Shown: piece by piece, positions 1 to 64,000 of the stretch
Layout of the letters: each line of letters opens with the position of its first letter
Position numbering within the stretch: position 1 is the first letter of the stretch
Assembly (NCBI GenBank): GCA_964473745.1
Contig: CAYYQE010000008.1
Location: forward strand, 73-64,072
Direction of reading: 5' to 3'
DNA from: an uncultured Candidatus Peribacteria bacterium
GTDB lineage: Bacteria > Patescibacteriota > Gracilibacteria > UBA1369 > UBA12473
Length of the DNA: 64,000 bases
Translations under genes and position numbers: made by a program
Notes under the pieces: generated by a model
Told to the model about the DNA's origin: nothing
Databases searched by the model: none
What the model saw: the letters and a program-made list of their open reading frames with translations, nothing else

Positions 1-167
1 TTTGCCGCTGCCAAAGCCACATCCTCTGTCACAGTCAAAAAAGCATTCAAATCTCCATTCACTTCCTTAACCCGATCCAAACACGCTTTTGCCAATTCCG
101 CGGCTGAAAACTTTTTTGCCTTGAGCCCTGCGTGAGCCTCTTTGATTGTTTGTGTTGCAAAAGACAT
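1..167 (-). CDS. gatA: Glu/Asp-tRNA amidotransferase subunit A, N-terminal fragment (continues off window)
   Basis: My translation of the minus strand from the ATG at 165-167 gives MSFATQTIKEAHAGLKAKKFSAAELAKACLDRVKEVNGDLNAFLTVTEDVALAAA, a typical GatA N-terminus. It starts 2 nt after the gatC stop and is open to the window edge. Confidence 0.75.
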   Translation of the reverse strand, partial: MSFATQTIKEAHAGLKAKKFSAAELAKACLDRVKEVNGDLNAFLTVTEDVALAAA

Positions 168-169
168 AT

Positions 170-457
170 TTATAAAACAGGTTTAACTTTAATTTGATCT
201 TTCTCTACCGGAAGTTCAGTACATGCCAACAAAGCCGCAGGATCATCACCTTTCTTTACTTCATCCTCTCGATAAACATTAGTAAGTCCGGTCACCTGCG
301 AAGTTGGTTCAACATCATCGGTATCCACTTCATTTAAACATTCCATATACTCAAAAACAGCCGAAAGCTGCTTGGAAAACACCTCTACCTCATCTTCGTC
401 AAGAGAAAGACGAGCTAGCTTTGCTACATGTCGAACCTGATCTTTCGTTATTTTCAT
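170..457 (-). CDS. gatC: Glu/Asp-tRNA amidotransferase subunit C
   Basis: A 95-aa ORF. The stretch MKITKDQVRHVAKLARLSLDEDEVEVFSKQLSAVFEYMECLNEVDTDDVEPTSQV is the canonical GatC pattern, and gatA follows. Confidence 0.9.
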   Translation of the reverse strand: MKITKDQVRHVAKLARLSLDEDEVEVFSKQLSAVFEYMECLNEVDTDDVEPTSQVTGLTNVYREDEVKKGDDPAALLACTELPVEKDQIKVKPVL

Positions 458-516
458 GCTTAATTACCAAAAAATGACTTTTTGAGTCTACCTTAAAAGC
501 GTGTAGAATTAAACCC

Positions 517-810
517 ATGAATACCGTTGCCAATGTAAAAAAAATCGCTCTTTTGTTTTTCATCCTCTTTACTGGGGCTCACATTCTGTCCACGCTCATG
601 TTGGCGAACGGTTATTTTAGTGATACGATGCGCATCCTTAATGGGACCTTAGATATTCCGGCAATTCTTTCTGGACTCCTGTATGCCTTTACCAGTCTTA
701 AACTCTATTTAGAAGATATGGGAAAGCACACAAAAATGCTTGATATAGCCGCTGGAATATTAGGAGGCCTAATCCTCATCGCTCTACTTTACGTTAATTT
801 TCTTCTCTAA
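517..810 (+). CDS. Small integral membrane protein, unknown function
   Basis: A 97-aa ORF with about 3 hydrophobic helices. Its stop abuts the next gene start (TAA ATG). Confidence 0.5.
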   Translation: MNTVANVKKIALLFFILFTGAHILSTLMLANGYFSDTMRILNGTLDIPAILSGLLYAFTSLKLYLEDMGKHTKMLDIAAGILGGLILIALLYVNFLL

Positions 811-1257
811 ATGAAAAAAAAAGTCATCGCCTTCGGCACCTTTGACCACCTTCATGCCGGACACGAAAATTATTTAAAAGAAGCTGCAAAACTTGGCGAA
901 CAATTAATCGTCGTGATTGCGCGTGATCGAACAGCCAATAGCATTCGCGGCAAATACCCAGATCACAAAGAAAAAATCCGTTTGGCCACTATCAAAGCGC
1001 TTCCTTATGTCACAAAAGCAGTTCTCGGCGACCTTGAAGATAAATACAAAGTTCTTAAAAAGCACAAACCAAGTGTAATTGTTCTTGGTTATGATCAATT
1101 TGTTTTTACCCAACAACTTTCCAAAGTTCTAATTGAACTCAAATTAGATTCCCAAATTGTGCGTTTAAAACCGTACAAACCAGAAATGTATAAAAGCTCC
1201 CTTATCCGCCGAACCTCCCTTAAATGTCCTTCTCCCTCTCTTTCCAGCGCAGCCTAA
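811..1257 (+). CDS. Cytidylyltransferase-fold nucleotidyltransferase (FMN adenylyltransferase / archaeal-type PPAT-like)
   Basis: FGTFDHLHAGH matches the (H/T)xGH nucleotidyltransferase motif, and the size is about 140 aa. The exact substrate is not determinable from sequence. Confidence 0.6.
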   Translation: MKKKVIAFGTFDHLHAGHENYLKEAAKLGEQLIVVIARDRTANSIRGKYPDHKEKIRLATIKALPYVTKAVLGDLEDKYKVLKKHKPSVIVLGYDQFVFTQQLSKVLIELKLDSQIVRLKPYKPEMYKSSLIRRTSLKCPSPSLSSAA

Positions 1258-2132
1258 AAATGGCTATTGATAGTCTGTGGCGCAACAAACTACTTACCGT
1301 AGCAACGATTGCGGTTATGGGACTAATTTTATTCATTTTCAATGTGATTTTTATGGTGAATGTTTTGGCTAATCAAGCCATCGACAGCCTAGAATCAAAA
1401 GTGGATATGATTTTTTATTTAGAAGATGACGCCGACTCCCTAGTCGTAAATCAACTCGTCCAAGAACTAGCCAGTCTTCCCGAAATAGAAACTGCTACCT
1501 ACATAACCAAAGAAGCCGCCCTTCAAACCTTACTCGAAAAATACGAAGAATCTGGTGAGTCTGACCCTTTTTCAACTTATGGAATTGCAAATCCTCTTCC
1601 GGCCAGCATTCATATCACAACTTTTCAGGCCGAGGACCAAGAAACAATCATGAATTATTTATTACAAACCCATTACGACACAATTTTAATGGATATTGAA
1701 AGCAATGAAGAAAACCGCCAAATTGTGCAAAATCTGATTCAAGTCACCACTTTTACGCGCAAATTACTTCTTGGGATTATTGTGACGTTTTTGCTGGGAA
1801 GCACCATGATTATTGCCAACGCTATTCACATCACTATTTTTAATCGTAAAAAAGAAATCAACATTATGCATTTAGTCGGAGCAACGCCTAATTTCATTCG
1901 TTCACCTTTTTTAATTGAAGGTGCTATTTACGGATTATGTTCGGCTCTCATCGGCGTACTACTTCTTATGGCCTTTTCAACAACGCTCGATCTCAGTAAT
2001 TTCACCTATCTCACTCTCAATATTCATTATTTATCGCTTTTCATTACACAGGCTTTTTTAAGTATGCTGCTGGGAATGATTAGCAGTAGTTTAGCTACCC
2101 GTTTTTATTTAAAACATCACGCTCGCGTATGA
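1224..2132 (+). CDS. ftsX: Cell-division ABC permease-like protein FtsX
   Basis: The N-terminus (SLKMAIDSLWRNKLLTVATIAVM) is followed by a periplasmic loop and 3 C-terminal TM helices, which is FtsX topology. The start is uncertain (1224 or the ATG at 1260). No ftsE is adjacent. Confidence 0.75.
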   Translation: MSFSLSFQRSLKMAIDSLWRNKLLTVATIAVMGLILFIFNVIFMVNVLANQAIDSLESKVDMIFYLEDDADSLVVNQLVQELASLPEIETATYITKEAALQTLLEKYEESGESDPFSTYGIANPLPASIHITTFQAEDQETIMNYLLQTHYDTILMDIESNEENRQIVQNLIQVTTFTRKLLLGIIVTFLLGSTMIIANAIHITIFNRKKEINIMHLVGATPNFIRSPFLIEGAIYGLCSALIGVLLLMAFSTTLDLSNFTYLTLNIHYLSLFITQAFLSMLLGMISSSLATRFYLKHHARV

Positions 2133-2881
2133 ATCCGCGTTCTTTTACAGTAAACGGCATCGTCCTACGGATGACTGATTTAGGAGAATCTGATCGTTTT
2201 GTGACGGTTCTTACCCCAGATCGTGGCAAGCTAACTTGTATTGGAAAAAATCTCCGCACCTTAAAAAGTCGCCGCAACACCCAACTAGAACTTTTTAGCA
2301 AAGTAAAAATCCAATTTTGGAAAAGTCGAAAAAACTACTACCTTCAAGATTGCAAATTAGAAGAAAGACACCCTGAACTCAAAAAAAACTTAGCTAGCCT
2401 TTCATCGGTCTCTTTTATTGCCGAAGCCACCGAACGATTAACCGTCGATGAAAATCACATTCCTGGACTTTATGAACTACTAAATGAAACTCTTTCTCTC
2501 ATTGAATTCTATCCCAAAAAACACGAAGTTTTGCGAGAGGCCTACATCATCAAATTACTAGGATCAATCGGGACTATTAGCAGTTTCCGAACCTGTTCGG
2601 AATGCCGTGAAAACCTCCCTAAACAAGCTGCCTTTTTAGACGAAAACCATTCCACTATTCACTGCCCCACCTGTGCCAAAAAAAAATCTACCTACTTACA
2701 AGAAATCCCTTTAGAAACGCTTAAACTAATGCATTTTATTCTGGTTCACCAAATCACTGCTGTCCTTAAGTTAAAAATGGACAAAAAACACATTCGCACC
2801 ATCGATAAATTCGGCCGCACTTTTTTACGTCACGATCTGCATTGGCCTCTTAAATCAGAAGCATTTTTAAATACTTATTAA
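2129..2881 (+). CDS. recO: DNA repair protein RecO
   Basis: The N-terminal OB-fold pattern (GIVLRMTDLGESDRFVTVLTPDRGKL) and the CxxC...CxxC zinc motif (CSECRE...CPTCAKK) both fit RecO. Confidence 0.8.
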   Translation: MNPRSFTVNGIVLRMTDLGESDRFVTVLTPDRGKLTCIGKNLRTLKSRRNTQLELFSKVKIQFWKSRKNYYLQDCKLEERHPELKKNLASLSSVSFIAEATERLTVDENHIPGLYELLNETLSLIEFYPKKHEVLREAYIIKLLGSIGTISSFRTCSECRENLPKQAAFLDENHSTIHCPTCAKKKSTYLQEIPLETLKLMHFILVHQITAVLKLKMDKKHIRTIDKFGRTFLRHDLHWPLKSEAFLNTY

Positions 2882-4855
2882 TCAATTTGTAGATTGGTGC
2901 GGTCGCACAAAAATCGTCTCTTGAGAGTTAATAATAATTCCTCCTAGTTCTTCATTAAAATAAATTAAAAACAATTCTCCAACCTCGTCCAATCCATAAG
3001 AAATTCTATCACCATCAATAGGTTGATGCGCTCCCGGTCTATGCTTCAAAAAAGCTCTTAAACGATCAACATAATAATTTTTATCCCAATAAAAATCTTC
3101 GGGGATACTTAGCTCACTATCCAACAAAGTTTCTACATTCCCCTCGTGGCCTTCCACATTATAAGAACACATCACATAGCGATCCATAAATTTTTCTACC
3201 ACAAACTCCTGGCACTCTCGATTACGACAATATACTAAACGCAATTCATCACCCACTCGTCTTAAATCAGCTTGATCAGTAGGAATCGGATGATTCGGAG
3301 TTAAACCGATATTTGATAAATGCTCCAAATAAGGCTGAAGATAATTATCAGCCATTTTAAAATAAGGGTCATTTGTTAGGAAAAAACTGTTTCCGCTTTG
3401 GCCATTTATGTGCAACAAAAAATCACGCGCATCCATCCGGCTAGAAGGAGGACGGTTCAACTGCCCATAATCTGGATAAGTCGCTGGCAAACGAACTCTA
3501 TAAAAATCCATTTCCTCCAAAGGCGGATAATCAGTTCGCCCCTCACGCCAGTTCAAAATTTCACTATAATGAGTTTGTAAACGTCTCTGATAACGACCCT
3601 CGCTATTATCTGCCCCATAAAGTTCAATAAACTCCGCCTGATTCCAACGAGTCTCGTGAGGCAAACTTTCCCGTATCGTCCCAATAACTGCTGCCGGACC
3701 ATAATCAATTCTAATTCTCCCAGAAGATTTCCCGGTTCGTGAATTAAAAAACACTACATAAGGACCCCGGTCATCTTGTCCTAATCCAACACCATCATTC
3801 AATTGAAGAGTGGTTTCATCAAGATCAAGAGTCCCCAAATAATTAACTAAACGCCGAGAATAAGGAATAGGATTTCGCAATAAATTCAATTGACCATTTA
3901 ATTCAATAACCGCGTTTTCAATCGTTTGATGGGGGCCTGCTACTTGCTCTAATCTTATAAACTTAAAACTAGTGTCTTGATTAAAAGTTTCTATATTATT
4001 CAATTGCACCTCATCCGGAGCAAAGGTCGCATCAGCACACGCCCCGGCATCACATCTTTCAATCGCTTTTTCCACTAAATAAGCTAAAAACAATCGACAA
4101 GCATTTAGAGGGTGGTAAGTTTGTCCTTCAGACATCTGTAGATTTTTACGGGCTCGCAACCCAGGCCCATCTTGACCCTCACCGTTTTGTTCCATTAACA
4201 CATGAAAACAAGATAAAGAAAACGCATTATACCTAGATTCATACTTATGCAAAGAAGCCGAACCAATTGGACTATCTGTTTCTGCCTTGGCCACTGCCAC
4301 CATCATTGCAAGAAGTCGCGCTTCTCCCACTTCACCAATAATATAATCCACATAAGGCCCATAAAATTCTGCATTTCTCATCATTTCCAAAGCCGACAAA
4401 GCATGATGCTCTACAAATTCATACTGATCAATCCGCCTGATATCTAAACACAACGGAATTGGGATTAACTCGCCAGCATTAAACCTAGCACTATTAGGAA
4501 TATTTAAAGACCTTCCTCGAGGAAAATCCAAATAATCATATTCTAATAAATAACCAAATCGATCTGGATCAGCGTTAGCTATTGTCGTCAAATTGGTATG
4601 AACCGTTGCATACGTGTCCCCAGCTTGAGCCACATAAAAATAAGCACCATCATTTTGTTCTTGAACCTCTATTGCCCCATAATTTAGTACATCTGGTTGC
4701 ACAAAATCCCCATCTGGAGAAGGAGTCAAATGAGTAAGACCAGCCGCCATCTGAGGAAGGGCTGGGTTTGGAGTCGGCATAGCGCTCGGATCCCAAGTAG
4801 GCCGTTCCTGAAAAACCAAACGTGCAGGCCTAAAAAATGAATCTCTATTTTTCAT
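2882..4855 (-). CDS. Hypothetical 657-aa protein (orphan)
   Basis: A long uninterrupted ORF with host-like composition. There is a possible LysM-like stretch (YFYVAQAGDTYATV) and no other motif I recognise. Confidence 0.55.
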   Translation of the reverse strand: MKNRDSFFRPARLVFQERPTWDPSAMPTPNPALPQMAAGLTHLTPSPDGDFVQPDVLNYGAIEVQEQNDGAYFYVAQAGDTYATVHTNLTTIANADPDRFGYLLEYDYLDFPRGRSLNIPNSARFNAGELIPIPLCLDIRRIDQYEFVEHHALSALEMMRNAEFYGPYVDYIIGEVGEARLLAMMVAVAKAETDSPIGSASLHKYESRYNAFSLSCFHVLMEQNGEGQDGPGLRARKNLQMSEGQTYHPLNACRLFLAYLVEKAIERCDAGACADATFAPDEVQLNNIETFNQDTSFKFIRLEQVAGPHQTIENAVIELNGQLNLLRNPIPYSRRLVNYLGTLDLDETTLQLNDGVGLGQDDRGPYVVFFNSRTGKSSGRIRIDYGPAAVIGTIRESLPHETRWNQAEFIELYGADNSEGRYQRRLQTHYSEILNWREGRTDYPPLEEMDFYRVRLPATYPDYGQLNRPPSSRMDARDFLLHINGQSGNSFFLTNDPYFKMADNYLQPYLEHLSNIGLTPNHPIPTDQADLRRVGDELRLVYCRNRECQEFVVEKFMDRYVMCSYNVEGHEGNVETLLDSELSIPEDFYWDKNYYVDRLRAFLKHRPGAHQPIDGDRISYGLDEVGELFLIYFNEELGGIIINSQETIFVRPHQSTN

Positions 4856-4919
4856 TATATTTTTGTTTTACACTCCTACTATTATACCATTTTAAACCCC
4901 TTTTGGCTAGATGTCCTAC

Positions 4920-7352
4920 CTACTCTTTCCTAACCGAATGAACACCTTCCAATTTTTCTAATTTCCCAATAAGTTCTGCCATTTTTTCATAACAAGACAT
5001 TGAAACAATCAAACAACGCTTAATTCGCCCTTTTTTCTTCTCAATTAAAGGAAAATCAATCACATATTTATTCATATCCGCAACAACCCCCAAAACATCG
5101 CGCAAAAGCCCCACCCGATCCTCTGCTTCAATAAGAATTTTGATTGAATACTGTTTTTTGCCGTCTTCCGACGCCCAGGTAGCTTCCAAAAGTCGTCCGT
5201 TATTAACTTTTTTAAGTTGGGCACAATTAGGCTTATGAACACGGACATTATTTCCTCGAGTCACGTATCCCACAATCAAATCTGGGAACCGTGGTTTACA
5301 GCACGCTGCCAAAGTAACTGGCAAATCACTTTCCCCGGTGATCAACACCTTTTCCCCTAATTCTTCCTCTATATCATTCGGCGCTGGTGTCAGATCATTT
5401 CTTCGCTCCGGTGATTCGGTCATCAATTCACGCTCCGAAAACAAATTCCGAATCAGTGTCCCCACATGCATCGAGCCATTTCCAATCAATTCAATAATAT
5501 TTTCACGATCTGAAAAAGGTAAATTCTTTCCTCCATAATGCTTCAAAAGTCCACAATTCGGACCTAAAAGCGGCTTACTTAAACGCCGAAGCTCTTTATT
5601 GATAAGTTCCCGCCCGGTTTTTATATTTTTCTCCCGATCTTGCGTTCTAAACCAAGCTTTGATCCTTGTTCTAGCCTGAGCTGTTTTCACAAAAGACAAC
5701 CAATAACGATTAGGATTAGGATTTTTGCGAGTAATAATCTCCACTACATCCCCACTTTGCAAAGGCTGATCCAATCGAGCAATACTCCCATTCACTTTTG
5801 CTTGATGGCAACGATCACCAACATCACTATGAATCGCATACGCAAAATCCACGGCAGTTGCGTCTTTAGGCAAATCTTTAACATCACCATGCGGAGTAAG
5901 TACAAAAATTCGATCATGAAAAACATTCACATTCATGCGATCAATTTCTATTCCCTCATCTGGGGTTTCCATTAATTCTTCCTGCAATTTTTCTAATCCA
6001 TATAACCAATCCACGTGATGTTTAAACATTTTGAGCTCTTCATTTTTTGCAGGATTCGTTAGCACTCCTTGCAAATCACTCATTTCTTTTTTAGAAAAAC
6101 CTCCTTTTTTTGCAAGAAACTGTTCTAGATTTTCACTAAAATCACTTTTTTCAAAAAGCAGTTTTTCGAACTGTGGACGCCAATCAGGATGTTGATCCAA
6201 AAGAGTATGAAAACGCTTTAAAAGACGTCGTTCATACAAAATATTCTGAAGGTCATGGCGTGAAAAACTCAAAGACTCTGGGATATTGTCCTTATACCAC
6301 CAGTGTGAAGCAATCCCATATTCAGCCTCTCGATGCATGGATCTTGTCCTAATTTGCAATTCAACGGGGTGATTTTTTAACACTGTTTTACCAATAATTG
6401 TGGTGTGCAAACTGCGATAACCATTGATTTTCGGAACCGCAATGTAGTCTTTAAATCGACCATACATAGGAGTCCAAGTACTATGAATCGCTCCTAAAAC
6501 TGTATAACAATGTCCAAAAAATTCACGTCCCTCACGTTGTTGCTCCGGAAGAACCACTCGCAGCGCAAAAAGATCGTAAATATTATCAATTGAATTAGCA
6601 TTTTTTCGCTTAAGTTTTTGATAAATACTATAAAGATGCTTAACCCGACCACTCACTTCTCCCTCAATATCTTCCTCTTTCAAAAAAGCTTTCAAAATTT
6701 CTTGCGCCTTTTCTATATATTTAGGGTCTAAACGCCCATGTTCCTCGACCTGAGCCCGCAATTCTTCATATTCTTTGGGATGCAGATATTTAAAACAAAG
6801 ATCTTCAAGTGGGCCCTTCATCGCGTAAATACCTAATCGAGAAGCAATTGGCGCATAAACATACAAAGTCTCTTCTGCAATCCGTTGCTGCTTATCCTTA
6901 GCCACATATTCCAAAGTCTGCATATTATGAAGCCGATCCGCTAGTTTAATAAAAATCACCCGCAAATCCTTTGCCATAGCCAAAAACATTTTCCGCCAAC
7001 TTTCCACCTCAGCCTGACCCTGCTGCACCCGAACTAAACTCAGTTTCCCAACTCCCTGCACCAAACCAGCTACATCTTTGCCAAACTGTTTTTCGATTTG
7101 ACCCAAAGTATAGTGGGTATCCTCCGGGACATCATGTAAAAGAGCCGCCAAAATCGTGTCCTCATCTGGCTTTAAAGGAAGCAGTAATTCAGTGGTTGCT
7201 AAAAGATGCGTGATGTAAGGATCACCCGAATATCGAACTTGCCCTTCATGCGCTTTTTTTGCCAAAAAATAAGCCTCTTCCACTCTTTTTGAATCGAGCT
7301 TCGGGAGATACTCTTTCACTGCCTTTATGATCGATTGAACATTGTCCCCCAT
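4920..7352 (-). CDS. Bifunctional (p)ppGpp synthetase/hydrolase, RelA/SpoT homolog
   Basis: An HD hydrolase domain (HLLATTELL...LHDVPEDT), a synthetase domain (YRSLHTTI, ELQIRT), a TGS domain and a C-terminal ACT-like domain are present. The ORF is open to 7394, but MGDNVQSIIKAVKEY (ATG at 7352) is the likely start. Confidence 0.9.
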   Translation of the reverse strand: MGDNVQSIIKAVKEYLPKLDSKRVEEAYFLAKKAHEGQVRYSGDPYITHLLATTELLLPLKPDEDTILAALLHDVPEDTHYTLGQIEKQFGKDVAGLVQGVGKLSLVRVQQGQAEVESWRKMFLAMAKDLRVIFIKLADRLHNMQTLEYVAKDKQQRIAEETLYVYAPIASRLGIYAMKGPLEDLCFKYLHPKEYEELRAQVEEHGRLDPKYIEKAQEILKAFLKEEDIEGEVSGRVKHLYSIYQKLKRKNANSIDNIYDLFALRVVLPEQQREGREFFGHCYTVLGAIHSTWTPMYGRFKDYIAVPKINGYRSLHTTIIGKTVLKNHPVELQIRTRSMHREAEYGIASHWWYKDNIPESLSFSRHDLQNILYERRLLKRFHTLLDQHPDWRPQFEKLLFEKSDFSENLEQFLAKKGGFSKKEMSDLQGVLTNPAKNEELKMFKHHVDWLYGLEKLQEELMETPDEGIEIDRMNVNVFHDRIFVLTPHGDVKDLPKDATAVDFAYAIHSDVGDRCHQAKVNGSIARLDQPLQSGDVVEIITRKNPNPNRYWLSFVKTAQARTRIKAWFRTQDREKNIKTGRELINKELRRLSKPLLGPNCGLLKHYGGKNLPFSDRENIIELIGNGSMHVGTLIRNLFSERELMTESPERRNDLTPAPNDIEEELGEKVLITGESDLPVTLAACCKPRFPDLIVGYVTRGNNVRVHKPNCAQLKKVNNGRLLEATWASEDGKKQYSIKILIEAEDRVGLLRDVLGVVADMNKYVIDFPLIEKKKGRIKRCLIVSMSCYEKMAELIGKLEKLEGVHSVRKE

Positions 7353-7431
7353 ACCTGTTATTGTCAAACAAATCCAGGAGATATATTTTAACATGAAAAA
7401 GCCCTAAAAACCAATAAAAGCCGTTAAACTC

Positions 7432-9288
7432 TTATTCTTCTAGTTCGAACTCAGTTAATATAAGATCCAAATCAGATCCCTCGACATCTACCACTTGAAC
7501 ATCCGCAATCAGTGCTTCCCGATTCAACTCAAAATCTTTGATGCGCTTAAACATACTAATCAAATATGATTCATAAGTAGTTTGCACATTTTCGAAAACA
7601 TAAAAGCGAGCCTTAAGATCCACTTCCACTTGTTTAAGTTCAATAAATAAAAGCAGTTGCTCCTCGGCACTCATGGCATCAAATTCCTTTAAATTAAGAA
7701 AAACTAACGCTTCAGACGAATCTTTAGAAATTTCGTTTTCATCAAACTGAGCTGACATTTCAACCTGTAATTCTTCAATTTCATCATAATGATCAACTCC
7801 TAAATTATAGTAATCCTTAAGCTCTTGAATGTGCTCATCCAAGGTTTCAGCTCGATTAGTAGAAGCGTCCAAAAGTGTGTCCACATCTACAAAATAAAGA
7901 TTATAAAGACTTTCCAAATCCGCCACAAAAGTTTGAAGCCTAGAGGAATAATCAATCATATCTTCTTCGGTACCAATCAAAACACTAGAATCAACGCCGG
8001 TATCACCTTCTAAATCCATTTCTGGATTTCCTAGCAAAAGCCCGATGTAAATCGAAGGATCCACCCAAACTTGATCACTAGAATCAGCGGTCGTAGGGGT
8101 AACCTCATCAGGAGTTGCATCCGGGATTTCATCCACCGTATCATCTGACTCTACCACCTCAATCGGATCAGAATCCTCTCCGTCAAAAATCGAAAAATCA
8201 CCATTAATCAATTTTGGTGCTAAGAAAAATCCAGCCAAAATAATCGCTCCAATTAAAACTAGCACTCCGCAACAAAACTTAAGATGACGCGTAGTAAGAT
8301 TGGCTTCATGCAGTAATTGCTCCACCCGCTCGGTGAACGAGCCACTTATCGCCATTTCTTCCAAAGAACCTTCCTCTTTCGCTTCTGAAGACTCCACTAC
8401 TTCGCCTTCAACTATTTCGGGAGCTTCTGGTTCTTCTACTTCTTTTGGTTCGGGAGCTGATTCAGAAACCGGTTCGGGAGATTTTGGAGGCTCTGGAGAT
8501 TCTGGTTCTGATTTAGGGGCTATTGGTTCAGGGATCGGAGGCTCGGGCGACGCAGCTGGTTTAGCACTAGATTCGTCGGGTCCACCAAAGGGACTTTCAT
8601 AATTCCCAAAATCATCACTAGTTTTCGAAGTAGATTCCGGAGCCAAATCAAATGGCGAGGGTTCTGCGGTCACCGGCTTGGGGGCTATTGGATCTGGGGT
8701 TACTGGGTCTGGGGTAACTGGGTCTGGCGTTGGTTGTGGTGGCTCAGGCGTTGGTTGTGGTGGCTCAGGCGTTGGTTGTGGCGGTTCAGGCTTTGGTTGT
8801 GGCGATTCAGGCTGAGGACTCAAATCAAAAGGGCTAGGCGCCGCAGGCTCGGGCTTTGGAGGTTCAGGCTTTGGAGGCTCAGGCTTTGGAGGTTCAGACT
8901 TTGGAGATTCAGGCTTTGGAGGTTCAGGAGTCGGTTGCCCACCAGTTCCCGAATTATCAAAAGAAGCTGCCAAATCAAAAGGTGATGGTTCGGACGCTCC
9001 TGATGGAACAGGTGAATCACTTACCAATGAATCATCTGGCAACGGCTCGGGAGCCGGCTTATCCAAATCCTCTGCTGCTTTATCATTTGCCAAGGCTAAA
9101 TCTGGAACTGTTAAATCCGGTTTTGCATTTTTATTAACCGTTTTTGGACGACGACGCGGTCGACGACGACGTTTTTTAGGAGGTACAACCGTACTATCCT
9201 TCGGCAGAGTCGAATCTTTTTTTGAAGAAGTATCTACACTTTGCTCATTTTTTTGAGCATCGTCCTTTTTGATATTGTTGTCTGGCAT
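7432..9288 (-). CDS. Proline-rich low-complexity single-pass membrane protein
   Basis: A 618-aa ORF with a basic N-terminus (KKRRRRPRRRPK), PEPPKPE / PEPPQPT / DPVTP repeats, one TM helix (CCGVLVLIGAIILAGFFLAP) and an acidic C-terminal domain. Confidence 0.7.
   Translation of the reverse strand: MPDNNIKKDDAQKNEQSVDTSSKKDSTLPKDSTVVPPKKRRRRPRRRPKTVNKNAKPDLTVPDLALANDKAAEDLDKPAPEPLPDDSLVSDSPVPSGASEPSPFDLAASFDNSGTGGQPTPEPPKPESPKSEPPKPEPPKPEPPKPEPAAPSPFDLSPQPESPQPKPEPPQPTPEPPQPTPEPPQPTPDPVTPDPVTPDPIAPKPVTAEPSPFDLAPESTSKTSDDFGNYESPFGGPDESSAKPAASPEPPIPEPIAPKSEPESPEPPKSPEPVSESAPEPKEVEEPEAPEIVEGEVVESSEAKEEGSLEEMAISGSFTERVEQLLHEANLTTRHLKFCCGVLVLIGAIILAGFFLAPKLINGDFSIFDGEDSDPIEVVESDDTVDEIPDATPDEVTPTTADSSDQVWVDPSIYIGLLLGNPEMDLEGDTGVDSSVLIGTEEDMIDYSSRLQTFVADLESLYNLYFVDVDTLLDASTNRAETLDEHIQELKDYYNLGVDHYDEIEELQVEMSAQFDENEISKDSSEALVFLNLKEFDAMSAEEQLLLFIELKQVEVDLKARFYVFENVQTTYESYLISMFKRIKDFELNREALIADVQVVDVEGSDLDLILTEFELEE
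8681..8926. repeat. In-frame tandem repeats inside the Pro-rich gene
   Basis: There are 3 units of 15 nt (8681..8725, ggggttactgggtct-like). There are 4 units of 21 nt (8726..8809, ggcgttggttgtggtggctca). There are 5 units of 15 nt (8852..8926, ggctttggaggttca). Confidence 0.85.
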
Positions 9289-9327
9289 AGAAAAATGCTA
9301 ATTCTATCCTTAAATTATACCAAATTT

Positions 9328-10506
9328 TCAAGATTTCTTCAACCCCTCTAACAGATTTCGAGCCAACTCTTTTTTAGTTCCATGCAAAGACCTTTGCGCG
9401 CGTTCAGTAATTAACACAAATTCTCCTTTCTCGGCATTTATAACCTGAGGAGAATTTGCTATTAAAACATCCACTCCTTTATCACGCCTTTTTTGCTCTC
9501 CCAACTCTTGTAAATCACCAGATTCCAACCCAAATCCAATCACAACCTGATCAGGTCGCTTTTTCTTTACCACTTCTTTCAAAATATCTGGATTTTCCTT
9601 TAATTCAATAATTCGCCCCTCACCCGTTTTTTTAAGTTTATTTTTAGAAACATTCTTTGGTTTAAAATCACTAATTGCTGCCGCAGAAATATAAAAATCA
9701 CACTTTTCAAACTTTTCAAGCACCGCCTTTCTCATCTGTTGCGCTGTCTCAATTTGGAAAATTTTCAAATTTTTGTGAAGAACATACGAAACATCCACTT
9801 TTCCGGAAATTAACGTAACATTCGCCCCACGCAAAAGAGCCTCGCGAACCAGAGCCAGTCCCATTTTTCCACTCGAATAATTCGTAAGACAACGAACTGG
9901 ATCTAACGATTCCTTTGTCCGCCCACTAGTAATCAAAAAATTCTTTCCTTTTAAATCTTGGGGAACCAAAAGCTGCTCCGCGCGCAACACAATCGACTCT
10001 AGCGACACCAAATGGCCAACCGCATAAATCCCACACGCTAACTCCCCTTCTATTGGTTCAATAACCGCTACCCCCGCACTCTGCAAACGATGCAAATTTT
10101 CCTGAACAATAGGGTGTAAATACATGGCCTCGTTCATAGCCGGAGCCACCAAAACCGGGGCTCGCGTTGCCAATAAAGCTGTTGTTAACAAATCATCAGC
10201 CAAACCAGTCGCATAACGCCCAATTAAACTCGCTGTAGCTGGCGCCAAAACCACGACATCCGCCTCCTTCATAACCTGTAAATGAGGCATTGGATCATTC
10301 CCAGAACGATCAAACATACGATGATGAACCGGATTACCAGAAACCGCCTGAAAAAGCTGCGGACTAATAAGTTCCGTGGCGTGTGCCGTCATAAAAACAT
10401 GAACTTGCGCACCTTGTTTCTTAAAAAATCGCGTTAACTCCAACGCTTTATAAATAGCCACGCTACTGGCCACACCAATTACAATTTTTTTACCTTTTAG
10501 AGACAT
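9328..10506 (-). CDS. coaBC: Phosphopantothenoylcysteine decarboxylase / phosphopantothenate-cysteine ligase
   Basis: A 392-aa two-domain protein with an N-terminal flavoprotein domain (KKIVIGVASSVAIYKALEL) and a C-terminal CoaB domain (ITSGRTKESLDPVRCLTNYSSGKMG). Confidence 0.9.
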   Translation of the reverse strand: MSLKGKKIVIGVASSVAIYKALELTRFFKKQGAQVHVFMTAHATELISPQLFQAVSGNPVHHRMFDRSGNDPMPHLQVMKEADVVVLAPATASLIGRYATGLADDLLTTALLATRAPVLVAPAMNEAMYLHPIVQENLHRLQSAGVAVIEPIEGELACGIYAVGHLVSLESIVLRAEQLLVPQDLKGKNFLITSGRTKESLDPVRCLTNYSSGKMGLALVREALLRGANVTLISGKVDVSYVLHKNLKIFQIETAQQMRKAVLEKFEKCDFYISAAAISDFKPKNVSKNKLKKTGEGRIIELKENPDILKEVVKKKRPDQVVIGFGLESGDLQELGEQKRRDKGVDVLIANSPQVINAEKGEFVLITERAQRSLHGTKKELARNLLEGLKKS

Positions 10507-11348
10507 TTCAATAAAATATTATCAATTAATCGCACTTTTCCAAACTTTGCGGCCACCGCCACCACGGCCTCACTCTCTACACGATTGATTTTCTTTAACG
10601 AACGAGCATCTCGAATTTCAGCGTATTCATAGCTTTGAAAAGCATCACGCAATTGTTGTTCCAAAACTTTTGGCTCACACTCTCCTTGTTCAAATAATTT
10701 ATTCGCCATGCGCAATGACTGGCTTAGACTTAAGGCTAATTCACGTTCTTTTTTATTCAAATAAACATTGCGTGAGCTCATTGCCAGTCCATCTTGTTCG
10801 CGAATTGTTGGCAACACGTGCAGCTTAATTTGAGGAAAATATTTTTGGATTAACCAATCAATCACCCGCGTTTGCTGAAAATCTTTTTGCCCAAAATAAA
10901 CATCGGTTGGGCGCACTTTTTCAAAAAGCCTCTTTACTACTGTCGCCACACCAAAAAAATGATCTGGCCTAGAAACACCACACAAAACATTCGTTAACTC
11001 GCACGGCGGCTCTATTCGCGTTACATTCTTCAAACCCTCCGGATAAATTTCCTCCACAGTTGGACACCAAATTTCATCCACCCCCTCTTTTAAAAGCAAC
11101 TCCTTATCTCGCTCCAAATCACGGGGATATTTTTCAAAATCTTCACCCTCGCTAAACTGCGTCGGATTCACAAAAATACTTACCACCACTTTATCGCAAT
11201 CCCGCCGGGCCGCTTGCACCAAACTCAAATGCCCCTCATGGAGAGCACCCATGGTTGGAATAAAGCCTAAACTATTATTTGTAACTTTCATCTTGGGATG
11301 GAAATATACCATTTTCCACCTCAAATTTAAACCTAGTAACTGCCTCAC
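10497..11348 (-). CDS. panC: Pantoate-beta-alanine ligase
   Basis: The motifs GFIPTMGALHEGHLSLV and FVNPTQF are present. The start is uncertain (11348, 11312 or 11291) and the gene overlaps the panB 3' end. Confidence 0.9.
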   Translation of the reverse strand: MRQLLGLNLRWKMVYFHPKMKVTNNSLGFIPTMGALHEGHLSLVQAARRDCDKVVVSIFVNPTQFSEGEDFEKYPRDLERDKELLLKEGVDEIWCPTVEEIYPEGLKNVTRIEPPCELTNVLCGVSRPDHFFGVATVVKRLFEKVRPTDVYFGQKDFQQTRVIDWLIQKYFPQIKLHVLPTIREQDGLAMSSRNVYLNKKERELALSLSQSLRMANKLFEQGECEPKVLEQQLRDAFQSYEYAEIRDARSLKKINRVESEAVVAVAAKFGKVRLIDNILLKCL

Positions 11349-12039
11349 CTATTACCTCCTGCAAATTTACGTACTTTTTAACAAACTTCGGCGTAAAATC
11401 ACCATAAAGTCCCAATAAATCAGACGTAACTAGTACCTGCCCATCACAATTCGGCCCAGCCCCAATCCCAATTGTCGGAATTCTTAACATGTCAGTAATT
11501 TTTTTTGCTAAATCTGTGGGGATACACTCCAAGACCACGGCAAAACATCCTGCCTCCTCCAAAGCTCGTACCTCGTCCAAAATCATCTCTTCTTCTGCTG
11601 TCGTTCGACCCTTAACTTTCATTTTTCCTGCTTCTTGCGGTTTAAGCCCAGTATGTCCCATTACCGAAAATCCAGCCTCCACTAAGGCCTGACAAATCTC
11701 TGGGCACCCCTCGATTTTAATAGCTCGCACACCGGTTTCTTCAATCATACGCTCGACATTCTTGATTGCTAACTCATTCGTTTCATAAGACCCCTTTGGC
11801 ATATCCGCCACCACAAACGCCCCAGTATTCCCACGCATCACCGCCTGGGTATGACGAATCATATCGTTCATGGTTACAAAATGAGTATTTTCATAACCCA
11901 AAACAACCATTCCCAAAGAATCCCCTACTAAAATCACATCAATTCCAACTTCACTCAAAATTTGGGCCATCGGATAATCATACGCGGTTAAGACGACAAT
12001 TTTCCGATGACCCTTTAATTCACAAACAGATTGAGGCAT
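11275..12039 (-). CDS. panB: 3-methyl-2-oxobutanoate hydroxymethyltransferase
   Basis: The motifs VLTAYDYPMAQIL...VGDSLGMVVLGYENT and KIEGC are typical PanB. Confidence 0.9.
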   Translation of the reverse strand: MPQSVCELKGHRKIVVLTAYDYPMAQILSEVGIDVILVGDSLGMVVLGYENTHFVTMNDMIRHTQAVMRGNTGAFVVADMPKGSYETNELAIKNVERMIEETGVRAIKIEGCPEICQALVEAGFSVMGHTGLKPQEAGKMKVKGRTTAEEEMILDEVRALEEAGCFAVVLECIPTDLAKKITDMLRIPTIGIGAGPNCDGQVLVTSDLLGLYGDFTPKFVKKYVNLQEVIGEAVTRFKFEVENGIFPSQDESYK

Positions 12040-12684
12040 CTATAAATTAAATAAACTCGTTGAAATATCTCCGTAACTAAAAGTTGCCGCACTTGTCCCA
12101 AGACCCAAAGCAGCAAAAAGTAAGCCGATTGGAATAGCCGCTAGACCTCCTAAAAGAACCGACAAAATCGAAACTCCAATAGTTTTCCAGAAGCCAAATC
12201 CAAAAATCTGATTCATCATTGTAAAGAAAAGAACTAAGAACCAAACCAAAGCAATCAAACTACCAACAAGAGGAACGATGTTAAGAACCATCGGAAGCAT
12301 TAAAAAACCATAAAGCCCGATAAAACCCTTTAAATCTCCTTGCTTAGTTCCTTTAAAACTCAAGGACACGCTATAAATCGCTACAACGCAAATTAACCCA
12401 ACAATAAAGCCCATCAGGCCAGACCCAATCATGTCCATGAGGCCATAATTAACGTCAATACCAAAAGAGGCGGCTAATTCATTTGCTCCACGCATGGTCA
12501 TCCATTGAGAAAACACACTAGCGATTTGAGCTAACGCTAGAAAAAGAAGCCCATAAACAAAATAGTCAGAATTTTTAACAACTCGGACCATTGCCGCGCG
12601 ATCACGCGTCAATACGCCCTTAAGGTCTGCTAAAAGCCCTACTTTTCCGGCCGATGAAGGCGCGGCGGGAGGTGTTTTTTTCAT
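12040..12684 (-). CDS. Polytopic membrane protein, unknown function (Yip1-like?)
   Basis: A 214-aa ORF with about 5 TM helices, tightly packed immediately upstream of panB on the same strand. Confidence 0.5.
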   Translation of the reverse strand: MKKTPPAAPSSAGKVGLLADLKGVLTRDRAAMVRVVKNSDYFVYGLLFLALAQIASVFSQWMTMRGANELAASFGIDVNYGLMDMIGSGLMGFIVGLICVVAIYSVSLSFKGTKQGDLKGFIGLYGFLMLPMVLNIVPLVGSLIALVWFLVLFFTMMNQIFGFGFWKTIGVSILSVLLGGLAAIPIGLLFAALGLGTSAATFSYGDISTSLFNL

Positions 12685-12720
12685 TTTTAAAAAGTTAAAA
12701 GAATAAAAAACTGAAAAAAA

Positions 12721-13278
12721 TTATTTATAAGGGACCAGATAAAGACCCCCGTAGAGGTTATCAGCATTTAAATTTTGGAACAAAGCCAAAATCACAAATA
12801 CGGTAAGTCCAGCCAAAATCACTGAAATAACTGCATTCTCGGTTGAAAGTCGTTTTACATCTTTTAGAATTCTAACTATCAAAACCAACATCCAAAGCAG
12901 GACCACCACACTCAAAACCGGAAAAAAAGTAAGGACACCAATCACATAACCATGACCAACAACTCGAAATAATGAAACAAAATCACCGTGTGCTTTGAAT
13001 AAATTATTCGCCACAATATGAATCAAATAAACAACTAAAACCACCAAAAAAATCGCCACAATAGCGTGTCCAAAAGCCTCTAATAATGTCGGCCGATAAG
13101 TAACTGGGCCATATCTAACTGGAAACAAAAGTGAGCCAAGCGCTCCAGCAAACGAAGAAATTGCAATTATTAAAACCGCTGAACCTGTTGCCAAAGGATC
13201 TTTAGACACTGATTTAATTGCGGAGTCATTAAGCTCTACAATCTTAATCGCTCGTTTTAGAATCGGGAGTAGATTCAT
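12721..13278 (-). CDS. Yip1-like polytopic membrane protein
   Basis: A 185-aa ORF with about 5 TM helices. Its start overlaps the 3' end of the PanK gene. Confidence 0.5.
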   Translation of the reverse strand: MNLLPILKRAIKIVELNDSAIKSVSKDPLATGSAVLIIAISSFAGALGSLLFPVRYGPVTYRPTLLEAFGHAIVAIFLVVLVVYLIHIVANNLFKAHGDFVSLFRVVGHGYVIGVLTFFPVLSVVVLLWMLVLIVRILKDVKRLSTENAVISVILAGLTVFVILALFQNLNADNLYGGLYLVPYK

Positions 13279-14164
13279 GAACGCATTTTACCACGGCCGC
13301 TCCGATCGCTGAAACATATTCCGCAGACTTAGGAAGAATTATCGCCCGTTCGTACAATTTCCCCACTTCGAAAATAATATTAGTAATGGGTTCTATTCGC
13401 GTTAATTTACCGGTTAGCACGATGGTTTTGAGATCCTCGGCTTTAGCTGCAAAAGTGGCGGCGGTCGCGATGGTTTGGCCCACCAAATTAGCCAATCCCG
13501 CCGCCAAGTCTGACGTAGAAAAGTCAATTTCTGGGATTCCCCGCACCACTTTTCCCAAATTTGAAGCCGTCATATCTTCAGAAACACGACCAATCCCCTG
13601 TCCGACAATATCTTTCACACTCAGATCAACCTTTGAGCGATCCCCTTTTTTAAACAATTCTACTAATTTTTCGGGAGAAGCCTCATTTAACAAAAGCTGG
13701 CATAAGCTTAAAAAAGTCCCGCCCCCAACCCCAGTTCCTCCCACATGAAAAAATTCCTGGCCTCGAGCCGCTACCATACAAGTTCCAGTCCCCATACTCA
13801 CTACTAAACAATTATCAGATAATTCACCTAATTCCTGTCGAAGCAACCATTCGCCGCCAGCTCCAATCGCTTCAATTTCATTTATATGACGAACCAAAAC
13901 ACCCTCTAATTCCTCTACATCCCGATGACTTTTCCCTCCTGTTACTCTAATTTCTTGCACCTCGCCAAGATCTAATCCAATCCCGGCCACAAACCGTTCC
14001 AAACTACTCACATCCACATCCTCCCGCTCATAAAAATCCAGGGCCTGAAATTCAGTCCCATTCCACCTCGCTACATCAATCGTAGACCCCCCAAAATCAA
14101 TAGAAACAATCTTCATGGCTCTCAGCATACCAGTATTCTTCCCCACAAAATAGCGGTTTGCCAA
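13244..14164 (-). CDS. coaW: Type II pantothenate kinase (CoaW/fumble-like)
   Basis: The ASKHA motifs line up with Staphylococcus CoaW as I recall it: SIDFGGST, VTGGKS, SMGTGTC, VGGTGVGGGTFLSL, GDRSKVDLSVKDIV, MTASNLG. The likely start is MKIVSIDF at 14116. Confidence 0.75.
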   Translation of the reverse strand: MANRYFVGKNTGMLRAMKIVSIDFGGSTIDVARWNGTEFQALDFYEREDVDVSSLERFVAGIGLDLGEVQEIRVTGGKSHRDVEELEGVLVRHINEIEAIGAGGEWLLRQELGELSDNCLVVSMGTGTCMVAARGQEFFHVGGTGVGGGTFLSLCQLLLNEASPEKLVELFKKGDRSKVDLSVKDIVGQGIGRVSEDMTASNLGKVVRGIPEIDFSTSDLAAGLANLVGQTIATAATFAAKAEDLKTIVLTGKLTRIEPITNIIFEVGKLYERAIILPKSAEYVSAIGAAVVKCVHESTPDSKTSD

Positions 14165-14254
14165 TTCATCTTACCCAAAAAATATTTCTATAAAATCTTA
14201 AATCAGGTAAACTTTTGCTCGTTAAATTTTAAAAACCCTTAACCCTATAAAGGT

Positions 14255-16330
14255 ATGTCAATCCCTCTAATGGCTTTGATCGTGAGCGCCGCTGTCTTGG
14301 TTTACGCGGTAATTATTGTGATCAATGTTCTTAACAAAAAACCTGGCACCACCACTATGCAAGAAATCGCTGGTGCTATTCAGGAAGGTGCTATGGCTTT
14401 CTTAAACCGCCAATTTAAAACTATTGCGGTATTTGCTATTCTCCTTTTCCTTATTATGGGCTTTGGCCTTCCTCAAGGAGAATATCACGATGGATATTTA
14501 ATGGCCCTCGGCTTTATTGTCGGTGCCTTTTTCTCTGCCCTAGCCGGTTATATTGGTATGGGCATGTCTGTCCGCGCCAATGTTCGCACCGCTAACGCCG
14601 CTAAATCTGGTTTAAAAGAAGCTCTGAACGTTGCTTTCCGTGGTGGATCTGTTACTGGATTCGCGGTTGTTGGGCTCTCCTTACTTGGTGTAAGTGGGTT
14701 TTACGCCCTCTTTACTCAAGTTTGGGACGTGCCGGTTGGTTATGCTCCAAATCTTTTGATTGGCTTTGCTTTTGGTGCTTCTTTGGTCTCTCTCTTTGCT
14801 CGTGTTGGTGGTGGAATTTTCACCAAAGCCGCCGATGTAGGAGCCGACCTTGTTGGTAAAATCGAAAAAGGAATTCCCGAAGACGACCCTCGTAATCCCG
14901 CTGTTATTGCCGATAACGTTGGTGACAACGTTGGTGATTGTGCTGGTATGGGAGCTGATTTATTTGAAACTTACGCCGTTACTTTGATTGCTGCCATGAT
15001 TTTGGCTGCTTCGACCTTACTCGACACCACTGGTCAAATTGCCATTGAATTCCCGCTTGTACTAGGAGCAATTGCGGCTATTGCGTCTGTTATTGGTAGT
15101 TATTTTGTTCGTCTAAGCAAAGGCGAAAACATTATGGGCGCCTTATATAAAGGAACCATTGCCACTGGTGTAATCTCGGCTATTGGATTCTTCTTCGCTA
15201 ATAAATGGCTCATGGCTGGTGATATGCGTATTTTTTACGCCACGCTCGTTGGCCTAGGTATCACCTTCTTTATTTTTGTGATTACAGAATACTACACTTC
15301 TACTAAATACAGACCTGTTCAAAGAATTGCCGAAGCTTCCAAAACTGGAGCTGGAACCAACATTATCTCTGGTCTTGCCGTTGGTTTATTCAGTACCTTC
15401 TGGCCAGTACTTTTAATTATTACCGGCATTGCTCTTTCTTTCTGGCTTGGTGAAACCTCTACCCTACAAAGTGGTATTTATGGTATTGCCTTAGCCGCGG
15501 TAGCAATGCTTTCTACTACCGGCATGGTGATTGCTATGGACTCTTACGGTCCAATCACAGACAACGCTGGTGGCATTGCCGAAATGAGCAACCTTCCTGA
15601 ATCTGTACGCAAAAACACTGACGCCTTAGACGCTGTTGGAAACACTACCAAAGCGGTCACCAAGGGTTACGCTATTAGTTCTGCTGCTTTAGCCACTCTG
15701 GTACTTTTCCAATCTTACAACGAAGAACTTTTATCTAACGCCGCGGGTGAAGAATTTATTTTCAGTCTAACTGATCACCGAGTTATAATTGGCCTTTTTA
15801 TTGGTGGAATGCTCCCTTTCTTATTTAGCGCTCTTTGTATGGAAGCGGTTGGGAAAGCAGCTCATAAAGTTGTCGAAGAGGTTCGCCGCCAATTCAGAGA
15901 AATCAAAGGAATTATGACTGGAAAAGCCAAACCTCAATACGATGTTTGTGTTGATATTGTGACCAAGGCGGCTCTTGCACAAATGGTTATTCCTGGACTA
16001 CTTGCGGTTGGAGCTCCCATTGCAGTTGGATTCATTCTTGGACCACACGCTCTTGGTGGACTATTAGCTGGTGTAATTATTTCTGGACTATTACTAGCTC
16101 TTTCCATGTCCAATGGTGGAGGTGCTTGGGACAACGCCAAAAAATACATTGAAGACGGAAATTTCGGTGGCAAAAACTCTCATGCTCACCACGCCGCTAT
16201 TGTTGGTGACACGGTTGGTGATCCTTACAAAGACACCGCTGGACCAGCGCTCAATGCTTTAATTAAGGTTATCAACACTGTTGCTCTAATTATTGCACCT
16301 TTAATTGCAGTCTGGAGTCTTTGGGGGTAA
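14255..16330 (+). CDS. hppA: Membrane-bound proton-translocating pyrophosphatase
   Basis: A 691-aa polytopic protein with the motifs [21 protein letters not shown] and [17 protein letters not shown]. The GNTTKA (Lys) variant suggests the K+-independent type. Confidence 0.95.
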
Positions 16331-16341
16331 TATAAACCACT

Positions 16342-16641
16342 ATGAAAAACCTCCCATCCAAGGAAAATAGAAATCATCAAAGTTTAGGGGCCTCGAATCA
16401 CTCTGGGCCCCTATCCTCTTTTGAAGTAACTTTTGAAATCGATCAAATCTCAAACAACCAAGCCACTCTAATCTCCGAAGAAACCGGCAAAATCACTTGG
16501 CCTACCAAAAAACTCCCAAGTGGTCACCAAATTGGCGACACTATCACTTTAAAAATCCCTCAAAAAGAAGACGGTAAGTGCTGCGAAAAATGCACTGACA
16601 TGGAACACTTAAGGCAACTATTGGAAGAGTTGGTTAGCTAA
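16342..16641 (+). CDS. Small hypothetical protein (DUF3006-like?)
   Basis: A 99-aa ORF. The segment ATLISEETGKITWPTKKLPSGHQIGDTITLKI resembles the DUF3006 pattern. This is a weak call. Confidence 0.4.
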   Translation: MKNLPSKENRNHQSLGASNHSGPLSSFEVTFEIDQISNNQATLISEETGKITWPTKKLPSGHQIGDTITLKIPQKEDGKCCEKCTDMEHLRQLLEELVS

Positions 16642-16653
16642 TTTCAATCAACA

Positions 16654-16685
16654 AAAAAGGCCCTCCACAAGTGAAAGGCCTTTTT
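16654..16685. terminator. Bidirectional intrinsic terminator between convergent genes
   Basis: AAAAAGGCC (16654..16662) pairs with GGCCTTTTT (16677..16685) across a 14-nt loop. A/T tracts lie on both sides. Confidence 0.7.
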
Positions 16686-16702
16686 CAAAATCTAACTCTA
16701 TT

Positions 16703-17392
16703 CTAGTCACTTTTTTCTTCAGAACCTTCTTCTTTCTTCTCTTCAGAACCTTCTTCGCCTTCAGCGCCTTCTTCACCCTCTTCACCTTCTTCGCCTTCAA
16801 CGCCTTCTTCTTCAGTTTCTGGTTCTTCTTCCTCCTCTCGTGGAGCCATAACAGTCACCACACTTCTTTCGGGGTCAGTAACAACTTCAATATTTTCAGG
16901 AATAATCAAATCACTAACATGAATCACGGCATTAAAATCTTCTAAGCCACTAATATCCACCTCAATTGAGTGCACCAAGTATTTAGGTAAACATTTAACC
17001 TCAAGCTCAGAAATATTAGTCATTAACATTCCGCTCAAATCCTTAACAGCTGGAGAAACTCCCACAAACTCAAGTGGGATATTTGTATGAACCTCTTGAT
17101 CCATACGCACATTAATAAAATCAACGTGCATCATTTTTCCGGTAGCTGGATCATATTGAATCTGATGAACCAAAACTGTAAGTGGCTCTTTTTGGCCTTC
17201 AACAGTTAATTCAATCACGGTGCTTTCCCCAGACTTTTGATAAGCATGTCGGAAAGATTGATAATCCATTTGAAGAGATAAGTTTTTCTTTCCCCCTCCA
17301 TAAAATTCAGCGGGAAGCAAACTATTTGAACGTAATTGTTTAGGTTTTAGGGCTGTATCTCTTTTGTCAGCCGCAACTTGTACAAAATCCAT
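16703..17392 (-). CDS. rplY: Ribosomal protein L25/Ctc with acidic C-terminal tail
   Basis: The pattern LPAEFYGGGKKNLSLQMDYQSF...LVHQIQYDPATGKMMHVDF fits L25/Ctc. The tail is EEGEEGEEGAEGEEGSEEKKEEGSEEKSD. Confidence 0.85.
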   Translation of the reverse strand: MDFVQVAADKRDTALKPKQLRSNSLLPAEFYGGGKKNLSLQMDYQSFRHAYQKSGESTVIELTVEGQKEPLTVLVHQIQYDPATGKMMHVDFINVRMDQEVHTNIPLEFVGVSPAVKDLSGMLMTNISELEVKCLPKYLVHSIEVDISGLEDFNAVIHVSDLIIPENIEVVTDPERSVVTVMAPREEEEEPETEEEGVEGEEGEEGEEGAEGEEGSEEKKEEGSEEKSD

Positions 17393-17527
17393 AATAAATA
17401 AGGTTTTAATTTTTGAAGCACACGGATACTAACTAAAAAGAAGGGCTTAATCAAGAAAAAATGTGCCTGGCCATCTCCTTAAATCTTTGATATGAATAAA
17501 TGGCCTACAATTTAAATAAAATCTCTC

Positions 17528-17830
17528 ATGAACAAAATGCAACAAATGAAGGACATGTATAAGCTCCAAAAACAGGCTAAAGCGATTAAAAAGAAACTTA
17601 AAAACATTCATATCGAAGCCGAAGAAGAAGGTGTAAAAATCACCATCAACGGCGAACAAGAACCAGTTTCTATCGAAATCTCTGAAGAAGCTCTAAAAGA
17701 CAAAGGGAAATTAGAAAAATCACTACTTAGCGCCCTTCAAAAAGGTCTCAAAAAATCGCAAGAAGTCGCGGCTGTAAACATGAAGGACGTAATGAGTGAA
17801 ATGGGCATGAACTTACCAGGAATGGGCTAA
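17528..17830 (+). CDS. ybaB: Nucleoid-associated protein YbaB/EbfC
   Basis: A 100-aa ORF. MQQMKDMYKLQKQAKAIKKKL...GVKITINGEQEPVSIEISEE is the family pattern. Confidence 0.8.
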   Translation: MNKMQQMKDMYKLQKQAKAIKKKLKNIHIEAEEEGVKITINGEQEPVSIEISEEALKDKGKLEKSLLSALQKGLKKSQEVAAVNMKDVMSEMGMNLPGMG

Positions 17831-17840
17831 TCTAATTAAT

Positions 17841-18845
17841 ATGCGACGATTAAAAAACCCTAATGGCTTAGGGATTTACATTGGAATGATTGCGGTGGCC
17901 ATAATTGGCTTAGTTATTTTTAAAAACGCTCCTAATTGGCACGCAAATTGGCTCGAAACACCAGCCAGCAACGACGCTAGCTCCGTTATTTTTGAGATTG
18001 AAGCCGGTGAAAGTGGCCGATCCGTGGCCGCCCATTTAGAGGACGAGGGCTTAATCACTAGTGAATGGGCTTTTTATTGGTATTTAAAAAATAATGACCT
18101 CGGCCAAAGCATCCCGGTTGGCCGTTTTGTTCTTTATAAAACAATGACTCCACTCGGAATAATCGAAGCTATTACCGGTGGATCCGGCCAAATAGTTTTC
18201 ACTATTCCAGAGGGCTACACCATCGCCCAAATTGACGACAAATTATTTGAAGAAGGTTTGATTGAAGATGATGAATTTGTGAATTGCGCGAAAAATTGCG
18301 AATTTAACTACCCCAACTTAGAAGGCTATCTTTTTCCAGACACTTATTTTATTGATATCAACACTTTTAGTTCCGAAAAATTTATTGAAAGACTGCTTTA
18401 TACTTTTGAAGAAAAAATCCTCACTGATGAAAACGTAGCCTTAATTGAACAAAGCGGCCGCACTTTAGATGAGATCGTAATTGCCGCCTCCATGATTGAG
18501 CGCGAAGTGTTTTTAGAAGAAGACATGGCCCTAGTTTCCGGCATTATCTGGAAAAGATACGACAGTGGCTGGGCCCTGGGCATGTGTTCCACAGTCAATT
18601 ACATCACCGGAAAACAATCTGTTTCTTACGAAGATACCCAAATTGAATCCCCTTATAACACTTATCAAAATGCTGGGTTCCCTCCTACCGCCATTTCTAA
18701 CCCCGGTTTAAGCGCTATCGAAGCCGCTATAAACCCCGAAGCCAGCAATTATTGGTTCTTTCTAAACACCACGGACACTGGCGAAACTATCTACGCCACG
18801 AGCAACGAAGAACACAATACTAATAAGGCGATTTATTTGGATTAA
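17841..18845 (+). CDS. mltG: Endolytic murein transglycosylase MltG (YceG-like)
   Basis: An N-terminal TM helix and a YceG domain (LEGYLFPDTY, IIASMIEREV, SPYNTYQNAGFPPTAISNPG) are present. Confidence 0.85.
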   Translation: MRRLKNPNGLGIYIGMIAVAIIGLVIFKNAPNWHANWLETPASNDASSVIFEIEAGESGRSVAAHLEDEGLITSEWAFYWYLKNNDLGQSIPVGRFVLYKTMTPLGIIEAITGGSGQIVFTIPEGYTIAQIDDKLFEEGLIEDDEFVNCAKNCEFNYPNLEGYLFPDTYFIDINTFSSEKFIERLLYTFEEKILTDENVALIEQSGRTLDEIVIAASMIEREVFLEEDMALVSGIIWKRYDSGWALGMCSTVNYITGKQSVSYEDTQIESPYNTYQNAGFPPTAISNPGLSAIEAAINPEASNYWFFLNTTDTGETIYATSNEEHNTNKAIYLD

Positions 18846-18855
18846 CTCTCCCTTT

Positions 18856-19404
18856 ATGAATCCTTTTTACATCGGAGTCCTTGGTGCCACGGTTCTAGTT
18901 CTTGGCGCGGCCTGGCCGGTTAAGCCCAAAACCCACCCGGCTAAAACAATAAAAGCCTGGTTATTTGCCAGTGGTGGTCTTTTAATGCTTTTTTATGCGC
19001 TTCTCGTTTATTTAGCCGGCGGACCGATCTTTTTTGTGATTTTACAAGCACTGGTCCAGGTTGCCAGCTTATTGATGCTTCTCAACACACCAGATAAAAT
19101 AGATATCCCGGTTATTGGGATTTCTGGAATCGCGCTCATTATTTGGGCGCTTACTTTTTTTGAAGATTACACCACTTTAATTTTTATTATCGGTTTACTG
19201 GGGATAGCCTTGGGTTATACCCTTGGCCCAGCTACTAAACGGGGCAACATTGCCCTCGCTCTCGGAAGCTTTCTAATCGCAGTTTTTAGTTACTTAGTCG
19301 CGGATTGGATTTTCTTCTGGCTGAATGTGTTTTTCTCGTTTTTCTCGGGGTATTATGTATTCAAACTCAGCGCAATCCTTCCAAAAACTCGCCCATCGCC
19401 CTAA
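18856..19404 (+). CDS. Polytopic membrane protein, unknown function
   Basis: A 182-aa ORF with about 6 TM helices. Its 3' end overlaps the convergent trpA. Confidence 0.5.
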   Translation: MNPFYIGVLGATVLVLGAAWPVKPKTHPAKTIKAWLFASGGLLMLFYALLVYLAGGPIFFVILQALVQVASLLMLLNTPDKIDIPVIGISGIALIIWALTFFEDYTTLIFIIGLLGIALGYTLGPATKRGNIALALGSFLIAVFSYLVADWIFFWLNVFFSFFSGYYVFKLSAILPKTRPSP

Positions 19405-20128
19405 CTCCATCATTAACAAGTGCTTTTACGGCCTGAGTGCAACAGATCGCAATGTCTACTTTTCCTTTCAAAAAATCCACATCTTCTTTTTGCTGAATGC
19501 CAAAACCCATGGCCAGGGGTAAATCAGTAGCTGCCCGACACCGCGCAATATAGGCCTCTTCCTGAGGGCCAAACTTGGTATGCGTACCTGTAACACCAGT
19601 ACGCGCCTGACAGTAAACAAATCCACTAGATTTAGTCGCAATTTTAGCCATACGCTCATCCGAAGTTTCCGGAGTAAACATAAAAATCGGATCAACTTTA
19701 TGCTCGTGACAAGCCTCCACATACTCATCAGCCTCCTCCACTGGTAAATCCGGCAAAATAAAACCTTTGATGCCAATTTTTGCCGCTCTTTCGACAAATT
19801 CACAAACCCCATACTTAAAAACAATATTAAAATAAGTCATAAACACAAAATTCACCTCTGGGTAAGCACGACAAACCTCTTCGGCAAACTCAAAACACTG
19901 CTCGGTTGTTGTGCCGTTTTCAACTGATTCCTGCTGAGCAGCCGTAAAAAAAGGACCATCCGCCTCGGGGTCAGAAAAAGGAATTTGCAGTTCAATAATA
20001 TCCACTCCCACGCGCGCCATTTCCTTAACTGACTCGCGACACAAATCAAATGAGGGATAACCCAAAACCGCGTGCGAAACCAACAAAATCTCTTTTTCTT
20101 TAAACTTCATAGTCTTGGGCTTTAGCAA
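19367..20128 (-). CDS. trpA: Tryptophan synthase alpha chain
   Basis: The motifs ELQIPFSDPEADGP and GFVYCQARTGVTG are present. The likely start is MKFKEKE at 20110. Confidence 0.9.
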   Translation of the reverse strand: MLKPKTMKFKEKEILLVSHAVLGYPSFDLCRESVKEMARVGVDIIELQIPFSDPEADGPFFTAAQQESVENGTTTEQCFEFAEEVCRAYPEVNFVFMTYFNIVFKYGVCEFVERAAKIGIKGFILPDLPVEEADEYVEACHEHKVDPIFMFTPETSDERMAKIATKSSGFVYCQARTGVTGTHTKFGPQEEAYIARCRAATDLPLAMGFGIQQKEDVDFLKGKVDIAICCTQAVKALVNDGVRAMGEFLEGLR

Positions 20129-21329
20129 TTATAAATTCTTTCCAGGATTCATCGTCGTAGGCGTCAGCAATCGTAAAAATGTCCTTATCACCACGGCCAG
20201 ATTGATTGATGATTATTGAATCGTCCTTAGATAGCTTTGGGGCTTCCTTAAACACCTGCGCAAAGGCATGCGCTGATTCAAGCGCCGGAATAATCCCCTC
20301 CTGCTGCACAGTCAGCTGATGAGCATCAATAACTTCTTGATCAGTGGCGGCTTCAAATCGAACTTTCTTCGAATCGCGAAGGTGCGACATGATTGGTGAA
20401 ACCCCAACGTAATCTAAACCAGCCGCAATGGAATGAGTTTCTTGGAGTTGACCGTCGTCATCTTGAATAAAGTAAGTTTTGTAACCCTGAGCTACGCCAA
20501 GAGAGGCGTCTTTAGCGGCCAGACGAGCCGCGTGCTTTTTGGTATCAATTCCTTCACCTCCTGCTTCAACACCAACTAATTCGACGTCATCGTCGAGGAA
20601 TCCCTGAAAAATGCCGATAGCGTTGGAGCCGCCGCCCACACAAGCATAGACTTTAGACGGCAAACGATCTTCGGCGGCCAAAATTTGCTCGCGGGCTTCG
20701 TCTCCGATGATACGTTGAAAACGGGCCACCATCTCTGGGAAAGGATGTGGACCACAGACTGTGCCCAGCACATAATGTGTATCCTCCACGTGCGTCACCC
20801 AATCTTTCATAGCTTCGTTAATAGCATCTTTTAGAATTCCAGTCCCACTAGTTACTGGCACCACTTTAGCTCCTAATTTTTCCATCCAAAAAACATTCGG
20901 ACGCTGGCGTTTTACATCTGTGGCGCCCATGTAAATCACACATTCCAAACCAAGACGAGCAGCCATGGTAGCCGTAGCTACACCGTGCTGTCCCGCTCCG
21001 GTTTCAGCAATCACCCGTTTCTTTCCAAGTCGTTTAGCCAACAAGCCCTGCCCAATCACATTATTTAACTTATGCGCCCCAGTATGATTTAAATCTTCGC
21101 GTTTGATATAGATTTTAGGACCATTAAAATGCGCGGTTAAATTTTTGGCAAACATCAACGGCGTTGGCCGACACGAAAAAGTACTAAGTTCGTGATTAAA
21201 TTCGTCCCAAAAAACGTTGTCATCCTTAATTGCTTCATATCCAGCAATTAATTCCTCAAACACGGCATTAAGAACCTCGGGAATAAACATCCCTCCAAAT
21301 TCTCCAAAATATCCTTTTTGAGCTTTCAT
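20100..21329 (-). CDS. trpB: Tryptophan synthase beta chain
   Basis: The motifs KREDLNHTGAHKLNN and ETGAGQHGVATA (PLP site), plus GGGSNAIG, are present. Confidence 0.95.
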   Translation of the reverse strand: MKAQKGYFGEFGGMFIPEVLNAVFEELIAGYEAIKDDNVFWDEFNHELSTFSCRPTPLMFAKNLTAHFNGPKIYIKREDLNHTGAHKLNNVIGQGLLAKRLGKKRVIAETGAGQHGVATATMAARLGLECVIYMGATDVKRQRPNVFWMEKLGAKVVPVTSGTGILKDAINEAMKDWVTHVEDTHYVLGTVCGPHPFPEMVARFQRIIGDEAREQILAAEDRLPSKVYACVGGGSNAIGIFQGFLDDDVELVGVEAGGEGIDTKKHAARLAAKDASLGVAQGYKTYFIQDDDGQLQETHSIAAGLDYVGVSPIMSHLRDSKKVRFEAATDQEVIDAHQLTVQQEGIIPALESAHAFAQVFKEAPKLSKDDSIIINQSGRGDKDIFTIADAYDDESWKEFIIAKAQDYEV

Positions 21330-22321
21330 ATTTTCATTTGATTAAGTTCTTTCATTAAATCTTCAAAATCCTCAGCATTTAAAGATTGTTTTCCATCCGA
21401 AAGAGCCTCGGTTGGATTGGGATGCATTTCTACCATTATGCCATCGGCCCCCACAGCTTTAGCGGCCTTAGAAAGCGGTTTCACCAAAGAATACACACCT
21501 GTTCCGTGACTTGGGTCCACAATAATTGGCAAATGCGAAAGCTGCTTTGCTAGCGGCACAATATTGAGATCCAACGTATTGCGCGTGGCCTTTTCAAAAG
21601 TCCGAATTCCGCGTTCACACAAAATCACATTTGGATTTCCTTCATTTAAAATATACTCAGCTGCGAGCAAAAATTCTTCGAACATCGCTGATGGACCGCG
21701 TTTAAGTAAAATCGGCTTTTTGGTGCGCCCCACTAGCTTCAAAAGCTCAAAATTTTGCATGTTGCGCGCCCCGAGCTGAATCACATCGGCATACTCAACA
21801 AGAAGGTCAATATGACCAGCATGCAGAAGTTCTGTCACAACCGGAAGTCCGGTTTCTTCCTTGGCTTTGCGAAGGAACTTAAGCCCTTCTTCGCCGAGCC
21901 CTTGAAAAGAATAAGGGCCAGTGCGAGGCTTGAACGCACCACCGCGGAGCATATTAGCCCCAGCAGCTTTCACTGCCCGCGCCGCTTCCATAATTTGCTC
22001 TTCGGATTCCACGGAGCAAGGCCCAGCAATCATCACAAAATTGCCACCACCAATCTTAATCCCATCAACATCCACAATTGTATCTTCTGGATTCCACTCG
22101 CGACTCACTAGCTTGTACGGCTTAGAAACATGGATCAGCTCTTTTACACCTGGAAGATGGATTAGAGCATCGCCATTCACATAGCCGGTATTCCCCAGGA
22201 TCCCAATGGCGGTGCGGTGGCCGCCGGGAAGAACTTCGGCCTTCAAATCCATACCTTGGACGGCGGCCACAATATCCCGCACATTTTCGTCGGTCGCTGA
22301 CCGATCTAAAACAATTAACAT
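21326..22321 (-). CDS. aroF: 3-deoxy-7-phosphoheptulonate (DAHP) synthase, type I-beta, with N-terminal ferredoxin-like regulatory domain
   Basis: A KDO8P/DAHPS I-beta core (IAGPCSVESEEQ, LRGGAFKPRTGPYSFQGLG, VDPSHG) is preceded by a roughly 70-aa domain, as in the Thermotoga-type enzyme. Confidence 0.85.
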   Translation of the reverse strand: MLIVLDRSATDENVRDIVAAVQGMDLKAEVLPGGHRTAIGILGNTGYVNGDALIHLPGVKELIHVSKPYKLVSREWNPEDTIVDVDGIKIGGGNFVMIAGPCSVESEEQIMEAARAVKAAGANMLRGGAFKPRTGPYSFQGLGEEGLKFLRKAKEETGLPVVTELLHAGHIDLLVEYADVIQLGARNMQNFELLKLVGRTKKPILLKRGPSAMFEEFLLAAEYILNEGNPNVILCERGIRTFEKATRNTLDLNIVPLAKQLSHLPIIVDPSHGTGVYSLVKPLSKAAKAVGADGIMVEMHPNPTEALSDGKQSLNAEDFEDLMKELNQMKI

Positions 22322-23616
22322 TTTTTAAGGTGGTTAATAAATTTTTCAATTAAATCCGCATCTTTGCGGCCATTTTTTTCTACTCCTCGCGCCACATCAA
22401 CGCAGTACGGGGTCAATCCAGCCACAACTTCAGCCACATTTTCAGGAGTCAAACCTCCCGCCAAAAAATACGGAACATTCGGCTCTTTCTTCATCTCAAT
22501 CACACTCTCCTGTCCCTTTGCCACATCAAACAGCGGAGTCACCCCTTCAAAGGGCTCCTCCCCTACCAAAAATGACTTAATCACCGGCTTTTCAACCTGT
22601 TCACAATATTCTGCCGACTCATTCCCATGTAACTGAACAAAATCAAAATTTGCCCCTATTTCATTCACGCGCTCCAATGATTCATCACAAAAAAGCGCCA
22701 CAGTTTTCGCCCTTTCCACACTAATCCCCTGCGCCTTTTCAAGCTCAATATAGCGCGGACTCCCCTTCACAAAATTAAATCCCAAAAATTCCACTCCTAT
22801 CTCCTCACACGCCGTAGCTGTCTCCTGATCCTGAATCCCGCAAACTTTTAAAAGCGGACAATCTTTCTTAAATTCATAAACCTTAGTCGCCATATCATCG
22901 GCCCGCAAAAGCGCTGTCCCAACCAACATTGCGTCAACACGACCACGCAATTTCATTGAATCATACCGATCCTTAATCCCACTCTCTGAAACCAAAATCA
23001 CATCATCCGGAACCAACGCGCGCAACCTTAAAGTCGTCCCCACATCAACCTTAAAAGTCTTTAAATCACGATTATTTACCCCAATAATTTTCGCACCAGA
23101 ATTAAGCGCCTTTTCAACCTCTTCCTTATTATGCGTTTCCACCAAAGCTTCCATCCCTAAATTTTGCGCCTGCTCCCGAAATTCTCGCAATTGCTCCTCG
23201 GAAAGAATGGCCGCAATAAGCAATACGGCATCTGCCCCCATAGCAGCTGACTCCACAATTTGGCGTTCATCAATAATAAAATCCTTCCTGATAAGCGGCA
23301 AAAAAGTCCGCTTCCGAATTCGCGCAAACAATTCCTTACTCCCCCCAAAAAACTGCTCATCTGTCACTACTGAAATCGCATCTGCCCCATTTTGCTCATA
23401 AGTACGCAAAATCTTTTCTGGCTCTATATCCGGACAAATTTGACCACTACTTGGCGAAGCCATTTTAATTTCTGCAATCAAAGACAAATTTACGCGGCCT
23501 TTTAATGTTTTTTTAAATAAAAAACCACGGCAGCGACCCGGCATAGGATCAGAAAAATCACCCATTTCCGCAAGTTCGCGTTTTTTTACTTCCACAATGT
23601 CATCTAAAATACTCAT
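22315..23616 (-). CDS. trpCF: Fused indole-3-glycerol-phosphate synthase / phosphoribosylanthranilate isomerase
   Basis: A 433-aa protein. The N-terminal half is TrpC (IAEIKMASPS, LIRKDFIIDE, GVNNRDL). The C-terminal half is TrpF (LKVCGIQD...FVQLHGNE). Confidence 0.9.
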   Translation of the reverse strand: MSILDDIVEVKKRELAEMGDFSDPMPGRCRGFLFKKTLKGRVNLSLIAEIKMASPSSGQICPDIEPEKILRTYEQNGADAISVVTDEQFFGGSKELFARIRKRTFLPLIRKDFIIDERQIVESAAMGADAVLLIAAILSEEQLREFREQAQNLGMEALVETHNKEEVEKALNSGAKIIGVNNRDLKTFKVDVGTTLRLRALVPDDVILVSESGIKDRYDSMKLRGRVDAMLVGTALLRADDMATKVYEFKKDCPLLKVCGIQDQETATACEEIGVEFLGFNFVKGSPRYIELEKAQGISVERAKTVALFCDESLERVNEIGANFDFVQLHGNESAEYCEQVEKPVIKSFLVGEEPFEGVTPLFDVAKGQESVIEMKKEPNVPYFLAGGLTPENVAEVVAGLTPYCVDVARGVEKNGRKDADLIEKFINHLKKC

Positions 23617-24596
23617 ACCCGGTTGCTTAATGAAATATACTTATGGAAAAAATCATAAGCCCGACCAGTATCAAGCGCGCTTAGAGCAAGGGCATAACCT
23701 TCCTCCATAGTCTTGGCTTTATCAGCTAAAAGAAAACCAGCCGCACTATTTAACAAAACCAAATCACGCACTGGCCCCACAATATCGCCCGTCATCACCC
23801 CCTCAAAAATTTCCGCATTTTGCTTGGCATCACCACCCGCAATTTCTTTAAACGAAACAGGTTTAATCCCAACTTCCTTCGGATCAAATTCATAAAAACT
23901 TAGATGCCCGTTTTTAAGCTCAAAAATATTAGATTTTCCTGTAATCGTAAGCTCATCAAGCCCATCACTTCCGTGCACCACCATCACACGTTCATGACCC
24001 AGTTTTTTAAGAACTTCAATCATTTTTTTACCAGATTCTAAATCTGAAACACCCAAAATCTGACGACGTACCCCAGCCGGATTAGTAAGCGGCCCGAGCA
24101 AATTAAATACCGTCCGCCGATGAAGCGCACGACGAACCGGCATCACGTGTTTCATGGCCGGATGATAAAGAGGTGCAAACATAAACCCAATTCCAAGCTT
24201 TTTTAGTGTCTCTTCAACTTGTTCTGGTCCCAATTCAATCTTAGCCCCCAGCTGCTCCAAAACATCAAAACTACCGCAACGACCACTGGCTGCCCGATTA
24301 CCATGTTTAGCCACCGACACTTTTCCAGCGGCCAGCACAAAAGCAGTCATCGTCGAAGTATTCACCCTCAACAAACCAGACCCTCCGGTCCCACAAGTAT
24401 CCACAGCTTTTTCAAATCCTTTCACTGGCGTTACAAATTCTCGCATCACTTTTGCCATCCCCGTAATTTCCGCTACCGTCTCTCCCCGATCTGCTAATTC
24501 AGTTAAAAGCGCTGCTATTTCGCTATCTTCCATTTCACCTTTCAGCATGCGTTTCATAAACTCTGCGGCCTCATTTTCTGTATAAGTTTTAGACAT
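23613..24596 (-). CDS. trpD: Anthranilate phosphoribosyltransferase
   Basis: The motifs DTCGTGGSG, KHGNRAASGRCGSFDVLE and FNLLGPLTNPA are present. Confidence 0.95.
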   Translation of the reverse strand: MSKTYTENEAAEFMKRMLKGEMEDSEIAALLTELADRGETVAEITGMAKVMREFVTPVKGFEKAVDTCGTGGSGLLRVNTSTMTAFVLAAGKVSVAKHGNRAASGRCGSFDVLEQLGAKIELGPEQVEETLKKLGIGFMFAPLYHPAMKHVMPVRRALHRRTVFNLLGPLTNPAGVRRQILGVSDLESGKKMIEVLKKLGHERVMVVHGSDGLDELTITGKSNIFELKNGHLSFYEFDPKEVGIKPVSFKEIAGGDAKQNAEIFEGVMTGDIVGPVRDLVLLNSAAGFLLADKAKTMEEGYALALSALDTGRAYDFFHKYISLSNRV

Positions 24597-25185
24597 TTAA
24601 AAAACTTTTAAGGATAGTTTTTCCGACTTCCGTCCCAATACTTTCGGGATGGAATTGAATCCCATACAAAGGATGTTCTTTGTGCTGCAAAGCCATGATT
24701 AACTGATCGTCCACTGTTTCGGCGGTCACCATTAAATCATCGGAAAAAGACTCTTTTTCTGCCATTAAAGAATGATAACGCATAGCCCCAAAAACTTCTG
24801 GCAAACCCGCTAAAATATTTAAATGTGGCAACTCACCCACCTCTAATCGCTGCACCTCCGAAATTTTTCCGTGCATAATTTCTGGTGCCTGCACTACTTT
24901 TCCCCCATGCAACAAAGCAATTCCCTGATGCCCTAAACAAACGCCTAAAATCGGCTTTTTAGATTTCAATTCCAAAATCACATCCTTACAAACCCCAAAA
25001 TCTTTTTCTTTTTCCGGATGACCAGGCCCCGGCGAAATCACAATATGACTCGGATCTAACTTCTCAATTTCTTCCAGGGTAATCTCATCATTCCGATAAA
25101 CCACGGGCTCCCCACCCAATTCCCCCAAATACTGATAAAGGTTATAGGTAAATGAATCGTAATTGTCTAAAATAAGTGTTTTCAT
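24589..25185 (-). CDS. trpG: Anthranilate synthase component II (glutamine amidotransferase)
   Basis: The motifs ILGVCLGHQ and GIQFHPES (the class I GATase triad) are present. Confidence 0.9.
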   Translation of the reverse strand: MKTLILDNYDSFTYNLYQYLGELGGEPVVYRNDEITLEEIEKLDPSHIVISPGPGHPEKEKDFGVCKDVILELKSKKPILGVCLGHQGIALLHGGKVVQAPEIMHGKISEVQRLEVGELPHLNILAGLPEVFGAMRYHSLMAEKESFSDDLMVTAETVDDQLIMALQHKEHPLYGIQFHPESIGTEVGKTILKSFLNV

Positions 25186-25199
25186 CGCAAGTTTTAAAA

Positions 25200-26537
25200 T
25201 TAAAGAACAGAAAGACAGGACCTAGCCTTGTGCAAGCATTCCTCATGCTCGCGTTCGGGGACTGAATCATAAACAATTCCGGCCCCGGCTTGAATATAAG
25301 CTTTATCATCCTTACAAACCATCGTTCGAATGGCAATTGCAAAATCCATATTTCCCGAAAAATCAAAATAACCCACTGCTCCTCCATAAATCCCCCGCTG
25401 TCTCTTTTCTAATCCCGAAATCAACTCAGCCGCCCTAATTTTTGGTGCCCCAGAAAGCGTTCCCGCCGGAAAACATGCCCTAAAAACATCAAACACATCC
25501 TTATCCTTGCGCAGCGTTCCGGTAACATCCGAAATCATATGCATAACAGAAGAAAACCGCTGGATGTATTTCTCGGCTGGCACCTCCACTGTGGACACCT
25601 GCGCCACTCTTCCTACATCATTTCGTCCCAAATCCACTAACATCATATGCTCGGCCAATTCCTTAGGATCGGCTAAAAGCTCCGTCTCCAAACGCTTATC
25701 CTCTTCCTCACTTTTCCCCCGCGGCCGTGTGCCCGCAATTGGCCTTACCAAAATCTCATTATTTTCTACCCGAACCAACGTCTCCGGAGAAGCCCCTACC
25801 ACCGCAAAACCTTCATACTGCAAAAAATACATATATGGCGATGGATTCGCATGTCGCAAACCCCGATAAAGTTCAAATGGCGTTTTATTTGTCTTCGCCG
25901 TGATCGAATGACTAACCACAATCTGAAAAACTTCCCCTTCCTCGATATATCTCTTACATTCCTTAACTTGTTCCAAAAACTCCTCACGACTCGGGATCAG
26001 TTCAAAATCCTGCGTCCCACCACCCGATTCAATAAAAGGAATCTGCAACGGCGCTTGAATCTGTGCCAAAATTTCACTTATTCCCTCATCACTTTCTCCT
26101 TCTCCCACTAAATAATGCAGCCGGGCCACATGTTTCAAATGATCAAAACAAATCACCACTCTTGGCAAAAAGAAAACTCCCTCGGGGATATCCATACCCG
26201 CCTTTTTCCCAGATTTAGAGATATCTTCAACATGATGAATAATTTCATAGGAAAAATAACCCACAAAACCAGCCTGCAACCCTTCTTGGACCGCTTCTTC
26301 CATCTCGTAAGTCGCCATTTTTTCCTTAATTATTGCGAGCGGATCCTCTTTTTCATCAAATTCTAAAACCTCAATAGGATCAAAACCAATAAACGAATAA
26401 CGCCCCATTTCGCCATCTTGCTCCGCACTTTCCAATAAAAATGAATGTGGCTTGTCCAAACAAAGCTTATAATAGAGCGATATCGGAGTTTCGGTATCCG
26501 ATAAAATTTCCCGTGTTAATGTCTTGTATCGATTCAC
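25200..26537 (-). CDS. trpE: Anthranilate synthase component I
   Basis: Chorismate-binding motifs (GTLSGAPKIRA, RGIYGGAVGYF, AGAGIVYDS) are present. Confidence 0.95.
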   Translation of the reverse strand: MNRYKTLTREILSDTETPISLYYKLCLDKPHSFLLESAEQDGEMGRYSFIGFDPIEVLEFDEKEDPLAIIKEKMATYEMEEAVQEGLQAGFVGYFSYEIIHHVEDISKSGKKAGMDIPEGVFFLPRVVICFDHLKHVARLHYLVGEGESDEGISEILAQIQAPLQIPFIESGGGTQDFELIPSREEFLEQVKECKRYIEEGEVFQIVVSHSITAKTNKTPFELYRGLRHANPSPYMYFLQYEGFAVVGASPETLVRVENNEILVRPIAGTRPRGKSEEEDKRLETELLADPKELAEHMMLVDLGRNDVGRVAQVSTVEVPAEKYIQRFSSVMHMISDVTGTLRKDKDVFDVFRACFPAGTLSGAPKIRAAELISGLEKRQRGIYGGAVGYFDFSGNMDFAIAIRTMVCKDDKAYIQAGAGIVYDSVPEREHEECLHKARSCLSVL

Positions 26538-26564
26538 CAGTACAAATTGTTAAAAAAATAAAAT

Positions 26565-26825
26565 CTAAAGAAATAAATTAAACCCACCTTTGCTCGCTTT
26601 TAGAGCCTTTGCGCCCCGGGTAACCAAATCAATACTTACCCCGAGCTCTGCTTTAACTTTACGCTGAGATTTGCCTTCAGAAAGCCGTTTTACAATCTGC
26701 CAACGCTCCGCAACTTGCTCTAATTCATTAGGCGTTAAAATATCGCGCAAAAACGATTCTGCCTCCCCGGTCGTCTTAAGTTTTGGAAACAACTCAAACA
26801 ACTCATCTAAATGTTCTTTGCTCAT
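26565..26825 (-). CDS. TrpR-related YerC/YecD-family DNA-binding protein
   Basis: An 86-aa ORF. FLRDILTPNELEQVAERWQIVKRLSEGKSQRKVKAELGVSIDLVTRG is the Trp-repressor-like HTH pattern. Its stop is 27 nt upstream of trpE on the same strand. Confidence 0.75.
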   Translation of the reverse strand: MSKEHLDELFELFPKLKTTGEAESFLRDILTPNELEQVAERWQIVKRLSEGKSQRKVKAELGVSIDLVTRGAKALKASKGGFNLFL

Positions 26826-26841
26826 AATTCATAGTTAAAAG

Positions 26842-26861
26842 TGTACTGCTATGCCAGTACA
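26842..26861 (-). promoter_or_regulatory. Palindromic operator candidate resembling the trp operator
   Basis: TGTACTG-ctatgc-CAGTACA is a perfect 7+7 inverted repeat 17 nt upstream of the yerC-like ATG. The GTACT half-sites are like the E. coli TrpR operator. Confidence 0.55.
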
Positions 26862-26888
26862 TTGTAACTATTCAAGCATTAAAGTCAA
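26861..26888 (-). promoter_or_regulatory. Sigma-70-type promoter of the yerC-trp operon
   Basis: The minus strand reads TTGACT (26888..26883), then 16 nt, then TACAAT (26866..26861). It directly abuts the palindrome. Confidence 0.55.
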
Positions 26889-26925
26889 GCCGAAATTTTG
26901 TTCTCGCCGGCTCCACCTGAAAACC

Positions 26926-28530
26926 CTACGGCGCAATCCTATAAATCTCAAATGTAAAACTATCACTTGCATTTCCGTCGGTATCCTCGGAATAAACAAC
27001 ATAAGTATTAGTCCCAACATCATAATTCAAGTGCTGATCCTCGGCGTAATAACTCCATTCTCCACTTCCCGCCACAAATTTAGTTAGTTGAAAATTATTC
27101 ACATAAACATTTACCGCACTCGCACTAACCGTTCCAAGCACCAAAACCGAAGCCGCGCTAGTGGTGTAAGTTCCGCTTAAGGCATCTCCATTCAAGCTGG
27201 TCACCGCTGGAGTTGTAAGAGGTTCATCAGAGACCTCTTCATCCTCAACCACTTCTTCGTCAGCCACGACCTCATCCTCAGTTACTTCTTCTTCCTCCTC
27301 AACATCCAAAAACCCTTCTGGAACCTCAATAATCACCTCCATTTTTTCACTTTCAAAACCGGAGCCGTTTTCTGCCACAATAGTAAACATATTACGTCCT
27401 TCTCTTAAATTACCATAATCAGCCGCAGCGCCATATCGCCAAGATAAATCCCCAGCCTCATAATGCTGCAAAACATAATCAAAACCACTGCCATCCGCAT
27501 TGTAACTAGTCACTGTTACTTGGGCGGTGTTTTCAGAAGTTGTTCCGTACAAAGCATAAGGCAAAGAATCATCCTCGGTTAAGGTATAAGGACTCCCCGC
27601 TGGGATGGTGACTGTCACTACTGGAGCAACTAAGTCCACCACTTCTTCTTCCTCCACAACTTCTTCGGTAATTTCCTCTGTGACCTCTTCAGCGACATCT
27701 TCAATTACCTCTTCAACCAATTCTTCAACAGGTTCTTCCACGGTAATCGTTGCAGTCGTTGTCGCACTCATCCGCAGAGCTTCGTCTTCGCTATCATTCC
27801 AAGTATACCAATGAGTAATTTTCCATTCATCGGAAAGGGCTGCCAAAAGAGAAACTGGCTGCCTGGCCATCATTGTTTCCATATCAGCTGCTGTAATTTC
27901 GATCTCTTGTCCAACCCCCACTTTAATTTGTTCCAATACTACTTCCCGATCTGAATCTTCCTCCAAAATTTCCACTAAAACCTCTCCTTCCAAAACACGC
28001 ACAATCTCTCTGTCAGTTAAACTCACTTCAAAAATCGTCCCATACGAAGTCACTCGTAAATTATCAGTCAAAACCACCATACGCAGGGCATCATCCGAAG
28101 AGTCCTCGACATTCAACCAAATACTACCTGTTCGCAATGATAATTGAATTTCATCTAAATCTTTGATCGTATCAATTTCCGCAACATTTACTTTTGTTTC
28201 CTCATCTAAACGAACGTTTGTTCCATTATAGAATTCCAATGTTCCTCGACTTTCTCGTTCCATAGCCAGCATATCTCCTTCTAAAACCAATTGGTCATCA
28301 TAAGCCTTGGTCCATTCAGTCTGACCCCAGGGCAAAATCTCTGCTCCTCCCTCGGTTAAATCAAAGTTAATTTTGTTCTTAAGATCAGTCTCTCGTTGAT
28401 CCATAAGAGTCCAAACAAATTGAACTATTAAAATCAAAATAATTCCGCCTAAAATAATCAAAAGAAACGGCCATAAAAATTCCATGAAACGTTTCTGACG
28501 GCGAATATGCGGACGACGTCGTCGTGACAT
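26926..28530 (-). CDS. Membrane-anchored FecR-domain-like protein with acidic linkers
   Basis: A 534-aa protein with a basic N-terminus plus TM helix (RRRRPHIRRQKRFMEFLWPFLLIILGG). A FecR-like beta region, E/V-rich acidic repeats and a C-terminal Ig-like region follow. The function is unknown. Confidence 0.55.
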   Translation of the reverse strand: MSRRRRPHIRRQKRFMEFLWPFLLIILGGIILILIVQFVWTLMDQRETDLKNKINFDLTEGGAEILPWGQTEWTKAYDDQLVLEGDMLAMERESRGTLEFYNGTNVRLDEETKVNVAEIDTIKDLDEIQLSLRTGSIWLNVEDSSDDALRMVVLTDNLRVTSYGTIFEVSLTDREIVRVLEGEVLVEILEEDSDREVVLEQIKVGVGQEIEITAADMETMMARQPVSLLAALSDEWKITHWYTWNDSEDEALRMSATTTATITVEEPVEELVEEVIEDVAEEVTEEITEEVVEEEEVVDLVAPVVTVTIPAGSPYTLTEDDSLPYALYGTTSENTAQVTVTSYNADGSGFDYVLQHYEAGDLSWRYGAAADYGNLREGRNMFTIVAENGSGFESEKMEVIIEVPEGFLDVEEEEEVTEDEVVADEEVVEDEEVSDEPLTTPAVTSLNGDALSGTYTTSAASVLVLGTVSASAVNVYVNNFQLTKFVAGSGEWSYYAEDQHLNYDVGTNTYVVYSEDTDGNASDSFTFEIYRIAP

Positions 28531-28724
28531 AATTTAATAAGGTTATAAAGTGGTACGTAAAATAGTGGATTTTTGGGTTTCTGTAAAGGAAAAAGGGGGA
28601 AGGGAGAAAAAAATGATCCGGTGCTTTTTCGTAAACGTCCCGCCGAGAGGCGAGAGGGGTTCTTTTTGGATCATGTATCCAAAAAGGTTCCCTCCAGTTA
28701 AGAAAAAGTGTCCGGATGATTTTT

Positions 28725-30149
28725 TTACAATCCCATCTCTTGCTTAAGAGCATTCACATCCCTTATTAACCGTTGATCTTTACGCATCATTTTCACAATC
28801 TTATCTACCGCGTGCATAACCGTCGTATGGTTTCGCCCAAACTCTTCTCCAATCTGTTCAAAAGAAGCCCGGAGTTCTTTTCGAATCAAATACATACAAA
28901 TTTGGCGCGGAACTAACACTTCTTTTTTACGAACCGAACCAGTTACATCACTTTTTGTTAGTTTAAAATAATCCGCCACAATATCAATTACATCATCTGC
29001 GGTTTTAGCGAGTGATTTATGCTCTCGCCCTTCATCCAAAACAGCAAATTCCCCACCCCGATTCAACTTCTTCATAATCTTAGCCACCGAACGAATTGTT
29101 GGTGTAGACTGCTCCAATTCATATTGCGCCACCGCCTGCATCAACACCCCTTCTAATTCACGAATACTGTGATGCACGTTATAAGCCATAAACTCCAACA
29201 CATCAGCCGGAAGAAGAACTTGATACTCACGACATTTAGCATGCAAAATTGCCAATCGCGTTTCATAATCCGGGAACTGCACATCCACAATCATCCCCAT
29301 TTCAAACCTGCTAATTAAACGATCTTTAATATCACGAAGCTCTTTTGGTGGACGATCCGCACTTAGAATAATTTGTTTATTTGCATCATAAAGCTCATTA
29401 AAAGTATGAAAAAATTCTTCCTGAGTACGTTCCTTATTCGCCAAAAATTGAATATCATCAATTATCAAACAATCCACATTACGATACTTAGTCTTGAATG
29501 ATTTGGCTTTTTGACTACGAATAGCCTCCACAATCTCATTCATAAACTTCTCGGAAGTCATGTAAACAACGATGGCGCGTGGATTGTGTTTTAAAATCGC
29601 ATTACCCGTGGCTTGCAATAAATGCGTTTTCCCGAGCCCCACTCCCCCATATACAAACAAGGGGTTATAAGCTTGCCCCGGCTTTTTCGCGATTGCCATA
29701 CAAGCGGCGTGGGCCAATCTGTTTTCTGGGCCAATCACGTAACTTTCTAAAGTATATTTGGGATTCAAAGTTTTGCTTCGAATTCCATCAGTATTCACTT
29801 TATATTCCTCCTTTCCAGGCATTTTGCGCACTTTTTTGATTGGTTCGGAAACTTTGTTCACATCAATACTTCGCACATCATCCGATTGTCCCAACTTCCC
29901 ATCCACCTCGTATAAAATCTCTTTAATATTAGGATCTACTGATTGCGTCGCCAAAAGTAATTCTTTCTGATATTTATTAGCCGCCCAATCACGAGAAAGA
30001 ACCATTGGGAAACCCACGGTTAGAGTTTCCTTCTCCTTATTTAAAATTGTGGTGTGCTGAAACCACGTTAAAAAATCAGAACGTTTGAGGTTGGGCTCAA
30101 GAGCTTTCAAAACCTCTATCCAAAAATCACGGTGAGTAGTATTAGACAT
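28725..30149 (-). CDS. dnaA: Chromosomal replication initiator DnaA
   Basis: A Walker A motif (GGVGLGKTHL), box VII and a C-terminal DNA-binding domain (ELRASFEQIGEEFGRNHTTVMHA) are present. Confidence 0.95.
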   Translation of the reverse strand: MSNTTHRDFWIEVLKALEPNLKRSDFLTWFQHTTILNKEKETLTVGFPMVLSRDWAANKYQKELLLATQSVDPNIKEILYEVDGKLGQSDDVRSIDVNKVSEPIKKVRKMPGKEEYKVNTDGIRSKTLNPKYTLESYVIGPENRLAHAACMAIAKKPGQAYNPLFVYGGVGLGKTHLLQATGNAILKHNPRAIVVYMTSEKFMNEIVEAIRSQKAKSFKTKYRNVDCLIIDDIQFLANKERTQEEFFHTFNELYDANKQIILSADRPPKELRDIKDRLISRFEMGMIVDVQFPDYETRLAILHAKCREYQVLLPADVLEFMAYNVHHSIRELEGVLMQAVAQYELEQSTPTIRSVAKIMKKLNRGGEFAVLDEGREHKSLAKTADDVIDIVADYFKLTKSDVTGSVRKKEVLVPRQICMYLIRKELRASFEQIGEEFGRNHTTVMHAVDKIVKMMRKDQRLIRDVNALKQEMGL

Positions 30150-30213
30150 AAAGGAGGTCCAAAAATTGGGCTTCTATCATAATCACAGCCCGCCTCATAA
30201 ACAAGAGGATTTC

Positions 30214-31791
30214 TCAAAAGAGTCGTGCAACATCCTGAAAAGTAACCATAAAAATTAAAATTATCAGGAATATAAACCCTAAAGAATGAATCATTCCTTC
30301 GACTTTGGCATCCACTGGTTTGCCGCGAACTGCCTCTACAATAATAAAAGCCATTCGCCCACCATCCAAGGCTGGAAAAGGAAAAATATTAATCACCCCT
30401 AAACTAAGAGAAAGCAAAGCCACAAAACGAATTATGGCCGTAAAACCTTCTTGAACATAAAGTCCGGTCATCTGAGCAATCCCCACTGGCCCAGCTACGC
30501 CCTCAGGCACAGAAGCCGTGATAAACACATCACCAAATAATTTTCCAACCATTACCGCCGTATAAACAGAAATCCGTTCCATCTCCGAAAAAGCCTCTAC
30601 AGGCGCTGCTAGCCACGAATGTTGCACATCTTGAATCTCGATCACCGAAGAAATTAAAAGTCCGTCATAATAAGAAAAAACATCATTCTCGGGACTGTAA
30701 TTAAGACCAAGTAGCACCCCAATCATTCCGCTGTCATTACGCGACATTTCATAATAATAAATCACATCATCCCGTAACACTTTGTATTTTACGATTTCGG
30801 ATTCACTATTCATGGGAATTGCCACGGCTTGTTCGGGAGTTAAAACTTCCTGATCATTTACCTCTAACACCACGTCCCCAGCCTGCAAACCAGCTTCCTC
30901 GGCTGGAGTCCCAGAAAAAACTTGTGAAATTAGGGCCCGATTACTAACCGGCAAATCAACCTCTACCAACATGGTCTGCTCATCCCGATATATCTCGAAA
31001 ACCTGTTCCGAAACCTCAGTTTCACTAAGAGCTGTTTGCAATTCCGAAGCATAAAAAACCTGTTCTCCATTCAAAGTTAAAATCACATCTCCTTCCTGCA
31101 AATCACTTTCGGAAATTGCTCCCACAATAACGCGTGGCATTTCAAAAACATTAAAATTCAAACCCACTATCGTACCATCAACGGAAGGATCAAACTCCTG
31201 TCCATTCAAAGTAAAAGGCTCGCCCGATTCAACAATGCTATAAACATGTGCTAGATCTTTAATTGGCCCGCTGTTTATTGTTTCGATTTGATCACCAGCT
31301 TGAAAACCAAGATTTTCTGCCCAAGACCATTCTTCGACAGAATCCACATAAAGCCCAGAGGCCAGCTCAATTCGCCCTTCCCGGATAAAACTCATAAAAT
31401 CATCGCCATCTACCATAAGTGGCTGCATGCCCACAACAAAACCGACCGTAAGAAGCACCCAGGCCAATAAAAAATTCATCAGCACCCCGGCGCACACCAC
31501 CTTAGTTCGTTGCCATTTAGTTTTGCGCATAAAAGAACGCGGACTTTTTGCTGCTTTTTTGTCACGAGGATCCTCTCCCAGCATCCGCACAAATCCCCCA
31601 AATGGTATCCAATTAATAGAGTAAATAGTTTCACCAATCTTTTTTCCGAAGAGGCGCGGCGGCAATCCAAAGCCAAATTCCTCAACCCTGATGCCGTTCC
31701 GCCGCGCCACAAAAAAGTGGCCAAATTCATGCACCAAAATCAAAAGCGAAAAAATCAGGAGGAACACAATAATAGTCAGGAGTAATTGCAT
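30214..31791 (-). CDS. rseP: Site-2 (RseP-type, M50) zinc metalloprotease with PDZ domains
   Basis: The HEFGHF motif lies in TM1. PDZ repeats are internal, and a C-terminal LDGG-like motif (ALDGGRM) is present. Confidence 0.9.
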   Translation of the reverse strand: MQLLLTIIVFLLIFSLLILVHEFGHFFVARRNGIRVEEFGFGLPPRLFGKKIGETIYSINWIPFGGFVRMLGEDPRDKKAAKSPRSFMRKTKWQRTKVVCAGVLMNFLLAWVLLTVGFVVGMQPLMVDGDDFMSFIREGRIELASGLYVDSVEEWSWAENLGFQAGDQIETINSGPIKDLAHVYSIVESGEPFTLNGQEFDPSVDGTIVGLNFNVFEMPRVIVGAISESDLQEGDVILTLNGEQVFYASELQTALSETEVSEQVFEIYRDEQTMLVEVDLPVSNRALISQVFSGTPAEEAGLQAGDVVLEVNDQEVLTPEQAVAIPMNSESEIVKYKVLRDDVIYYYEMSRNDSGMIGVLLGLNYSPENDVFSYYDGLLISSVIEIQDVQHSWLAAPVEAFSEMERISVYTAVMVGKLFGDVFITASVPEGVAGPVGIAQMTGLYVQEGFTAIIRFVALLSLSLGVINIFPFPALDGGRMAFIIVEAVRGKPVDAKVEGMIHSLGFIFLIILIFMVTFQDVARLF

Positions 31792-31815
31792 GTAATTAGG
31801 TTATTTTGTCTCGTG

Positions 31816-32376
31816 CTAAACAGTCATCACTGCTTCTTCTTTGGCCTTCGCCGCCTCAGCAACTTGTTTATTATAGTCATCAACTTTTTCTTGCAAACGT
31901 TTTTCCGCTGAAATGGCATCATCTTCGGTAATTTGTTTGTCTTGCGCCATTTGCTTGAACTTAGAATGAGCAGTCTGCCGAGCATTCCGAATTGAAATTC
32001 GAGCCTCTTCGGCTAAATGATGCACAATTTTCACAATTTCTTTTCTTCTTTCTTCTGTTAATGGCGGAATATTAATCAAAACTGCAGTGCCATTATTAAC
32101 GGGATTCAACCCCAATCCTGCCGCTTGAATTGCTTTTTCTATTGTACCCAAAATCGATTTATCCCAAGGCTGAATTTGCAAAGTTTTTGGATCGGGAACA
32201 CTAATATTCGCTACGTTTTTAAGAGGTTGCTGTGCCCCGTAAGATTCCACTTGAAGATGTTCCACTAAACTTGGATTTGCTCGGCCCACTTGAAGACGAG
32301 AAAACTCTTGATTCATATGACTAAACGCTTTTTCAAACTCCGAAGCAGCCGCTTGAATAAATGGATCCGTACTCAT
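31816..32376 (-). CDS. frr: Ribosome recycling factor
   Basis: A 186-aa protein with GRANPSLVEHLQVESYG and ISVPDPKTLQIQPWD. Confidence 0.95.
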   Translation of the reverse strand: MSTDPFIQAAASEFEKAFSHMNQEFSRLQVGRANPSLVEHLQVESYGAQQPLKNVANISVPDPKTLQIQPWDKSILGTIEKAIQAAGLGLNPVNNGTAVLINIPPLTEERRKEIVKIVHHLAEEARISIRNARQTAHSKFKQMAQDKQITEDDAISAEKRLQEKVDDYNKQVAEAAKAKEEAVMTV

Positions 32377-32393
32377 TTTAAAAAAGTTAAAGA

Positions 32394-33107
32394 TTAATTA
32401 TGGACTTTCGTCCCAACATTTTTCCCAGCCGCCGCAGCCGCCAGGTTCCCTTTTTTCATTAAATCAAACACCATTACCGGCAAACCACCTTCCCGACACA
32501 AAGTCGAAGCCGTGATATCCATAAAAGCCAATTTTTTCTTAATCACCTCGTCAAAAGTAATGGTTTTAAACCTCTTGGCGCCCTTATGCTTTTCAGGATC
32601 TTTATCGTAAACTCCATCTACTTTGGTGGCTTTGAGCAAAACATCACAGCCTAATTCTAAACCACGGAGCGCCGCGGCCGTATCGGTTGTAAAAAACGGA
32701 CGCCCTGTCCCGCCGGCGCAAATAACTACTCGCCCATGGTTCAAGTGATCTAAGGCTTTTCTTCGAACATATGGCTCGGCAATTTCAGCTACCGGCAAAG
32801 CTGACATTACTCGACATTCCACTCCTAATCTTTCCAGCACCGCCTGCATTACCACCCCATTCATCACAGTGGCCATCATCCCCATAAAATCAGACTCCAC
32901 GCGCGGCACACCTTTCCCTTTATTATCCCGATAACGCCAAATATTACCGCCTCCAATTACCATCACTATCGACATTTTTTTGGAAAGCGCTTTAACTTCT
33001 TTTGCCAATTTTTCTAATTTCACAAAATCAACCGAATCATCGCCTTTCCCACGTAAAACTTCTCCTGAAAACTTAAGCATTATCCGTTTAGTCTTTTTTT
33101 TCGCCAT
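32394..33107 (-). CDS. pyrH: UMP kinase
   Basis: The motifs LKFSGEVL, VIGGGNIWR and GVYDKDP are present. Confidence 0.95.
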   Translation of the reverse strand: MAKKKTKRIMLKFSGEVLRGKGDDSVDFVKLEKLAKEVKALSKKMSIVMVIGGGNIWRYRDNKGKGVPRVESDFMGMMATVMNGVVMQAVLERLGVECRVMSALPVAEIAEPYVRRKALDHLNHGRVVICAGGTGRPFFTTDTAAALRGLELGCDVLLKATKVDGVYDKDPEKHKGAKRFKTITFDEVIKKKLAFMDITASTLCREGGLPVMVFDLMKKGNLAAAAAGKNVGTKVHN

Positions 33108-33110
33108 AAT

Positions 33111-33485
33111 TTAATGAAGAATAATATAAGTTAAAATAATTCCCAAAACCAAACCTCCCAAAAACATAATTGGCATCCTTTTTTCCTTTCCTCGATCATG
33201 AGAATTTGCCAAATCAGTCAATAAATTCCCCGAAACAATCACCTCTTCCTCGGCATTTTTTTCTACAATATCAACAAAACTATGATTCGCCACCAACTGC
33301 ACAAATTTAGCAAAATTCACTGTCACCCGGTTCGTAGTAGGCATTGAGTTTGGCATATCTAAATCTGCATCCCCTAAAGACGTTTTCGAAAAATCAACAT
33401 CCATTTCTTTATCATCGTCCTCCATCGGACGAATTAAAATTGAATCATCGTCTTTTTCTTCTTGCGGCAAGATAATATCGTCCAT
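33111..33485 (-). CDS. Hypothetical tail-anchored membrane protein
   Basis: A 124-aa ORF with an acidic N-terminus and a C-terminal TM helix (MPIMFLGGLVLGIILTYIIL). Confidence 0.45.
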   Translation of the reverse strand: MDDIILPQEEKDDDSILIRPMEDDDKEMDVDFSKTSLGDADLDMPNSMPTTNRVTVNFAKFVQLVANHSFVDIVEKNAEEEVIVSGNLLTDLANSHDRGKEKRMPIMFLGGLVLGIILTYIILH

Positions 33486-33572
33486 ATAGAGGAGGTGTAA
33501 CTTTGTCTAAAATAGGATAGCAAAAGCCTCTTCCGTTGACCAGGAAAAATCATTCAAAAATTAAAAGACCCT

Positions 33573-34463
33573 CTAAAACTGCACATTTTGGCGTTTCAAT
33601 TTTGAGCGGCCCAATTCTGATTCCTTTAGGTGATAATCCGCCAACACAATCCCCAGCTGCTCCGCCGTCGTTCGAGCCATTTTACGAGGACCCGGCATCC
33701 ATTCCTCTACTCCATCCATCACAATCGCCCCCCAAAATTCTCCATAAAGATCACGAATCGCAGCAATCATTCGACCATCATTTACCAAATGCCGACGATC
33801 TTTCCCAAGCAACTCTTCTATCCCCAATAATTCCTGCGTCGAAAGCTGATAATCACCCCAAGTCACTTTTACTTCTAAATGCCCAGTAACCTGATTTTTA
33901 AGGGCAATTGCCCCTTTTGGTGCCTGCGTAGCCAAAGCTAATTTACTACTTATTCGCGTTAACATTTTATCAATATCGCCTTTGAAATCATGCATCATTT
34001 TTGAAACATCATACATGGCCACTAATTCTTGATTAGCCCACTGCAAACGTTGGTTTACCACCTTAAAAAGAGCTAATAAAAGAGCACTCGCTTCATCAGG
34101 TTTTTCCACCAAAAACTTCTCAAAATCTGCTTTTTTAAGCACCAAAACTTCAACATCATCAATCGCCACAGCCGAAGCATTCCGCGGTTTTGCTGAAAGC
34201 AACGAACCTTCACCAAAAATCGCTCCCGGATCCAAAATAGCCAATACTTTTTTCTGATCATCACGAATTCTTTTGGCAATTTCAATATGCCCACTCAATA
34301 AAAGATACAGCTCTGAACTTGTTTCTGCTTCTTCAAAAATCAATTCCTTTTTTTCAAAATGCTTCTTTTCCCAAATTCCTTTTCCAGAAATAATTCTTTC
34401 TTGCTCTTCTGGAGCAAGGGCGGAAAAAAAATCTTCAATCTGTGAATGAAAACTCTTAGCCAT
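33573..34463 (-). CDS. Cyclic-nucleotide-binding domain protein with C-terminal GAF-like region
   Basis: A cNMP-binding beta-barrel pattern is present (ELYLLLSGHIEIAKRI...LDPGAIFGEGSLL...RNASAVA). The likely start is MAKSFHS at 34463, overlapping the pilT stop by 8 nt. Confidence 0.7.
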   Translation of the reverse strand: MAKSFHSQIEDFFSALAPEEQERIISGKGIWEKKHFEKKELIFEEAETSSELYLLLSGHIEIAKRIRDDQKKVLAILDPGAIFGEGSLLSAKPRNASAVAIDDVEVLVLKKADFEKFLVEKPDEASALLLALFKVVNQRLQWANQELVAMYDVSKMMHDFKGDIDKMLTRISSKLALATQAPKGAIALKNQVTGHLEVKVTWGDYQLSTQELLGIEELLGKDRRHLVNDGRMIAAIRDLYGEFWGAIVMDGVEEWMPGPRKMARTTAEQLGIVLADYHLKESELGRSKLKRQNVQF

Positions 34464-35520
34464 TAGAAATTTTTTGTTTAAAGGCTTCGATATCATGGGC
34501 TTTGGCCATCGCTGCCTCGGGAGTTACTGTACCATTTGCCACTAAATCAGCCAAGGAATCATCCAAAGTTTGCATCCCCTCACTTTTACCAATTTGAAGC
34601 ATAGAATAAATCTGGTGCGTTTGTCCTTCTTTCACACAATTACGCATCGCATCGTTCATTACCAATATTTCAAAAGCAGCGGCCCGACCTTTTCCATCAG
34701 CACGCGGCACCAAAGTCTGCGAAATCACTCCAAGTAATCCTACTGAAAGCTGAGCTCTAATCTGTTCTTGTTGATAAGCCGGAAAAACATCAATCATTCG
34801 ATCTACAGTTTGAGCCGCATCCGTAGTATGCAAAGTTGAAAGCACTAAATGCCCGGTTTCTGCCAAAGTAATGGCCGCAGCAATTGTCTCTAAATCACGC
34901 ATTTCTCCTACCAAAACCACGTCTGGATCCTGCCGCAAAGCCGACCGAATGGCCGTACTAAACGAGTCAGTATGCGAATTAACTTCACGTTGCGTAATTA
35001 AAGCGTTTTTTGAGGTATGAATAAACTCAATCGGATCTTCCACTGTAATAATATGACATTTGCGATTCGTATTCGCGTAATCAATCATCGACGCCAAAGT
35101 TGTGGACTTTCCACTCCCGGTTGGACCAGTAACCAAAATTAATCCCCGCGGCTTCATGGCAAATTCCCCAAAAATCGGGGGCAACCCCATTGACTCCAAC
35201 GAAGGCGGGCTACTGGGAATCGACCGGAAAGCAAGGGCAGTCCCCTCCTTCTCCTGATACAAATTAACTCTAAATCGACCCACATTCGGCGATCCATAAG
35301 AAAAATCTACTTCCTTGTGTTCCTGAAAAATAAGAAACTTCTTCTCTCCCGCTACTTTTTGCGCTATGGCTAGAATTTCTTCTTCTGTTAAAGCCGGCAT
35401 TTTATCTGTTGAAAAAAGCTCACCATTTGACTGACGAATAACCGGTGGACTCCCCACTTTTAGATGGAGATCCGGAGCATGACTCTCTACCACTTGTTTT
35501 AAGATCAAATCAATATCCAT
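34456..35520 (-). CDS. pilT: Type IV pilus retraction ATPase PilT
   Basis: A Walker A motif (GPTGSGKST), the GEMRD motif and the GHLVLSTLHT His box are present. Confidence 0.9.
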   Translation of the reverse strand: MDIDLILKQVVESHAPDLHLKVGSPPVIRQSNGELFSTDKMPALTEEEILAIAQKVAGEKKFLIFQEHKEVDFSYGSPNVGRFRVNLYQEKEGTALAFRSIPSSPPSLESMGLPPIFGEFAMKPRGLILVTGPTGSGKSTTLASMIDYANTNRKCHIITVEDPIEFIHTSKNALITQREVNSHTDSFSTAIRSALRQDPDVVLVGEMRDLETIAAAITLAETGHLVLSTLHTTDAAQTVDRMIDVFPAYQQEQIRAQLSVGLLGVISQTLVPRADGKGRAAAFEILVMNDAMRNCVKEGQTHQIYSMLQIGKSEGMQTLDDSLADLVANGTVTPEAAMAKAHDIEAFKQKISNG

Positions 35521-35619
35521 AAATTTTGGAATTTAATCCTGTTATTATAGCACAAAAGAGCATTAAAAGGAATAGTTACCGGTCGCTTTTTCAACATATC
35601 CTCCAAACCTTATAAACTC

Positions 35620-35647
35620 TTGACTTTTGTAGCGTTTAACGTATAAT
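35620..35647 (+). promoter_or_regulatory. Near-consensus sigma-70 promoter in front of GC-rich island 1
   Basis: TTGACT (35620..35625), a 16-nt spacer, then TATAAT (35642..35647). It is divergent from pilT. Confidence 0.6.
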
Positions 35648-35754
35648 AATCAGCCTTGGCTTCTACCTAGAAACCATCTCCCCCCGTGGAGAATGAGTGT
35701 CTGGCTGCCGCCAAGACGCTTGTTCTTTCACATTCTCATGCCCGGAGCATACCC

Positions 35755-36381
35755 ATGTCCCGTTCCCTCCTCATCACCCTCGGCCTCGCCCTTGGCCTCG
35801 CCCTTGGCCTCGTCGGTATCGCCTGGTTCAGCGTCTACAAATCGAACCGCCTCAACGAGCGCAACGATCTGCGCGCCGAGGTCGCCGAGTACCTGGTCGA
35901 AACCGAGAAGGAAGCCGTCGACAACGCGATGAAGATCTCCCTCGGTGCCCTCAACAACTTCCAAAAGGGTGAATTCTACCACCGCAAGTCGAAAGTCGGC
36001 GCCAAGACCGTCGGCCTCTTCTCCCACGACCTCGAGCCTGCTCTGACCTTCCTGGTCGACCTCGAGCGCGCCGTCCACGCAACCACCTTCTTCTTCAACT
36101 ACTCGAGCACCGAGCAGCAGGCCCTGTTCGACTGCAACGGCGGGTTCAACGGCTTCGCCGTCCCCGCCGCCCTGCAGCACAACCTGGGCCACATTCGGAG
36201 CTTCAAGTGGCAAGTCTCGGACCTCGAGCTCACCACCGAAGCCATCACCACCGCCCAGGCCGAGTGGGCCACGCTCAAGGAGACCATGGACGTCAGCCTG
36301 CAGACCGCCTCGGCCCTGGCCCTCGATGACAACCCCTGGCGCTGCGTGTGGCCGGACGAGGTGGACGAGGAGCAGCTCTGA
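35755..36381 (+). CDS. Hypothetical signal-anchored protein encoded in GC-rich island 1
   Basis: A GGAG sits 7 nt upstream of the ATG at 35755. The 208-aa product starts MSRSLLITLGLALGLALGLVGIAWF (TM helix), and third codon positions are very G/C-rich. The ORF is open back to a GTG at 35686. I see no recognisable domain. Confidence 0.6.
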   Translation: MSRSLLITLGLALGLALGLVGIAWFSVYKSNRLNERNDLRAEVAEYLVETEKEAVDNAMKISLGALNNFQKGEFYHRKSKVGAKTVGLFSHDLEPALTFLVDLERAVHATTFFFNYSSTEQQALFDCNGGFNGFAVPAALQHNLGHIRSFKWQVSDLELTTEAITTAQAEWATLKETMDVSLQTASALALDDNPWRCVWPDEVDEEQL

Positions 36382-36455
36382 TGGATCCCCGAACCCTCAT
36401 CCTCCTCCTGGGCCTCACCGCCGCCGCCCTCTACGACTACTGGCTGATCATCTAG
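36381..36455 (+). CDS. 24-aa hydrophobic micropeptide, translationally coupled
   Basis: The TGATG stop/start overlap at 36379..36383 links it to the upstream ORF. My translation is MDPRTLILLLGLTAAALYDYWLII, with a TAG at 36453..36455, and codon bias matches the upstream ORF. Confidence 0.4.
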   Translation: MDPRTLILLLGLTAAALYDYWLII

Positions 36456-36488
36456 GCCTGCGGAACTGTGAAACGACCGAGCGTACAT

Positions 36489-36512
36489 GCCTCCCTCATC
36501 CCCGAGGGAGGC
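36489..36512 (+). terminator. GC-rich hairpin closing island 1
   Basis: GCCTCCCTC-atcccc-GAGGGAGGC forms a 9-bp perfect stem. The downstream T-tract is weak (CTTCGCTTATAAAAATTT). Confidence 0.55.
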
Positions 36513-36575
36513 CTTCGCTTATAAAAATTTCAAACCCGCCTTCCCACGCGCCCCTGAAAATGATAAAAAAGAAGC

Positions 36576-37220
36576 ATGAACCAACGACAACAAGTAATTT
36601 TAGAAATTCAACAAGCCGCGCTCCAAATAATTCAAGAGCGCTATGAGGACTTCCCATATCACAACGCTACCCACACCGGTTTTGTGATCGAAACTGCCAA
36701 TCTCTTGGCCCAAGACGCCAAACTTCCACAAGATCAACTCGAACTACTTACTTTAATGGCTGCGGCCCACGATTTAGTCCAAACCCACGATCCTCTTGCT
36801 GACGGGTATCTTGGCGAAAACGAAAATGAATCCGCTGACTGGCTCGCTGAACAAATGCTTGCCTCAGGCCAATTCGAAGACGACGAAATCGAACAAGCTC
36901 GTCGCGGCATAGAAGCCACCTTCATCCTCCATCGCGAAGACGGTATCAAACAATCCGCTGAATTTGGTGATTTTTTAAGTGAACTTCTTTGTGACGCTGA
37001 TCTTGCCAACCTCGGCAGTCCCTGGGACGTCTATTTCCCCAAAACCAAAGACTATTTCCAAGAAATCAACCCCAACTCAACCGAAGAAGAATGGAAGCAC
37101 TATTTACGTCTTCAAGTCCCAATCCTCCTCCAACACCACTACTACACCACCGTCGCCCAAGAACGATTCCCTCATTTACGTGAAAATGCCACAAAAATAG
37201 AAGACTCCTTAAAAGCCTAA
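36576..37220 (+). CDS. HD-domain phosphohydrolase-like protein
   Basis: A 214-aa ORF with H...HD spacing (YHNATHTGFV ... AAAHDLVQTHD). Confidence 0.55.
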   Translation: MNQRQQVILEIQQAALQIIQERYEDFPYHNATHTGFVIETANLLAQDAKLPQDQLELLTLMAAAHDLVQTHDPLADGYLGENENESADWLAEQMLASGQFEDDEIEQARRGIEATFILHREDGIKQSAEFGDFLSELLCDADLANLGSPWDVYFPKTKDYFQEINPNSTEEEWKHYLRLQVPILLQHHYYTTVAQERFPHLRENATKIEDSLKA

Positions 37221-38149
37221 TCCAGCTCCAAAACCTCTGGCAACCAATTACAATAATTGCCTTCTTTTTTTAATTCTTCCCTAATTTTGCGCATTTCTTT
37301 GCGCCACATCCCTTCAGAATAATTTTCATTCAAAATCATAAACTTCCCGTGATTCACTCCTACACACCCAAACATATGATGCGAATTAAAAACCCGCACA
37401 CAAAATTCCGCATCACGCGTATTCCCACACTGCCAACAAAAATTACAGTTATACAAATCATATCCCATCACACATTCATACAACAACTCGCCAGTCATAC
37501 ATTCGGTATCATAAATATCCTTACTTTTATCCACAATATGATAAGAATTTGCCGCGTCCTCGACATCATTCATGGAATAACAATTCAAACAATTCTTGGA
37601 ATTATAAATATGATCTCCGGTGCAATTTTCGGAATGAAGCTGAACCGACGCAATATGGGGAATTTTTTCACGCAGTGCTCCCACTTTTTCCAAAACTTCT
37701 TGCTGTTTTGCCGGAGTATCGGCCCGAAGCTCAGCTATTTTTTGCAAATACTCTTCTTTGGAATAAGGGGCATTAAAAATATGAAAACTTTTTTGCCTAA
37801 GCCCCACACACCCAAAACAATCATTACAACTTTTGCAATCATAACAAAACTGCAAATCGCGTGACCCCACACATTCCTCGCAAAAATCACAGTTATAACA
37901 CCGCTCACAAAACTCACATTCATAACAAAGTTCACACTTCATGCAGTGATACGTATCGCAACAATCTTTAAGCGTATTTGGATAGTAACAATAATAAGAA
38001 TCCTCACATTTATACCCAACAAAACACATGTAGGAATCCTTGGAAAAAGACAAACAATGCACGTAATCGCAGTTCTTGTTTGTTACCGAACGCAACGCAT
38101 ATGTTGGCTGGGATTCCAGTAGTTTTTTGAATTTTTCCAAAAAGCTCAT
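37217..38149 (-). CDS. Cysteine-ladder repeat protein, paralog A (uncharacterised)
   Basis: A 310-aa protein with about 32 Cys. It contains a CxxC ladder (CMKCELCYECEFCERCYNCDFCEEC) and an internal duplication whose halves end in CNDCFGCVGLRQKSFHIFNAPYSKEEY and HHMFGCVGVNHGKFMILNENYSEGMW. Confidence 0.7.
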   Translation of the reverse strand: MSFLEKFKKLLESQPTYALRSVTNKNCDYVHCLSFSKDSYMCFVGYKCEDSYYCYYPNTLKDCCDTYHCMKCELCYECEFCERCYNCDFCEECVGSRDLQFCYDCKSCNDCFGCVGLRQKSFHIFNAPYSKEEYLQKIAELRADTPAKQQEVLEKVGALREKIPHIASVQLHSENCTGDHIYNSKNCLNCYSMNDVEDAANSYHIVDKSKDIYDTECMTGELLYECVMGYDLYNCNFCWQCGNTRDAEFCVRVFNSHHMFGCVGVNHGKFMILNENYSEGMWRKEMRKIREELKKEGNYCNWLPEVLELD

Positions 38150-38164
38150 GAGCAGATTATAACA

Positions 38165-38446
38165 CTACCCCAGATGCTTCCAAAAACATTCCTGACAATA
38201 AACAATATATTTAGATTCCGGAGAATAAGTCGAAATAATATCGTTTTGGCACTTATCACATTTTCGTTTATATAATTTACGCTCATTCCGAAGAGAAAGT
38301 CGCCTTTTTTGACGACAATCCGGACAATTTTCTGGAAACGGCAGGTCTTTTTTCTTATAAAACTTCTGTTCCTGCTCAATTATCAAAAAATCCTTTGAGC
38401 AAGCCTTACATTTTGCAACCTTATTTTCAGTAGTAGTTTCTGTCAT
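38165..38446 (-). CDS. Stand-alone double zinc-ribbon protein
   Basis: A 93-aa protein with four CxxC pairs (CKAC...CPDC...CDKC...CQEC). It is homologous to both termini of the 533-aa fusion protein. Confidence 0.7.
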   Translation of the reverse strand: MTETTTENKVAKCKACSKDFLIIEQEQKFYKKKDLPFPENCPDCRQKRRLSLRNERKLYKRKCDKCQNDIISTYSPESKYIVYCQECFWKHLG

Positions 38447-38466
38447 GATTAGAAGGGTTAAATTAT

Positions 38467-39411
38467 TTAAGAAAGTTCAGGGACAGCCAATTCTGGATAG
38501 GTCGTTGGCAAATGTTTACCATATTCACCACTAGCTCTCATCTCAGCCTTAATCTCTGCTACTTTGCGGTGCCAATCCTCCTTGGAATACTGCTTATTAA
38601 AGATGCAATATTCTGCTCGATTCATCGTAAAACACCCAAACATATGATGCGAATTGTAAACATTTTCACAATACTCCAAATCATAAGAATCGAAAACCCC
38701 GTAACAATAGTTACAATTCGTAATATTCATGGCTGACATGATTTCGTAATTAAGCTCCGACTTATAATAATTATTTGAACAATCTAGAGAATCGGTAATT
38801 TCCTCACAATTATTCAAATAAGAACAATCCTGAAGTTTCTTAACATCAAAACAGTAATAACAATTCTTACAATTATAAATATAATCACCAAAAGATTTCT
38901 CGTTTTGATCGCCTCGAAGCATTAATCGCGGCATCTTCTTTTTAAGCTCCTTCACCTGCTGATCAATCTCTTCTCGCGATATTTGCTTTAATTCAGCTAA
39001 TTTAGATTCATACTCCTTCTTTGTGAATTTCTCATTAAAAATGTGATATTCCTTGCGCCGCAAACCCACACATCCAAAACAATCATTACACCCAACCATG
39101 TCAAAACAGTGCCGTAAACTTCGTGAACTTTTACAATCCTGACACCCTTCACATTCATAACATTCATGACAGTCTACACAGTCGTAACAAAGTCGACAAT
39201 AAAAGCAATAATCACAATCCGTGCAGTCCTCAGAGTTATATAAAAAGTATCCATAATAACAATCTTCGTCATATTCACTCCCCACTAACAAATAACAATT
39301 TTTAGTGTTCCCACTGTAATTTACAAATTCGCTGTTTTCGCAATTTACATAGAGTAAACCGACTCGCGGATGCTTATTTCTAAGCTCAATCATTTGATGA
39401 ATGTAGGACAT
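38467..39411 (-). CDS. Cysteine-ladder repeat protein, paralog B (uncharacterised)
   Basis: A 314-aa protein with the same architecture and signatures as paralog A (CNDCFGCVGLRRKEYHIFNEKFTKKEY; HHMFGCFTMNRAEYCIFNKQYSKEDW). Confidence 0.7.
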   Translation of the reverse strand: MSYIHQMIELRNKHPRVGLLYVNCENSEFVNYSGNTKNCYLLVGSEYDEDCYYGYFLYNSEDCTDCDYCFYCRLCYDCVDCHECYECEGCQDCKSSRSLRHCFDMVGCNDCFGCVGLRRKEYHIFNEKFTKKEYESKLAELKQISREEIDQQVKELKKKMPRLMLRGDQNEKSFGDYIYNCKNCYYCFDVKKLQDCSYLNNCEEITDSLDCSNNYYKSELNYEIMSAMNITNCNYCYGVFDSYDLEYCENVYNSHHMFGCFTMNRAEYCIFNKQYSKEDWHRKVAEIKAEMRASGEYGKHLPTTYPELAVPELS

Positions 39412-39514
39412 AATGTTGACAAATTAAATGACGATTGCATAGTAACACCTACCCACCAAATGTCAAGCGCTGACGACGCAATCCCGCCGTCGAAAAACTT
39501 TCGACAATCCCTTT

Positions 39515-41521
39515 CTAAAGCAGTATCATTTCCTTTAAATCAAAGGCATTAATCGGGTTAAATTCATCGGCATGTTCGCTGGCATATTTAACTGTGGCCT
39601 CATAAAGAGCCCAGTGACTATCTTGCATGTTTTGTGATCGGAAATCCGGTGTCTCTTCATGTACCCCAACTTCAAAAGGCGGCTCTTTTGTCACTTGCTT
39701 ACTATCATCCTCCCAATACACCGGCCAAAAAGGCGTACCTTGCAAATAAAAATTATTCTCGTGATATTTCATATTAATAAACTGCGGACCATTCTCCGCC
39801 TCCACCATCTGTTCTACGGCTCTAATAAACACATCCTCCCCTCCGGTCTGTGAACGCACCCATTCATACAATTTGACCTCAGAATGTTCGGGACGAACAT
39901 AAGATCCATAACGCTCATCTCCTAAATCTGGGTCGTTTCGACTTACAACAAACTGCCCTCCCTTATCCTTATAAACCTTGGCCAAAACCTCTCCAATTTC
40001 ACCCCCAACAGAAACCCCAGTAATTAACGGCGCATAACCAATCGCATCTTTTACAAACTGGTATCCGCCAGGTTCATCCAAAGTAAGCCCTGTTTCTAAA
40101 TCTAACCGATACTCCTCGTATTCGGTAAGAATCTTTTCCAATTCAACTTTATCCATTTCATTTAATCCTACTAAATCTTCAAACCCACTATAATAAGGAG
40201 TTGCTGGCCGCACATGATACGAAATTGCCACCATTTCCGAACTACTTAGTCGCTCCACCAACTCCGGATAATCCGCCACATAATTCTGAAAAGACGGACC
40301 TGTCACATAAATATCCACCGGCACCTGATACTGCTCGTGAATATCAATCACCTTATTAATTGCTTCCGCACTATTCTCAGGATACACCCAATCATGCACA
40401 TTTAAGGTAAAAAGGGTGTAAACATCCTTCAAATCATCATTTTGGACCGCGACCACATCCAACGCTACGGATTCTAAATAAACCTGAACTACATCCCACT
40501 GACTAGCCCATTGCAAAACTCCGTCATCTTGTAATTTTTGCGTTTCGGAAAAAAAGTAGCGAAGGGCATCTTCATTTTCCTCTTCAAAAATACTAACTGG
40601 CAAATAAACATTTAATTTCGCCACACGCGTTTTATCTCTAACAGACTCCATCTCCAAAACCTGCTCCAGGAATGCATCAACATCCTCACGCGTAAGTTCT
40701 GCCTCATCATCAAAACCGCCATCATCGGCCTGACTGGCCAAAGTCCCCATATCACCACTACTTATCACAATTATCCCATCCTCATCATGTTCAAAATCAT
40801 TTAAATCCTTGAGTTTCATTAAATAAATACGATCTTCTAAATTTTCGGGAGCTGGGTCATGAAAATGATCCAAAATATATTCGTCGGTCCAGGTTGGGTC
40901 TGGTCTATTTTCTTGCGGAATCGGAAGCAAAGCTCGCGCCACAATCCCATCTATATATTTAAATCCCGCAATTTCCGCTGCCGTTACCCAATCATTCATG
41001 CCATTTCCTCCTGAACAACCATGATTATTTTCTTCGCCGATCAGATCATCAACCAAAGCCTTATTAACCGCAAAAGCCTTTGAAAACTCCATCGGATTCA
41101 ACTCATTATCCGTATACTTCGGCCCCAAATCACAGTGAGTCCCCACCCCATGTCCACGATCCATGATTTCTTTCATCATATTGTGATCCCAAAGCGTATT
41201 CGCCCTGGCAAACGGCTGCTCAGATTCAATCGTCAAAATCGCGTCATACTCATCCGCCATATCCATTCCATATCGAAGTTCTTCCACATGCCTCCAAAAC
41301 ATATTCTCATTCTCATCATCATTATGACCAATTTCCATGTGAGTCATAGTGGTCATGTAAAGAGGATATTCTTGAACCGTTTCTTCTGGTAAATCTAGCG
41401 GCAGAACCTCATCAATAACCTGTTCAGGGACCTCTTCATCTAAATTATTCCAATAAAAAAGACCGCCAATCCCAAAAATTAAAACAAAAAAAAGCACCGA
41501 AAGGATAATATTACGTCTCAT
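39515..41521 (-). CDS. Signal-anchored extracytoplasmic protein, unknown function
   Basis: A 668-aa protein with an N-terminal TM helix (IILSVLFFVLIFGIGGLFYW). It has two roughly similar halves with His/Asp-rich motifs (HMEIGHNDD, GTHCD; NVHDWV, SYHVRP), possibly a metal-dependent carbohydrate esterase-like fold. This is a weak call. Confidence 0.5.
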   Translation of the reverse strand: MRRNIILSVLFFVLIFGIGGLFYWNNLDEEVPEQVIDEVLPLDLPEETVQEYPLYMTTMTHMEIGHNDDENENMFWRHVEELRYGMDMADEYDAILTIESEQPFARANTLWDHNMMKEIMDRGHGVGTHCDLGPKYTDNELNPMEFSKAFAVNKALVDDLIGEENNHGCSGGNGMNDWVTAAEIAGFKYIDGIVARALLPIPQENRPDPTWTDEYILDHFHDPAPENLEDRIYLMKLKDLNDFEHDEDGIIVISSGDMGTLASQADDGGFDDEAELTREDVDAFLEQVLEMESVRDKTRVAKLNVYLPVSIFEEENEDALRYFFSETQKLQDDGVLQWASQWDVVQVYLESVALDVVAVQNDDLKDVYTLFTLNVHDWVYPENSAEAINKVIDIHEQYQVPVDIYVTGPSFQNYVADYPELVERLSSSEMVAISYHVRPATPYYSGFEDLVGLNEMDKVELEKILTEYEEYRLDLETGLTLDEPGGYQFVKDAIGYAPLITGVSVGGEIGEVLAKVYKDKGGQFVVSRNDPDLGDERYGSYVRPEHSEVKLYEWVRSQTGGEDVFIRAVEQMVEAENGPQFINMKYHENNFYLQGTPFWPVYWEDDSKQVTKEPPFEVGVHEETPDFRSQNMQDSHWALYEATVKYASEHADEFNPINAFDLKEMILL

Positions 41522-41584
41522 ATTTGGAGGGTTAGTTTTCTTGATTATCTTACCACAAAAGCTGTTTTACCCTACAATGACCCC

Positions 41585-43186
41585 ATGAATACCTGCACCC
41601 AATGTCAAAATACGTTCGAAATTTCTGAAAAAAATCAGACTTTTTACGAACAAATCGCAGTCCCGCCACCAAAAAAATGCCCGGACTGTCGTTTAGTACG
41701 CCGTTTTATCGAACGCAATCCCAAAACTCTATACTATAGACTTTGCGATTTCACCAAAAACAATACTCTTTCTCAATTTCACGCTGATCAACCTTTTCCA
41801 GTTTACAGTCCAGAATCTTGGTGGAGCGAGAATTGGGACATCTTAAAATATGGTCAGGATTTTGACTTTGATCGCCCTTTTTTCGAACAATTTTTGGAAC
41901 TCAAAAACCGAACTCCACACCTCGCGCTCTTTAACACTGGTGGCACTATCCAAAACAGTGATTTCAACAACTGCACCGCTTATTTAAAAGACTGCTACTT
42001 AATTGCGGAAAGCGACTACTGTGAAGCCTGTTATTACTCAAATTTATTAAAAAATTGCCAATCCGTCGTGGACTGCTCAGTCTGCTACAAAGACGAACTT
42101 TGCTACGAATGTATCGACTGCACTAATTGTTATGCCTTACTCTATTCCCAAGACTGCCAAACCTGTAAAGATAGCTATTTTCTCCAAAACTGTACCTCCT
42201 GCTCTGATTGTATTGGCTGTATCAACCAACGCCAGCAGCAGTACCTAATTTTCAATAAAAAATACTCAAAAGAAGAATACGAAAAATTTAAAAACCAATT
42301 TGCTCTAAACACAAAAGAAGGAGTCGCTAAACTTGCACAAACCTGCACGGAATTCTTTTTAACCCAACCGAGAAAAAACCTCATCGCCGAACATAATGAA
42401 GGAAGCTCCGGAGATCATCTTTTCAACTCCAAAAACGCGCACCACTGTTTTGACAGCATTGATTTAGAAGATTGCTCCTACTGCGCCAAACTAACTCTGG
42501 GCGTCAAAACCTCTATGGATTACAATTCCTGGGGAAACAAATGCGAACTCATGTATCAGTGCACTTCCTGCGGGGATCACTGCTATAACTTAAAATTCTG
42601 CGCCAACTGCCAAAGTGACATGAATAATTGTGAATACTGCGTCGAATGTTTTGGCTGCTCCGACTGCTTTGGCTGCGCTAATCTAAAAAAAGAAAGCTTT
42701 TGCATCTTTAATAAAAAATACTCCGAAAAAGACTATCACGAGCTAAAAAATCGCATCATTGCCCATATGAAAAAAACGGGTGAATATGGCGAATTTTTTC
42801 CAATCGAAATTTGTCCGTACGGGTACAACGAAACCATGGCCATGGACGCTTTTCCCCTCACCAAAGAACAAGCTCTTGAACAAGGATTCAAATGGTATGA
42901 CCCCCCTGAACCAAAATCATCCAGCAATACGAACGCCGCCCTTTGCGATTGCGGCAAAAACTTTAAAATCATCAACCAAGAAGTAGTTTTTTACAAAAAA
43001 CTAAACATCCCCACTCCTGATAAATGCCCCCTCTGCCGTCACAAAACCCGCATAGCCAAACGTAGGCCACTTAAATTATGGGACCGTAAGTGCACCAAAT
43101 GCAACGCCGCCATTAAATCTAATTACGCCCCCGAACGTCCCGAAATAATCTACTGCGAAAAATGTTATTTAAAGGAGGTCTATTAA
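41585..43186 (+). CDS. Fusion protein: zinc-ribbon + duplicated cysteine-ladder domain + double zinc-ribbon (paralog C)
   Basis: A 533-aa protein. The N-terminus (CTQCQNTFEISEKNQTFYEQ...CPDCRLVRR) and C-terminus (CDCGKNFKIINQEVVFYKK...CPLCRHKTR...CTKC...YCEKCY) both match the 93-aa protein. The middle matches paralogs A and B. Confidence 0.75.
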   Translation: MNTCTQCQNTFEISEKNQTFYEQIAVPPPKKCPDCRLVRRFIERNPKTLYYRLCDFTKNNTLSQFHADQPFPVYSPESWWSENWDILKYGQDFDFDRPFFEQFLELKNRTPHLALFNTGGTIQNSDFNNCTAYLKDCYLIAESDYCEACYYSNLLKNCQSVVDCSVCYKDELCYECIDCTNCYALLYSQDCQTCKDSYFLQNCTSCSDCIGCINQRQQQYLIFNKKYSKEEYEKFKNQFALNTKEGVAKLAQTCTEFFLTQPRKNLIAEHNEGSSGDHLFNSKNAHHCFDSIDLEDCSYCAKLTLGVKTSMDYNSWGNKCELMYQCTSCGDHCYNLKFCANCQSDMNNCEYCVECFGCSDCFGCANLKKESFCIFNKKYSEKDYHELKNRIIAHMKKTGEYGEFFPIEICPYGYNETMAMDAFPLTKEQALEQGFKWYDPPEPKSSSNTNAALCDCGKNFKIINQEVVFYKKLNIPTPDKCPLCRHKTRIAKRRPLKLWDRKCTKCNAAIKSNYAPERPEIIYCEKCYLKEVY

Positions 43187-43569
43187 ACCCTCCCCACAAA
43201 CATTCCCAATTCCTTAAACAACGGCACCCACGTCTCATATTTTTTGGAAAGGAGAATTTTGTAGGTTTTGGGTTCATTGCTGCGCACGACCAACACATTT
43301 TTGTTCAAACCATATTTCCCCTGCGCCACATACTCGATATCTTTAAGTGGCAGGTTAAAAACAAATGGATTCGGATGCCACGGCTTACCTGTTATCATCC
43401 CCCACACCTTGCGTGGCCATTCATAAAAAATTGTTAGCCAGTGCACGGTCGTAACTTTCAAAACTAGGCGCTGATTTGTTAAGTACAGCCGATAACTCAT
43501 GTTCATATTAAATTTCATATAACGAACATAATCGTCGACCAATAATTTTTCGTTTGGATGAAGTTGCAT
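43183..43569 (-). CDS. Hypothetical 128-aa protein (bacterial PH-domain-like?)
   Basis: An ORF with host-like composition. The pattern RLYLTNQRLVLK ... LPLKDIEYV is reminiscent of bPH/GRAM-like folds. This is a weak call. Confidence 0.4.
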   Translation of the reverse strand: MQLHPNEKLLVDDYVRYMKFNMNMSYRLYLTNQRLVLKVTTVHWLTIFYEWPRKVWGMITGKPWHPNPFVFNLPLKDIEYVAQGKYGLNKNVLVVRSNEPKTYKILLSKKYETWVPLFKELGMFVGRV

Positions 43570-43588
43570 GTGAATATTTTAGCACAGC

Positions 43589-43616
43589 TTGACTCATCCT
43601 CAACTTGCCCTACACT
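43589..43616 (+). promoter_or_regulatory. Sigma-70-type promoter in front of GC-rich island 2
   Basis: TTGACT (43589..43594), a 16-nt spacer, then TACACT (43611..43616). Confidence 0.45.
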
Positions 43617-43706
43617 TAAGCCACCTAATCTCGTGATTTCGCTCCACCCCAACCTGAGAGCGGACTCCAGAAAGGTCCCGTTCTTACACAAATTGGAGGT
43701 CCTCTC

Positions 43707-44066
43707 ATGGACTGGAAGAAGTTGGCCATCTGGGCCTTCAAGTTTCTCTATGCCGGAGGTATCGGCCTGTTCGCTGGCGGTTTGACATGGATTGTCACTG
43801 CCAACGCACTCTGCGGAGGGATCGTGCTGATCATGGCGTTCTTGACCAAGAAGTACGCCCTGAATAACCTGATCTCCGAACTCTCGCTGAAGCATCTCCT
43901 GATCGCAGAAATCGGTTGCCCCATCGTGGTGGGACTGGAGATGATCCTGGTCGTGGGCGCCTACAAGCTGCTTGGCTGGGAATTCGTCCTTGTCGTATCC
44001 ACGATTCTGGCCTTCTCTGGCTTGGCTGTAGACAGAAAGATCAACCCCTCGATCGCCAGCCAGTGA
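43707..44066 (+). CDS. Hypothetical 119-aa four-helix membrane protein in GC-rich island 2
   Basis: A strong RBS (GGAGG) lies 7 nt upstream of the ATG. There are about four hydrophobic helices and G/C-biased codon third positions. Confidence 0.6.
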   Translation: MDWKKLAIWAFKFLYAGGIGLFAGGLTWIVTANALCGGIVLIMAFLTKKYALNNLISELSLKHLLIAEIGCPIVVGLEMILVVGAYKLLGWEFVLVVSTILAFSGLAVDRKINPSIASQ

Positions 44067-44090
44067 CCTCGGTGCAAGAACGGGCAAAAA

Positions 44091-44112
44091 CCCCCGCTGA
44101 AACATGCGGGGG
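44091..44112. terminator. GC-rich hairpin after the 119-aa ORF
   Basis: CCCCCGC-tgaaacat-GCGGGGG is preceded by AAAAA, so the T-tract is better on the minus strand. It may act bidirectionally. Confidence 0.5.
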
Positions 44113-44134
44113 TCTTGCCAAACAACAATTAATA

Positions 44135-44222
44135 TTTGTGCCCGGGCACAAACTCTAACCTGCAAATCTGTGCGTACGCACAGATTCACGTGCACTAAGG
44201 CGGCGTGATTGCTCACGCCGCC
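44135..44222. repeat. Array of three further perfect palindromes/hairpins
   Basis: The three are TTTGTGCCCGGGCACAAA (44135..44152), AATCTGTGCGTACGCACAGATT (44165..44186) and GGCGGCGTG-attgct-CACGCCGCC (44199..44222). CACGTGCAC lies between the last two. Confidence 0.8.
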
Positions 44223-44231
44223 AGGGCCTGT

Positions 44232-44363
44232 CTATTCATCTTCTTCTTCGCAAGCCATAACAGCTGCTGCGATTCCGACGATAACGCCCGCTGCAACACT
44301 GATCCAGTTGGCAACCAGAGCTCCCACAAGGAGCCCGACACCCACCGCTCGTACGTACTTCAT
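44232..44363 (-). CDS. 43-aa glycine-zipper-like hydrophobic peptide with acidic tail
   Basis: This ORF is not in the supplied track. My minus-strand translation is MKYVRAVGVGLLVGALVANWISVAAGVIVGIAAAVMACEEEDE. An AGGAG lies 8 nt upstream of the ATG at 44363, and the stop is at 44232..44234. Confidence 0.45.
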   Translation of the reverse strand: MKYVRAVGVGLLVGALVANWISVAAGVIVGIAAAVMACEEEDE

Positions 44364-44379
44364 CCGAAGACTCCTATTG

Positions 44380-44419
44380 GGTTAGCGACCTAACAACTTA
44401 AATTACCAGATCGCTAACC
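44380..44419 (-). promoter_or_regulatory. Inverted repeat in the leader of the 43-aa ORF
   Basis: GGTTAGCGA (44380..44388) and TCGCTAACC (44411..44419) are separated by 22 nt, just upstream of the RBS. This could be an operator or a 5'-UTR hairpin. Confidence 0.45.
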
Positions 44420-44540
44420 TAATATTAGACAGGACTTTTTTCAGACAAATTGCGCTAAATCTAGACAATTCATCAATCAAAAAAGCAACTAATTAAAGCA
44501 AGGATAAATTAATTTGTAAAGGATTTCCTAATCACGGATT

Positions 44541-44580
44541 TATAAAAGGCCCGAAACCGCAACGCGATCCCGGGCCCTTC
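44541..44580 (-). terminator. Intrinsic terminator downstream of groEL
   Basis: On the minus strand the GGCCCG/CGGGCC stem (44548..44553 with 44571..44576) is followed by TTTTATAAA. Confidence 0.5.
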
Positions 44581-44595
44581 AAATTTCTCACATTC

Positions 44596-46269
<1,674 letters not shown>

Positions 46270-46277
46270 TTAATTTT

Positions 46278-46565
46278 TTAGGAAATAACTGCCAAAACAT
46301 CACTTTCATTCAGGAAAAGAAGCTCTTTTCCGTCGTGTTTGACCTCACTTGGACCGTATTTGGAAAAAAGAACAACGTCCCCCACCTTAACAGTCATTTT
46401 ATTTCTTTCACCTTTATCGTTTGTTTTACCTGGTCCAACAGCCAGCACCTTCCCTTTTTGTGGTTTTTCTTTGGCGGAATCTGGAAGGACGATCCCAGAT
46501 GGTGTGGTGGTTTCCTCCTCGAGGCGCTCAACTACCAAGCCATCACTCAATGGTTGTAAATTCAT
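46278..46565 (-). CDS. groES: Co-chaperonin GroES
   Basis: A 95-aa protein. The pattern [44 protein letters not shown] fits GroES. Confidence 0.95.
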
Positions 46566-46592
46566 AGTTTTAAGGTTATTGATTACTATATT

Positions 46593-46642
46593 TTAGCACT
46601 AAATAGCAAAGAGTGCTAGCACAGTATAGCGTAGAGTGCTAA
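46593..46642 (-). promoter_or_regulatory. Two tandem, overlapping CIRCE (HrcA) operators
   Basis: The first is TTAGCACTA-N9-GAGTGCTAG (46593..46619) and the second is CTAGCACAG-N9-GAGTGCTAA (46616..46642). The consensus is TTAGCACTC-N9-GAGTGCTAA. They sit immediately upstream of groES. Confidence 0.85.
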
Positions 46643-46670
46643 TGGGTCAAGGTTATTTTTAACTCAAATT

Positions 46671-47420
46671 TTAAGCCTCAGCTCCTAAAACTCCTTGAAA
46701 AACAGGATCTTCCCGCAGAAATCTTCTCACTTCAGCAATTTTATCTTGCGCTCGTCTTCGGGTTGCCCCATCCCCTTGAACAAATGCTATTAGGTCTTCC
46801 TCAGACAAACCAGATTGAATCCCCTCCCATACTGAACCCCAAACTCCATCAAACCTCGTTCCGCGTCTAAAACGACCACGCGCTTCATCCAAAGCATTTC
46901 TTAAATCTCGTTGAAAGACTAATACTTCTACTCCACCATTGCCTCCTAGAGATTCAACATCCATTGCATCAAAAACTGGACCTGAATCTGCCGCTGCCTC
47001 GCTATCTGCTAACCGAGCATTCAAGAACTCTACATAATTCAGAAAAGCTGTTTCTATCATTCGTGGCGTCATTCTAAGAAGTTTCATCACTCTACGTTCA
47101 ATCCACATCAGCCCTTTCTCTCTGGCCTGATGCTCATCAAGCTCATGATCAACTATCAATATTCTAACTATTTCTTCTAAATAAAATCCCACAAACGATT
47201 CCAATTGATCACTTGGAACTTCTTGGTCAGCAGTAAATCCAAATTGCACTAATTGCTCATCAAAGGTACTAACAAACGAATCCTCCCCCTCCTCCTCTTC
47301 TCCCTCATAAACCTGATACTCTGAATCACTACCCGCCATTTCTGACGGATCATCAAATAAACTCAGTGCTTCCTCAGCGTCTGGGTCATCAATTAGAAAT
47401 GATGCATCTAGTGTAGCCAT
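46671..47420 (-). CDS. Hypothetical acidic 249-aa protein downstream of the giant sigma gene
   Basis: A clean ORF with a very acidic N-terminal third (EGEEEEGED). No motif is recognised. Confidence 0.5.
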   Translation of the reverse strand: MATLDASFLIDDPDAEEALSLFDDPSEMAGSDSEYQVYEGEEEEGEDSFVSTFDEQLVQFGFTADQEVPSDQLESFVGFYLEEIVRILIVDHELDEHQAREKGLMWIERRVMKLLRMTPRMIETAFLNYVEFLNARLADSEAAADSGPVFDAMDVESLGGNGGVEVLVFQRDLRNALDEARGRFRRGTRFDGVWGSVWEGIQSGLSEEDLIAFVQGDGATRRRAQDKIAEVRRFLREDPVFQGVLGAEA

Positions 47421-47489
47421 ATTGTTGGGGTGAAAAATTAACTTCGGAGGAAATTATACCTAGTAAACAACACTTGTCAACCTCACCTT

Positions 47490-50400
47490 CTAAACAAGTT
47501 CCTCAACCGCCAACAACAATTTATCTTTAAGTTCAGGGTGTTTTCTAAGAATTTTCAAAATTCTTACTTCTATCTGGCGAATACGTTCCCTGCTTAATCC
47601 CCATCTACCCCCAATTTCGACAAGTGTTAAAACACTCTGTTTATCATTAAATCCAAACCGATTAACAAACACATCCCAAAATCTTTCTATATCTTTTGCT
47701 CCCACCTCATCCTCAATAATAACTCTTATTTCTTCAAGCAACATGCTCCGTTGCTCTCTTTGTTCAACTTCAACAAAACCATCATCAACCTCGCCCATTA
47801 AATCACCCCGACGGTTAGCATTTGCATCTTCGTCATTCATTGGAGCATCTAACTGGACCTCTCCACTAGCAGCGATACTAGCAAGATCTATAAGATCTTT
47901 TACTTCTTCAATTGGCATATCCAACATTTCCGCAAGATCTTCTGGGGTTGCCTGTCGATGGTTAGTCCTCAAAAACATACCTCGTGCTCTGTTTAATTTC
48001 TTAATATCTTGTTGAAGATGAATTGGAATTCGAACTGCACGATGGTGATTTTCGATATATCTAATTATAAATTGTCGAATCCACTGATTAGCATAAGTTG
48101 AAAGTCTAATCCCCCGATGAGGGTCAAACTTTTGAACCGCCCTTATAAGTCCCATATTTCCTTCTTGAATAAGATCAGGGAAAGGTAAATTAGTCCAGGT
48201 ATATTTCTTAGCAATCCAAACAACAAGACGCAAATTTCTGGTTATTAATTCATTGAGAGCCTCTTGATCACCAGCTTCCTTTCTGACACCTAACTCGTGC
48301 TCTTCTTCTCTAGTTAAAATGCTCGTAGCAGGCCCTAATTGAATAACACTTTGTTCACCCAAAATTAAACCCTGTGGCTCGCGCCGAGGCTTCACCTTTG
48401 GCTTTGGCTCAGGCTCCTCAACTTCAGCTAATAAATTTGTTGCTTTTTCATATAATTGGAAAGCATATTTATCAGTCAAAAAATCAGCTATCTCGGGTAG
48501 CAAAAGTCTACGATTAGGCAAAACCTCTGCTTCGACTATTAAAGACTGTAACTCTCCTCCAAGTAATTTTTCCTTAACTACCTCTAACACCCTTTCACTA
48601 ATAATTTGACTATAAGAAATACGGGCAATGACATGCAACACTCTTAATAAAACCTGGATAAGCATATCTCGTTGCCTAGGTCTTACTGATCTTTCTTCTA
48701 AAATTGCGTTAAATTCAGCTACATAAGTCTGAATTTGCTGCAAAGAAAACAAACTATAACGAACAACCAATTGTGGATTCGCTTCAGCCTCTTTTCTTAA
48801 TTGTCCGTCACCAGTTAAAAACTCAAACTTTTTCCACATTGTCGCTTCTGTCGTACGATGAGCAACCCATCCCTCAACGTGATCCCAACGCATCCCAAAA
48901 GCATCTCGCAATTTCTGACCCGCATGCTGATTAGCTAACTTTTGTTCTATCCGCCGAGGTGCATATTGACGGCAATGCCTAGCAGGCTTATCTAAATAAT
49001 CTTCGTAATCTCGAGGTTCAGGATAAGTCTTACCACAAGTGTCCGCCTCTAATTCAATAGCACTTAAAAAGAAAGCATTCTCACGCAATTCTGCTAAATT
49101 AACGGCACTTCTAGTTAGTTTTTCAGTCCACAAAGACGAACAACCCAGATTACTTAAAAACGCTCTCTTTAACCTCTGCGCTGGAGTTAAATTAGTAGGA
49201 TCTAAAAGTTCTTCTATGTCATCTATCTCTTCCAATTTTCCATAAAGCATTCCCGAAGTAACTTCCACCTGCCCCGCCTCCAAATAAGCAATTCTTTTTA
49301 AAACTCCCCTTGCTCGGGCGCGTGACCCACAACAAGCTTCCATATCAGCATATCCTAATCGATGAAATCTTAAACTCTCCCTAACTTGCCTCTTTAAATC
49401 ACACGAAGTATACAAAAACTTTAAGACTTCTTTAAGCTGCCTATTAACACTTCCTCGCCCCAGAGTCCCAGCTGATTCTAAAACAGTAGTTATTCTTTGT
49501 TGCTGAGCAGATGTTGCTTCCTCTAAAAGCGCCACATGTGCAACTCCTCGATAAGCAGTAGACCCTAACTGTTCATTTAACCGGACCGCTAAATTTTGAC
49601 CACTCAACCAAAACTCTTCCTCTGGCGTTAATTCGCGACGTTTTTGCTGCCGCCCTAAACGAGCCGCTAATTCTTCCCGAATTTTAATCGGCAAACTAAA
49701 AGCATTCATTAAATTAAATTGCACTGATGTAACACCATAACCTAACAATCGAAATACTCGACAATAATCAGCTAAAACATCTGGCTCACGATTTTCTAAA
49801 GACTCTGGCACAATTCCTGTTTCAAAACCAAACACCTCCCCCAATTCAACTAATCTCTTTTCTTGTGTTAATTTTCTCCAAGCCCTTTCCACGCCTCGAT
49901 CTCTTTGCTTTTGAGAAGCGTTAATCCAAGCCCATTGCCCTTCAAAAGAAACACCACGCGCTTCAATTTCCTGAATAATTTCTAAAGTTCGAGCTGTTCT
50001 ATATATATAGCCTGGCGGATCCTTCAACCCACGCTCTTCTGAAAACCTAGTAAACGCTGCTTCGTCCTCCGCCCTAACCTCTTCGGCCTTAACCTCCGCA
50101 GCCGATGGGCCAGGTGTCATTTTTGTTCTAATAACTTCCAAACTACTATCTAAAAGAGCCGGTTGTATTTTCCCAAAATGCTCTAACATAAACTCCGCTT
50201 TAGCAAGAACTGTAGAAGGACGAAGCCTTCTAATAGCCCTCTGTAAAGACCCAATTGGACAACCCAACTCTGCCAATCTCTCTCTGGCGGCTTGTTCTGC
50301 TGGAGCTATTGAAGCACTAAAACGAGGCATCTCCACAGGCAATGAAGGTGTTGGCGTTAGATCAGGTTCATTTTCAGCTAACACTTCTAACTGAGTTTGA

Positions 50401-52016
50401 ATTCGCTGATGACTCTTTCCTTTTATTTTTAGTGCTCGCGCCGCCCGTCGCAGATCTTTCCAACTATTTACATGCAAAAAATGAACGTAAAGTTCCCGTG
50501 GAGCACCTTCCTTTTCAAAAATAACAATTCTTTCTTCAATTCTTTTTACACTCGTTTGATTTGCCGCAAACAGTATTTGTCGCATATAAGTTGGTATATC
50601 TTCATTTTTAGCAAAAAACGCTACCTTATTCCGTAAACGCTGGAAAGACGCACTATCAGGGCCTCCCACAAAATGTGTCTGCTTCGGAGCAATAGTAATT
50701 CCATCTCGCAAAGTATGCTGAAGAGTTTCTCTTAAATATCTAGCTGAAAAAGCTTTACCAGGAGGGAAAGGATGCCCCAAAGCATTCTGTTCCACATAGG
50801 CTACTAATTCCGGTCGAGGCATATCATCAAAGTCCTCCGGAACTGCTGCTAATCTAAATATCGGCGGTGCCTTTTCCATATGCTCAATTGTTTTGCGCCT
50901 CACAAAAACTCGCCTCAAATTTGCACGAATGTGTTTTTTTGAATGATCTGTAATCTTTTCTAGCCGCTCTCTTGTTATCCAAATATCATAAATCTGTATT
51001 CCATATTCACTAAAATATTCTGTTTCTAAAAGCAAATGCTGCCAAACAAACACATAAGTATATCTCCCAGCAGAATCTTCAACTGGAATCGGAGTTGTAG
51101 TTCGTTGAATAGCATTATATAAATCTGCCTCTATTATCTGACGAACTCCATTTAAAACCGCTTCCCAATCATCCCCCTCACAATCAACCTCCTCGCTAGT
51201 CGGCACCCGCTTCAATTCCAAAGATTTCTGCAAAGCCTGGTGGACAACTTCTTCAGAAGGGGCCACACATTCCCCCTCCCGATCAGTGTGCGTTAAAACA
51301 GTACTTTTGATAACAATTTCTACCGCTCTCCCAAGCCCACCAAAAGCTCTTACAAATCTTCCATTATGATAACGGCATTCACTTTGCTGCGGGAGTGAGG
51401 TCCCAGTTTGATAAGTCCGATTATCAGCTGGAAGATCATTTTTTTCATTATAAGCTCGCCATAATTCCTCGGCTAGAGCTTTTCGCAAGGGCTCCTCTTC
51501 TGTCTCAGCAACTATAAATCTAAATCTCATTTGATGAACAACTTCATGATAACTATGTCCAATTCCTTCTAATAAATGTCTCAATTGTGCCGCTTCACGT
51601 CGAGCCCCATACTCTGGATGTTCGGCCAAAAAATCATCCAAAGTCCCAGGATGAAACACCGTACGGCCTTCTGCTTGCCGCGCTTCCCAATGACGACACT
51701 GAAAATGATATAACGCTAACAAAAATTGCAATTGGGCTTTAATCGCTTCAGCATACCTTTCCATTGCGATCGCTTCCTGTTCCTGCACTGGCTCAGGTGA
51801 AACCAAAGCCGCTTCCTTTATTTCATGAAGAGGTCCATCCCAAGCTCCTAAAATCATCTCCAAACTATCTGGCGTAGCATCAACTGCTAATTGATCTCGC
51901 GTAGCCAACATTACTGAAGGCAACGGGCTAGAAGCATCCACTATTTCAGAAGCAGCAGCTTTCTCTATAATTGTTTGCGCCGGAAAAACCCAAGAAGCCT
52001 CAAGACGATCATTCAT
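47490..52016 (-). CDS. Giant sigma-70 family protein: roughly 1233-aa unknown N-terminal extension + RpoD-like regions 1.2-4
   Basis: The C-terminal 275 aa (nt 47490..48317) carry LTREEEHELG...NLRLVVWIAKKY (1.2/2.1), DLIQEGNMGLIRAVQKFDPHRGIRLSTYANQWIRQ (2.2-2.4), region 3, and LSRERIRQIEVRILKILR (4.2). The preceding 1233 aa have no motif I recognise. Confidence 0.85.
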   Translation of the reverse strand: MNDRLEASWVFPAQTIIEKAAASEIVDASSPLPSVMLATRDQLAVDATPDSLEMILGAWDGPLHEIKEAALVSPEPVQEQEAIAMERYAEAIKAQLQFLLALYHFQCRHWEARQAEGRTVFHPGTLDDFLAEHPEYGARREAAQLRHLLEGIGHSYHEVVHQMRFRFIVAETEEEPLRKALAEELWRAYNEKNDLPADNRTYQTGTSLPQQSECRYHNGRFVRAFGGLGRAVEIVIKSTVLTHTDREGECVAPSEEVVHQALQKSLELKRVPTSEEVDCEGDDWEAVLNGVRQIIEADLYNAIQRTTTPIPVEDSAGRYTYVFVWQHLLLETEYFSEYGIQIYDIWITRERLEKITDHSKKHIRANLRRVFVRRKTIEHMEKAPPIFRLAAVPEDFDDMPRPELVAYVEQNALGHPFPPGKAFSARYLRETLQHTLRDGITIAPKQTHFVGGPDSASFQRLRNKVAFFAKNEDIPTYMRQILFAANQTSVKRIEERIVIFEKEGAPRELYVHFLHVNSWKDLRRAARALKIKGKSHQRIQTQLEVLAENEPDLTPTPSLPVEMPRFSASIAPAEQAARERLAELGCPIGSLQRAIRRLRPSTVLAKAEFMLEHFGKIQPALLDSSLEVIRTKMTPGPSAAEVKAEEVRAEDEAAFTRFSEERGLKDPPGYIYRTARTLEIIQEIEARGVSFEGQWAWINASQKQRDRGVERAWRKLTQEKRLVELGEVFGFETGIVPESLENREPDVLADYCRVFRLLGYGVTSVQFNLMNAFSLPIKIREELAARLGRQQKRRELTPEEEFWLSGQNLAVRLNEQLGSTAYRGVAHVALLEEATSAQQQRITTVLESAGTLGRGSVNRQLKEVLKFLYTSCDLKRQVRESLRFHRLGYADMEACCGSRARARGVLKRIAYLEAGQVEVTSGMLYGKLEEIDDIEELLDPTNLTPAQRLKRAFLSNLGCSSLWTEKLTRSAVNLAELRENAFFLSAIELEADTCGKTYPEPRDYEDYLDKPARHCRQYAPRRIEQKLANQHAGQKLRDAFGMRWDHVEGWVAHRTTEATMWKKFEFLTGDGQLRKEAEANPQLVVRYSLFSLQQIQTYVAEFNAILEERSVRPRQRDMLIQVLLRVLHVIARISYSQIISERVLEVVKEKLLGGELQSLIVEAEVLPNRRLLLPEIADFLTDKYAFQLYEKATNLLAEVEEPEPKPKVKPRREPQGLILGEQSVIQLGPATSILTREEEHELGVRKEAGDQEALNELITRNLRLVVWIAKKYTWTNLPFPDLIQEGNMGLIRAVQKFDPHRGIRLSTYANQWIRQFIIRYIENHHRAVRIPIHLQQDIKKLNRARGMFLRTNHRQATPEDLAEMLDMPIEEVKDLIDLASIAASGEVQLDAPMNDEDANANRRGDLMGEVDDGFVEVEQREQRSMLLEEIRVIIEDEVGAKDIERFWDVFVNRFGFNDKQSVLTLVEIGGRWGLSRERIRQIEVRILKILRKHPELKDKLLLAVEELV

Positions 52017-52054
52017 AAGACATAAATAAGGACGGAATTATAACAAATTTGTCC

Positions 52055-53581
52055 CTACTTCGCCACATCTTCAACCCTAATTTCCCTAAACACCTCAACT
52101 TTAACTTCTCCAGGGAATTGGAGTTGATCTTCGATTTGAGCGGCAATGCGATGCGCCATTTTGGCGGCTTGTAGATCATCCACAACAGTGGGCTCGACAA
52201 ATATTCGAACCTGACGCCCAGCTTGAACAGCGTAAGATTTCTTTACACCTTCATGCTCGTTTGCCACGTTTTCTACTTCACGCAAACGTTTGATAAAGTT
52301 TTCTAAATTGTCTTTATCCGCACCAGGACGAGATCGAGAAATTAAATTTGCCGCTTGAATAATTTTCGCTTCAAGAGATTCAGATTCTATATCGCCTTCA
52401 TGCGCCTCAACACAATGAATTACTTCCTTAGACAAACCAAATTTATTCAAAATATCACGACCAATCGTGGCATGTGGACCTTGAATTTCATGATCTAAAG
52501 CCTTTCCAATATCATGCAAAAGCCCAGCCTTACGACACATATCAACATCCGCCCCTAATTCCGTGGCCAAAGAAGCCGCCAACAGAGCAACCTCCATAGA
52601 ATGCTTTAACACATTTTGACCATAGGTAGTCCGGAATTTAAGCCGTCCCAGTAATTTAATTAAACCTGGAGGCAATCCCGCCACACCAGCCGAATAAACT
52701 GCCTTTTCACCAAGATCTTTAATAAGTTGTCCGACTTCTTCTTTGGATTTTTGAACCACTTCTTCGATTCGCGCCGGATGAATTCGACCATCTTCAAGCA
52801 ATCGCTCCAGAGCAATCTTAGCAATATAACGACGAACTAAATCAAAACCAGAAATCACAATTGAACCGGGAGTATCATCAACAATCACATCAATTCCCGT
52901 AAGTTCCTCAAAAGTATTAATATTTCGCCCTTCACGACCAATAATACGACCTTTCATGTCATCACTCGGGATATTCACAATCGTGGCAGTAGATTCCATA
53001 GTAGTTTCAGCCGCGTATTTTTGAATCGCATCTACAATAATAAATCGAGCTCGCTCATTTGCTTCATCACGAAGCGTTTTTTCCGTCTTTTTAATCTGGG
53101 CAACCAAATCATCCTTGGCCTCATCTTGAACCTTTTTCAAAAGAAGTTCACGCGCCTCGTCCTTTGACAAACTAGCCACTCTTTCCAGCTGACCTTTTTG
53201 CTGTTCATAAAACTTTTCTACCTCGGCCTTAAGTTCACGTACGGCATTTACTTTCTTTTCTAATTCCACGCGAGACTTTTCTGATTCAGTCATTTTCTTA
53301 TCAAGCAGCTCTTCTTTTCCAACAATTCGCTTTTCAACTTTTTCTAGTTGAAGGCGCTTTTTTTGTTCTTCTTTCTTGGCTTCTTCCTGAATTTTGAGGC
53401 CCTCACTGCGAGCTTCAAACATAAGCTCTTTGGCCTTGGCTTGGGCATCATGAAGATCGCGTTTTCGCTGCTCTTCCAAACGATCTTGAACCTCACGTTC
53501 CTTTTTAAGTCGAACATAGCGTCCAGCTCCAATCCCAGAGCCTAAACCCAAAAGAAGTAATAAAATTGATAGTGATGTCAT
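52055..53581 (-). CDS. rny: Ribonuclease Y
   Basis: An N-terminal TM helix, a coiled coil, a KH domain (GRIIGREGRNI) and an HD domain (LLHDIGKA) are present. Confidence 0.95.
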   Translation of the reverse strand: MTSLSILLLLLGLGSGIGAGRYVRLKKEREVQDRLEEQRKRDLHDAQAKAKELMFEARSEGLKIQEEAKKEEQKKRLQLEKVEKRIVGKEELLDKKMTESEKSRVELEKKVNAVRELKAEVEKFYEQQKGQLERVASLSKDEARELLLKKVQDEAKDDLVAQIKKTEKTLRDEANERARFIIVDAIQKYAAETTMESTATIVNIPSDDMKGRIIGREGRNINTFEELTGIDVIVDDTPGSIVISGFDLVRRYIAKIALERLLEDGRIHPARIEEVVQKSKEEVGQLIKDLGEKAVYSAGVAGLPPGLIKLLGRLKFRTTYGQNVLKHSMEVALLAASLATELGADVDMCRKAGLLHDIGKALDHEIQGPHATIGRDILNKFGLSKEVIHCVEAHEGDIESESLEAKIIQAANLISRSRPGADKDNLENFIKRLREVENVANEHEGVKKSYAVQAGRQVRIFVEPTVVDDLQAAKMAHRIAAQIEDQLQFPGEVKVEVFREIRVEDVAK

Positions 53582-53868
53582 CTTGGCAGGGGTTAAATTA
53601 CCCTCTGCACGCCGCTCGCCCCCTTTTTAGGGACATATTTCAGAATCCGAATTAGAACGATTTAACAGGTTAATTTAAAACAAAATCTCTATTCAATTCT
53701 TAAAATTAGCAGACAATACAAAGGCTCTTAAAAATTACTGCTTAAAAAATACTGGTGGTGAGAGGGAAAGTCAAATTAAACAGTTCATTTTTTGTTCATT
53801 TTTTTGTTAAATTTTCGTCATCTTAATTTGCTAGGCTAAGGGTCCTTCACCCTTTAACCCCACTTTTT

Positions 53869-54852
53869 ATGAAAAAATTTAAACTCCTTAGTGCGTTTTG
53901 TTTAAGTTTGTTTTTTCTAAATCATGCTTTGGCCGCAGATTGGACCTGGTCTAGCGAACCAACTCCTGGCGCCCTCAATCTTTTCCCAGAAAACACTGAA
54001 AATCCTGAGGAAAGCTTTGCCAACGGCACTCTTTCCGAAGATATAATTCTATCGGAAGTTATGCCAAATCCCGAAGGAACTGACACTGACACCGAATGGA
54101 TCGAAATCTACAACACCAGCACTATTGATATTGATCTTGGCAACTGGTCTCTGGACGATGATGAAAATGGTAGTGACCCTTACATTTTCCCAGCTAACAC
54201 TGTTATCGAGGCTCAAGATTTTTTAGTGATCTATCGTAGTGATTCAGGCCTCGCGCTTAATAATGACACTGATGCTGTCCGCCTTTTTGATTTCGAAAAC
54301 ACCCTTCAAGACAGCGTCACTTATGAAAGCAGTGCCCCAGAAGGAGAATCCTACGCTCGAATTTTAGTAGAAAGAGAAGCTACCGCTACTTTTTTGTCGC
54401 ATTTCATTCCTATTGCCCAGGCCAAAACAATCACCAAAACCCCGGATCAACCGATTAACTGGGAATCTGCCCCTTGGGAATGGACAAAAGACATTACCAC
54501 TGGTTATTTGAACCCTGTTTATTATTTCATTCAAGGCGTTGTTGAAGAACTAATTCCTTTTGAAAACAAAATAACCTTACAAAACCAAGACCAAGCCATT
54601 CAAGTTTCTTTAGACGCCCTTAATATCAACGAAAACTTAAAAACAACACTTTTTCAACCAGGGAGCCAAATCAGTGGCTATGCTAGCAAAACAGCTAATC
54701 AAACTTATAAACTTCAAAAACTCGAAGAAACCACTACCCAAAACTCTACACCTTTACCGGAAACTAATTGGCTCAAGAACTTCGCTCTTTTAGGAATTAT
54801 TGCTTGTTTGGGAACCTATTTTTTCATGCATAAGAAAAAGGCTAAGCAATAA
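53869..54852 (+). CDS. Secreted lamin-tail-domain (LTD) protein with C-terminal membrane anchor
   Basis: A signal peptide, the LTD pattern (ILSEVMPNPEGTDTDTEWIEIYNTSTIDIDLGNWSLDD...VRLFD) and a C-terminal TM helix plus basic tail are present. Confidence 0.75.
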   Translation: MKKFKLLSAFCLSLFFLNHALAADWTWSSEPTPGALNLFPENTENPEESFANGTLSEDIILSEVMPNPEGTDTDTEWIEIYNTSTIDIDLGNWSLDDDENGSDPYIFPANTVIEAQDFLVIYRSDSGLALNNDTDAVRLFDFENTLQDSVTYESSAPEGESYARILVEREATATFLSHFIPIAQAKTITKTPDQPINWESAPWEWTKDITTGYLNPVYYFIQGVVEELIPFENKITLQNQDQAIQVSLDALNINENLKTTLFQPGSQISGYASKTANQTYKLQKLEETTTQNSTPLPETNWLKNFALLGIIACLGTYFFMHKKKAKQ

Positions 54853-54868
54853 CTTAGCCCTTCTTTTT
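54840..54868 (+). terminator. Intrinsic terminator overlapping the LTD gene stop
   Basis: The hairpin GGCTAAG-caataa-CTTAGCC is followed by CTTCTTTTTG. Confidence 0.6.
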
Positions 54869-55041
54869 GTTTATTGTGGGGCACTTTTTATGAGCAACCG
54901 CCGCCACAGCATCCTCCTCCGTCCATAATTCATGAGGTTAAAAAATAGGGCGAAAGTAAGATTACCATACAAACTTTGTCCTTTCAATAAACCCCTCCTA
55001 CTCCACTTTGTATCTAGTAGCCAAAATGGTAAGATTAGGAT

Positions 55042-56469
55042 ATGCAAAAGATTATCAAACGAGATGGAAGGGTTGTCCCCTTTGATGTCGAAAAAATAAC
55101 TGAAGCAATTTGGAAAGCCGCCAAAGCTGTTGGTGGCCAGGATCAAAGCATGGCCAAAGAAGCCAGCCAAGAAATAATTACCTCTCTAGAAAAAACTTTT
55201 GAAAAATCTCACTACCCCACCGTTGAACAAATTCAAGATTTAGTTGAAAAAATTCTTATTGAAAAAGGCCACGCCAAAACCGCTAAAGCTTACATTCTCT
55301 ACCGACACAAACGCACCGAAGAACGTCGCTTGCAAGAAAAACTCATTGGCTCCCCCACCAAAATTCCTCTTTCCCTCGAAGGCTTAGAAACTTTTGAAAA
55401 AGAATTCCACGAAACCCCAGAAGATCTTTTCAAAAAAACCGCCCACGCTCTAAGCAAGAACAAAAAAGAAGAAGATCTGTTTTATAATCTTTTGGCGAAT
55501 TTAGAGTTCCTTCCCCACCCCCACATCCTAAAAAACATTAACCCCGAAAATCCGACCTGCCTATTTCATGAATTTATTATTCCAACTGAAGAAAAAACTC
55601 TTTTTGAAAACCTTGAACAAGCCGCTCAACTTATAAAAACTGGAGCCTCGCTTAGCATTAATTTAAACGAAACCAATAAACCCGCTAGTTTACTTAAACT
55701 TTTTCAAAACGCAGCTGAATTAAATGGGCAAAACCAAAAACACCTCGCTCTTATTTCCAAAAATCATCCTGAACTACTTGATGTACTCACTTTAAAACAA
55801 GACGAAAAAAGCCATTTCAAAGTCTTACAAACAGATGAAACGCTTCTTTTCCCCGAAAGCCGACTCCCGGGGAAAATTTATGAGCCAATTGCCCTGGGTT
55901 GGATTAATTTAAAAGCTGTAAAAATCGAAAATCTGACCAAAGTGGCCGATAAAGCCGCTCTTTTTCTAACTCGAATTTTTGAAAAAAGCACTTATCCATC
56001 CGCAATTATTCAAGAAAAAAGCGAATCAAAACAAATTAGTCTAGGCCTAATGGGACTAGCCGAAGTTTTATACAATGAAGGAATTGGATATAACTCTTAT
56101 GGAGCCGGGGTTTTCCTGCAAAACATCCTAGGAAAACTTGAAAAAATCCCGGAAAACTTCACATCTAACCCCCTAATTGCCAATCTTTTTGACACGACCA
56201 ACGGGATTGAACCTTTTAGCAAACAATCCCATTTAGAAAAAATCGCCATTAAACACGGCTTTTATTCCCCTAAGCTGATGACTGCTATCGAAAAAGCTGG
56301 TTCTTTCAAACCTTTTGACAAAGAAATCCCCTCAAATATTCGAGAAATCATCTTCACCAATAAAGATATTGTAAGCAAAGAACCTTGTCCTCTAATCGAA
56401 GTACAGCGCGAACATCGCCCGCTTCAAGAAAAATCATTGCGAAAAGCTAAAAAATGGGTTACAAAGTAA
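55042..56469 (+). CDS. ATP-cone + truncated, apparently catalytically degenerate class II ribonucleotide-reductase-like protein
   Basis: An ATP-cone is present (KIIKRDGRVVPFDVEKITEAIWKA...KAYILYRHKR). RNR-like blocks are present (LGLMGLAEVL, TTNGIEPF). The position of NPCGE-x8-CNLGSINL reads FPESR-x8-IALGWINL. The length is only 475 aa. Confidence 0.6.
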   Translation: MQKIIKRDGRVVPFDVEKITEAIWKAAKAVGGQDQSMAKEASQEIITSLEKTFEKSHYPTVEQIQDLVEKILIEKGHAKTAKAYILYRHKRTEERRLQEKLIGSPTKIPLSLEGLETFEKEFHETPEDLFKKTAHALSKNKKEEDLFYNLLANLEFLPHPHILKNINPENPTCLFHEFIIPTEEKTLFENLEQAAQLIKTGASLSINLNETNKPASLLKLFQNAAELNGQNQKHLALISKNHPELLDVLTLKQDEKSHFKVLQTDETLLFPESRLPGKIYEPIALGWINLKAVKIENLTKVADKAALFLTRIFEKSTYPSAIIQEKSESKQISLGLMGLAEVLYNEGIGYNSYGAGVFLQNILGKLEKIPENFTSNPLIANLFDTTNGIEPFSKQSHLEKIAIKHGFYSPKLMTAIEKAGSFKPFDKEIPSNIREIIFTNKDIVSKEPCPLIEVQREHRPLQEKSLRKAKKWVTK

Positions 56470-56489
56470 ACCCTATTTAACCTATTTTT

Positions 56490-58841
56490 ATGGCTGGAGA
56501 AGCCCTGGCGAAAAACCGCCTTGATGAATTAGAAGGCGACAAAATAAGCAAATTACGCCCTAACCAAGAAATGGCGGAAGAAAACGATCGCAACGATTTT
56601 AACGTTGAAGCCTCGGGTATTCGCCAAGAAATGTTAGAAAAAATGAACCGCGAAAAAGGGGTTATTTCCAAAGATGAAGAATCCGAATGGAAACAAAAAG
56701 TAACCGACAATCAAGAAGATTTAAGTCGTTTACGATCTATTAAAAATGAATTTGAAGAACACTGGCGCCAATCATTTGAATTACGCCAAAAATTTGAAGG
56801 CAAGCTAAGTAGTGCGGGAAAAGAAGGCATGCTGAAACAAGGGGAAGATCAAAAACTAGCCGAAACTTTTACCGAAAGCGGCTTAAAAGCCAAAGAAAAA
56901 GCCCTTCAAGAACTAGAAAAAGAGTTAAAAAATCGCCAACAAGAACTCAAAAAATTCTTAAAATTAGAAAAAGCTGTTCAAGAAAAACGTCGCACATCAC
57001 TCGATAAAGCTGAAAACTACGACGAAAAACTACGAGTCTTAGAATCATCGGAAAGTGAAAATAAAAACTTCCAAAAATACCGCCAAATATTCAACCAACA
57101 CAAAGCTAAACTATCCAAAAAAACAACCACGGAATATTTAGAATGGTTCTTAACCCTATCTGAAAACGAACAGAATTCCGCTCTAAACAAAGTTGAAAAA
57201 GATGACATCCAGCCTCGGATTGAATTATTTGATGTTCACCAAGATCTTCCCAGAGAATACCAAGATGGAAACTTCAAAGAATGGGGTTTAACCAGGCGTG
57301 AACAATTCTTAGGATCCGTCGAAAAAAAGATCGAACGAGAATATCGCAAATTACTGCGCCAGGATGCGAGCGGTGTTTTTTGCAAAGAATCTCTTCGATT
57401 CTGTGAACGCAATTTCCAAAGCACTGAAAATAATATGGGCAAACGTTTCAAACACAAAATCACGTTTTTAAAAGCACTCCCCGGCCAAATCAAAGCCGAA
57501 AAAGAATTATGGAACCAATTTGAAAAATTCCCCTCTGAAATCCAAGATATTCTCGAAAAAGAATTCAGTGAATCTGACTTTGAAGCCAAGAAAAAAATTC
57601 TCACTGGGAAAGCTACCAAAACAGCTGACCAGTACGGGAAGTTATTAAACCAACTCAACAACAAAATGGATCCGCACATTGCCGAAGCTATTCGAGGCAA
57701 TTTTGAAAAAGCTCCTTCATTAGAAGAAAAAGCCAAAATTATTAAACAAGGAAATGACTTCCAAAAATCCAAAAATCGCTATTTTGCTAAGTGGAAAAAG
57801 AACGAGGCCGCTTTCCGATCAGATATTGGAGTTTATGAAAAATGGTATGGCGAAAGTATAAATTCATTGGAAGCCGCCAAAAAAGCAGAATCCGATTTAA
57901 ACAACATGATTGATTCCCGCCAAAAAGTTCACAAAGCCGTTGAAAAACTACCGTCCCATTTAAAAAACCGCATGAATGCTAATCAATCACTAGGCGAACG
58001 AGAAAAAGACCTCCACAAACTAGAAGAAATAGCTCGCAACTACACTTCAACAATCCCTTTTCTCCTGCAAAATGCCGAAAAAGCCGAACAAGCTGAAGAT
58101 TTAGACCAAGCGCTTAATTTTTATATGCAGGCCCTAAAATTGGACCCAGAAAGTCCAGATCTAAAAACATTAGTAGCCCATTTGCGCCAAAAGGGGGCCT
58201 CCCCTTCATTAACGCCGGCCAATGCCACGGACGAACAGCAAAACAAAAAACTACTCGCCGAAGTCGATGGAATGAGTGATATCACCCAAGACGCCGAGGA
58301 TTTAGCACGCAAACAAATTCTCTTTAATCTTTCCAAAAAACATCACGAACAAAGTGGAGCTAGTGGCAGCACAACCCAAGCTCGGGCAAAAAAATCGATT
58401 CGCAATTTAGATAAAAAAGATCAAAGCACGGCCGAAACAATTATTGAACAACATGGCGACAGCCACACCGTGGACGAAACTGGCACCATCCGCAAAAAGA
58501 AAAAAATAAAAATGCGCGGGGCCCAAGTCCGTGCCACCGAAGAGCAACTCGGCCAATTCTTTGGCGAAAAGCAACACAAGGGCGAAGTTACCAAAAGCGG
58601 CCTAGCAGAAGTAGCTTTCCAAGACGATAGCGGCCGCGAAGTTGAACTTTCTACCGCTGAAAAAGAATTAACCGCGCAAACCGAGCGCCTCGCCCAGCAA
58701 CGCGAAAAACGATTCCTTAAACTAGTACAAAACGATGCTGGCTTAAACGCCGACCAATTAAAATCTGTGCGCGAAGCTTACACCAGGTCTCACGACGAAG
58801 ATGAACGTGTTGAAGACGAAATTGAACGCCTAGCCGCCTAA
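56490..58841 (+). CDS. Hypothetical 783-aa K/E-rich coiled-coil protein with one TPR-like motif
   Basis: A long charged helical sequence. The TPR-like stretch is AEDLDQALNFYMQALKLDPESPD. Confidence 0.5.
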   Translation: MAGEALAKNRLDELEGDKISKLRPNQEMAEENDRNDFNVEASGIRQEMLEKMNREKGVISKDEESEWKQKVTDNQEDLSRLRSIKNEFEEHWRQSFELRQKFEGKLSSAGKEGMLKQGEDQKLAETFTESGLKAKEKALQELEKELKNRQQELKKFLKLEKAVQEKRRTSLDKAENYDEKLRVLESSESENKNFQKYRQIFNQHKAKLSKKTTTEYLEWFLTLSENEQNSALNKVEKDDIQPRIELFDVHQDLPREYQDGNFKEWGLTRREQFLGSVEKKIEREYRKLLRQDASGVFCKESLRFCERNFQSTENNMGKRFKHKITFLKALPGQIKAEKELWNQFEKFPSEIQDILEKEFSESDFEAKKKILTGKATKTADQYGKLLNQLNNKMDPHIAEAIRGNFEKAPSLEEKAKIIKQGNDFQKSKNRYFAKWKKNEAAFRSDIGVYEKWYGESINSLEAAKKAESDLNNMIDSRQKVHKAVEKLPSHLKNRMNANQSLGEREKDLHKLEEIARNYTSTIPFLLQNAEKAEQAEDLDQALNFYMQALKLDPESPDLKTLVAHLRQKGASPSLTPANATDEQQNKKLLAEVDGMSDITQDAEDLARKQILFNLSKKHHEQSGASGSTTQARAKKSIRNLDKKDQSTAETIIEQHGDSHTVDETGTIRKKKKIKMRGAQVRATEEQLGQFFGEKQHKGEVTKSGLAEVAFQDDSGREVELSTAEKELTAQTERLAQQREKRFLKLVQNDAGLNADQLKSVREAYTRSHDEDERVEDEIERLAA

Positions 58842-58854
58842 ATAACCTCCTAAA

Positions 58855-59370
58855 ATGATTCATTGCTACACTGGCGACGGAAAAGGAAAAACTTCAGCCG
58901 CACTCGGAGTGGCCTTTCGGGCCGCCGGCGCTGGTTGGAATACCTGCGTTATCCAATTTATAAAAGGAACCTGGGCCTCCGGAGAAGTTGAGGCGGCAAA
59001 ACAATTTTCTTTTATCGATATTATCCCGGCTGGAAAAGGTTTTTACAAAATTCTAAATGACAAGCTTACAGCCGAAGAACACCAACAGGCGGCTCAAGAA
59101 GCCATTACCACCATTACCGAACGAATGTTAAGCGGGAAATATTCATTAATTGTGCTAGATGAAGTAAATGTGGCCGTTCACCTAAAACTAGTTAAGCCAG
59201 AAAGCATCATTGAAATTCTAAAAAAAGCACCAAAAGGTATTCATTTTGCCCTTACCGGACGAAATGCTCCTCAGGAATTTATTGAAATCGCTGACCTTGT
59301 AACAGAAATGAAAGAGGTCAAACATCCCTTTCACGAAGGGCAAACCGCCAAAAAAGGATTGGATTTCTAG
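58855..59370 (+). CDS. cobO: Cob(I)alamin/cob(I)yrinic acid a,c-diamide adenosyltransferase (BtuR/CobO type)
   Basis: A 171-aa protein with YTGDGKGKTSAALGVAFRAAGAGWNTCVIQFIKG and LDEVN. Confidence 0.8.
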   Translation: MIHCYTGDGKGKTSAALGVAFRAAGAGWNTCVIQFIKGTWASGEVEAAKQFSFIDIIPAGKGFYKILNDKLTAEEHQQAAQEAITTITERMLSGKYSLIVLDEVNVAVHLKLVKPESIIEILKKAPKGIHFALTGRNAPQEFIEIADLVTEMKEVKHPFHEGQTAKKGLDF

Positions 59371-59383
59371 AACATCCGCTATA

Positions 59384-60322
59384 ATGAGCGGGAATAATTT
59401 AAAAAACCCTCTCATGAATGAAAATGTTTACGATTTAATTATTATTGGTAGCGGGATGTCTGGAATGGCGGCTGCTATTTACGCTGGTCGATTTGAAATG
59501 AAAACACTGGTTATTGGCGAACTCCCGGGAGGCACCATTACTCTTACTCATTTAGTTGAAAATTATCCTGGCTATAAACGATTAAGCGGGCTGGAACTAG
59601 CTGGTCATTTACAAGAACACGTTGCTGATATTGGCGTTGAAACCAAACAAGGCAAAATCGAAAAAATCGAACGCGCCGGAGCAGATGGCTTGTTCACTAT
59701 TACAGCTAGTAACGGCGATACTTATCAAACCAAAACTATCTTACTGGCCACCGGTACTGAACACCGCAAATTAGGCGCTCCCGGCGAAGAAGAATTCACT
59801 AATAAAGGTGTTTCTTACTGTGCCACTTGTGATGGGCCATTTTTCCGCGACAAAGTAGTGGCCATTGTCGGAGGCAGTGATTCCGCAGTCAAAGAATCAC
59901 TTTTACTCGCCAAGTATGCGGCGCAAGTCTATATCGTCTACCGCAAAGAAGAAGTTCGGGCTGAACCCATCAATAAAAAAAGAATGGAAGCCACGGAAAA
60001 CATCAAAGTGATTAACAACACCAATATTACCGAAATCCTTGGTGGCCCTACTGTTAACAAAATCAAATTCGACACTGGCAAAGAATTAGAGTGCGAAGGC
60101 GTGTTTATTGAAATTGGGCGCACACCGCGGACTGATTTGGCCGTACAAATTGGAGCTGATCTGAACAAAAAAAGCGAGGTAATTATTAACAAAGCCTCGG
60201 AAACCAACATCCCTGGTTTTTATTCTGCTGGGGACTGCACTGACACCGATTGGAAACAAGCAATAGTTGGCGTGGCCCAAGGTTGTATGGCTGCCTACTC
60301 TGCTTATCAGTATGTAGAATAG
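59384..60322 (+). CDS. trxB: Thioredoxin-disulfide reductase
   Basis: The motifs DLIIIGSGMSGMAAAIYA (FAD), CATCDG (redox-active disulfide) and GGSDSA (NADPH) are present. The likely start is MNENVYD at 59414. Confidence 0.9.
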   Translation: MSGNNLKNPLMNENVYDLIIIGSGMSGMAAAIYAGRFEMKTLVIGELPGGTITLTHLVENYPGYKRLSGLELAGHLQEHVADIGVETKQGKIEKIERAGADGLFTITASNGDTYQTKTILLATGTEHRKLGAPGEEEFTNKGVSYCATCDGPFFRDKVVAIVGGSDSAVKESLLLAKYAAQVYIVYRKEEVRAEPINKKRMEATENIKVINNTNITEILGGPTVNKIKFDTGKELECEGVFIEIGRTPRTDLAVQIGADLNKKSEVIINKASETNIPGFYSAGDCTDTDWKQAIVGVAQGCMAAYSAYQYVE

Positions 60323-60338
60323 TGGCCAATTAAAACCT

Positions 60339-60371
60339 GTACGCGTCAACCTGAAGTCGCGTGCATTTTTA
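60339..60371 (+). terminator. Probable intrinsic terminator after trxB
   Basis: The GTACGCG...CGCGTGC stem is followed by ATTTTTAAA. Confidence 0.45.
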
Positions 60372-60423
60372 AAGAATCCGGACTATTATACCCTCCTTAA
60401 AATTCACTAGGCTTTCCTTTAGA

Positions 60424-61416
60424 ATGAACCTATATCACCCTTCCAAACTACCATTTCCAACCGATCTTCTCGATGAGGTGAAGGATCTAATTGCACAAGC
60501 CCAAAACATTCTTATTATCTCGCATCGCGGCCCTGACGGAGACACTATTGGCTGTAATTTAGCCTTTAAAATAGCTCTCAAAGCTCAGGGCAAAAAAACC
60601 ACTTCCGCTTGCGTGGATCCCCCACCAGAATATGCTTTTGCTTTAAAAGGTACTTTTGAATTTGTAAATAATTTTGACTTAAATGATTTTGACCTAGTTT
60701 TGGCAGTGGATTGTGGAGCCCTAGATTTAATGACTTTTCATCAAACCAAACCTGAACTCCTTAAAAAAAAAATCCCACTCATTAATATCGATCATCATCC
60801 TTCTAACGATTATTTTGGGACACATAACCTTGTTCATGACACTGCCGCGGCCACGGCCTTTACTATTTATCATCTTTTCAAGTATTGGAATTTCCCTTTG
60901 AACAAAGATATTGCCGAATGTTTAATGATGGGCCTTTATTACGACACTGGCAGTTTTATGCATTCCAACACCAGCAGCGAGGTTTTACAAATGGCTGCTG
61001 ATCTCATGAATCATGGAGCACGCATAAACAAAATGGTAAAAAGCATGTTTCGAACAACTCCAGCCAATCAACTCAAACTTTGGGGCCGAATTATGCAACG
61101 CGCTCGCCTCACAAACCAAAACGCAGTGGTTTCAGCGGTTACCAACCAAGACTTTCACGAATGTAACGCCAAACCCAACGATGCTAGTGGAGTTATCGAC
61201 TATTTAAATTCAATCCCCGGAAGCAAGTTCTCTATTTTATTAGCGGAAAATGGCACTGGAAAAATCAAAGGATCGCTTCGCACCCAAGATGACAGCATTG
61301 ATTTATCAAAACTTGCAGGGTTATTTGGTGGTGGCGGACACAAAAAAGCAGCGGGCTTTACTCTACCAGGAAAACTAGAACCGGAAATCACTTGGAAAAT
61401 TCGTCCAGCCAAATAA
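60424..61416 (+). CDS. nrnA: DHH/DHHA1 phosphoesterase (NrnA-like oligoribonuclease / pAp phosphatase)
   Basis: The motifs SHRGPDGDTIG, NIDHH and GGGHKKAAGF are present. Confidence 0.8.
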   Translation: MNLYHPSKLPFPTDLLDEVKDLIAQAQNILIISHRGPDGDTIGCNLAFKIALKAQGKKTTSACVDPPPEYAFALKGTFEFVNNFDLNDFDLVLAVDCGALDLMTFHQTKPELLKKKIPLINIDHHPSNDYFGTHNLVHDTAAATAFTIYHLFKYWNFPLNKDIAECLMMGLYYDTGSFMHSNTSSEVLQMAADLMNHGARINKMVKSMFRTTPANQLKLWGRIMQRARLTNQNAVVSAVTNQDFHECNAKPNDASGVIDYLNSIPGSKFSILLAENGTGKIKGSLRTQDDSIDLSKLAGLFGGGGHKKAAGFTLPGKLEPEITWKIRPAK

Positions 61417-61472
61417 AGGCTAAAAACAAACAATAATTTGGCTAATTGCAAAAACTTTCGTATCTTAAAGAC

Positions 61473-62915
61473 ATGAAAATTTCTATTCAATCTCGCATTA
61501 CCAAAAACGATTTACTCGTTCTTCCCTTTTATGAAGGGAAAAGTCCCAAACCAACTGAAACCGAAGCTATTCAAAATCAACATCACCCGGATTTTGAAGG
61601 AAAGCTTTTGGAAAACGTTCTAATTTACCAAAAAGACAAAATCACCCCGCGTATTTTACTGGTTGGATTAGGCCCCCAAAACAAAGAAAACACCGAAACT
61701 TGGCGCCGCGCTGGAGGAAGCATAGCAACTCAACTCAAAAAATCCATTCATGACCTAACTATTATTCCCCCCAAAGAAAGTTTGAAATTTATCGCTGCTT
61801 TTGTGGAGGGAATTTTATTAAAACACTACCAATACGAAGAAACTTTTACTGATAAATCACGCAAAATATCAAAAATCGAAAACATCAACATCATCATTCA
61901 AGATAAAAAACTAAACACTAAACTTAAAAAATCTCTTGATGAAATAAAAGCCACGGCCCAAGCCGTTCATTTAGTCCGTGATTTAGTAAACGCTCCCAGC
62001 AACCAAATGAGCCCCACAATTTTAGCTAAAAAAGCCCAACAAATTGCCAAAAAATCCCGCTCCCTATCTTGCAAAGTTTATGGAGAAGCACGCCTTACAA
62101 AAATGAAAATGGGATGCCTAGTTGGCGTTGGGAAAGGATCTAGCGAAGAAACCAAACTCGTTGTACTTGAGCACAAATACAAGCCCAAAAACAAAAAACC
62201 CATTGTCTTAATTGGCAAAGGAATTTGTTTTGATTCCGGCGGAATTAACCTTAAAACTCGCGAACTTCCAGACATGAAATTTGATATGGCCGGAGCCGCT
62301 ACTGTCTTAGGAGTTTTTCAACTTTTAAGTAAATACCGCCTCCCATTGCACGTTATCGGAATAGCTCCCTGCGCCGAAAACATGTTAGGTGCCAAAGCTA
62401 TTAAGCCCGGAGACATTCTCACAGCCTATGACGGCACAACCATCGAGATTAAAAACACCGATGCCGAAGGGCGCCTAGTCCTCGCCGATGCCATTGCCTA
62501 CGCCGTAAAAACCTACAAACCCGAATCCATCATCGATATCGCTACCCTTACCGGCGCCGCCATCACGGCTCTTGGCCACGAAATTAGTGCTTTAGTTTCC
62601 AGTGATGAGAGTTTAAAAAAGGCGTTAATAAGCGCCGCCCATAAAGCTGATGAAAAAATATGGGAACTCCCCTTGGACTCAGACTACAAAACCAAGATCA
62701 AAGGCCAAATTGCCGACTTAGACAATTACAGCGCCAAGGTAAGTGCCGGCACCATTATGGGCGGCGCCTTCCTAGAGCATTTTGCCCAAGAAACCCCTTG
62801 GGCCCACATTGACATGGGTGGCAGTGGCTGGATCCAAGAACCACTTCCCTACTATCCAAAAGGAGCCAGCGGCCGCATGGCCCGCACACTTTGGGAATTC
62901 CTAAAAAATCTCTAA
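61473..62915 (+). CDS. pepA: Leucyl aminopeptidase (M17)
   Basis: The motifs GKGICFDSGG and NTDAEGRLVLAD are present. The track ORF starts at a TTG at 61446. I prefer the ATG at 61473 (MKISIQS). Confidence 0.9.
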   Translation: MKISIQSRITKNDLLVLPFYEGKSPKPTETEAIQNQHHPDFEGKLLENVLIYQKDKITPRILLVGLGPQNKENTETWRRAGGSIATQLKKSIHDLTIIPPKESLKFIAAFVEGILLKHYQYEETFTDKSRKISKIENINIIIQDKKLNTKLKKSLDEIKATAQAVHLVRDLVNAPSNQMSPTILAKKAQQIAKKSRSLSCKVYGEARLTKMKMGCLVGVGKGSSEETKLVVLEHKYKPKNKKPIVLIGKGICFDSGGINLKTRELPDMKFDMAGAATVLGVFQLLSKYRLPLHVIGIAPCAENMLGAKAIKPGDILTAYDGTTIEIKNTDAEGRLVLADAIAYAVKTYKPESIIDIATLTGAAITALGHEISALVSSDESLKKALISAAHKADEKIWELPLDSDYKTKIKGQIADLDNYSAKVSAGTIMGGAFLEHFAQETPWAHIDMGGSGWIQEPLPYYPKGASGRMARTLWEFLKNL

Positions 62916-62918
62916 AGC

Positions 62919-63497
62919 CTAATTTTTACTTCCCTTTCCTTGTTCGTACTCGCGCGCCTGTTTAAGCAAATCCTTTAAATCTTTTAATTCTTTTTTAGAA
63001 AATTCGGCCTGAGCTTGAGGTTGTTGATCTTTTTTAGTCAATAATCCTTCAGCCTCTTCAATTACATCAGATGGGAAAGGATTTTCTTGTCCCGCTATTT
63101 CCAAAACCGACTGCGCAATAAAAATAGGAGCTTTTGCTTCTAAGGCCAAAGCCAGTGAATCACTAGGACGAGCATCAATTTTCACTGTCTTACGTCCCAC
63201 TCTCACATAAATAACGGCAAAATAAGTTCCCGCTTCAATTCCTTCTATCGCTACTTTTATAACTTTTCCTCCTAAATCCTTAACCACGTTTTTCAAAAGG
63301 GTATGCGTTAAGGGACGTGAAACATCAATCTTTTGTAAGCCCAAAGCAATCGCCCGCGCCTCAGGTTCCCCAATCCAAATCGGTAAAACCAAATTACTCT
63401 GCGGATCATGCAGAATTACCACCGGACTTCGCATATGCGGCTCTTCCAGCAAAGCAATAATTCGAACACGAACAAAAGGATCTTTTTTGGGGGGCAT
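62919..63497 (-). CDS. Bifunctional nuclease (BFN/DUF151) family protein
   Basis: The pattern VVILHDPQSNLVLPIWIGEPEARAIALGL...RPLTHTLL...IDARPSDSLALAL fits the family. Confidence 0.75.
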   Translation of the reverse strand: MPPKKDPFVRVRIIALLEEPHMRSPVVILHDPQSNLVLPIWIGEPEARAIALGLQKIDVSRPLTHTLLKNVVKDLGGKVIKVAIEGIEAGTYFAVIYVRVGRKTVKIDARPSDSLALALEAKAPIFIAQSVLEIAGQENPFPSDVIEEAEGLLTKKDQQPQAQAEFSKKELKDLKDLLKQAREYEQGKGSKN

Positions 63498-63499
63498 AA

Positions 63500-64000
63500 T
63501 TACGGCAACAATTTAATGGAGTCTAAAAAGGCCTGGGCATCCTCTCCTTCATAAGCTGGAGCCTGACCAGTGCCAACTACAACAACTTTGTTCACCTGCG
63601 CTGGAAAATAATAAATAGCTGAAGTTAAACGACAATTCGGATCAAACTCATCACCATATGGATAAACTGTTGAATTAAACCCATAAACTTCCTTTTCCTC
63701 AGTCACTGAAACCTCTTCAATCTCACAGGCTTCACTTTCATCTAACAAAGCCTTCCATAAATGATTAATCATCCCTTCTTCTCCCGTTAGAGAATCAATC
63801 ATTTCGACTGAAAGAGTAGCAATTACATTATCTCCAGTCATCAAACTAACCACTTCTCCATCCTCCTCCAAAATAACCTCCGCGCCATGAGATTTTGATA
63901 AATAATCAAAAGTTAGCCCCAGATCATCTGAGCTATAAGTCATAAGCTTAGCCCCACAACCAACCAAAACAAACATCAACGCTAATAAAGAAACTATAAT
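63500..64000 (-). CDS. Putative lipoprotein, 5' end may lie off window
   Basis: The minus-strand frame stays open to the window edge (IIVSLLALMFVLVGCGAK), which is a signal peptide with an LVGC lipobox. The mature part is acidic with no known motif. Confidence 0.55.
   Translation of the reverse strand: MIVSLLALMFVLVGCGAKLMTYSSDDLGLTFDYLSKSHGAEVILEEDGEVVSLMTGDNVIATLSVEMIDSLTGEEGMINHLWKALLDESEACEIEEVSVTEEKEVYGFNSTVYPYGDEFDPNCRLTSAIYYFPAQVNKVVVVGTGQAPAYEGEDAQAFLDSIKLLP

Follow-up and report, generated by a model that had tools for sequence, protein, structure and literature searches.

The stretch of 8.8 kb between pilT and groEL in an uncultured member of the Peregrinibacteria appears to be a lineage-specific hotspot of gene turnover between two ancestrally adjacent genes, and the two GC-rich islands at its edges are probably native, vertically inherited transcription units rich in G and C at third codon positions (GC3), rather than foreign DNA or the ends of an element. 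In the proposed layout of a unit, a near-consensus sigma-70-type promoter is followed by a conserved leader, then by a fast-evolving ORF that encodes a small membrane protein and has its synonymous sites held at G or C, mostly C, and finally by a conserved trailer, predicted to pair with the leader, and a hairpin resembling a terminator. The window, that is, the whole stretch of 64,000 nucleotides that was analysed, is part of a 35-contig metagenome-type assembly with 42.6% GC (G000); the features are listed in Table 1.

Table 1. Features between pilT and groEL, in window coordinates
Feature	Position	Strand	Details
pilT (type IV pilus retraction ATPase)	34456..35520	-	354-aa ORF; conserved left flank of the interval
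Island 1 promoter-like site	35620..35647	+	TTGACT 35620-35625, 16-nt spacer, TATAAT 35642-35647
Island 1 leader, ~100 nt	35654..35754	+	CCTTGG at 5' end
Island 1 leader hairpin, 18-bp, imperfect	35688-35728	+	
Island 1 leader box	35717-35731	+	CGCTTGTTCTTTCAC
Island 1 Shine-Dalgarno (SD)	35744-35747	+	GGAG
Island 1 ORF, 208 aa	35755..36381	+	N-terminal membrane anchor and ~170-aa domain
Possible micro-ORF, 24 aa, hydrophobic	36381..36455	+	MDPRTLILLLGLTAAALYDYWLII; TGATG stop-start overlap
Island 1 trailer	36467..36512	+	box TGTGAAACGACCGAGCG 36467-36483, complementary to leader box
Island 1 trailer hairpin	36489-36512	+	GCCTCCCTC/GAGGGAGGC, after trailer box
HD-type (phosphodiesterase-like) protein, 214 aa	36576..37220	+	weak HD and PDEase_I matches
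Cysteine-ladder protein A, 310 aa	37217..38149	-	orthologues 75-85% identical in G001-G003
Free treble-clef zinc-ribbon protein, 93 aa	38165..38446	-	Pfam zf_Tbcl E 1e-8, zf_Tbcl_2 E 4e-5
Cysteine-ladder protein B, 314 aa	38467..39411	-	390 homologous clusters
668-aa protein	39515..41521	-	N-terminal signal or anchor; in G000 and G002, absent from G003
Fusion protein, 533 aa	41585..43186	+	zinc ribbon, ladder, zinc ribbon
GRAM/PH-like protein, 128 aa	43183..43569	-	weak GRAM match, E 0.005
Island 2 promoter-like site	43589..43616	+	TTGACT 43589-43594, 16-nt spacer, TACACT 43611-43616
Island 2 promoter-like site and leader	43589..43706	+	arm CCCGTTCTTACAC 43677-43689; SD GGAGG 43695-43699
Island 2 ORF, 119 aa, multi-pass membrane protein	43707..44066	+	three segments above hydropathy threshold
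Island 2 trailer	44067..44116	+	CCTCGGTGCAAGAACGGG 44067-44084, complementary to leader arm and SD
Island 2 terminator-like hairpin	44087-44116	+	
Two perfect palindromes	44135..44186	.	TTTGTGCCCGGGCACAAA and AATCTGTGCGTACGCACAGATT; half-site TCTGTGC, N4, GCACAGA
43-aa hydrophobic ORF unit	44199..44424	-	ORF 44232-44363, own SD
43-aa ORF unit, 5' hairpin	44375-44424	-	
43-aa ORF unit, terminator-like hairpin	44199-44222	-	
groEL	44596..46251	-	conserved right flank; orthologues 60-96% identical across the order

In 300-nt windows, GC content rises sharply from ~0.38 to 0.59-0.68 at 35700-36600 (island 1), and a second peak of 0.53-0.57 lies at 43650-44400 (island 2); the GC-rich segments themselves span 35.65-36.55 kb (up to 68% GC) and 43.65-44.40 kb (up to 57%). 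The genes enclosed by the islands have a GC of 0.32-0.46 and a GC3 of 0.31-0.50 (genome mean 0.378, sd 0.071). GC1/2/3 is 0.62/0.39/0.90 in the island 1 ORF and 0.51/0.38/0.77 in the island 2 ORF, and the comparison of codon usage with the genome, suggested in a preliminary description of this DNA, gave distances of z = 7.9 and 5.3, respectively. That description, with its two GC-rich islands around host-like genes, its gene order from pilT to groEL and its small membrane proteins in both islands (the first anchored N-terminally, the second multi-pass), is borne out by these data. Its statement that the interval cannot be recognised as a mobile element also agrees with our searches: the interval contains no tRNA gene, no match to an Rfam family and no terminal repeats, none of the ten ORFs scanned has an integrase-like Pfam match, and the search for direct repeats at the island junctions returned only 8-nt matches, which is chance level.

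The distance between pilT and groEL differs strongly among relatives. The two genes are near-adjacent in three further families of the order, where the gap measures 272 bp (G010) or about 1.2-1.4 kb (G011 and G014). Two other genera of the family to which G000 belongs have a gap of 1.2-1.7 kb, which contains the HD gene alone (G004) or the HD gene and about 1.1 kb (G005). The gap reaches 6.2-9.1 kb within this genus and 12.7 kb in G008. Throughout the order, pilT orthologues (59-88% identical; a T2SSE Pfam match was found on the G003-type orthologue) adjoin groEL or the HD gene. The cargo is different in every genome: the interval of G003 contains a TrmB regulator, a lipoprotein, an additional GC-rich lipoprotein gene and a gene for 157 aa, but not the 668-aa gene; in G002 both islands are missing, as are the genes for the PH-like and the fusion protein; and in G008 there are an acyltransferase, two MopE/beta-helix proteins, an MgtE-like gene and an Abi_C gene. 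Since the interval grew in this genus and one other, with cargo differing per genome, we regard it as a hotspot, as had been proposed, and the comparison across relatives outlines a variable, lineage-specific region.

Contrary to the preliminary description, not everything between pilT and groEL is accessory: the HD gene adjoins pilT in all genomes of the family with a recovered pilT flank (G004, G005, G006 and G008) and has orthologues in G001-G006 and G008. It would have joined pilT at the family level, and is named after sub-threshold HD and PDEase matches (E 0.03-0.05). The cysteine-ladder/zinc-ribbon cluster belongs to a CPR-wide family and is resident in this genus and G008; the remaining genes are gained and lost between species. 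Ladder protein A has no Pfam or NCBIfam match; orthologues of the free zinc ribbon are 83-89% identical; and all ladder B clusters with a source name are from Peregrinibacteria, Gracilibacteria or other Patescibacteria, all annotated as hypothetical. Cross-hits show that the ends of the fusion protein match the free zinc ribbon and its middle the ladder proteins. It has a full orthologue in G008 (39%) and a 47-residue C-terminal remnant in G003, and is absent from G002. The sole match of the 668-aa protein, to polysaccharide deacetylase, is sub-threshold (E 0.044), and the PH-like protein is found in G000 and G003 (86% identical).

Both islands are inherited at the same positions in the congener G003, and island 1 also in G001, with orthologue GC of 0.58-0.68; for island 2 the comparison covers G000, G002 and G003, the contig of G001 ending at that point. 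GC3 of the orthologues is 0.80-0.90 although the neighbouring genes have a dS of 1.3-1.7, that is, saturated silent sites. The island 1 ORF is 55% identical in G003 (aligned residues) and 26% in G001, with GC3 of 0.84-0.90, and the island 2 ORF shares 65-69% identity with its orthologue in G003, whose GC3 is 0.80. The arrangement of G003 recurs in an independent Logan assembly. G002 is the sister of G000 with 100% support on a local tree built from three linked genes of four genomes, and the absence of the islands from G002 is thus most likely a loss.

The preliminary description had read the islands as independent foreign insertions that delimit the region. Two fairly recent insertions from high-GC donors, not yet ameliorated, would explain the sharp GC boundaries and extreme codon usage, the promoter and terminator brought by each unit, and the lack of the islands in G002 and everywhere outside the genus; the different GC-rich units at the right edge of G000 and G003, with the extra lipoprotein gene, and the GC-rich block on contig C11 that is peculiar to G000 would fit as well. 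We consider this very unlikely. The GC excess is restricted to third codon positions, and GC1, GC2 and amino-acid usage are native, whereas proteins of genomes with 65-70% GC are expected to differ in these respects. When 1.84 billion cluster representatives were searched with an island 1 profile, only the window's own protein and the G001-type orthologue came up; in word-indexed searches of 5.8 billion clusters, island 1 matched only the window's own protein, and island 2 only a 99% identical variant and the orthologue of G003 type. None of these searches gave a homologue from other genera. The same-site orthologues, the island 1 leader with its paralogues in the genome, the tree favouring loss in G002 and the lack of an integrase, tRNA or target duplication in the interval all argue against recent import. 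Insertion since the genus diversified is largely refuted. The preliminary description had named a shared gene order in relatives, islands included, as what would refute it; on that ground its reading is refuted for part of the genus, though not farther out. Neither the foreign origin nor the role as element ends is upheld; the islands seem to be old, native, self-contained genes for small membrane proteins. They may, alternatively, go back to an old acquisition at the base of the genus, with a donor outside the sampled genomes. A chimera from assembly or binning, with a co-assembled high-GC organism as source, might be suspected in a 35-contig metagenome-type assembly but is extremely improbable, since the same units and flanks are present in three other genomes and the independent Logan contig, and the junctions fall within conserved leaders and trailers.

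The islands belong to a wider class: about 17 GC3-rich genes, mostly for envelope proteins, are scattered across G000. With this number, two genes within 8 kb are expected by chance, and the proximity of the two islands is not above chance (26 islands genome-wide, with one neighbouring pair within 8 kb observed and 3.7 expected under random placement). Third positions in GC-rich genes are A 0.05, T 0.09, G 0.35 and C 0.51, compared to A 0.27, T 0.36, G 0.19 and C 0.18 in reference genes; Ala and Arg are used at 0.99x and 1.10x the reference level. Orthologues of six other GC-rich genes, other genera included, have GC3 of 0.62-0.97 (at least 0.8 in four) at 23-86% identity. Contig C11 contains a GC-rich block of 5.3 kb found in G000 only.

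The high GC3 of native units could also be a by-product of GC-biased gene conversion with frequent recombination between strains and no selection on the mRNA, which we regard as unlikely. The island proteins evolve at 3-4 times the rate of their neighbours (dN 0.34 for island 1, 0.04-0.22 for neighbours), are envelope proteins and lie in a variable hotspot, and a link between recombination and GC3 in bacteria was reportedly described by Lassalle et al. in 2015. The island 1 mRNA has, moreover, no structure beyond composition (z -0.2 against synonymous-codon shuffles). Yet the GC3 step lies exactly at the start and stop codons, with leaders and trailers that are not GC-extreme, and conversion tracts would ignore ORF ends. 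In 15 of 17 genes, and on both replication strands, codons that end in C are favoured over those that end in G, which points to a force at the level of codons or transcripts. Probably, GC3 is kept by selection on the mRNA, for instance for resistance to AU-preferring RNases, and not by biased gene conversion.

The promoter style TTGACT-N16-TAnnnT noticed earlier in both islands can be read directly from the sequence. This pattern is rare, with 44 sites genome-wide, which is the shuffle level, but it is enriched in front of GC-rich genes (5 of 15, against 22 of 876 reference genes). The island 1 site is kept in G003 and G001, and the region from the -35 box to the ATG of island 2 is about 93% identical between G000 and G003. 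We infer that the promoters and terminators of both islands are used.

The island 1 leader is conserved in G003, in G001 and in a paralogue at C22:9715-9848 of G000; its consensus hairpin has -21.6 kcal/mol, and the covariance model R1 finds 2-3 copies per genome, confined to this genus. Leader and trailer have paralogues elsewhere in G000 and in sister genomes, the trailer architecture is common to seven units of the R1 family, and the trailer hairpin shows a compensatory change in G001 (CCCCCC/GGGGGG). Island 1 belongs to a genus-specific family that keeps its promoter, leader and trailer while the enclosed GC3-rich ORFs for membrane proteins, of up to 479 aa, vary. The domain of its own ORF has two conserved cysteines, in FDCNGGFNGF and NPWRC; no match was found in Pfam, NCBIfam or PADLOC, nor by fold matching.

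Leaders (85-100 nt) and trailers are complementary in both islands, with duplex z of -3.4 and -3.2 in two computations for island 1, and of -3.5 in G000 and -2.9 in G003 for island 2. In the island 1 family, a 9-bp helix between leader box and trailer box is kept in 7/7 units, with one covarying position only (C:G, U:G, U:A). The inverted repeat of island 2 (I2; 13 nt, 92% complementary) has both arms invariant between G000 and G003, the sole two species with this island. Such pairing is not general, as z is below -2 in only 3 of 14 GC-rich units, and the island 2 mRNA is modestly more structured than synonymous-codon shuffles (z -2.3). The predicted pairing would cover the SD in island 2 and the invariant leader box in the island 1 family, and might regulate translation or mRNA life.

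Fold-back of this kind raises the question of a type I toxin-antitoxin-like module, with a peptide silenced by 5'-3' pairing in island 2 and perhaps in the island 1 micro-ORF. Candidates would be the hydrophobic 43-aa ORF with its 5' hairpin and own terminator, convergent with the membrane-protein gene, the 119-aa gene whose trailer pairs with its own SD region, and the hydrophobic 24-aa micro-ORF. We consider this highly improbable: the ORFs with 5'-3' pairing encode 119 and 208 aa, far above the size of type I toxins, neither of the two small ORFs (43 and 24 aa) is conserved in G003 or G001, and PADLOC and Rfam gave no match. The micro-ORF (GC3 0.92) is possibly coupled to the island 1 ORF; its coding status is uncertain because of this lack of conservation. 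The 43-aa ORF is present in G000 only, without a paralogue in that genome, and G003 has its 157-aa gene at that place. The extra lipoprotein gene at the right edge of G003 encodes 200 aa (215 aa from a TTG start) and is flanked by an imperfect repeat of ~30 nt. The first type of palindrome has seven copies in the genome, three of them within a repeated element of ~100 nt.

Genomic islands of deviant composition are explained by horizontal transfer in the amelioration framework of Lawrence and Ochman. Islands 1 and 2 share with them sharp GC boundaries, deviant codon usage, orphan genes and patchy presence within the genus, but differ in a deviation that is silent only and persists through saturating divergence, in native amino-acid usage, in the lack of a detected donor and in leaders conserved with paralogues. 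Phage morons are said, by Hendrix and colleagues, to be autonomous promoter-ORF-terminator units of deviant composition; like the islands with their promoter-like and terminator-like sites they are self-contained and often encode membrane proteins, whereas the islands lie outside prophages, are inherited vertically and keep leader and trailer while the ORF changes.

Type I toxin mRNAs such as hok/Sok are inhibited by 5'-3' fold-back. In the islands, the leader is likewise predicted to pair with a region just past the stop codon, a pairing that in island 2 extends over the SD, and the products are hydrophobic; the island ORFs, in contrast, are longer (119-208 aa, and more in the family), have no known antisense RNA or mok-like frame, and are not known to be toxic. 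Finally, chromosomal hotspots in which genes are gained and lost between conserved core genes were reportedly described by Oliveira et al. in 2017. As in such plasticity zones, the core flanks of the interval are adjacent in distant relatives, the cargo differs per genome and is rich in envelope, regulatory and abortive-infection genes, and an integrase is not needed; unlike in them, the HD gene and the ladder cluster are stably inherited, and deviant composition marks the old pieces, not the new ones.

The window lies on a contig (C8) of a genome in 35 contigs (G000; 1.30 Mb, 42.6% GC), whose relatives belong to Candidatus Peregrinibacteria according to the source names of homologues. As described preliminarily, two GC-rich islands enclose genes of host-like composition: in windows of 300 nt, GC is 0.59-0.68 at 35700-36600 and 0.53-0.57 at 43650-44400, and 0.32-0.46 between them. 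The gene order from pilT to groEL likewise matches the ORF map (see the table). None of the ladder proteins or the products of islands 1 and 2 has a match in Pfam, NCBIfam or PADLOC.

Features from pilT to groEL, in map order, with window positions where available
Feature	Position	Strand	Description
pilT		-	core gene
Island 1, promoter-like site	35620-35647
Island 1, leader	35688-35728 (hairpin)		about 100 nt; 18-bp hairpin and box CGCTTGTTCTTTCAC, then SD
Island 1, ORF	35755-36381	+	208 aa, N-terminal anchor, two conserved cysteines
Island 1, possible coupled ORF			24 aa, not conserved
Island 1, trailer			box TGTGAAACGACCGAGCG, then GC hairpin
HD-like gene		+	214 aa
Ladder A		-
Zinc ribbon		-	93 aa, treble-clef
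Ladder B		-
Anchored protein		-	668 aa
Fusion		+	533 aa, ribbon-ladder-ribbon
GRAM/PH-like gene		-	128 aa
Island 2, promoter-like site	43589-43616
Island 2, leader			93% identical to that of the congener G003
Island 2, ORF	43707-44066	+	119-aa multi-pass membrane protein
Island 2, trailer			first 18 nt CCTCGGTGCAAGAACGGG complementary to leader segment CCCGTTCTTACAC and SD GGAGG, then terminator-like hairpin
Palindrome (A/T)TCTGTGCCCGGGCACAGA(T/A)	44135-44186		perfect, one of 7 copies in the genome; the span also includes a variant with a GTAC centre
groEL		-	core gene

We located pilT and groEL in 14 relatives and retrieved the intervals between them. The two genes are 0.27-1.7 kb apart in five genomes outside the genus: in members of three other families of the order (G010, G011, G014) the interval measures 272 bp to 1.4 kb and the matching genes are absent, and in two other genera of the family (G004, G005) it consists of the HD-like gene, with about 1.1 kb more in G005. 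Another genus of the family (G008) has an interval of 12.7 kb with HD, fusion, ribbon and ladder B genes, a TrmB regulator, an acyltransferase, two MopE/beta-helix proteins, an MgtE-like gene and an Abi_C (abortive infection) domain gene, the last of which adjoins groEL (L093, 14015-14878). Within the genus, G003 is without the 668-aa gene, has the fusion cut to a 47-residue remnant and gains TrmB, a lipoprotein, an extra GC-rich lipoprotein gene and a 157-aa gene, and G002 is without the islands, the PH-like gene and the fusion and carries the lipoprotein and the 668-aa gene. Cargo differs among all four complete intervals (G000, G002, G003 and G008); the partial contig of the third congener, G001, has island 1 beside pilT. 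A search for related loci with PilT returned only matches of about 50% identity from unrelated phyla, with no synteny.

The comparison across relatives shows the interval to be accessory and its content variable, between core flanks that are conserved and close together in the outgroups, which supports its reading as a gene-turnover hotspot between core genes. The ladder family comprises 390 clusters, and all source-named ones come from Peregrinibacteria, Gracilibacteria or other Patescibacteria. Since the family is this widespread, the preliminary reading of a resident cluster in a hotspot stands. The HD-like gene, initially counted as accessory, has to be taken out of the cargo, being a conserved neighbour of pilT in all four other family genomes with a recovered pilT flank. 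Together with pilT and a gene for a cNMP-binding protein (PF00027, E 1e-22) it forms a neighbourhood (33573-37220) that is conserved throughout the family and points to control of pilus retraction by cyclic nucleotides, and the HD-like, PDEase-like protein may work with the adjacent cNMP-binding protein. The comparison provides a dated and testable reconstruction of a compact core-gene junction turning into a 9-kb accessory region.

That no terminal repeats, integrase or tRNA attachment site are recognisable, as had been noted, was upheld by our scans. The ten ORFs of the interval, in which every ORF of at least 40 aa is accounted for, contain no integrase or recombinase domain of Pfam, the 64 kb contain no tRNA gene, and no Rfam family was detected in the window at gathering thresholds. 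At the island junctions a single direct repeat was found, CTTATAAA (8 nt), which flanks island 1. It was rejected as a target duplication: by our own estimate chance alone would give about 14 such pairs in 1.35 kb, and it is also missing from the right junction in G003. In the alignment, the empty site of G002 is a clean 6-nt join of the conserved flanks on the pilT and HD sides, without duplication.

The interval itself is ordinary; unusual are the maintained, GC3-rich and RNA-framed membrane-protein units within it. In codon usage, the island ORFs deviate strongly from the genome mean (z = 7.9 for island 1, z = 5.3 for island 2) and the enclosed genes are ordinary. The small deviations of two plus-strand enclosed genes mirror a strong replication-strand bias at third positions: between 31800 and 52000, minus-strand genes have C3 of 0.04-0.19 and G3 of 0.20-0.34, and the plus-strand HD-like and fusion genes have C3 of 0.38 and G3 of 0.07-0.08. 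This asymmetry inflates the codon-usage distance of native plus-strand genes.

Orthologues of the island ORFs occupy matching sites, both of them in G003 and that of island 1 beside pilT in G001, with GC as high as in the window (0.58-0.68). An assembly artefact can be dismissed because an independent Logan contig of the G003 type repeats the same gene order. Between G000 and G003, neighbouring genes have dS of 1.3-1.7 and dN/dS of 0.05-0.14. GC3 of the island ORFs in the two genomes is 0.91 and 0.90 for island 1 and 0.77 and 0.81 for island 2, and their dN (0.34 and 0.21) is several-fold above that of the neighbours. Saturated silent sites in the neighbours, stable GC3 and high dN together indicate that GC3 is held while the proteins change fast. 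The apparent pS of the island ORFs is low (0.26 and 0.44), which by our own estimate is about the saturation level if only C and G are permitted.

The GC excess is confined to silent sites, with GC1/GC2 of 0.62/0.39 against GC3 of 0.90 in island 1 and 0.51/0.38 against 0.77 in island 2. Across 17 GC-rich genes of the genome, third positions are A 0.05, T 0.09, G 0.35 and C 0.51, compared with A 0.27, T 0.36, G 0.19 and C 0.18 in ordinary genes. Amino-acid usage of these genes is native (Ala 0.99 and Arg 1.10 times the value in ordinary genes), and C-ending codons are favoured on either replication strand. GC-biased gene conversion remains a rival explanation for this composition, but the step in GC3 coincides exactly with start and stop codons, which argues against it. 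Six other GC-rich genes have orthologues of 23-86% identity in which GC3 stays at 0.62-0.97 (at least 0.8 for four of them); two of these belong to other genera of the family. Absences in a shortened concatenated-protein search of GC-rich genes against the relatives are weak evidence, because it missed short ORFs even in the window's own genome.

A donor was sought for both islands by a word-indexed search of 5.8 billion clusters, and for island 1 also with an HMM profile built from the alignment against 1.84 billion representatives. Both searches returned genus-level orthologues only, and 53 genera of the order yielded none. Among the congeners, the islands are absent solely from G002. In a tree of three adjacent genes G000 groups as sister to G002 (100% support), to the exclusion of G003 and G001, and the absence is therefore most simply read as a loss. 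Thus, of the preliminary picture of a hotspot with two foreign insertions, the two islands themselves are confirmed and the hotspot is supported by the variable cargo, whereas foreign insertions delimiting the region are not supported: the orthologues at the same sites, the excess restricted to silent positions and the failed donor searches speak against a foreign origin, at least since the genus diversified. The islands also do not bracket the cluster in a non-random way. The genome holds 26 islands (at least 600 bp, peak GC at least 0.56), with one neighbouring pair within about 8 kb versus 3.7 expected under random placement. A better candidate for a truly foreign island is a 5.3-kb GC-rich block on another contig (C11:3051-8350) with three cytoplasmic-type genes (645, 369 and 278 aa; GC3 0.73-0.91). 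The 645-aa product looked kinase-like on reading only and has no Pfam match at a threshold of E 0.001; a search of 30 relatives, made with just the 369-aa and 278-aa genes, gave no match.

Protein identity to island 1 is just 55% in G003 and 26% in G001, yet the leader has hardly changed in either genome. In G001 an indel of 1 nt disrupts every frame that could be read through the leader, so its conservation is that of a nucleic acid. A second GC3-rich gene, on contig C22, and the orthologues of that gene have this leader upstream as well. R1, the covariance model built from the island 1 leader, finds two to three copies per genome in this genus only. The R1 frame consists of a promoter, a CCTTGG leader, a hairpin, the box CGYTTGTTCYTTYAC, a GC3-rich TM-anchored ORF, a trailer box GTGA..GAACAAGCG and a CCTCCC/GGGAGG hairpin; island 1 has all of these, including the trailer architecture, and scores 103.9 bits. 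The trailer, where recovered, is the same in all copies and reads stop, YGTGA..GAACAAGCG, CCTCCC/GGGAGG hairpin and CTTYGC. Its box is complementary to the leader box, with a 9-bp core in seven of seven units and one position varying as C:G, U:G and U:A, and the leader-trailer duplex of island 1 is stronger than in shuffled sequences (z -3.4 in G000, -2.9 in G003).

The ORFs behind R1 leaders are membrane-anchored, have GC3 of 0.82-0.90 and encode 44, 45, 79, 192-209, 213-243 or 479 aa. An R1-type leader in G002 (C15; L133, 1343-2782) precedes a GC3-rich anchored protein of 479 aa, arranged in tandem with the C22 orthologue, and others in G003 (C29; L134, 1125-1262) and G001 (C114; L135, 1107-1241) precede hydrophobic peptides of 44-45 aa; one frame thus accompanies very different cargo. 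The second R1 unit of G002 is not a relocated island 1, since no similarity to island 1 exists in its product of 479 aa. Between the proteins of island 1 and C22 a faint colinear profile similarity is left (49% probability), and the remaining cargoes show none. The island 1 protein was modelled with AlphaFold at modest confidence (pLDDT 67.7), and the model had no fold match in the PDB (best E 0.36); an extracytoplasmic domain is predicted from its two conserved cysteines.

Island 2 has no R1 match and a leader of its own kind, and its leader-trailer pairing gave z of -3.5 and -2.9. To its right, homology with G003 stops: G000 has two palindromes and a convergent 43-aa hydrophobic ORF, G003 the 157-aa gene. 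The two palindromes are one TCTGTGCCCGGGCACAGA copy and a variant with a GTAC centre. The other six perfect copies are at C2:9849, C4:8295, C10:4827, C15:29316, C20:9272 and C21:2161; three copies are part of a repeated element about 100 nt long, and a TTGACA box precedes two. Possible roles of the palindrome are an operator bound by a dimeric regulator and a small hairpin element that is repeated. In G003 (L087, 8716-9745, compared with window 43570-43620), the extra GC-rich lipoprotein unit has on either side a copy of an imperfect direct repeat (about 30 nt; TTTTAGCATATCTTGACTCATCCCAACTT and TTTTAACGTACCTTGACTAAGCACCAACTT) containing the -35 region of island 2. The single copy in G000 resembles the left repeat joined to sequence downstream of the right one, a pattern that would fit either a recombination deletion in G000 or an insertion with promoter duplication in G003.

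The TTGACT-N16-TAnnnT sites noted previously are present at both islands. The strict pattern occurs 44 times in the genome, which is the level of shuffled sequence; it lies at most 400 nt upstream of 5 of 15 GC-rich genes versus 22 of 876 reference genes, which lends the proposed shared promoter style some statistical support. Another GC-rich gene (C14:30851-31456) has a conserved leader of its own, about 150 nt long (C14:30640-30870; L109 in G002), which it shares with its 40% identical G002 orthologue, and the leaders of several GC-rich genes, on C14, C18, C11 (39357) and C2, have a CCTTGA(G/A)A motif in common. Leader-trailer pairing as a general property of GC-rich units is unsupported, with z below -2 in 3 of 14 (Mann-Whitney p 0.046 against controls). 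Measured against codon-shuffled versions, an mRNA structure beyond composition is unsupported for island 1 (z -0.2) and weakly supported for island 2 (z -2.3).

Starting from the inherited islands, their silent-site composition and their conserved, complementary leaders and trailers, a mechanism can be proposed. The units would be transcribed from their own predicted promoters, and the leader-trailer helix, whose complementarity is conserved (z -2.9 to -3.5) with minimal covariation and at the level of sequence only, would affect translation or mRNA life. In the island 1 family, the invariant box would be contested between this helix and the local leader hairpin; in island 2, formation of the helix would block the SD. 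The avoidance of A- and U-ending codons may be selected at the transcript level. A far-reaching version, which we regard as improbable, is that the island 1-type frame of promoter, invariant-box leader, complementary trailer box and hairpin would be a modular expression scaffold of these Peregrinibacteria for non-homologous GC3-rich membrane cargoes of 44 to 479 aa that are exchanged or rapidly replaced, the 5'-3' helix gating translation or protecting the transcript and the codon avoidance conferring resistance to AU-preferring RNases. If true, this would constitute, with island 2 and about 17 other GC3-rich genes, an undescribed CPR strategy for fast-evolving envelope proteins, and compositional islands could be a native state that is maintained.

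We found no description of maintained GC3-rich genes in CPR genomes in the literature; the Peribacteria genome paper covers cysteine-rich exported proteins, not such genes. A GC3 of 0.8-0.9 persisting in a 42% GC genome through speciations that saturated the silent sites of the neighbours is a counter-example to the rule that atypical GC marks a recent foreign gene, and both HGT screens and gene callers will mislabel such genes in CPR genomes. In the G003-type contig (L132, 3335-3721 and 9122-9712), public gene calls for the island 1 orthologue and the extra GC-rich unit lie antisense to the ORF that carries the coding-type GC3 signal, and protein databases therefore likely hold wrong-frame products for GC3-rich genes. 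The conserved frames of leader and trailer that enclose hypervariable ORFs for membrane proteins hint at a layer of post-transcriptional control, so far unstudied in episymbiotic bacteria, in the genes likeliest to meet the host or the environment.

Several known systems resemble parts of this arrangement. In anatomy the islands are like HGT islands and phage morons, but none of the five hallmarks tested for integrative elements or HGT genomic islands was found in them, and their neighbours are pilT, the HD gene, the PH-like gene and groEL instead of a prophage. The predicted 5'-3' pairing brings hok/Sok-type mRNAs to mind; however, the island ORFs (119 and 208 aa) are far too large compared with a toxin of about 60 aa or less, and the 43-aa and 24-aa ORFs, which could be compared with the small hydrophobic toxin, are not conserved. 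The interval as a whole behaves like the classical integrase-free hotspots between core genes.

Follow-up and report, generated by a model that had tools for sequence, protein, structure and literature searches.

Between the divergently transcribed genes for a pilT-type ATPase and an HD-like phosphohydrolase, the window (the whole 64-kb stretch of DNA analysed here) is interrupted by a block of GC-rich DNA, which raises the question of whether such a composition records a foreign origin. An earlier note had read the block as a self-contained membrane-protein module acquired very recently by horizontal transfer. From the observed anatomy of the unit, its presence and absence among relatives, the divergence of its alleles and the stationarity of their composition, it is instead probably a chromosomal, moron-like accessory transcription unit of ~965 bp that encodes a fast-evolving envelope protein, has long been kept, and has its GC content at a maintained equilibrium.

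Extent, composition and anatomy of the module

Sliding-window GC was computed over the window. The interval first flagged (35670-36520) had a GC content of 0.63, and the abrupt jump over background was borne out (0.63 vs 0.42): values in 200-bp windows were 0.585-0.665 over 35700-36499, 0.355 immediately upstream and 0.46 immediately downstream, and in 300-bp windows (mean 0.420, SD 0.047) the island was the only stretch above 0.6 in the 64-kb window. The GC bump at 8500-9000 has nothing to do with the island: it comes from a low-complexity repeat within coding sequence. The ends of the insert, ~35574 and ~36538, were set by comparison with the empty sites of siblings, and these borders are common to the filled sites in the window and in the sibling loci L092 and L094. 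Because the ends were read from empty sites, the promoter and leader (GC only ~0.49) are part of the insert, which is wider than the interval first flagged (63% GC, with the 64-kb window at 42%, SD 4.7).

The ORF at 35755..36381 had GC1/2/3 values of 0.62/0.39/0.90, whereas GC3 averaged 0.39 (SD 0.09) in window ORFs of at least 200 aa. Third codon positions are thus almost all G or C, as claimed; most are C, and host genes show the mirror image of this codon usage. On the coding strand, which is rich in C (skew ~ -0.18), there are no G-runs. Both strands carry long ORFs in several frames, but those read antisense are broken up in the window, so that the statement that every frame is open holds in part. 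The island was present in 7 contigs at 98.9-100% identity (JGI and ENA assemblies, different samples), and since these contigs are independent an assembly chimera, a concern of the earlier note, was excluded. Three variants were found among the 7, made up of 2 SNPs and one 12-nt repeat indel; the latter is an in-frame deletion of 35782-35793 in contigs L003 and L005, and the copy number of the 12-nt repeat thus varies within the population. Features are collected in table 1.

Table 1. Features of the inserted module and its flanks (positions in the window).
Feature	Position	Strand	Remarks
left flank, pilT-type ATPase, core gene	34456..35520	-	Pfam T2SSE, E = 1.4e-48; transcribed away from module
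whole inserted module	35574..36538, ~965 bp	+	in divergent pilT/HD intergenic spacer, between AAAAGGAA(G) and CCTTCCC
sigma-70-type promoter TTGACT-N16-TATAAT	35620..35647	+	11/12 positions match
conserved 5' leader, ~100 nt	35654..35754	+	conservation between alleles and RNA folding
leader hairpin P1	35657-35676	+	
leader linker CAUCUCCCCC		+	invariant; listed between P1 and P2
leader hairpin P2, long, imperfect	35686-35731	+	~20 bp, several G-U pairs
SD GGAG	35744-35747	+	within leader interval
CDS, 208-aa protein	35755..36381	+	N-terminal signal anchor (residues 5-23), all-helical domain, Cys127, Cys197
12-nt tandem repeat (GGCCTCGCCCTT-like)	35777..35812	+	encodes (GLAL)n inside membrane anchor; repeat families D1/D2
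24-codon ORF MDPRTLILLLGLTAAALYDYWLII	36381..36455	+	overlaps main stop (TGATG); lineage-specific, status uncertain
two-tier 3' hairpin	36480..36519	+	outer stem AGCG/CGCU; inner 9-bp stem GCCUCCCUC/GAGGGAGGC, 36489-36512
right flank, HD-like phosphohydrolase, core gene	36576..37220	+	HD/PDEase matches weak

The description of a self-contained unit (promoter, SD, signal-anchored ORFan protein, hairpin) was upheld. The near-consensus promoter lies where it had been placed and is the sole promoter match within 35300-36800; L092 and L094 carry TTGACTTTT and a -10-like TA(T)AAT at the same place. The GGAG ribosome-binding site was likewise found, 7 nt ahead of the ATG at 35755. Transcription would start at ~35654, and the ~100-nt leader is predicted to fold into two conserved hairpins. 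The leader core (~80 nt, both hairpins) is 86-93% identical between alleles, the CDS of which are 50-73% identical, and its folding z-scores were -3.3 to -4.3 for the sense strand and -1.75 for the antisense strand. The consensus fold contains 28 pairs with zero compensatory changes, the leader being too conserved to give covariation support. No Rfam match was obtained for the leader at gathering score (window and L088), and the only Rfam hit (sX6, 10.5 bits, E = 4) lies on the opposite strand inside the CDS. No further copies of the leader or the 3' block were found in the window or the sibling loci. A conserved upstream peptide was considered and rejected: a 1-nt indel shifts the frame, so the leader is not conserved as protein, and MSVWL alone is shared. 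The leader may stabilise the 5' end and/or control translation, and base pairing between its invariant CUCCCCC linker and the GGAG SD is conceivable.

Downstream of the main CDS, the coupled micropeptide described earlier exists as an ORF with the TGATG overlap and the right codon bias (22/24 codons ending in G or C, read from the sequence), but L092 and L088/L094 lack it, the corresponding stretch there being shorter and non-coding. Its start resembles the N-terminus of the main protein (R[ST]L[LI]..LGL), and 36394-36417 (24 nt) is a 75% copy of 35765-35788 (repeat D1). The 9-bp GC hairpin was found where expected (arms 36489-36497/36504-36512), with folding z-scores of -3.3 in the window, -2.7 in L092 and -4.5 in L094, and with one compensatory pair between CCTCCC/GGGAGG (window, L092) and CCCCCC/GGGGGG (L094). 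No T-run or U-tract lies 3' of it, which is why the terminator scan made no call there and why the name terminator is kept here as putative. The two-tier hairpin is likely to end the transcript, or else to protect and stabilise it.

The encoded protein

The 208-aa signal-anchored ORF exists as described, and no recognisable domain was detected in it: searches against Pfam, PHROGs, NCBIfam, PADLOC and PDB sequences returned no significant match. Its homologues are P0002 (E = 1.6e-9) and L092:5280-5858 (55% identical). Nothing but the sibling allele was recovered from 1.84 billion representative proteins; P0003 from the same search (E = 3.6e-4) was set aside as repetitive and of low complexity. 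With the family profile, a 5.8-billion-protein set yielded no additional members and a viral scan no relative. Viral, phage and plasmid collections and high-GC organisms yielded no homologue, nor was one met elsewhere outside the clade. The protein defines a new ORFan family of putative envelope proteins.

In all three alleles the Cys pair is spaced 70 residues apart, and the motifs C-x-G-x-FNG and (N/D)PW(R)C are conserved. An AlphaFold2 model built from 2 sequences was all-helical with a pLDDT of 67, and Foldseek returned generic helical bundles only (E >= 0.2), the best PDB match (E = 0.2) being a designed helical bundle. The chance of such a frame staying open given the composition was 0.038 per allele. 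The product would be a single-pass protein with a ~180-aa helical domain and one conserved Cys pair outside the cytoplasm. The uncleaved signal anchor suggests an N-in/C-out topology, the charges flanking the anchor in the window allele being ambiguous (one K/R on the N side; three K/R and two D/E on the C side); a disulfide and a surface role may be supposed. As pilT adjoins, a type IV pilin or pseudopilin was considered, the criterion being a class III signal peptide (G followed by F/M-x-x-x-E) with a conserved N-terminal helix. It was rejected: the N-termini MSRSLLITLGLALGL, MSRSRSSRLPAILGG and MKTRTFVKIAIVLG lack the G-F/M-T-L-x-E motif, and Pfam and NCBIfam gave no pilin match.

Sibling loci and divergence at constant GC

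Sibling loci were located via HD-gene orthologues (50-83% identity); a scan of GTDB genomes with pilT gave only ~50%-identity relatives from many phyla, pilT being too conserved to find siblings. The neighbouring genes are core genes (dnaA, M50 protease, RRF, UMP kinase, pilT, GroES/EL), and pilT is syntenic in all relatives. The same module occupies the same pilT/HD site in two sibling lineages, L092/L093 and L088/L094, the proteins of which are 55% and 26% identical to that of the window, respectively; the three alleles known all come from metagenome assemblies. Relatives both nearer and farther (L090, L096, L099, L101, L102) have empty sites of ~80-170 bp, whereas the pilT-HD spacer measures 983-1055 bp in the window and L092. 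In L090/L091 (96-bp spacer) and L096/L097 (91 bp) the empty site reads AAAAGGAAG-loop-C(C)TTCCC, and the insertion point falls within the loop of a short inverted repeat, GGAAG..CTTCC. The module is missing from some siblings and from the outgroups and was therefore gained by insertion. The flank tree was ((W,L090)100,(L092,L094)),L096 with L099 as outgroup (W = window), which makes the empty state ancestral and the distribution of the module patchy.

In the pilT tree, the HD tree and sliding identity, the window shifts towards L092 over ~34.6-38.6 kb, a modest recombination signal (bootstrap 54-78%; identity differences of a few percent). A single gain, with later loss or exchange through homologous recombination in the conserved flanks, accounts best for the patchy distribution. 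The unit would have entered the spacer between the divergent pilT and HD promoters in a subclade of Peregrinibacteria-like bacteria, to be retained there for long. In agreement with the earlier note, no integrase or transposase family was seen among called neighbours, and the 64 kb contain no tRNA. No terminal inverted repeat or convincing target duplication was present at the module; the flanking direct repeats (an AAAAGG(G)A(G)G motif, and one short, imperfect 19-nt repeat at 79% near the module ends in the L094 allele only, between the promoter -10 region and the HD upstream region) were too weak to interpret. A classical genomic island or integrative element was rejected, the 64 kb having no tRNA, the called neighbours no integrase or transposase family, and the module ends no direct repeats but the weak ones just named. 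No phage genes lie beside the module among the neighbours, with no PHROGs hit. Leader motifs matched the metagenome set once, by chance and within an unrelated gene (L089), and viral contigs either not at all or by chance (L098).

Substitution in the flanking genes is saturated at synonymous sites (dS 1-2) with dN 0.08-0.28. In the island, dN was 0.34-0.90 and pS just 0.27-0.41, the protein changing non-synonymously at 3-7x the rate of its neighbours. GC3 was nevertheless 0.90-0.91 in all alleles despite protein identities of 26-55%, and 0.90 also at codons with a changed amino acid. Distant alleles shared 53-55% of third positions where composition alone predicts ~48%, and the third-position differences were mostly C<->G (59/91 and 53/86; 8-13 of ~170 in pilT). 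Since third positions are near saturation and differ mainly by C<->G, the high GC is kept at equilibrium and is no relic still awaiting amelioration. As its cause, translational selection for the codons that the host prefers was rejected, GroEL having a GC3 of 0.36 and a C3 of 0.12. We infer that what holds GC3 must be either selection on the composition of the nucleic acid or recombination biased towards GC. Fast protein evolution with the frame, the anchor, a few motifs and the Cys spacing kept fits a surface-exposed accessory factor under diversifying selection or weak constraint; a dN/dS of ~1 suits relaxed constraint as well as an arms race. The clade has further GC3-rich modules built of promoter, gene and hairpin: 'island 2' (window 43707-44066) and its L092 orthologue have a GC3 of 0.77-0.79, and a lipoprotein-like module in L092 has ~0.82.

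Alternative explanations and related systems

That the locus is no plus-strand protein gene, and instead an assembly chimera, a structured RNA or a minus-strand gene, is extremely unlikely. Several gene callers annotated minus-strand ORFs of 128-203 aa in L002-L007 and L092/L093, and long frames are available to them; but these ORFs vary in frame and extent between alleles and are broken in the window, whereas the plus ORF is intact with its ATG and SD in all alleles. Composition is strictly period-3, with GC2 lowest in the plus frame, and the plus strand is also the one favoured by the promoter, by the leader with its G-U pairs and by the hairpin. The lack of an Rfam match speaks against a structured RNA and the independent contigs against a chimera. 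The 656-aa 'pilT' of L094/L095 is an artefact of a minus-strand frame that is by chance open through the island into pilT; in the window the ORF that runs through the upstream spacer is not in frame with the pilT ATG, so no such fusion can arise. Very recent acquisition from a high-GC donor, not yet ameliorated, is largely refuted here and is now very unlikely. It draws on the abrupt composition jump, on a codon usage opposite to the host's, and on the absence of the module from L090, the closest relative by flanking genes; against it stand two other lineages with divergent alleles of the same GC3 at the identical site, third positions already turned over mainly by C<->G, and searches that returned the sibling allele alone. 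Flanks beside the island are, moreover, no more similar between carriers (~80%) than elsewhere.

That the module was imported repeatedly, or replaced as a cassette, from a high-GC reservoir not yet sampled (phage, plasmid or host-cell gene pool), in which alleles would diverge before each lineage received its own at a preferred site, is rather unlikely, and is the alternative that would account for stationary high GC without selection in situ. The patchy distribution, the inverted repeat around the insertion point and the further GC3-rich modules of the clade would suit it, but no reservoir homologue was found, the signs of mobility listed above are missing, and the AT-richer promoter and leader travel with the module, well conserved. 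The right junction and HD upstream region of the window and L092 are also nearly identical (89%), which suggests descent in place. An expression site for a variable surface antigen of the vls/pilE type, with GC richness tied to gene conversion from silent cassettes, is equally improbable as the recent import. Borrelia vls has 49% GC in a genome of 28.6% (PMC11499132), and the island resembles it in a GC content ~21 points above the genome (~20 points in vls, also AT-rich outside the locus), in an evidently maintained composition, and in a conserved promoter and leader ahead of a hypervariable helical surface-type protein; the micro-ORF, too, resembles the 5' fragment of a second copy. Yet the remaining 63 kb of the window and the sibling loci yielded no paralogue or silent cassette (tblastn with all three alleles gave nothing below E = 0.29), and the few variants among assemblies from different samples show no segmental switching within the population. 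The island is also chromosomal, and its coding strand is C-rich, not G-rich, with no G4-type clustering.

The accessory transcription unit is thus the preferred reading, and its nearest likeness is to phage morons, defined as DNA extra to related genomes, of deviant GC and with their own promoter and terminator (HK97 gene 15; Cumby et al. 2012, PMC3594210). Like them, the island is extra DNA between genes adjacent in relatives, with its own sigma-70-type promoter, a 3' hairpin, deviant GC and a single small membrane-protein gene; its putative counterpart to the moron terminator is the conserved hairpin with one compensatory change, lacking a U-tract and not called by the scan. Unlike a moron, it sits among core chromosomal genes (dnaA, RRF, UMP kinase, pilT, GroEL) and not in a prophage, is old, with divergent alleles at one site, has a deviant composition that is maintained and not transient, and carries a long conserved structured leader. 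With flexible genomic islets and ORFan accessory genes that are swapped by homologous recombination through conserved flanks it shares presence or absence at a fixed site in close relatives, the lack of mobility genes and discordant gene trees beside the insert, and it differs in comprising one gene, in a GC excess of 21 points and in a GC3 of 0.90 that lasts through deep allele divergence. Long structured 5' UTRs occur on abundant envelope-protein mRNAs, such as those of ompA and S-layer genes. The island is similar in its strong promoter, its ~100-nt leader with stable 5' hairpins and its predicted envelope-protein gene, while its leader has no sequence or Rfam relationship to them.

More tentatively, it is possible that this Peregrinibacteria subclade (genome GC ~42%) keeps a class of strong-promoter, structured-leader envelope genes, comprising the island, 'island 2' and the lipoprotein-like module of L092, at an off-genome equilibrium by a locus-specific force; that force may perhaps be gene conversion biased towards GC at accessory loci prone to recombination, or else selection on the composition of mRNA or DNA. 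Because gene callers repeatedly took the wrong strand, such family members are hidden from protein databases, and the conserved, unclassified 5' leader comes from a candidate-phylum lineage with almost no experimental biology. Deviant GC is routinely taken to mean recent horizontal transfer, and the island shows the opposite: as GC3 stays at 0.90 at 26% protein identity with third positions turned over, a force other than history holds its composition. Should biased gene conversion, or selection on the composition of the nucleic acid, prove to be that force, the locus could be a test case for bacterial base composition; if the class-wide equilibrium is true, it would be a gene-scale bacterial counter-example to amelioration, and the best case outside Borrelia vls.

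Composition, coding content and expression signals

GC in 200-bp windows is 0.355 upstream (35400-35699), 0.585-0.665 across 35700-36499 and 0.46 beyond (36500-36699), and with a window mean of 0.420 (SD 0.047, 300-bp windows) the island is the sole stretch above 0.6. The ORF of the 208-aa protein (GC1/GC2/GC3 = 0.62/0.39/0.90) is an extreme outlier among window ORFs of at least 200 aa (mean GC3 0.39, SD 0.09); the abrupt GC jump and the G/C-rich third positions claimed in an earlier note on this DNA are thus borne out. Codon usage is approximately the mirror image of that of the neighbours, CTC/CTG, GCC, GTC, ACC, NNC, GAG and AAG being favoured in the island and TTG/CTT, GCT, GTG/GTT, ACT, NNT, GAA and AAA by the host. 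GroEL, encoded in the same window and presumably highly expressed, has GC3 0.36 and C3 0.12, and island codons are therefore not host-preferred codons. A separate GC bump (0.557) consists of tandem low-complexity repeats (GGTTGTGGTGGCTCAGGCGTT, GGCTTTGGAGGTTCA and others), probably inside a long coding region of the minus strand that is rich in Pro, Glu and Lys, and is unrelated to the island.

Features of the island and of other regions named in the text (window positions)
Feature	Position	Strand	Remarks
Tandem repeats of GC bump	8480-9000
Insert	about 35574-36538
Promoter TTGACT-N16-TATAAT	35620..35647		11/12 positions match; sole such site in 35300-36800
Hairpin P1	35657-35676		leader
Hairpin P2	35686-35731		leader; ~20 bp, imperfect, several G-U pairs
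ORF of 208-aa protein	35755..36381	+
12-nt repeat unit GGCCTCGCCCTT	35782-35793		lost in L003, L005; removes GLAL from membrane anchor
C>T	35856		synonymous; L006, L007
A>C	36191		His146Pro; L001
3' hairpin	36489-36512		9 bp, GC
Region of A-rich block and HD gene ATG	36545-36578		AAAATGATAAAAAA / ATGCTACAAAATACAC
Cys-rich gene pair	37217-39411	-	310 and 314 aa
Second GC-rich island	43600-44400		GC 0.52-0.575
ORF of second island	43707..44066	+	119-aa multi-TM protein; GC3 0.77

No match to the 208-aa protein was found in Pfam, PHROGs, NCBIfam, PADLOC or PDB sequences, and the earlier reading that it has no recognisable domain holds across these five family and structure resources. Searched exhaustively with HMMER, a set of 1.84 billion representative proteins yielded, besides the query, a single true relative, P0002 (209 aa; 27% identity; E = 1.6e-9), encoded on the short contig L088. 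At its ends this contig shows homology to the pilT-proximal spacer of the window and to the beginning of the HD-like hydrolase (HD) gene, which places P0002 at the same locus of a sibling organism. Sibling loci were located by search with the HD protein, after which genomic contexts were fetched; one sibling is labelled Candidatus Peregrinibacteria by NCBI. Contigs L094 and L095 are identical to L088, and a third allele, of 193 aa, was found in L092/L093 (GCA_964459205.1).

Comparison of the three alleles indicates that the island is a protein gene on the plus strand. In each there is an intact ORF of 193-209 codons with ATG and Shine-Dalgarno (SD) sequence, an open frame of such length having a probability of 0.038 given the position-specific composition, and in the period-3 composition of all alleles GC2 is lowest in the plus frame. 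Indels are all frame-preserving, including a 22-codon gap and the 12-nt repeat indel of the population. The hydrophobic N-terminal segment is conserved (KD 1.8-2.5), as are the motifs C-x-G-x-FNG and (N/D)PW(R)C, and each allele has exactly two Cys at a constant 70-residue spacing (127/197, 108/178, 124/194). Antisense ORFs vary in frame and extent among the alleles and are broken in the window. Gene callers in several assemblies (L002-L007, L092/L093) nevertheless report minus-strand shadow ORFs of 128-203 aa instead of the plus-strand gene, and a 656-aa 'T2SSE' protein in L094/L095 is an artefact in which the open antisense frame was joined to pilT. Through wrong-strand calls GC3-rich families become under-represented in protein databases, and members of this family are probably hidden in this way.

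AlphaFold2 (two-sequence alignment) modelled a helical bundle behind a long N-terminal helix (pLDDT 67, pTM 0.58), and the Foldseek matches to it were all generic or designed bundles of helices (best E = 0.2). The distribution of positive charges points to an N-in/C-out orientation for L092 and L094, with an ambiguous pattern in the window allele; the domain would be extracytoplasmic and disulfide-bonded. Type IV pilin identity was rejected because a class III signal sequence is absent.

The near-consensus promoter and GGAG site described previously are both in place, the promoter in all three alleles and the GGAG 7 nt upstream of the ATG. The leader core (~80 nt) keeps 86-93% identity among the alleles, compared with 50-73% for their coding sequences and saturation at silent sites in their flanks. 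A conserved leader peptide was excluded by a frame-shifting 1-nt indel; folding z-scores are -3.3 to -4.3 in sense and -1.75 in antisense, and this difference argues for an RNA-level element on the plus strand. The fold shows no compensatory changes across the alleles because the sequence is too conserved, and the leader has no Rfam match. In the window's minimum-free-energy fold an invariant linker, CAUCUCCCCC, pairs with the GGAG, a hypothetical interaction that could form.

Two further elements of the earlier description stood in part. The hairpin named as a terminator is present, but no T-run follows it and the terminator scan consequently makes no call; this two-tier structure is conserved in position and carries one compensatory change (CCTCCC/GGGAGG to CCCCCC/GGGGGG). 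The 24-codon ORF named as a coupled micropeptide overlaps the main stop codon through TGATG, has an upstream GGAG and keeps the island codon bias (22/24 codons ending in G or C, read from the sequence), but is absent from the other two alleles, both of which have a shorter, non-coding 3' region. Its start resembles the N-terminus of the main protein, and this putative ORF may be the remnant of a partial duplication.

Occupied and empty sites

The window corresponds to JGI contig Ga0118720_1000493; six further JGI/ENA contigs from other assemblies carry the island at 98.9-100% identity, which excludes the chimeric assembly that had been a concern. Three module variants occur across the seven contigs, and about eight variants of the flanks (~20 kb). 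The tandem repeat (GLAL)n, one unit and thus four anchor residues shorter in L003/L005, is polymorphic within the population and looks like slipped-strand variation altering anchor length. With so few module variants the allele is stable within the population, and rapid cassette switching is disfavoured; paralogous or silent copies of the module were found nowhere else in the window or sibling loci.

Core genes flank the island on the left (pilT, cNMP-binding protein, UMP kinase, RRF, M50 protease, dnaA) and on the right (HD-like hydrolase, Cys-rich proteins, GroES/EL). As noted before, no integrase or transposase was found around it, nor was a tRNA; across the entire 64 kb ARAGORN detected neither a tRNA nor a tmRNA gene, and no Rfam family reached its gathering score. 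Comparison with sibling genomes, as had been proposed, showed the module to be present in L092/L093 and L088/L094/L095 and absent from L090/L091 (GCA_018659585.1; intergenic spacer 96 bp) and L096/L097 (91 bp), as well as from more distant relatives (L099, 170 bp; L101, ~80 bp; L102, 148 bp). The empty site forms a small inverted repeat, AAAAGGAAG-(4-7 nt)-C(C)TTCCC, and the borders of the insert follow from those common to filled and empty sites.

In the window and in the empty sites L090 and L096 the HD gene ATG lies ~8-10 nt past a conserved A-rich, -10-like block, and the sequence suggests an HD gene mRNA that is leaderless or has a very short leader. A weak resemblance to this block is seen in the island -10 region (19 nt, 79% in L094). 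Further right, the two Cys-rich proteins are paralogous, have many CxxC and no Pfam match, and flank a 93-aa zf_Tbcl protein. Most fetched sibling loci keep this arrangement (L090/L091, L092/L093 and the window contigs); the 310-aa gene is missing from L096/L097, L094 differs, and one of the two Cys-rich copies is of variable length or missing.

The concatenation tree for cNMP-binding protein, pilT and HD, ((window,L090)100,(L092,L094)54),L096 with outgroup L099, makes the empty site ancestral and the module a gain, and carriers do not form a clean clade because L090, the window's closest relative, is without the module. In single-gene trees the window groups with L090 by the cNMP-binding gene (bootstrap 100) and with L092 by pilT (72). 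By sliding nucleotide identity it is nearer L090 outside ~34.6-38.6 kb and equal or nearer to L092 inside, and the data suggest an old homologous-recombination tract at ~34600-38600 that includes the island. There is modest evidence that module presence and absence are swapped through homologous recombination in the flanks, which requires no mobility machinery. Between carriers the flanks show about 75-85% identity along their whole length, with dS saturated at 1-2. The horizontal-module reading is therefore retained in that the island is accessory, inserted and self-contained, but the 'very recent' acquisition is contradicted, and on these distances the gain is not recent.

Related modules and known systems

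The ORF of the second, milder GC-rich island (L092 counterpart, 11800-12350) has its own TTGACT-N17-TACACT promoter and GC hairpin, and its leader appears, by eye and unaligned, conserved with that of L092, where the orthologous protein is 65% identical (GC3 0.79); gene callers in sibling assemblies give a 233-aa minus-strand ORF instead. L092 carries an extra module at 10930-11780 (GC 0.58-0.685), missing in the window (43569 to 43707, 138 nt), in which a TTGACA-N17-TAATAT promoter and a leader of ~110 nt precede a lipoprotein-like ORF of 200 aa (MTLRSLLPFLLVGLTATGC...; GC3 ~0.82) that has no Pfam match and whose antisense strand was annotated. A module type of promoter, leader, GC3-rich envelope gene and hairpin appears to recur in the clade.

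In anatomy the island is like a moron in Hendrix's sense, a term for surplus DNA relative to relatives that has deviant GC and its own promoter and terminator (PMC3594210), the terminator of the island being putative; unlike a phage moron it lies outside any prophage, and is for that reason not classed as one. Like a flexible genomic islet, it would be exchanged by homologous recombination. The island's maintained GC excess of ~21 points most recalls the Borrelia vls locus (49% GC vs 28.6%; PMC11499132). Tests of the island for the features that define vls were negative: silent cassettes were absent from the window and sibling loci, segmental switching from the seven contigs, and the coding strand is not G-rich. 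The product belongs to a new family of ORFan envelope proteins; its gene sits in a moron-like module of the chromosome, behind a conserved leader that is unclassified.

Persistence of GC3 across alleles

Protein identity is 55% between window and L092, 26% between window and L094 and 28% between L092 and L094, and all three alleles have GC 0.63-0.65, GC3 0.90-0.91 and C3 0.61-0.65. Island dN (0.34-0.90) is 3-7 times that of flanking genes (0.08-0.28), and with a low proportion of synonymous differences (0.27-0.41) the nominal dN/dS is therefore 1 or more. Third positions of distant alleles are 53-55% identical, against ~48% predicted from composition alone, and are thus near saturation; C↔G exchanges make up 59/91 and 53/86 of their differences. 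In pilT such exchanges account for just 8-13 of ~170 third-position differences, and GC↔AT changes prevail. Codons with a differing amino acid still have GC3 of 0.90-0.91. By this record, third positions have been replaced many times, always inside the G/C class.

A neutrally decaying import would, by rough calculation at flank dS above 1, have reached a GC3 of ~0.5-0.6, which is not observed, and the allele sequences indicate that the GC richness is an equilibrium and not a relic. Supply of the island from an unsampled high-GC reservoir is possible; no homologues were found in sampled high-GC organisms, phages or plasmids. The most economical reading is that a locus-acting force in these 42%-GC genomes keeps the island GC-rich. 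Candidates for this force are selection acting on the composition of the nucleic acid and GC-biased gene conversion, for which a general hypothesis exists (PMC4450053). We infer both the mechanism of the bias and the function of the protein; the truly unusual trait of the island is a stationary, extreme GC3 inside a low-GC genome.

Follow-up and report, generated by a model that had tools for sequence, protein, structure and literature searches.

Three cysteine-rich genes, here called A, B and C, lie within about 6 kb of each other in a 64,000-nucleotide stretch of DNA (the window) from an uncultured Candidatus Peribacteria bacterium, and we are highly confident that they belong to one large, unnamed family of cytoplasmic proteins that is limited to Patescibacteria, the ultra-small CPR bacteria. 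The same high confidence extends to the architecture of the family, whose usual form resembles C: a zinc-ribbon module, a core built of Cys ladders, and a second zinc-ribbon module. The genes of the window, with a 93-residue companion called Z, and their parts are as follows.

37217..38149, minus strand: gene A, an open reading frame of 310 residues with 32 Cys; core-only, without a zinc ribbon of its own
37790..38077, minus strand: N-lobe ladder of A (residues 25-120), containing the uninterrupted run CMKCELCYECEFCERCYNCDFCEEC and the cap motif CKSCNDCFGC
37355..37633, minus strand: C-lobe ladder of A (residues about 173-265), a Cys-poorer copy ending in NSHHMFGC
38165..38446, minus strand: gene Z, 93 residues; a basic double zinc ribbon with 8 Cys arranged as four CxxC and a net charge of +8
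38467..39411, minus strand: gene B, an open reading frame of 314 residues with 29 Cys; core-only, two Cys-ladder lobes, matched by the core HMM over residues 1-306
39052..39339, minus strand: N-lobe ladder of B (residues 25-120), 8 coils of 12 residues, recognized by the 12-residue register and the Cys gaps
41585..43186, plus strand: gene C, an open reading frame of 533 residues with 48 Cys; the canonical full-length architecture, matched by the core HMM over residues 99-411
41585..41878, plus strand: N-terminal module of C (residues 1-98); first zf_Tbcl ribbon intact (C4, C7, C32, C35), second site degenerate
41879..42817, plus strand: double Cys-ladder core of C (residues 99-411, from the core HMM), acidic with a net charge of -11
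42944..43183, plus strand: C-terminal double zinc ribbon of C (residues 454-533), basic with a net charge of +11 and 44% identical to Z

All three open reading frames were found at the positions and on the strands that a first-pass annotation of this DNA had given them, and BLASTP bears out its description of them as paralogs (A and B, 36% identity, E 2e-66; A and C, 32%, E 2e-43). Each protein is also, as had been described, an internal duplication with a shared signature closing both halves; the two halves of A align at 34% identity (E 1e-21), and a regular-expression search located 6 of the 6 signature strings at the places quoted. The further claim that the proteins lack a signal peptide and transmembrane helices agrees with their hydropathy, since the Kyte-Doolittle score stays at or below 0.76 throughout A, B and C (19-residue windows); the 668-residue protein encoded nearby has a transmembrane segment at its N-terminus (score 2.61). 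Genes B, Z and A form a tightly spaced run headed by B, with 21 nt between the stop of B and the start of Z and 16 nt between the stop of Z and the start of A.

Cys accounts for 10.3% of A (32/310), 9.2% of B (29/314) and 9.0% of C (48/533), the median among open reading frames of at least 200 residues in the window being 0.8%. The distance from one Cys to the next is a multiple of three in 24 of 31 gaps in A, 26 of 28 in B and 28 of 34 in the core of C. When the sequences were shuffled 20,000 times the mean number of such gaps was 8-10 and the maximum 20-22, so that the observed counts were never reached and the ladder reported earlier is real rather than a product of chance. A 12-residue register can be read in the sequence alone, each lobe comprising 8 coils of 12 residues; Cys predominates at the four positions of a coil that fall on every third residue, and every row of the B N-lobe begins with [KEQR]-[DN]-[CS]. 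The lobes end in a conserved cap, CxxCxxCFGCxxL[RK]x[KQ]xYxIFNxxYSKEEY, which is followed by a helix.

The ladder core is covered by no curated family in Pfam-A, NCBIfam or PADLOC, and a PDB sequence search with E <= 10 matched no chain, in line with the earlier observation that its spacing fits no familiar ferredoxin, radical-SAM, metallothionein or HiPIP motif. At E <= 1, A gave no Pfam family at all, and B and C gave sub-threshold chance matches to cwf21 and DUF6565, respectively. Assignments to 4Fe-4S ferredoxins, radical SAM proteins, HiPIPs and metallothioneins were rejected: no model was matched at E <= 1, and the cap CxxCxxCxxC has no Pro and is spaced unlike CxxCxxCxxxCP or CxxxCxxC. 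Metallothioneins, ferredoxin-type CxxCxxCxxxCP proteins and the CxxC-containing VSPs of Giardia resemble the ladder proteins in their high Cys content and CxxC spacing; unlike these, however, the ladder proteins are long and beta-rich, keep a strict 12-residue geometry with replaceable Cys, match none of the corresponding profiles, and have neither a signal peptide nor a membrane anchor.

The first-pass annotation had taken Z for a zinc ribbon, and the Pfam model zf_Tbcl (PF13451) matches its residues 9-49 with 35.5 bits, above the cut-off of 24 (E 9.9e-9), with Cys at 13, 16, 41 and 44. The second half of Z holds an exact CxxC-x17-CxxC (Cys 63, 66, 84 and 87) and scores below the cut-offs of zf_Tbcl_2 (PF23477; 23.7 bits, E 4e-5, cut-off 27 bits) and TIGR04272 (21.3 bits, E 1.6e-4, cut-off 36 bits). 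We found no mention of PF13451, PF23477 or TIGR04272 in the literature searched. C, which had been described as a ladder protein, is more than that, since it carries Z-like modules at both ends (BLASTP against Z: residues 4-80, 39% identity, E 5e-17; residues 445-532, 44%, E 1e-22), in the order N-terminal zinc-ribbon module, double ladder core, conserved linker and C-terminal double zinc ribbon. The zf_Tbcl match at its N-terminus (residues 3-39, 21.1 bits, E 3e-4) falls under the 24-bit cut-off; C orthologs, P0281 and P0316 among them, reach 32-35 bits there, and the conservation of C4, C7, C32 and C35 is 90% or higher. The proteins described by zf_Tbcl, zf_Tbcl_2 and TIGR04272, with their CxxC-x17-CxxC, are like Z and both ends of C, and zf_Tbcl_2 also ends some of the neighbouring ATPases discussed below, but these models cover the flanking ribbons only and not the ladder core.

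The earlier view of the zinc ribbon as a genuine partner of the ladder holds well beyond the window: in related loci, 168 of 227 family members have it fused to the core at both ends. A Z-like gene lies directly downstream of 8 of 40 core-only genes, and the B-Z arrangement recurs in 8 loci. Judged from these arrangements, B and Z are a split version of the usual protein with its basic treble-clef modules at both ends, Z being the split-off C-terminal module of B, and A has evidently lost its zinc ribbons. The core is acidic across the family (mean charge -9.5, pI 5.3).

Searches retrieved 2,478 cluster representatives of the family at E <= 1e-3 and 577 at E <= 1e-30. With C as the query there were 4,422 matches, and more than 120 C orthologs align over their full length at 49% identity or more. 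The family was confirmed in at least 595 species-genome stretches, and the 79 loci kept for neighbourhood work are essentially all from Patescibacteria. Tandem arrays of up to 8-9 paralogs occur in related genomes. Neighbours within an array share a median identity of 35.5% (maximum 59%), and 147 of 148 array members have their best match in another locus, at a median identity of 55%. We take the array paralogs to be old, each conserved across genomes.

The AlphaFold model of A (pLDDT 80, pTM 0.78) is mostly beta, with DSSP strands about every 6 residues running through both lobes; its N-lobe ladder is modelled at pLDDT 86-94, with coil positions 3 and 9 at strand centres and positions 6 and 12 at turns. 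In the model of C (pLDDT 82, pTM 0.85) the C-terminal double zinc ribbon reaches pLDDT 84-96, and the ladder regions only 60-75. Predicted DSSP and the 12-residue register, which shows also in the Cys-presence correlations (positive at separations 3, 9, 12 and 15, negative at 6 and 18), together place the proteins among beta-solenoids, a structural kind and not a homologous family, and we consider it likely from the models that they fold into narrow paired lobes whose 12-residue coils each contribute two short strands. The weak Foldseek matches were all beta-solenoids, headed by the pentapeptide-repeat proteins QnrB1 (2xtw), EfsQnr (2w7z) and 6fls, and none in the search was significant (best PDB E 0.18, TM about 0.1). 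Pentapeptide-repeat proteins share with the predicted ladder structure a repetitive, acidic, cytoplasmic beta-solenoid with [DN] before the inward-pointing residue, whereas their coil has 20 residues (4 x 5) with Leu or Phe inside, as against 12 residues and Cys. Membership of that family was rejected, as no Pentapeptide Pfam model was matched and the repeat has 12 residues instead of the 5-residue A[DN]LXX of a 20-residue coil.

Another parallel is offered by TmAFP, the Tenebrio molitor-type insect antifreeze beta-helix (PDB 1EZG). TmAFP is a very narrow beta-solenoid with a 12-residue coil, whose core has no room for large hydrophobic side chains and is filled by regularly spaced Cys; it is secreted, and its Cys, placed every 6 residues, form cross-coil disulfides. 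The ladder proteins would share its narrow solenoid and regularly spaced core-filling Cys, but they are cytoplasmic, have Cys every 3 residues, and show a negative correlation between opposite Cys (separation 6). With no PDB sequence match, this negative correlation and no signal peptide, we rejected an antifreeze assignment, the 12-residue coil length being the only feature shared; no Pfam antifreeze model matched A, B or C. A phage protein family, phrog_15341, matches the ladder regions of A, B and C by profile at E 3e-7 to 5e-10, a match that is confined to the repeat region and could reflect repeat composition. The best viral fold match was the BFVD model A0A8S5RUL5 (E 1e-3, probability 0.99, 158 alignment columns), and no viral relatives were found in IMG/VR or among GenBank phages.

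A rival reading, which develops the leading idea of the first-pass annotation, is a multi-site metal or Fe-S protein, with Zn, Fe or Fe-S centres lined up on the ladder thiolates for metal or sulfur storage, redox buffering or electron transfer. We regard this as unlikely, and its obligatory, fixed-ligand form appears weakened by the family alignment, where cores contain anything from 9 to 41 Cys and the Cys frequency of ladder columns is 26-90%, so that 10-74% of members have Ser, Leu, Val or Ile instead. Because most ladder Cys are individually replaceable by these residues, they look like core-packing residues, perhaps with zinc staples, and not like a fixed Fe-S motif. The strongest pairwise correlation of Cys presence was only phi 0.56, and none of the quartets examined behaved in an all-or-none manner; where quartet columns 87/90/99/102 contain no Cys, they read L-S-S-L in 124 of 235 cases. 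The Cys that vary least, in columns 105, 108, 111 and 114 (conserved at 0.80-0.96) and column 259 (0.95), persist in low-Cys members. Negative correlations at separations 6 and 18 argue against a metal or disulfide between opposite strand-centre Cys. No Fe-S, metallothionein or radical-SAM model was matched, as described above, metal-handling genes do not recur nearby, and arrays of at least 8 old, conserved paralogs suit specialized partners better than bulk storage.

Other features favour metal. A content of 9-10% Cys with CxxC periodicity is itself suggestive in a cytoplasmic protein, and the positive correlations at separations 3, 9, 12 and 15 are the pattern of two stacked CxxC knuckles. 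Stacked-CxxC quartets are enriched about 1.1- to 6-fold (several of them at least 2-fold), compared with 1.3- to 1.7-fold for same-coil quartets, and this leans towards real four-residue units and against a mainly packing role. In 63% of members the cap CxxCxxCxxC is complete, and 92% keep three or more of its Cys. The residue in columns 123 and 268 is Cys, His, Met or Tyr, but His adjoining the cap shows no association with loss of cap Cys (odds ratio 1.18, p 0.40). The confident model of the fully Cys-laddered A N-lobe also counts on the side of metal. Close thiols in a cytoplasmic protein bind Zn or Fe where geometry permits, so sequence alone cannot separate mainly packing from metal-stapled Cys, and whether the ladder Cys are mainly structural appears to us evenly balanced.

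The first-pass annotation had further proposed a dedicated local system made up of the three copies, an HD phosphohydrolase-like gene and the 668-residue protein. Conservation of neighbours, one of the points on which this proposal had beforehand been said to stand or fall, gave a divided answer: the HD gene occurs in only three loci, the window included, and the 668-residue protein is missing from the recurrent neighbour clusters, whereas a TrwB/VirD4-like ATPase and a TrmB-like regulator do recur. Arrays often adjoin an orphan ATPase of this kind, frequently encoded just downstream: a gene like the type IV coupling proteins (T4CPs) was present in 18 of 79 loci, at a distance of no more than 400 bp in 11 of them, and on the same strand in 12 of 13. 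These ATPases match Pfam TrwB_AAD_bind, T4SS-DNA_transf and TraG-D_C, and two of them carry zf_Tbcl_2 at 46-50 bits. Such an enrichment has a chance probability of P about 1e-10, assuming a genome of about 1 Mb and the published figure of ~2 T4CP genes per genome (PMC12102498). The TrmB-like regulator lies within 400 bp in 13 loci, on the opposite strand in 11 of 14, and this divergent gene probably controls the arrays. Neither the ATPase nor the TrmB gene is found in the window, and both are absent from 48 of 79 loci, so any functional tie may be confined to some members; we rate a link between the ladder family and the ATPase as tentative and somewhat improbable.

Taken together, the explanation that we prefer overall, although tentatively and at a little less than even confidence, is a family of solenoids with structural Cys that would act as scaffolds or adaptors with an ATPase. 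Most ladder Cys would be a small apolar filling for a coil that has no space for an ordinary hydrophobic core, and stacked CxxC pairs on successive coils, together with the cap CxxCxxCxxC, may chelate structural Zn. The product would be a rigid acidic rod with basic, treble-clef zinc-ribbon 'hands' at its ends. Most speculatively, many old and specialized paralogs of this rod might work as scaffolds or adaptors alongside the orphan VirD4/TrwB-like ATPase.

A bolder version, which is possible but doubtful, is a new metalloprotein architecture, namely a cytoplasmic beta-helix of 12-residue coils in which stacked CxxC pairs form a series of Zn(Cys)4 (or Fe) sites that staple each coil to the next, while the many old paralogs act with the orphan VirD4-like ATPases as their adaptors or clients. 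If true, the Zn- or Fe-stapled ladder would be an intracellular counterpart of the disulfide-stapled insect antifreeze helix, and the ladder paralogs would be the missing partners of the VirD4-like ATPases that abound in Patescibacteria.

It is quite improbable that the ladder proteins are cargo, recognized through their basic C-terminal module by the VirD4-like coupling ATPase and exported to the host cell of the CPR bacterium. Substrates of type IV systems typically carry positively charged C-terminal signals, and the C-terminal module of C is basic (+11); same-strand T4CP-like ATPases also lie immediately downstream of tandem arrays. That many patescibacterial T4CP genes lie away from virB4 fits such a role, but only 148 of 5,713 T4CPs are near virB4, and the T4CP of Ca. 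S. epibionticum was dispensable for epibiotic growth, the authors of that study not ruling out exaptation of the gene for other functions (PMC12102498). Moreover, the window has no T4CP-like ATPase, tight zinc ribbons and a rigid solenoid would make poor substrates for an unfolding-dependent channel, and the paralogs are old and conserved (their best matches in other loci have a median identity of 55%, C orthologs at least 49%), unlike effectors with their rapid turnover.

Equally improbable is a nucleic-acid mimic or binding regulator, with the acidic solenoid imitating DNA and the basic ribbons binding DNA or RNA so as to modulate a DNA-translocating FtsK/TrwB-type ATPase: pentapeptide-repeat proteins imitate DNA toward gyrase and QnrB1, EfsQnr and a Clostridium pentapeptide protein head the Foldseek matches, the charges of core and ribbons suit the idea, and the neighbouring ATPase fits TrwB_AAD_bind ('Type IV secretion-system coupling protein DNA-binding domain'), but these matches are non-significant (E >= 0.18, TM about 0.1) and without a Pentapeptide Pfam match, and a 12-residue coil would be far thinner than the 20-residue pentapeptide coil, which matches the width of B-DNA.

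Patescibacteria account for a large part of bacterial diversity, and this is a large, group-restricted family, often with at least 8 conserved paralogs per locus, whose ladder core lies outside all domain databases and solved structures. Its members are now labelled 'hypothetical' or, wrongly, 'Epidermal growth factor receptor', and they deserve a domain model. The association with VirD4/TrwB-like ATPases, which are mostly orphan in the literature (PMC12102498), gives a concrete lead. The ladder proteins may show how an ultra-thin beta-helix is built in the reducing cytoplasm, with a thiol-packed or zinc-stapled core replacing disulfides.

The three open reading frames (ORFs) of the cysteine-ladder (CxxC-repeat) cluster, here called A, B and C, were found where the first-pass annotation had placed them. 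They are listed together with Z, the zinc-ribbon gene between B and A:

37217..38149, minus strand: A, cysteine-ladder protein of 310 aa with 32 Cys
38165..38446, minus strand: Z, 93-aa protein with a Pfam zf_Tbcl domain (35.5 bits, against a cut-off of 24) and, after it, a CxxC-x17-CxxC unit
38467..39411, minus strand: B, cysteine-ladder protein of 314 aa with 29 Cys
41585..43186, plus strand: C, cysteine-ladder protein of 533 aa with 48 Cys

Cysteine makes up 9–10% of A, B and C, as compared to a median of 0.8% among the remaining long ORFs in the window. Gaps between successive cysteines are divisible by three in 24 of 31 cases in A, 26 of 28 in B and 28 of 34 in the core (the two cysteine-ladder lobes) of C, counts that 20,000 shuffles per protein never reached. 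The proposed paralogy was borne out by BLASTP (A versus B, 36% identity, E = 2e-66; A versus C, 32%, E = 2e-43), as was the internal duplication, the two halves of A being 34% identical (E = 1e-21). All six of the signature strings quoted for the lobe ends were located, and A, B and C each lack a hydrophobic segment suitable as a signal peptide or transmembrane (TM) helix, in line with the first-pass annotation. The order on the minus strand is the gene for a secreted 668-aa protein, B, Z and A, with 21 nt between the stop of B and the start of Z and 16 nt between the stop of Z and the start of A. Promoter and terminator scans gave counts no higher than the shuffle expectation; a single TTGACA-16-TACTAT match lies directly upstream of B. 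An ORF of 128 aa (43183..43569, minus strand), which runs opposite to C and overlaps its stop by 4 nt, showed a weak, sub-cut-off resemblance to the GRAM domain (E = 0.005).

The ladder proteins belong to a large family. An exhaustive phmmer search with B retrieved 2,478 cluster representatives (E ≤ 1e-3), mostly of about 550 aa as in C; C itself gave 4,422 matches, of which more than 120, from Peregrinibacteria, Gracilibacteria and Magasanikbacteria, were at least 49% identical from end to end. When one genome per species was scanned, at least 595 confirmed stretches were obtained, from which 79 loci were kept, essentially all in Patescibacteria (CPR). No model in Pfam, NCBIfam or PADLOC matched the core, and searches of A, B, C and Z against these and PHROGs returned zinc-ribbon models and the unnamed phage family phrog_15341 only, the latter matching the ladders (A residues 38–116, B 62–115, C 126–220; E = 3e-7 to 5e-10). 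A phage origin was rejected, as tblastn against 50,697 phage records gave 0 matches and IMG/VR yielded no relative. PDB sequence searches with B, a 103-sequence profile and Z gave no meaningful match, and literature searches on the Pfam/TIGR ribbon accessions, on cysteine-rich CPR families and on CXXC in Patescibacteria turned up no account of the ladder family. The suspicion that no Fe-S or metallothionein family fits proved right, as membership tests failed for all. Existing names of members are "hypothetical", "zinc-ribbon domain containing protein" and, once, "Epidermal growth factor receptor". The last is the NCBI record title of P0089, a homolog of A from Candidatus Peregrinibacteria GW2011_GWA2_38_36 that matched no Pfam family at E ≤ 0.1; the name is most likely a misannotation, presumably arising from Cys-rich similarity. 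A Pfam match to the TR130 NTS domain in another homolog (P0019) was set aside as chance, since it falls in a helical linker and was not seen in other homologs.

Of the whole protein, only the flanking zinc ribbons fall in a named domain family, one without an assigned function. Modules like Z occur at both ends of C (E = 5e-17 and 1e-22), giving the canonical architecture of ribbon, core and ribbon. Across the 227 family ORFs of the 79 related loci and the window, ribbons flank the core at both ends in 168 and are missing from 41. Eight core-only genes, including B, are followed directly downstream on the same strand by a Z-like gene (65–108 aa). B and Z together are therefore the canonical protein in split form, and the zinc-ribbon gene does belong with the ladder protein, as had been supposed. 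The cores are acidic, with a mean net charge of −9.5 across the family and a pI of 5.3; the ribbons are basic (Z, +8; C-terminal module of C, +11).

When set at 12 residues per row, the N-lobes of A, B and C align as eight rows, which open with [KEQR]-[DN]-[CS] and carry Cys at row positions 3, 6, 9 and 12. An AlphaFold model of A, built from an alignment of 103 homologs (pLDDT 80, pTM 0.78), is beta nearly throughout, with short strands at intervals of about six residues; row positions 3 and 9 are strand centres and 6 and 12 are turns. The model of C (pLDDT 82, pTM 0.85) exceeds 90 at the zinc-ribbon ends and the cap-plus-helix regions, and reaches only 60–75 in the ladders. With Foldseek, neither model gave anything below E 0.001 against PDB, nor did model A against BFVD (top viral match, A0A8S5RUL5, E = 1e-3). 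The weak matches were beta-solenoids without exception, led by Qnr-type pentapeptide-repeat proteins. We take the core to consist of two narrow beta-solenoid lobes, which are made of 12-residue coils and end in the cap motif, with a helix after each cap; the coil handedness and side-chain geometry are those we infer. Pentapeptide-repeat proteins are the nearest weak fold matches, and the 12-residue coil of the insect antifreeze helix, which is held by disulfides, is the nearest structural idea, but membership tests failed for both. The ladder family would be a beta-solenoid repeat protein with zinc-ribbon modules.

An alignment of 544 non-redundant cores was used to examine the role of the cysteines. 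A single core has between 9 and 41 Cys in total, and ladder columns are 26–90% Cys, with Ser, Leu, Val or Ile otherwise. Cys presence shows a weak positive correlation at separations of 3, 9, 12 and 15, whereas the correlation is negative for separations of 6 and 18; this pattern is that of a 12-residue coil in which same-side neighbours cluster and opposite residues compensate. The negative correlation counts against disulfides or metal sites between opposite strand-centre cysteines. Pair correlation never rose above phi 0.56 and no all-or-none quartet was found, so that obligate disulfide or Cys4 units were rejected. Stacked CxxC pairs are complete more often than expected under independence, several of them at least 2-fold and one 6-fold; same-coil quartets are enriched only 1.3- to 1.7-fold. 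At columns 87/90/99/102 the Cys-free quartet reads L-S-S-L in 124 of 235 cases, swapped as a unit. Conservation is highest for the cysteines of the cap CxxCxxCxxC (columns 105–114, 0.80–0.96) and, in the second cap, for the Cys of FGC (0.95); these are retained even in the Cys-poorest members. At the C-lobe cap (SHHMFGC), a test for ligand swapping from Cys to His showed no association. In our reading of these statistics, the ladder cysteines primarily fill a very narrow coil; structural zinc is plausible at the caps and perhaps also in stacked CxxC pairs. An obligatory Fe-S or metal-storage role is less likely, and we consider a multi-metal or Fe-S protein a rather doubtful alternative.

In many loci the family forms co-oriented tandem arrays, with up to eight or nine copies in 17 kb. 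Array neighbours share a median identity of 35.5% (maximum 59%), and 147 of the 148 array members have their closest relative at a different locus (median 55% identity). The arrays are not recent amplifications; paralogs this numerous and old, each conserved separately, point to specialised partners rather than to dosage or rapid diversification.

Two genes recur as neighbours. The first encodes a VirD4/TrwB-like ATPase (Pfam TrwB_AAD_bind, T4SS-DNA_transf, TraG-D_C) and is present in 18 of the 79 loci, in 11 of which a family gene is no more than 400 bp away; 12 of the 13 close-by ATPase genes are co-stranded with the family gene, typically just downstream. With about two VirD4-like genes per genome, from a published survey (PMC12102498), and an assumed genome size of ~1 Mb, its presence in 18 of 79 far exceeds chance (P about 1e-10). 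Two of three Pfam-scanned ATPases (L079:11296-12930 and L051:13490-15472, in loci from related genomes) carry a C-terminal zf_Tbcl_2 ribbon (46–50 bits), probably the domain that forms the second half of Z as well, and L026:9943-12006 shows the CxxC motif in its sequence. A TrmB-like HTH protein occurs in 16 loci, within 400 bp in 13 and divergent in 11 of 14. In Parcubacteria-type loci the coupling-ATPase-like (T4CP-like) unit is spread over three genes (L040:247-3701, L054:3041-6421, L026:2618-7661), encoding an N-domain protein with one TM helix (447–461 aa), a small membrane protein (171–195 aa) and the ATPase (482–503 aa); Peregrinibacteria have a single fusion of N-domain and ATPase (~750 aa), which lacks a TM helix. 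The published survey counted 5,713 VirD4-like genes across 2,918 patescibacterial genomes, 148 of them near virB4, and left their exaptation for other functions possible (PMC12102498).

Neither the ATPase nor the TrmB-like gene is present in the window, and the Gracilibacteria ortholog of C has yet another set of neighbours. The HD-like gene and the 668-aa secreted protein, earlier listed as neighbours, were rejected as functional partners, since conservation ends at the closest relatives: the HD gene recurs in these only, and the secreted protein is missing from the recurrent neighbour clusters. A chaperone link (GroEL/ES near C here, ClpB near the Gracilibacteria ortholog) did not recur either. 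At 33573..35520 (minus strand), the 3' end of a gene for a PilT-like T2SSE ATPase (354 aa) shares 41 nt with the gene for a cyclic-nucleotide-binding protein (307 aa); counting the window, PilT is found in four loci and the cyclic-nucleotide-binding protein in three. Several long ORFs overlap on both strands at 35686..36650, one of 231 aa with a hydrophobic N-terminal segment, and matched no Pfam or NCBIfam family; the adjoining 2-kb bin (36001–38000) has the highest G+C of the window (0.478). The 1,508-aa protein at 47490..52016 (minus strand) is a sigma factor of unusual size, with sigma-70 regions 2, 3 and 4 at residues ~1257–1492 only and an N-terminal extension of ~1,250 aa without a Pfam match.

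Observed in this analysis are the family and its architecture, the B-plus-Z split, the cysteine periodicity, the pattern of charge, the tandem arrays and the neighbours that recur; beside these we set a proposed role. A rigid acidic rod with basic zinc-ribbon ends would act as a scaffold or adaptor. Speculatively, the orphan VirD4/TrwB-like ATPase might be the partner of the rod, which could dock by way of the zinc-ribbon domain common to both, and the TrmB-like regulator might govern this system. That the ladder proteins are exported cargo of the ATPase next to which they are encoded seems improbable to us, and we give as little credence to a nucleic-acid mimic or binder. CPR genomes contain many families like this one that lack a function, which tempers the significance of the finding; it would grow with a zinc-stapled helix, which is possible, and with a link between the rod and the orphan ATPases.
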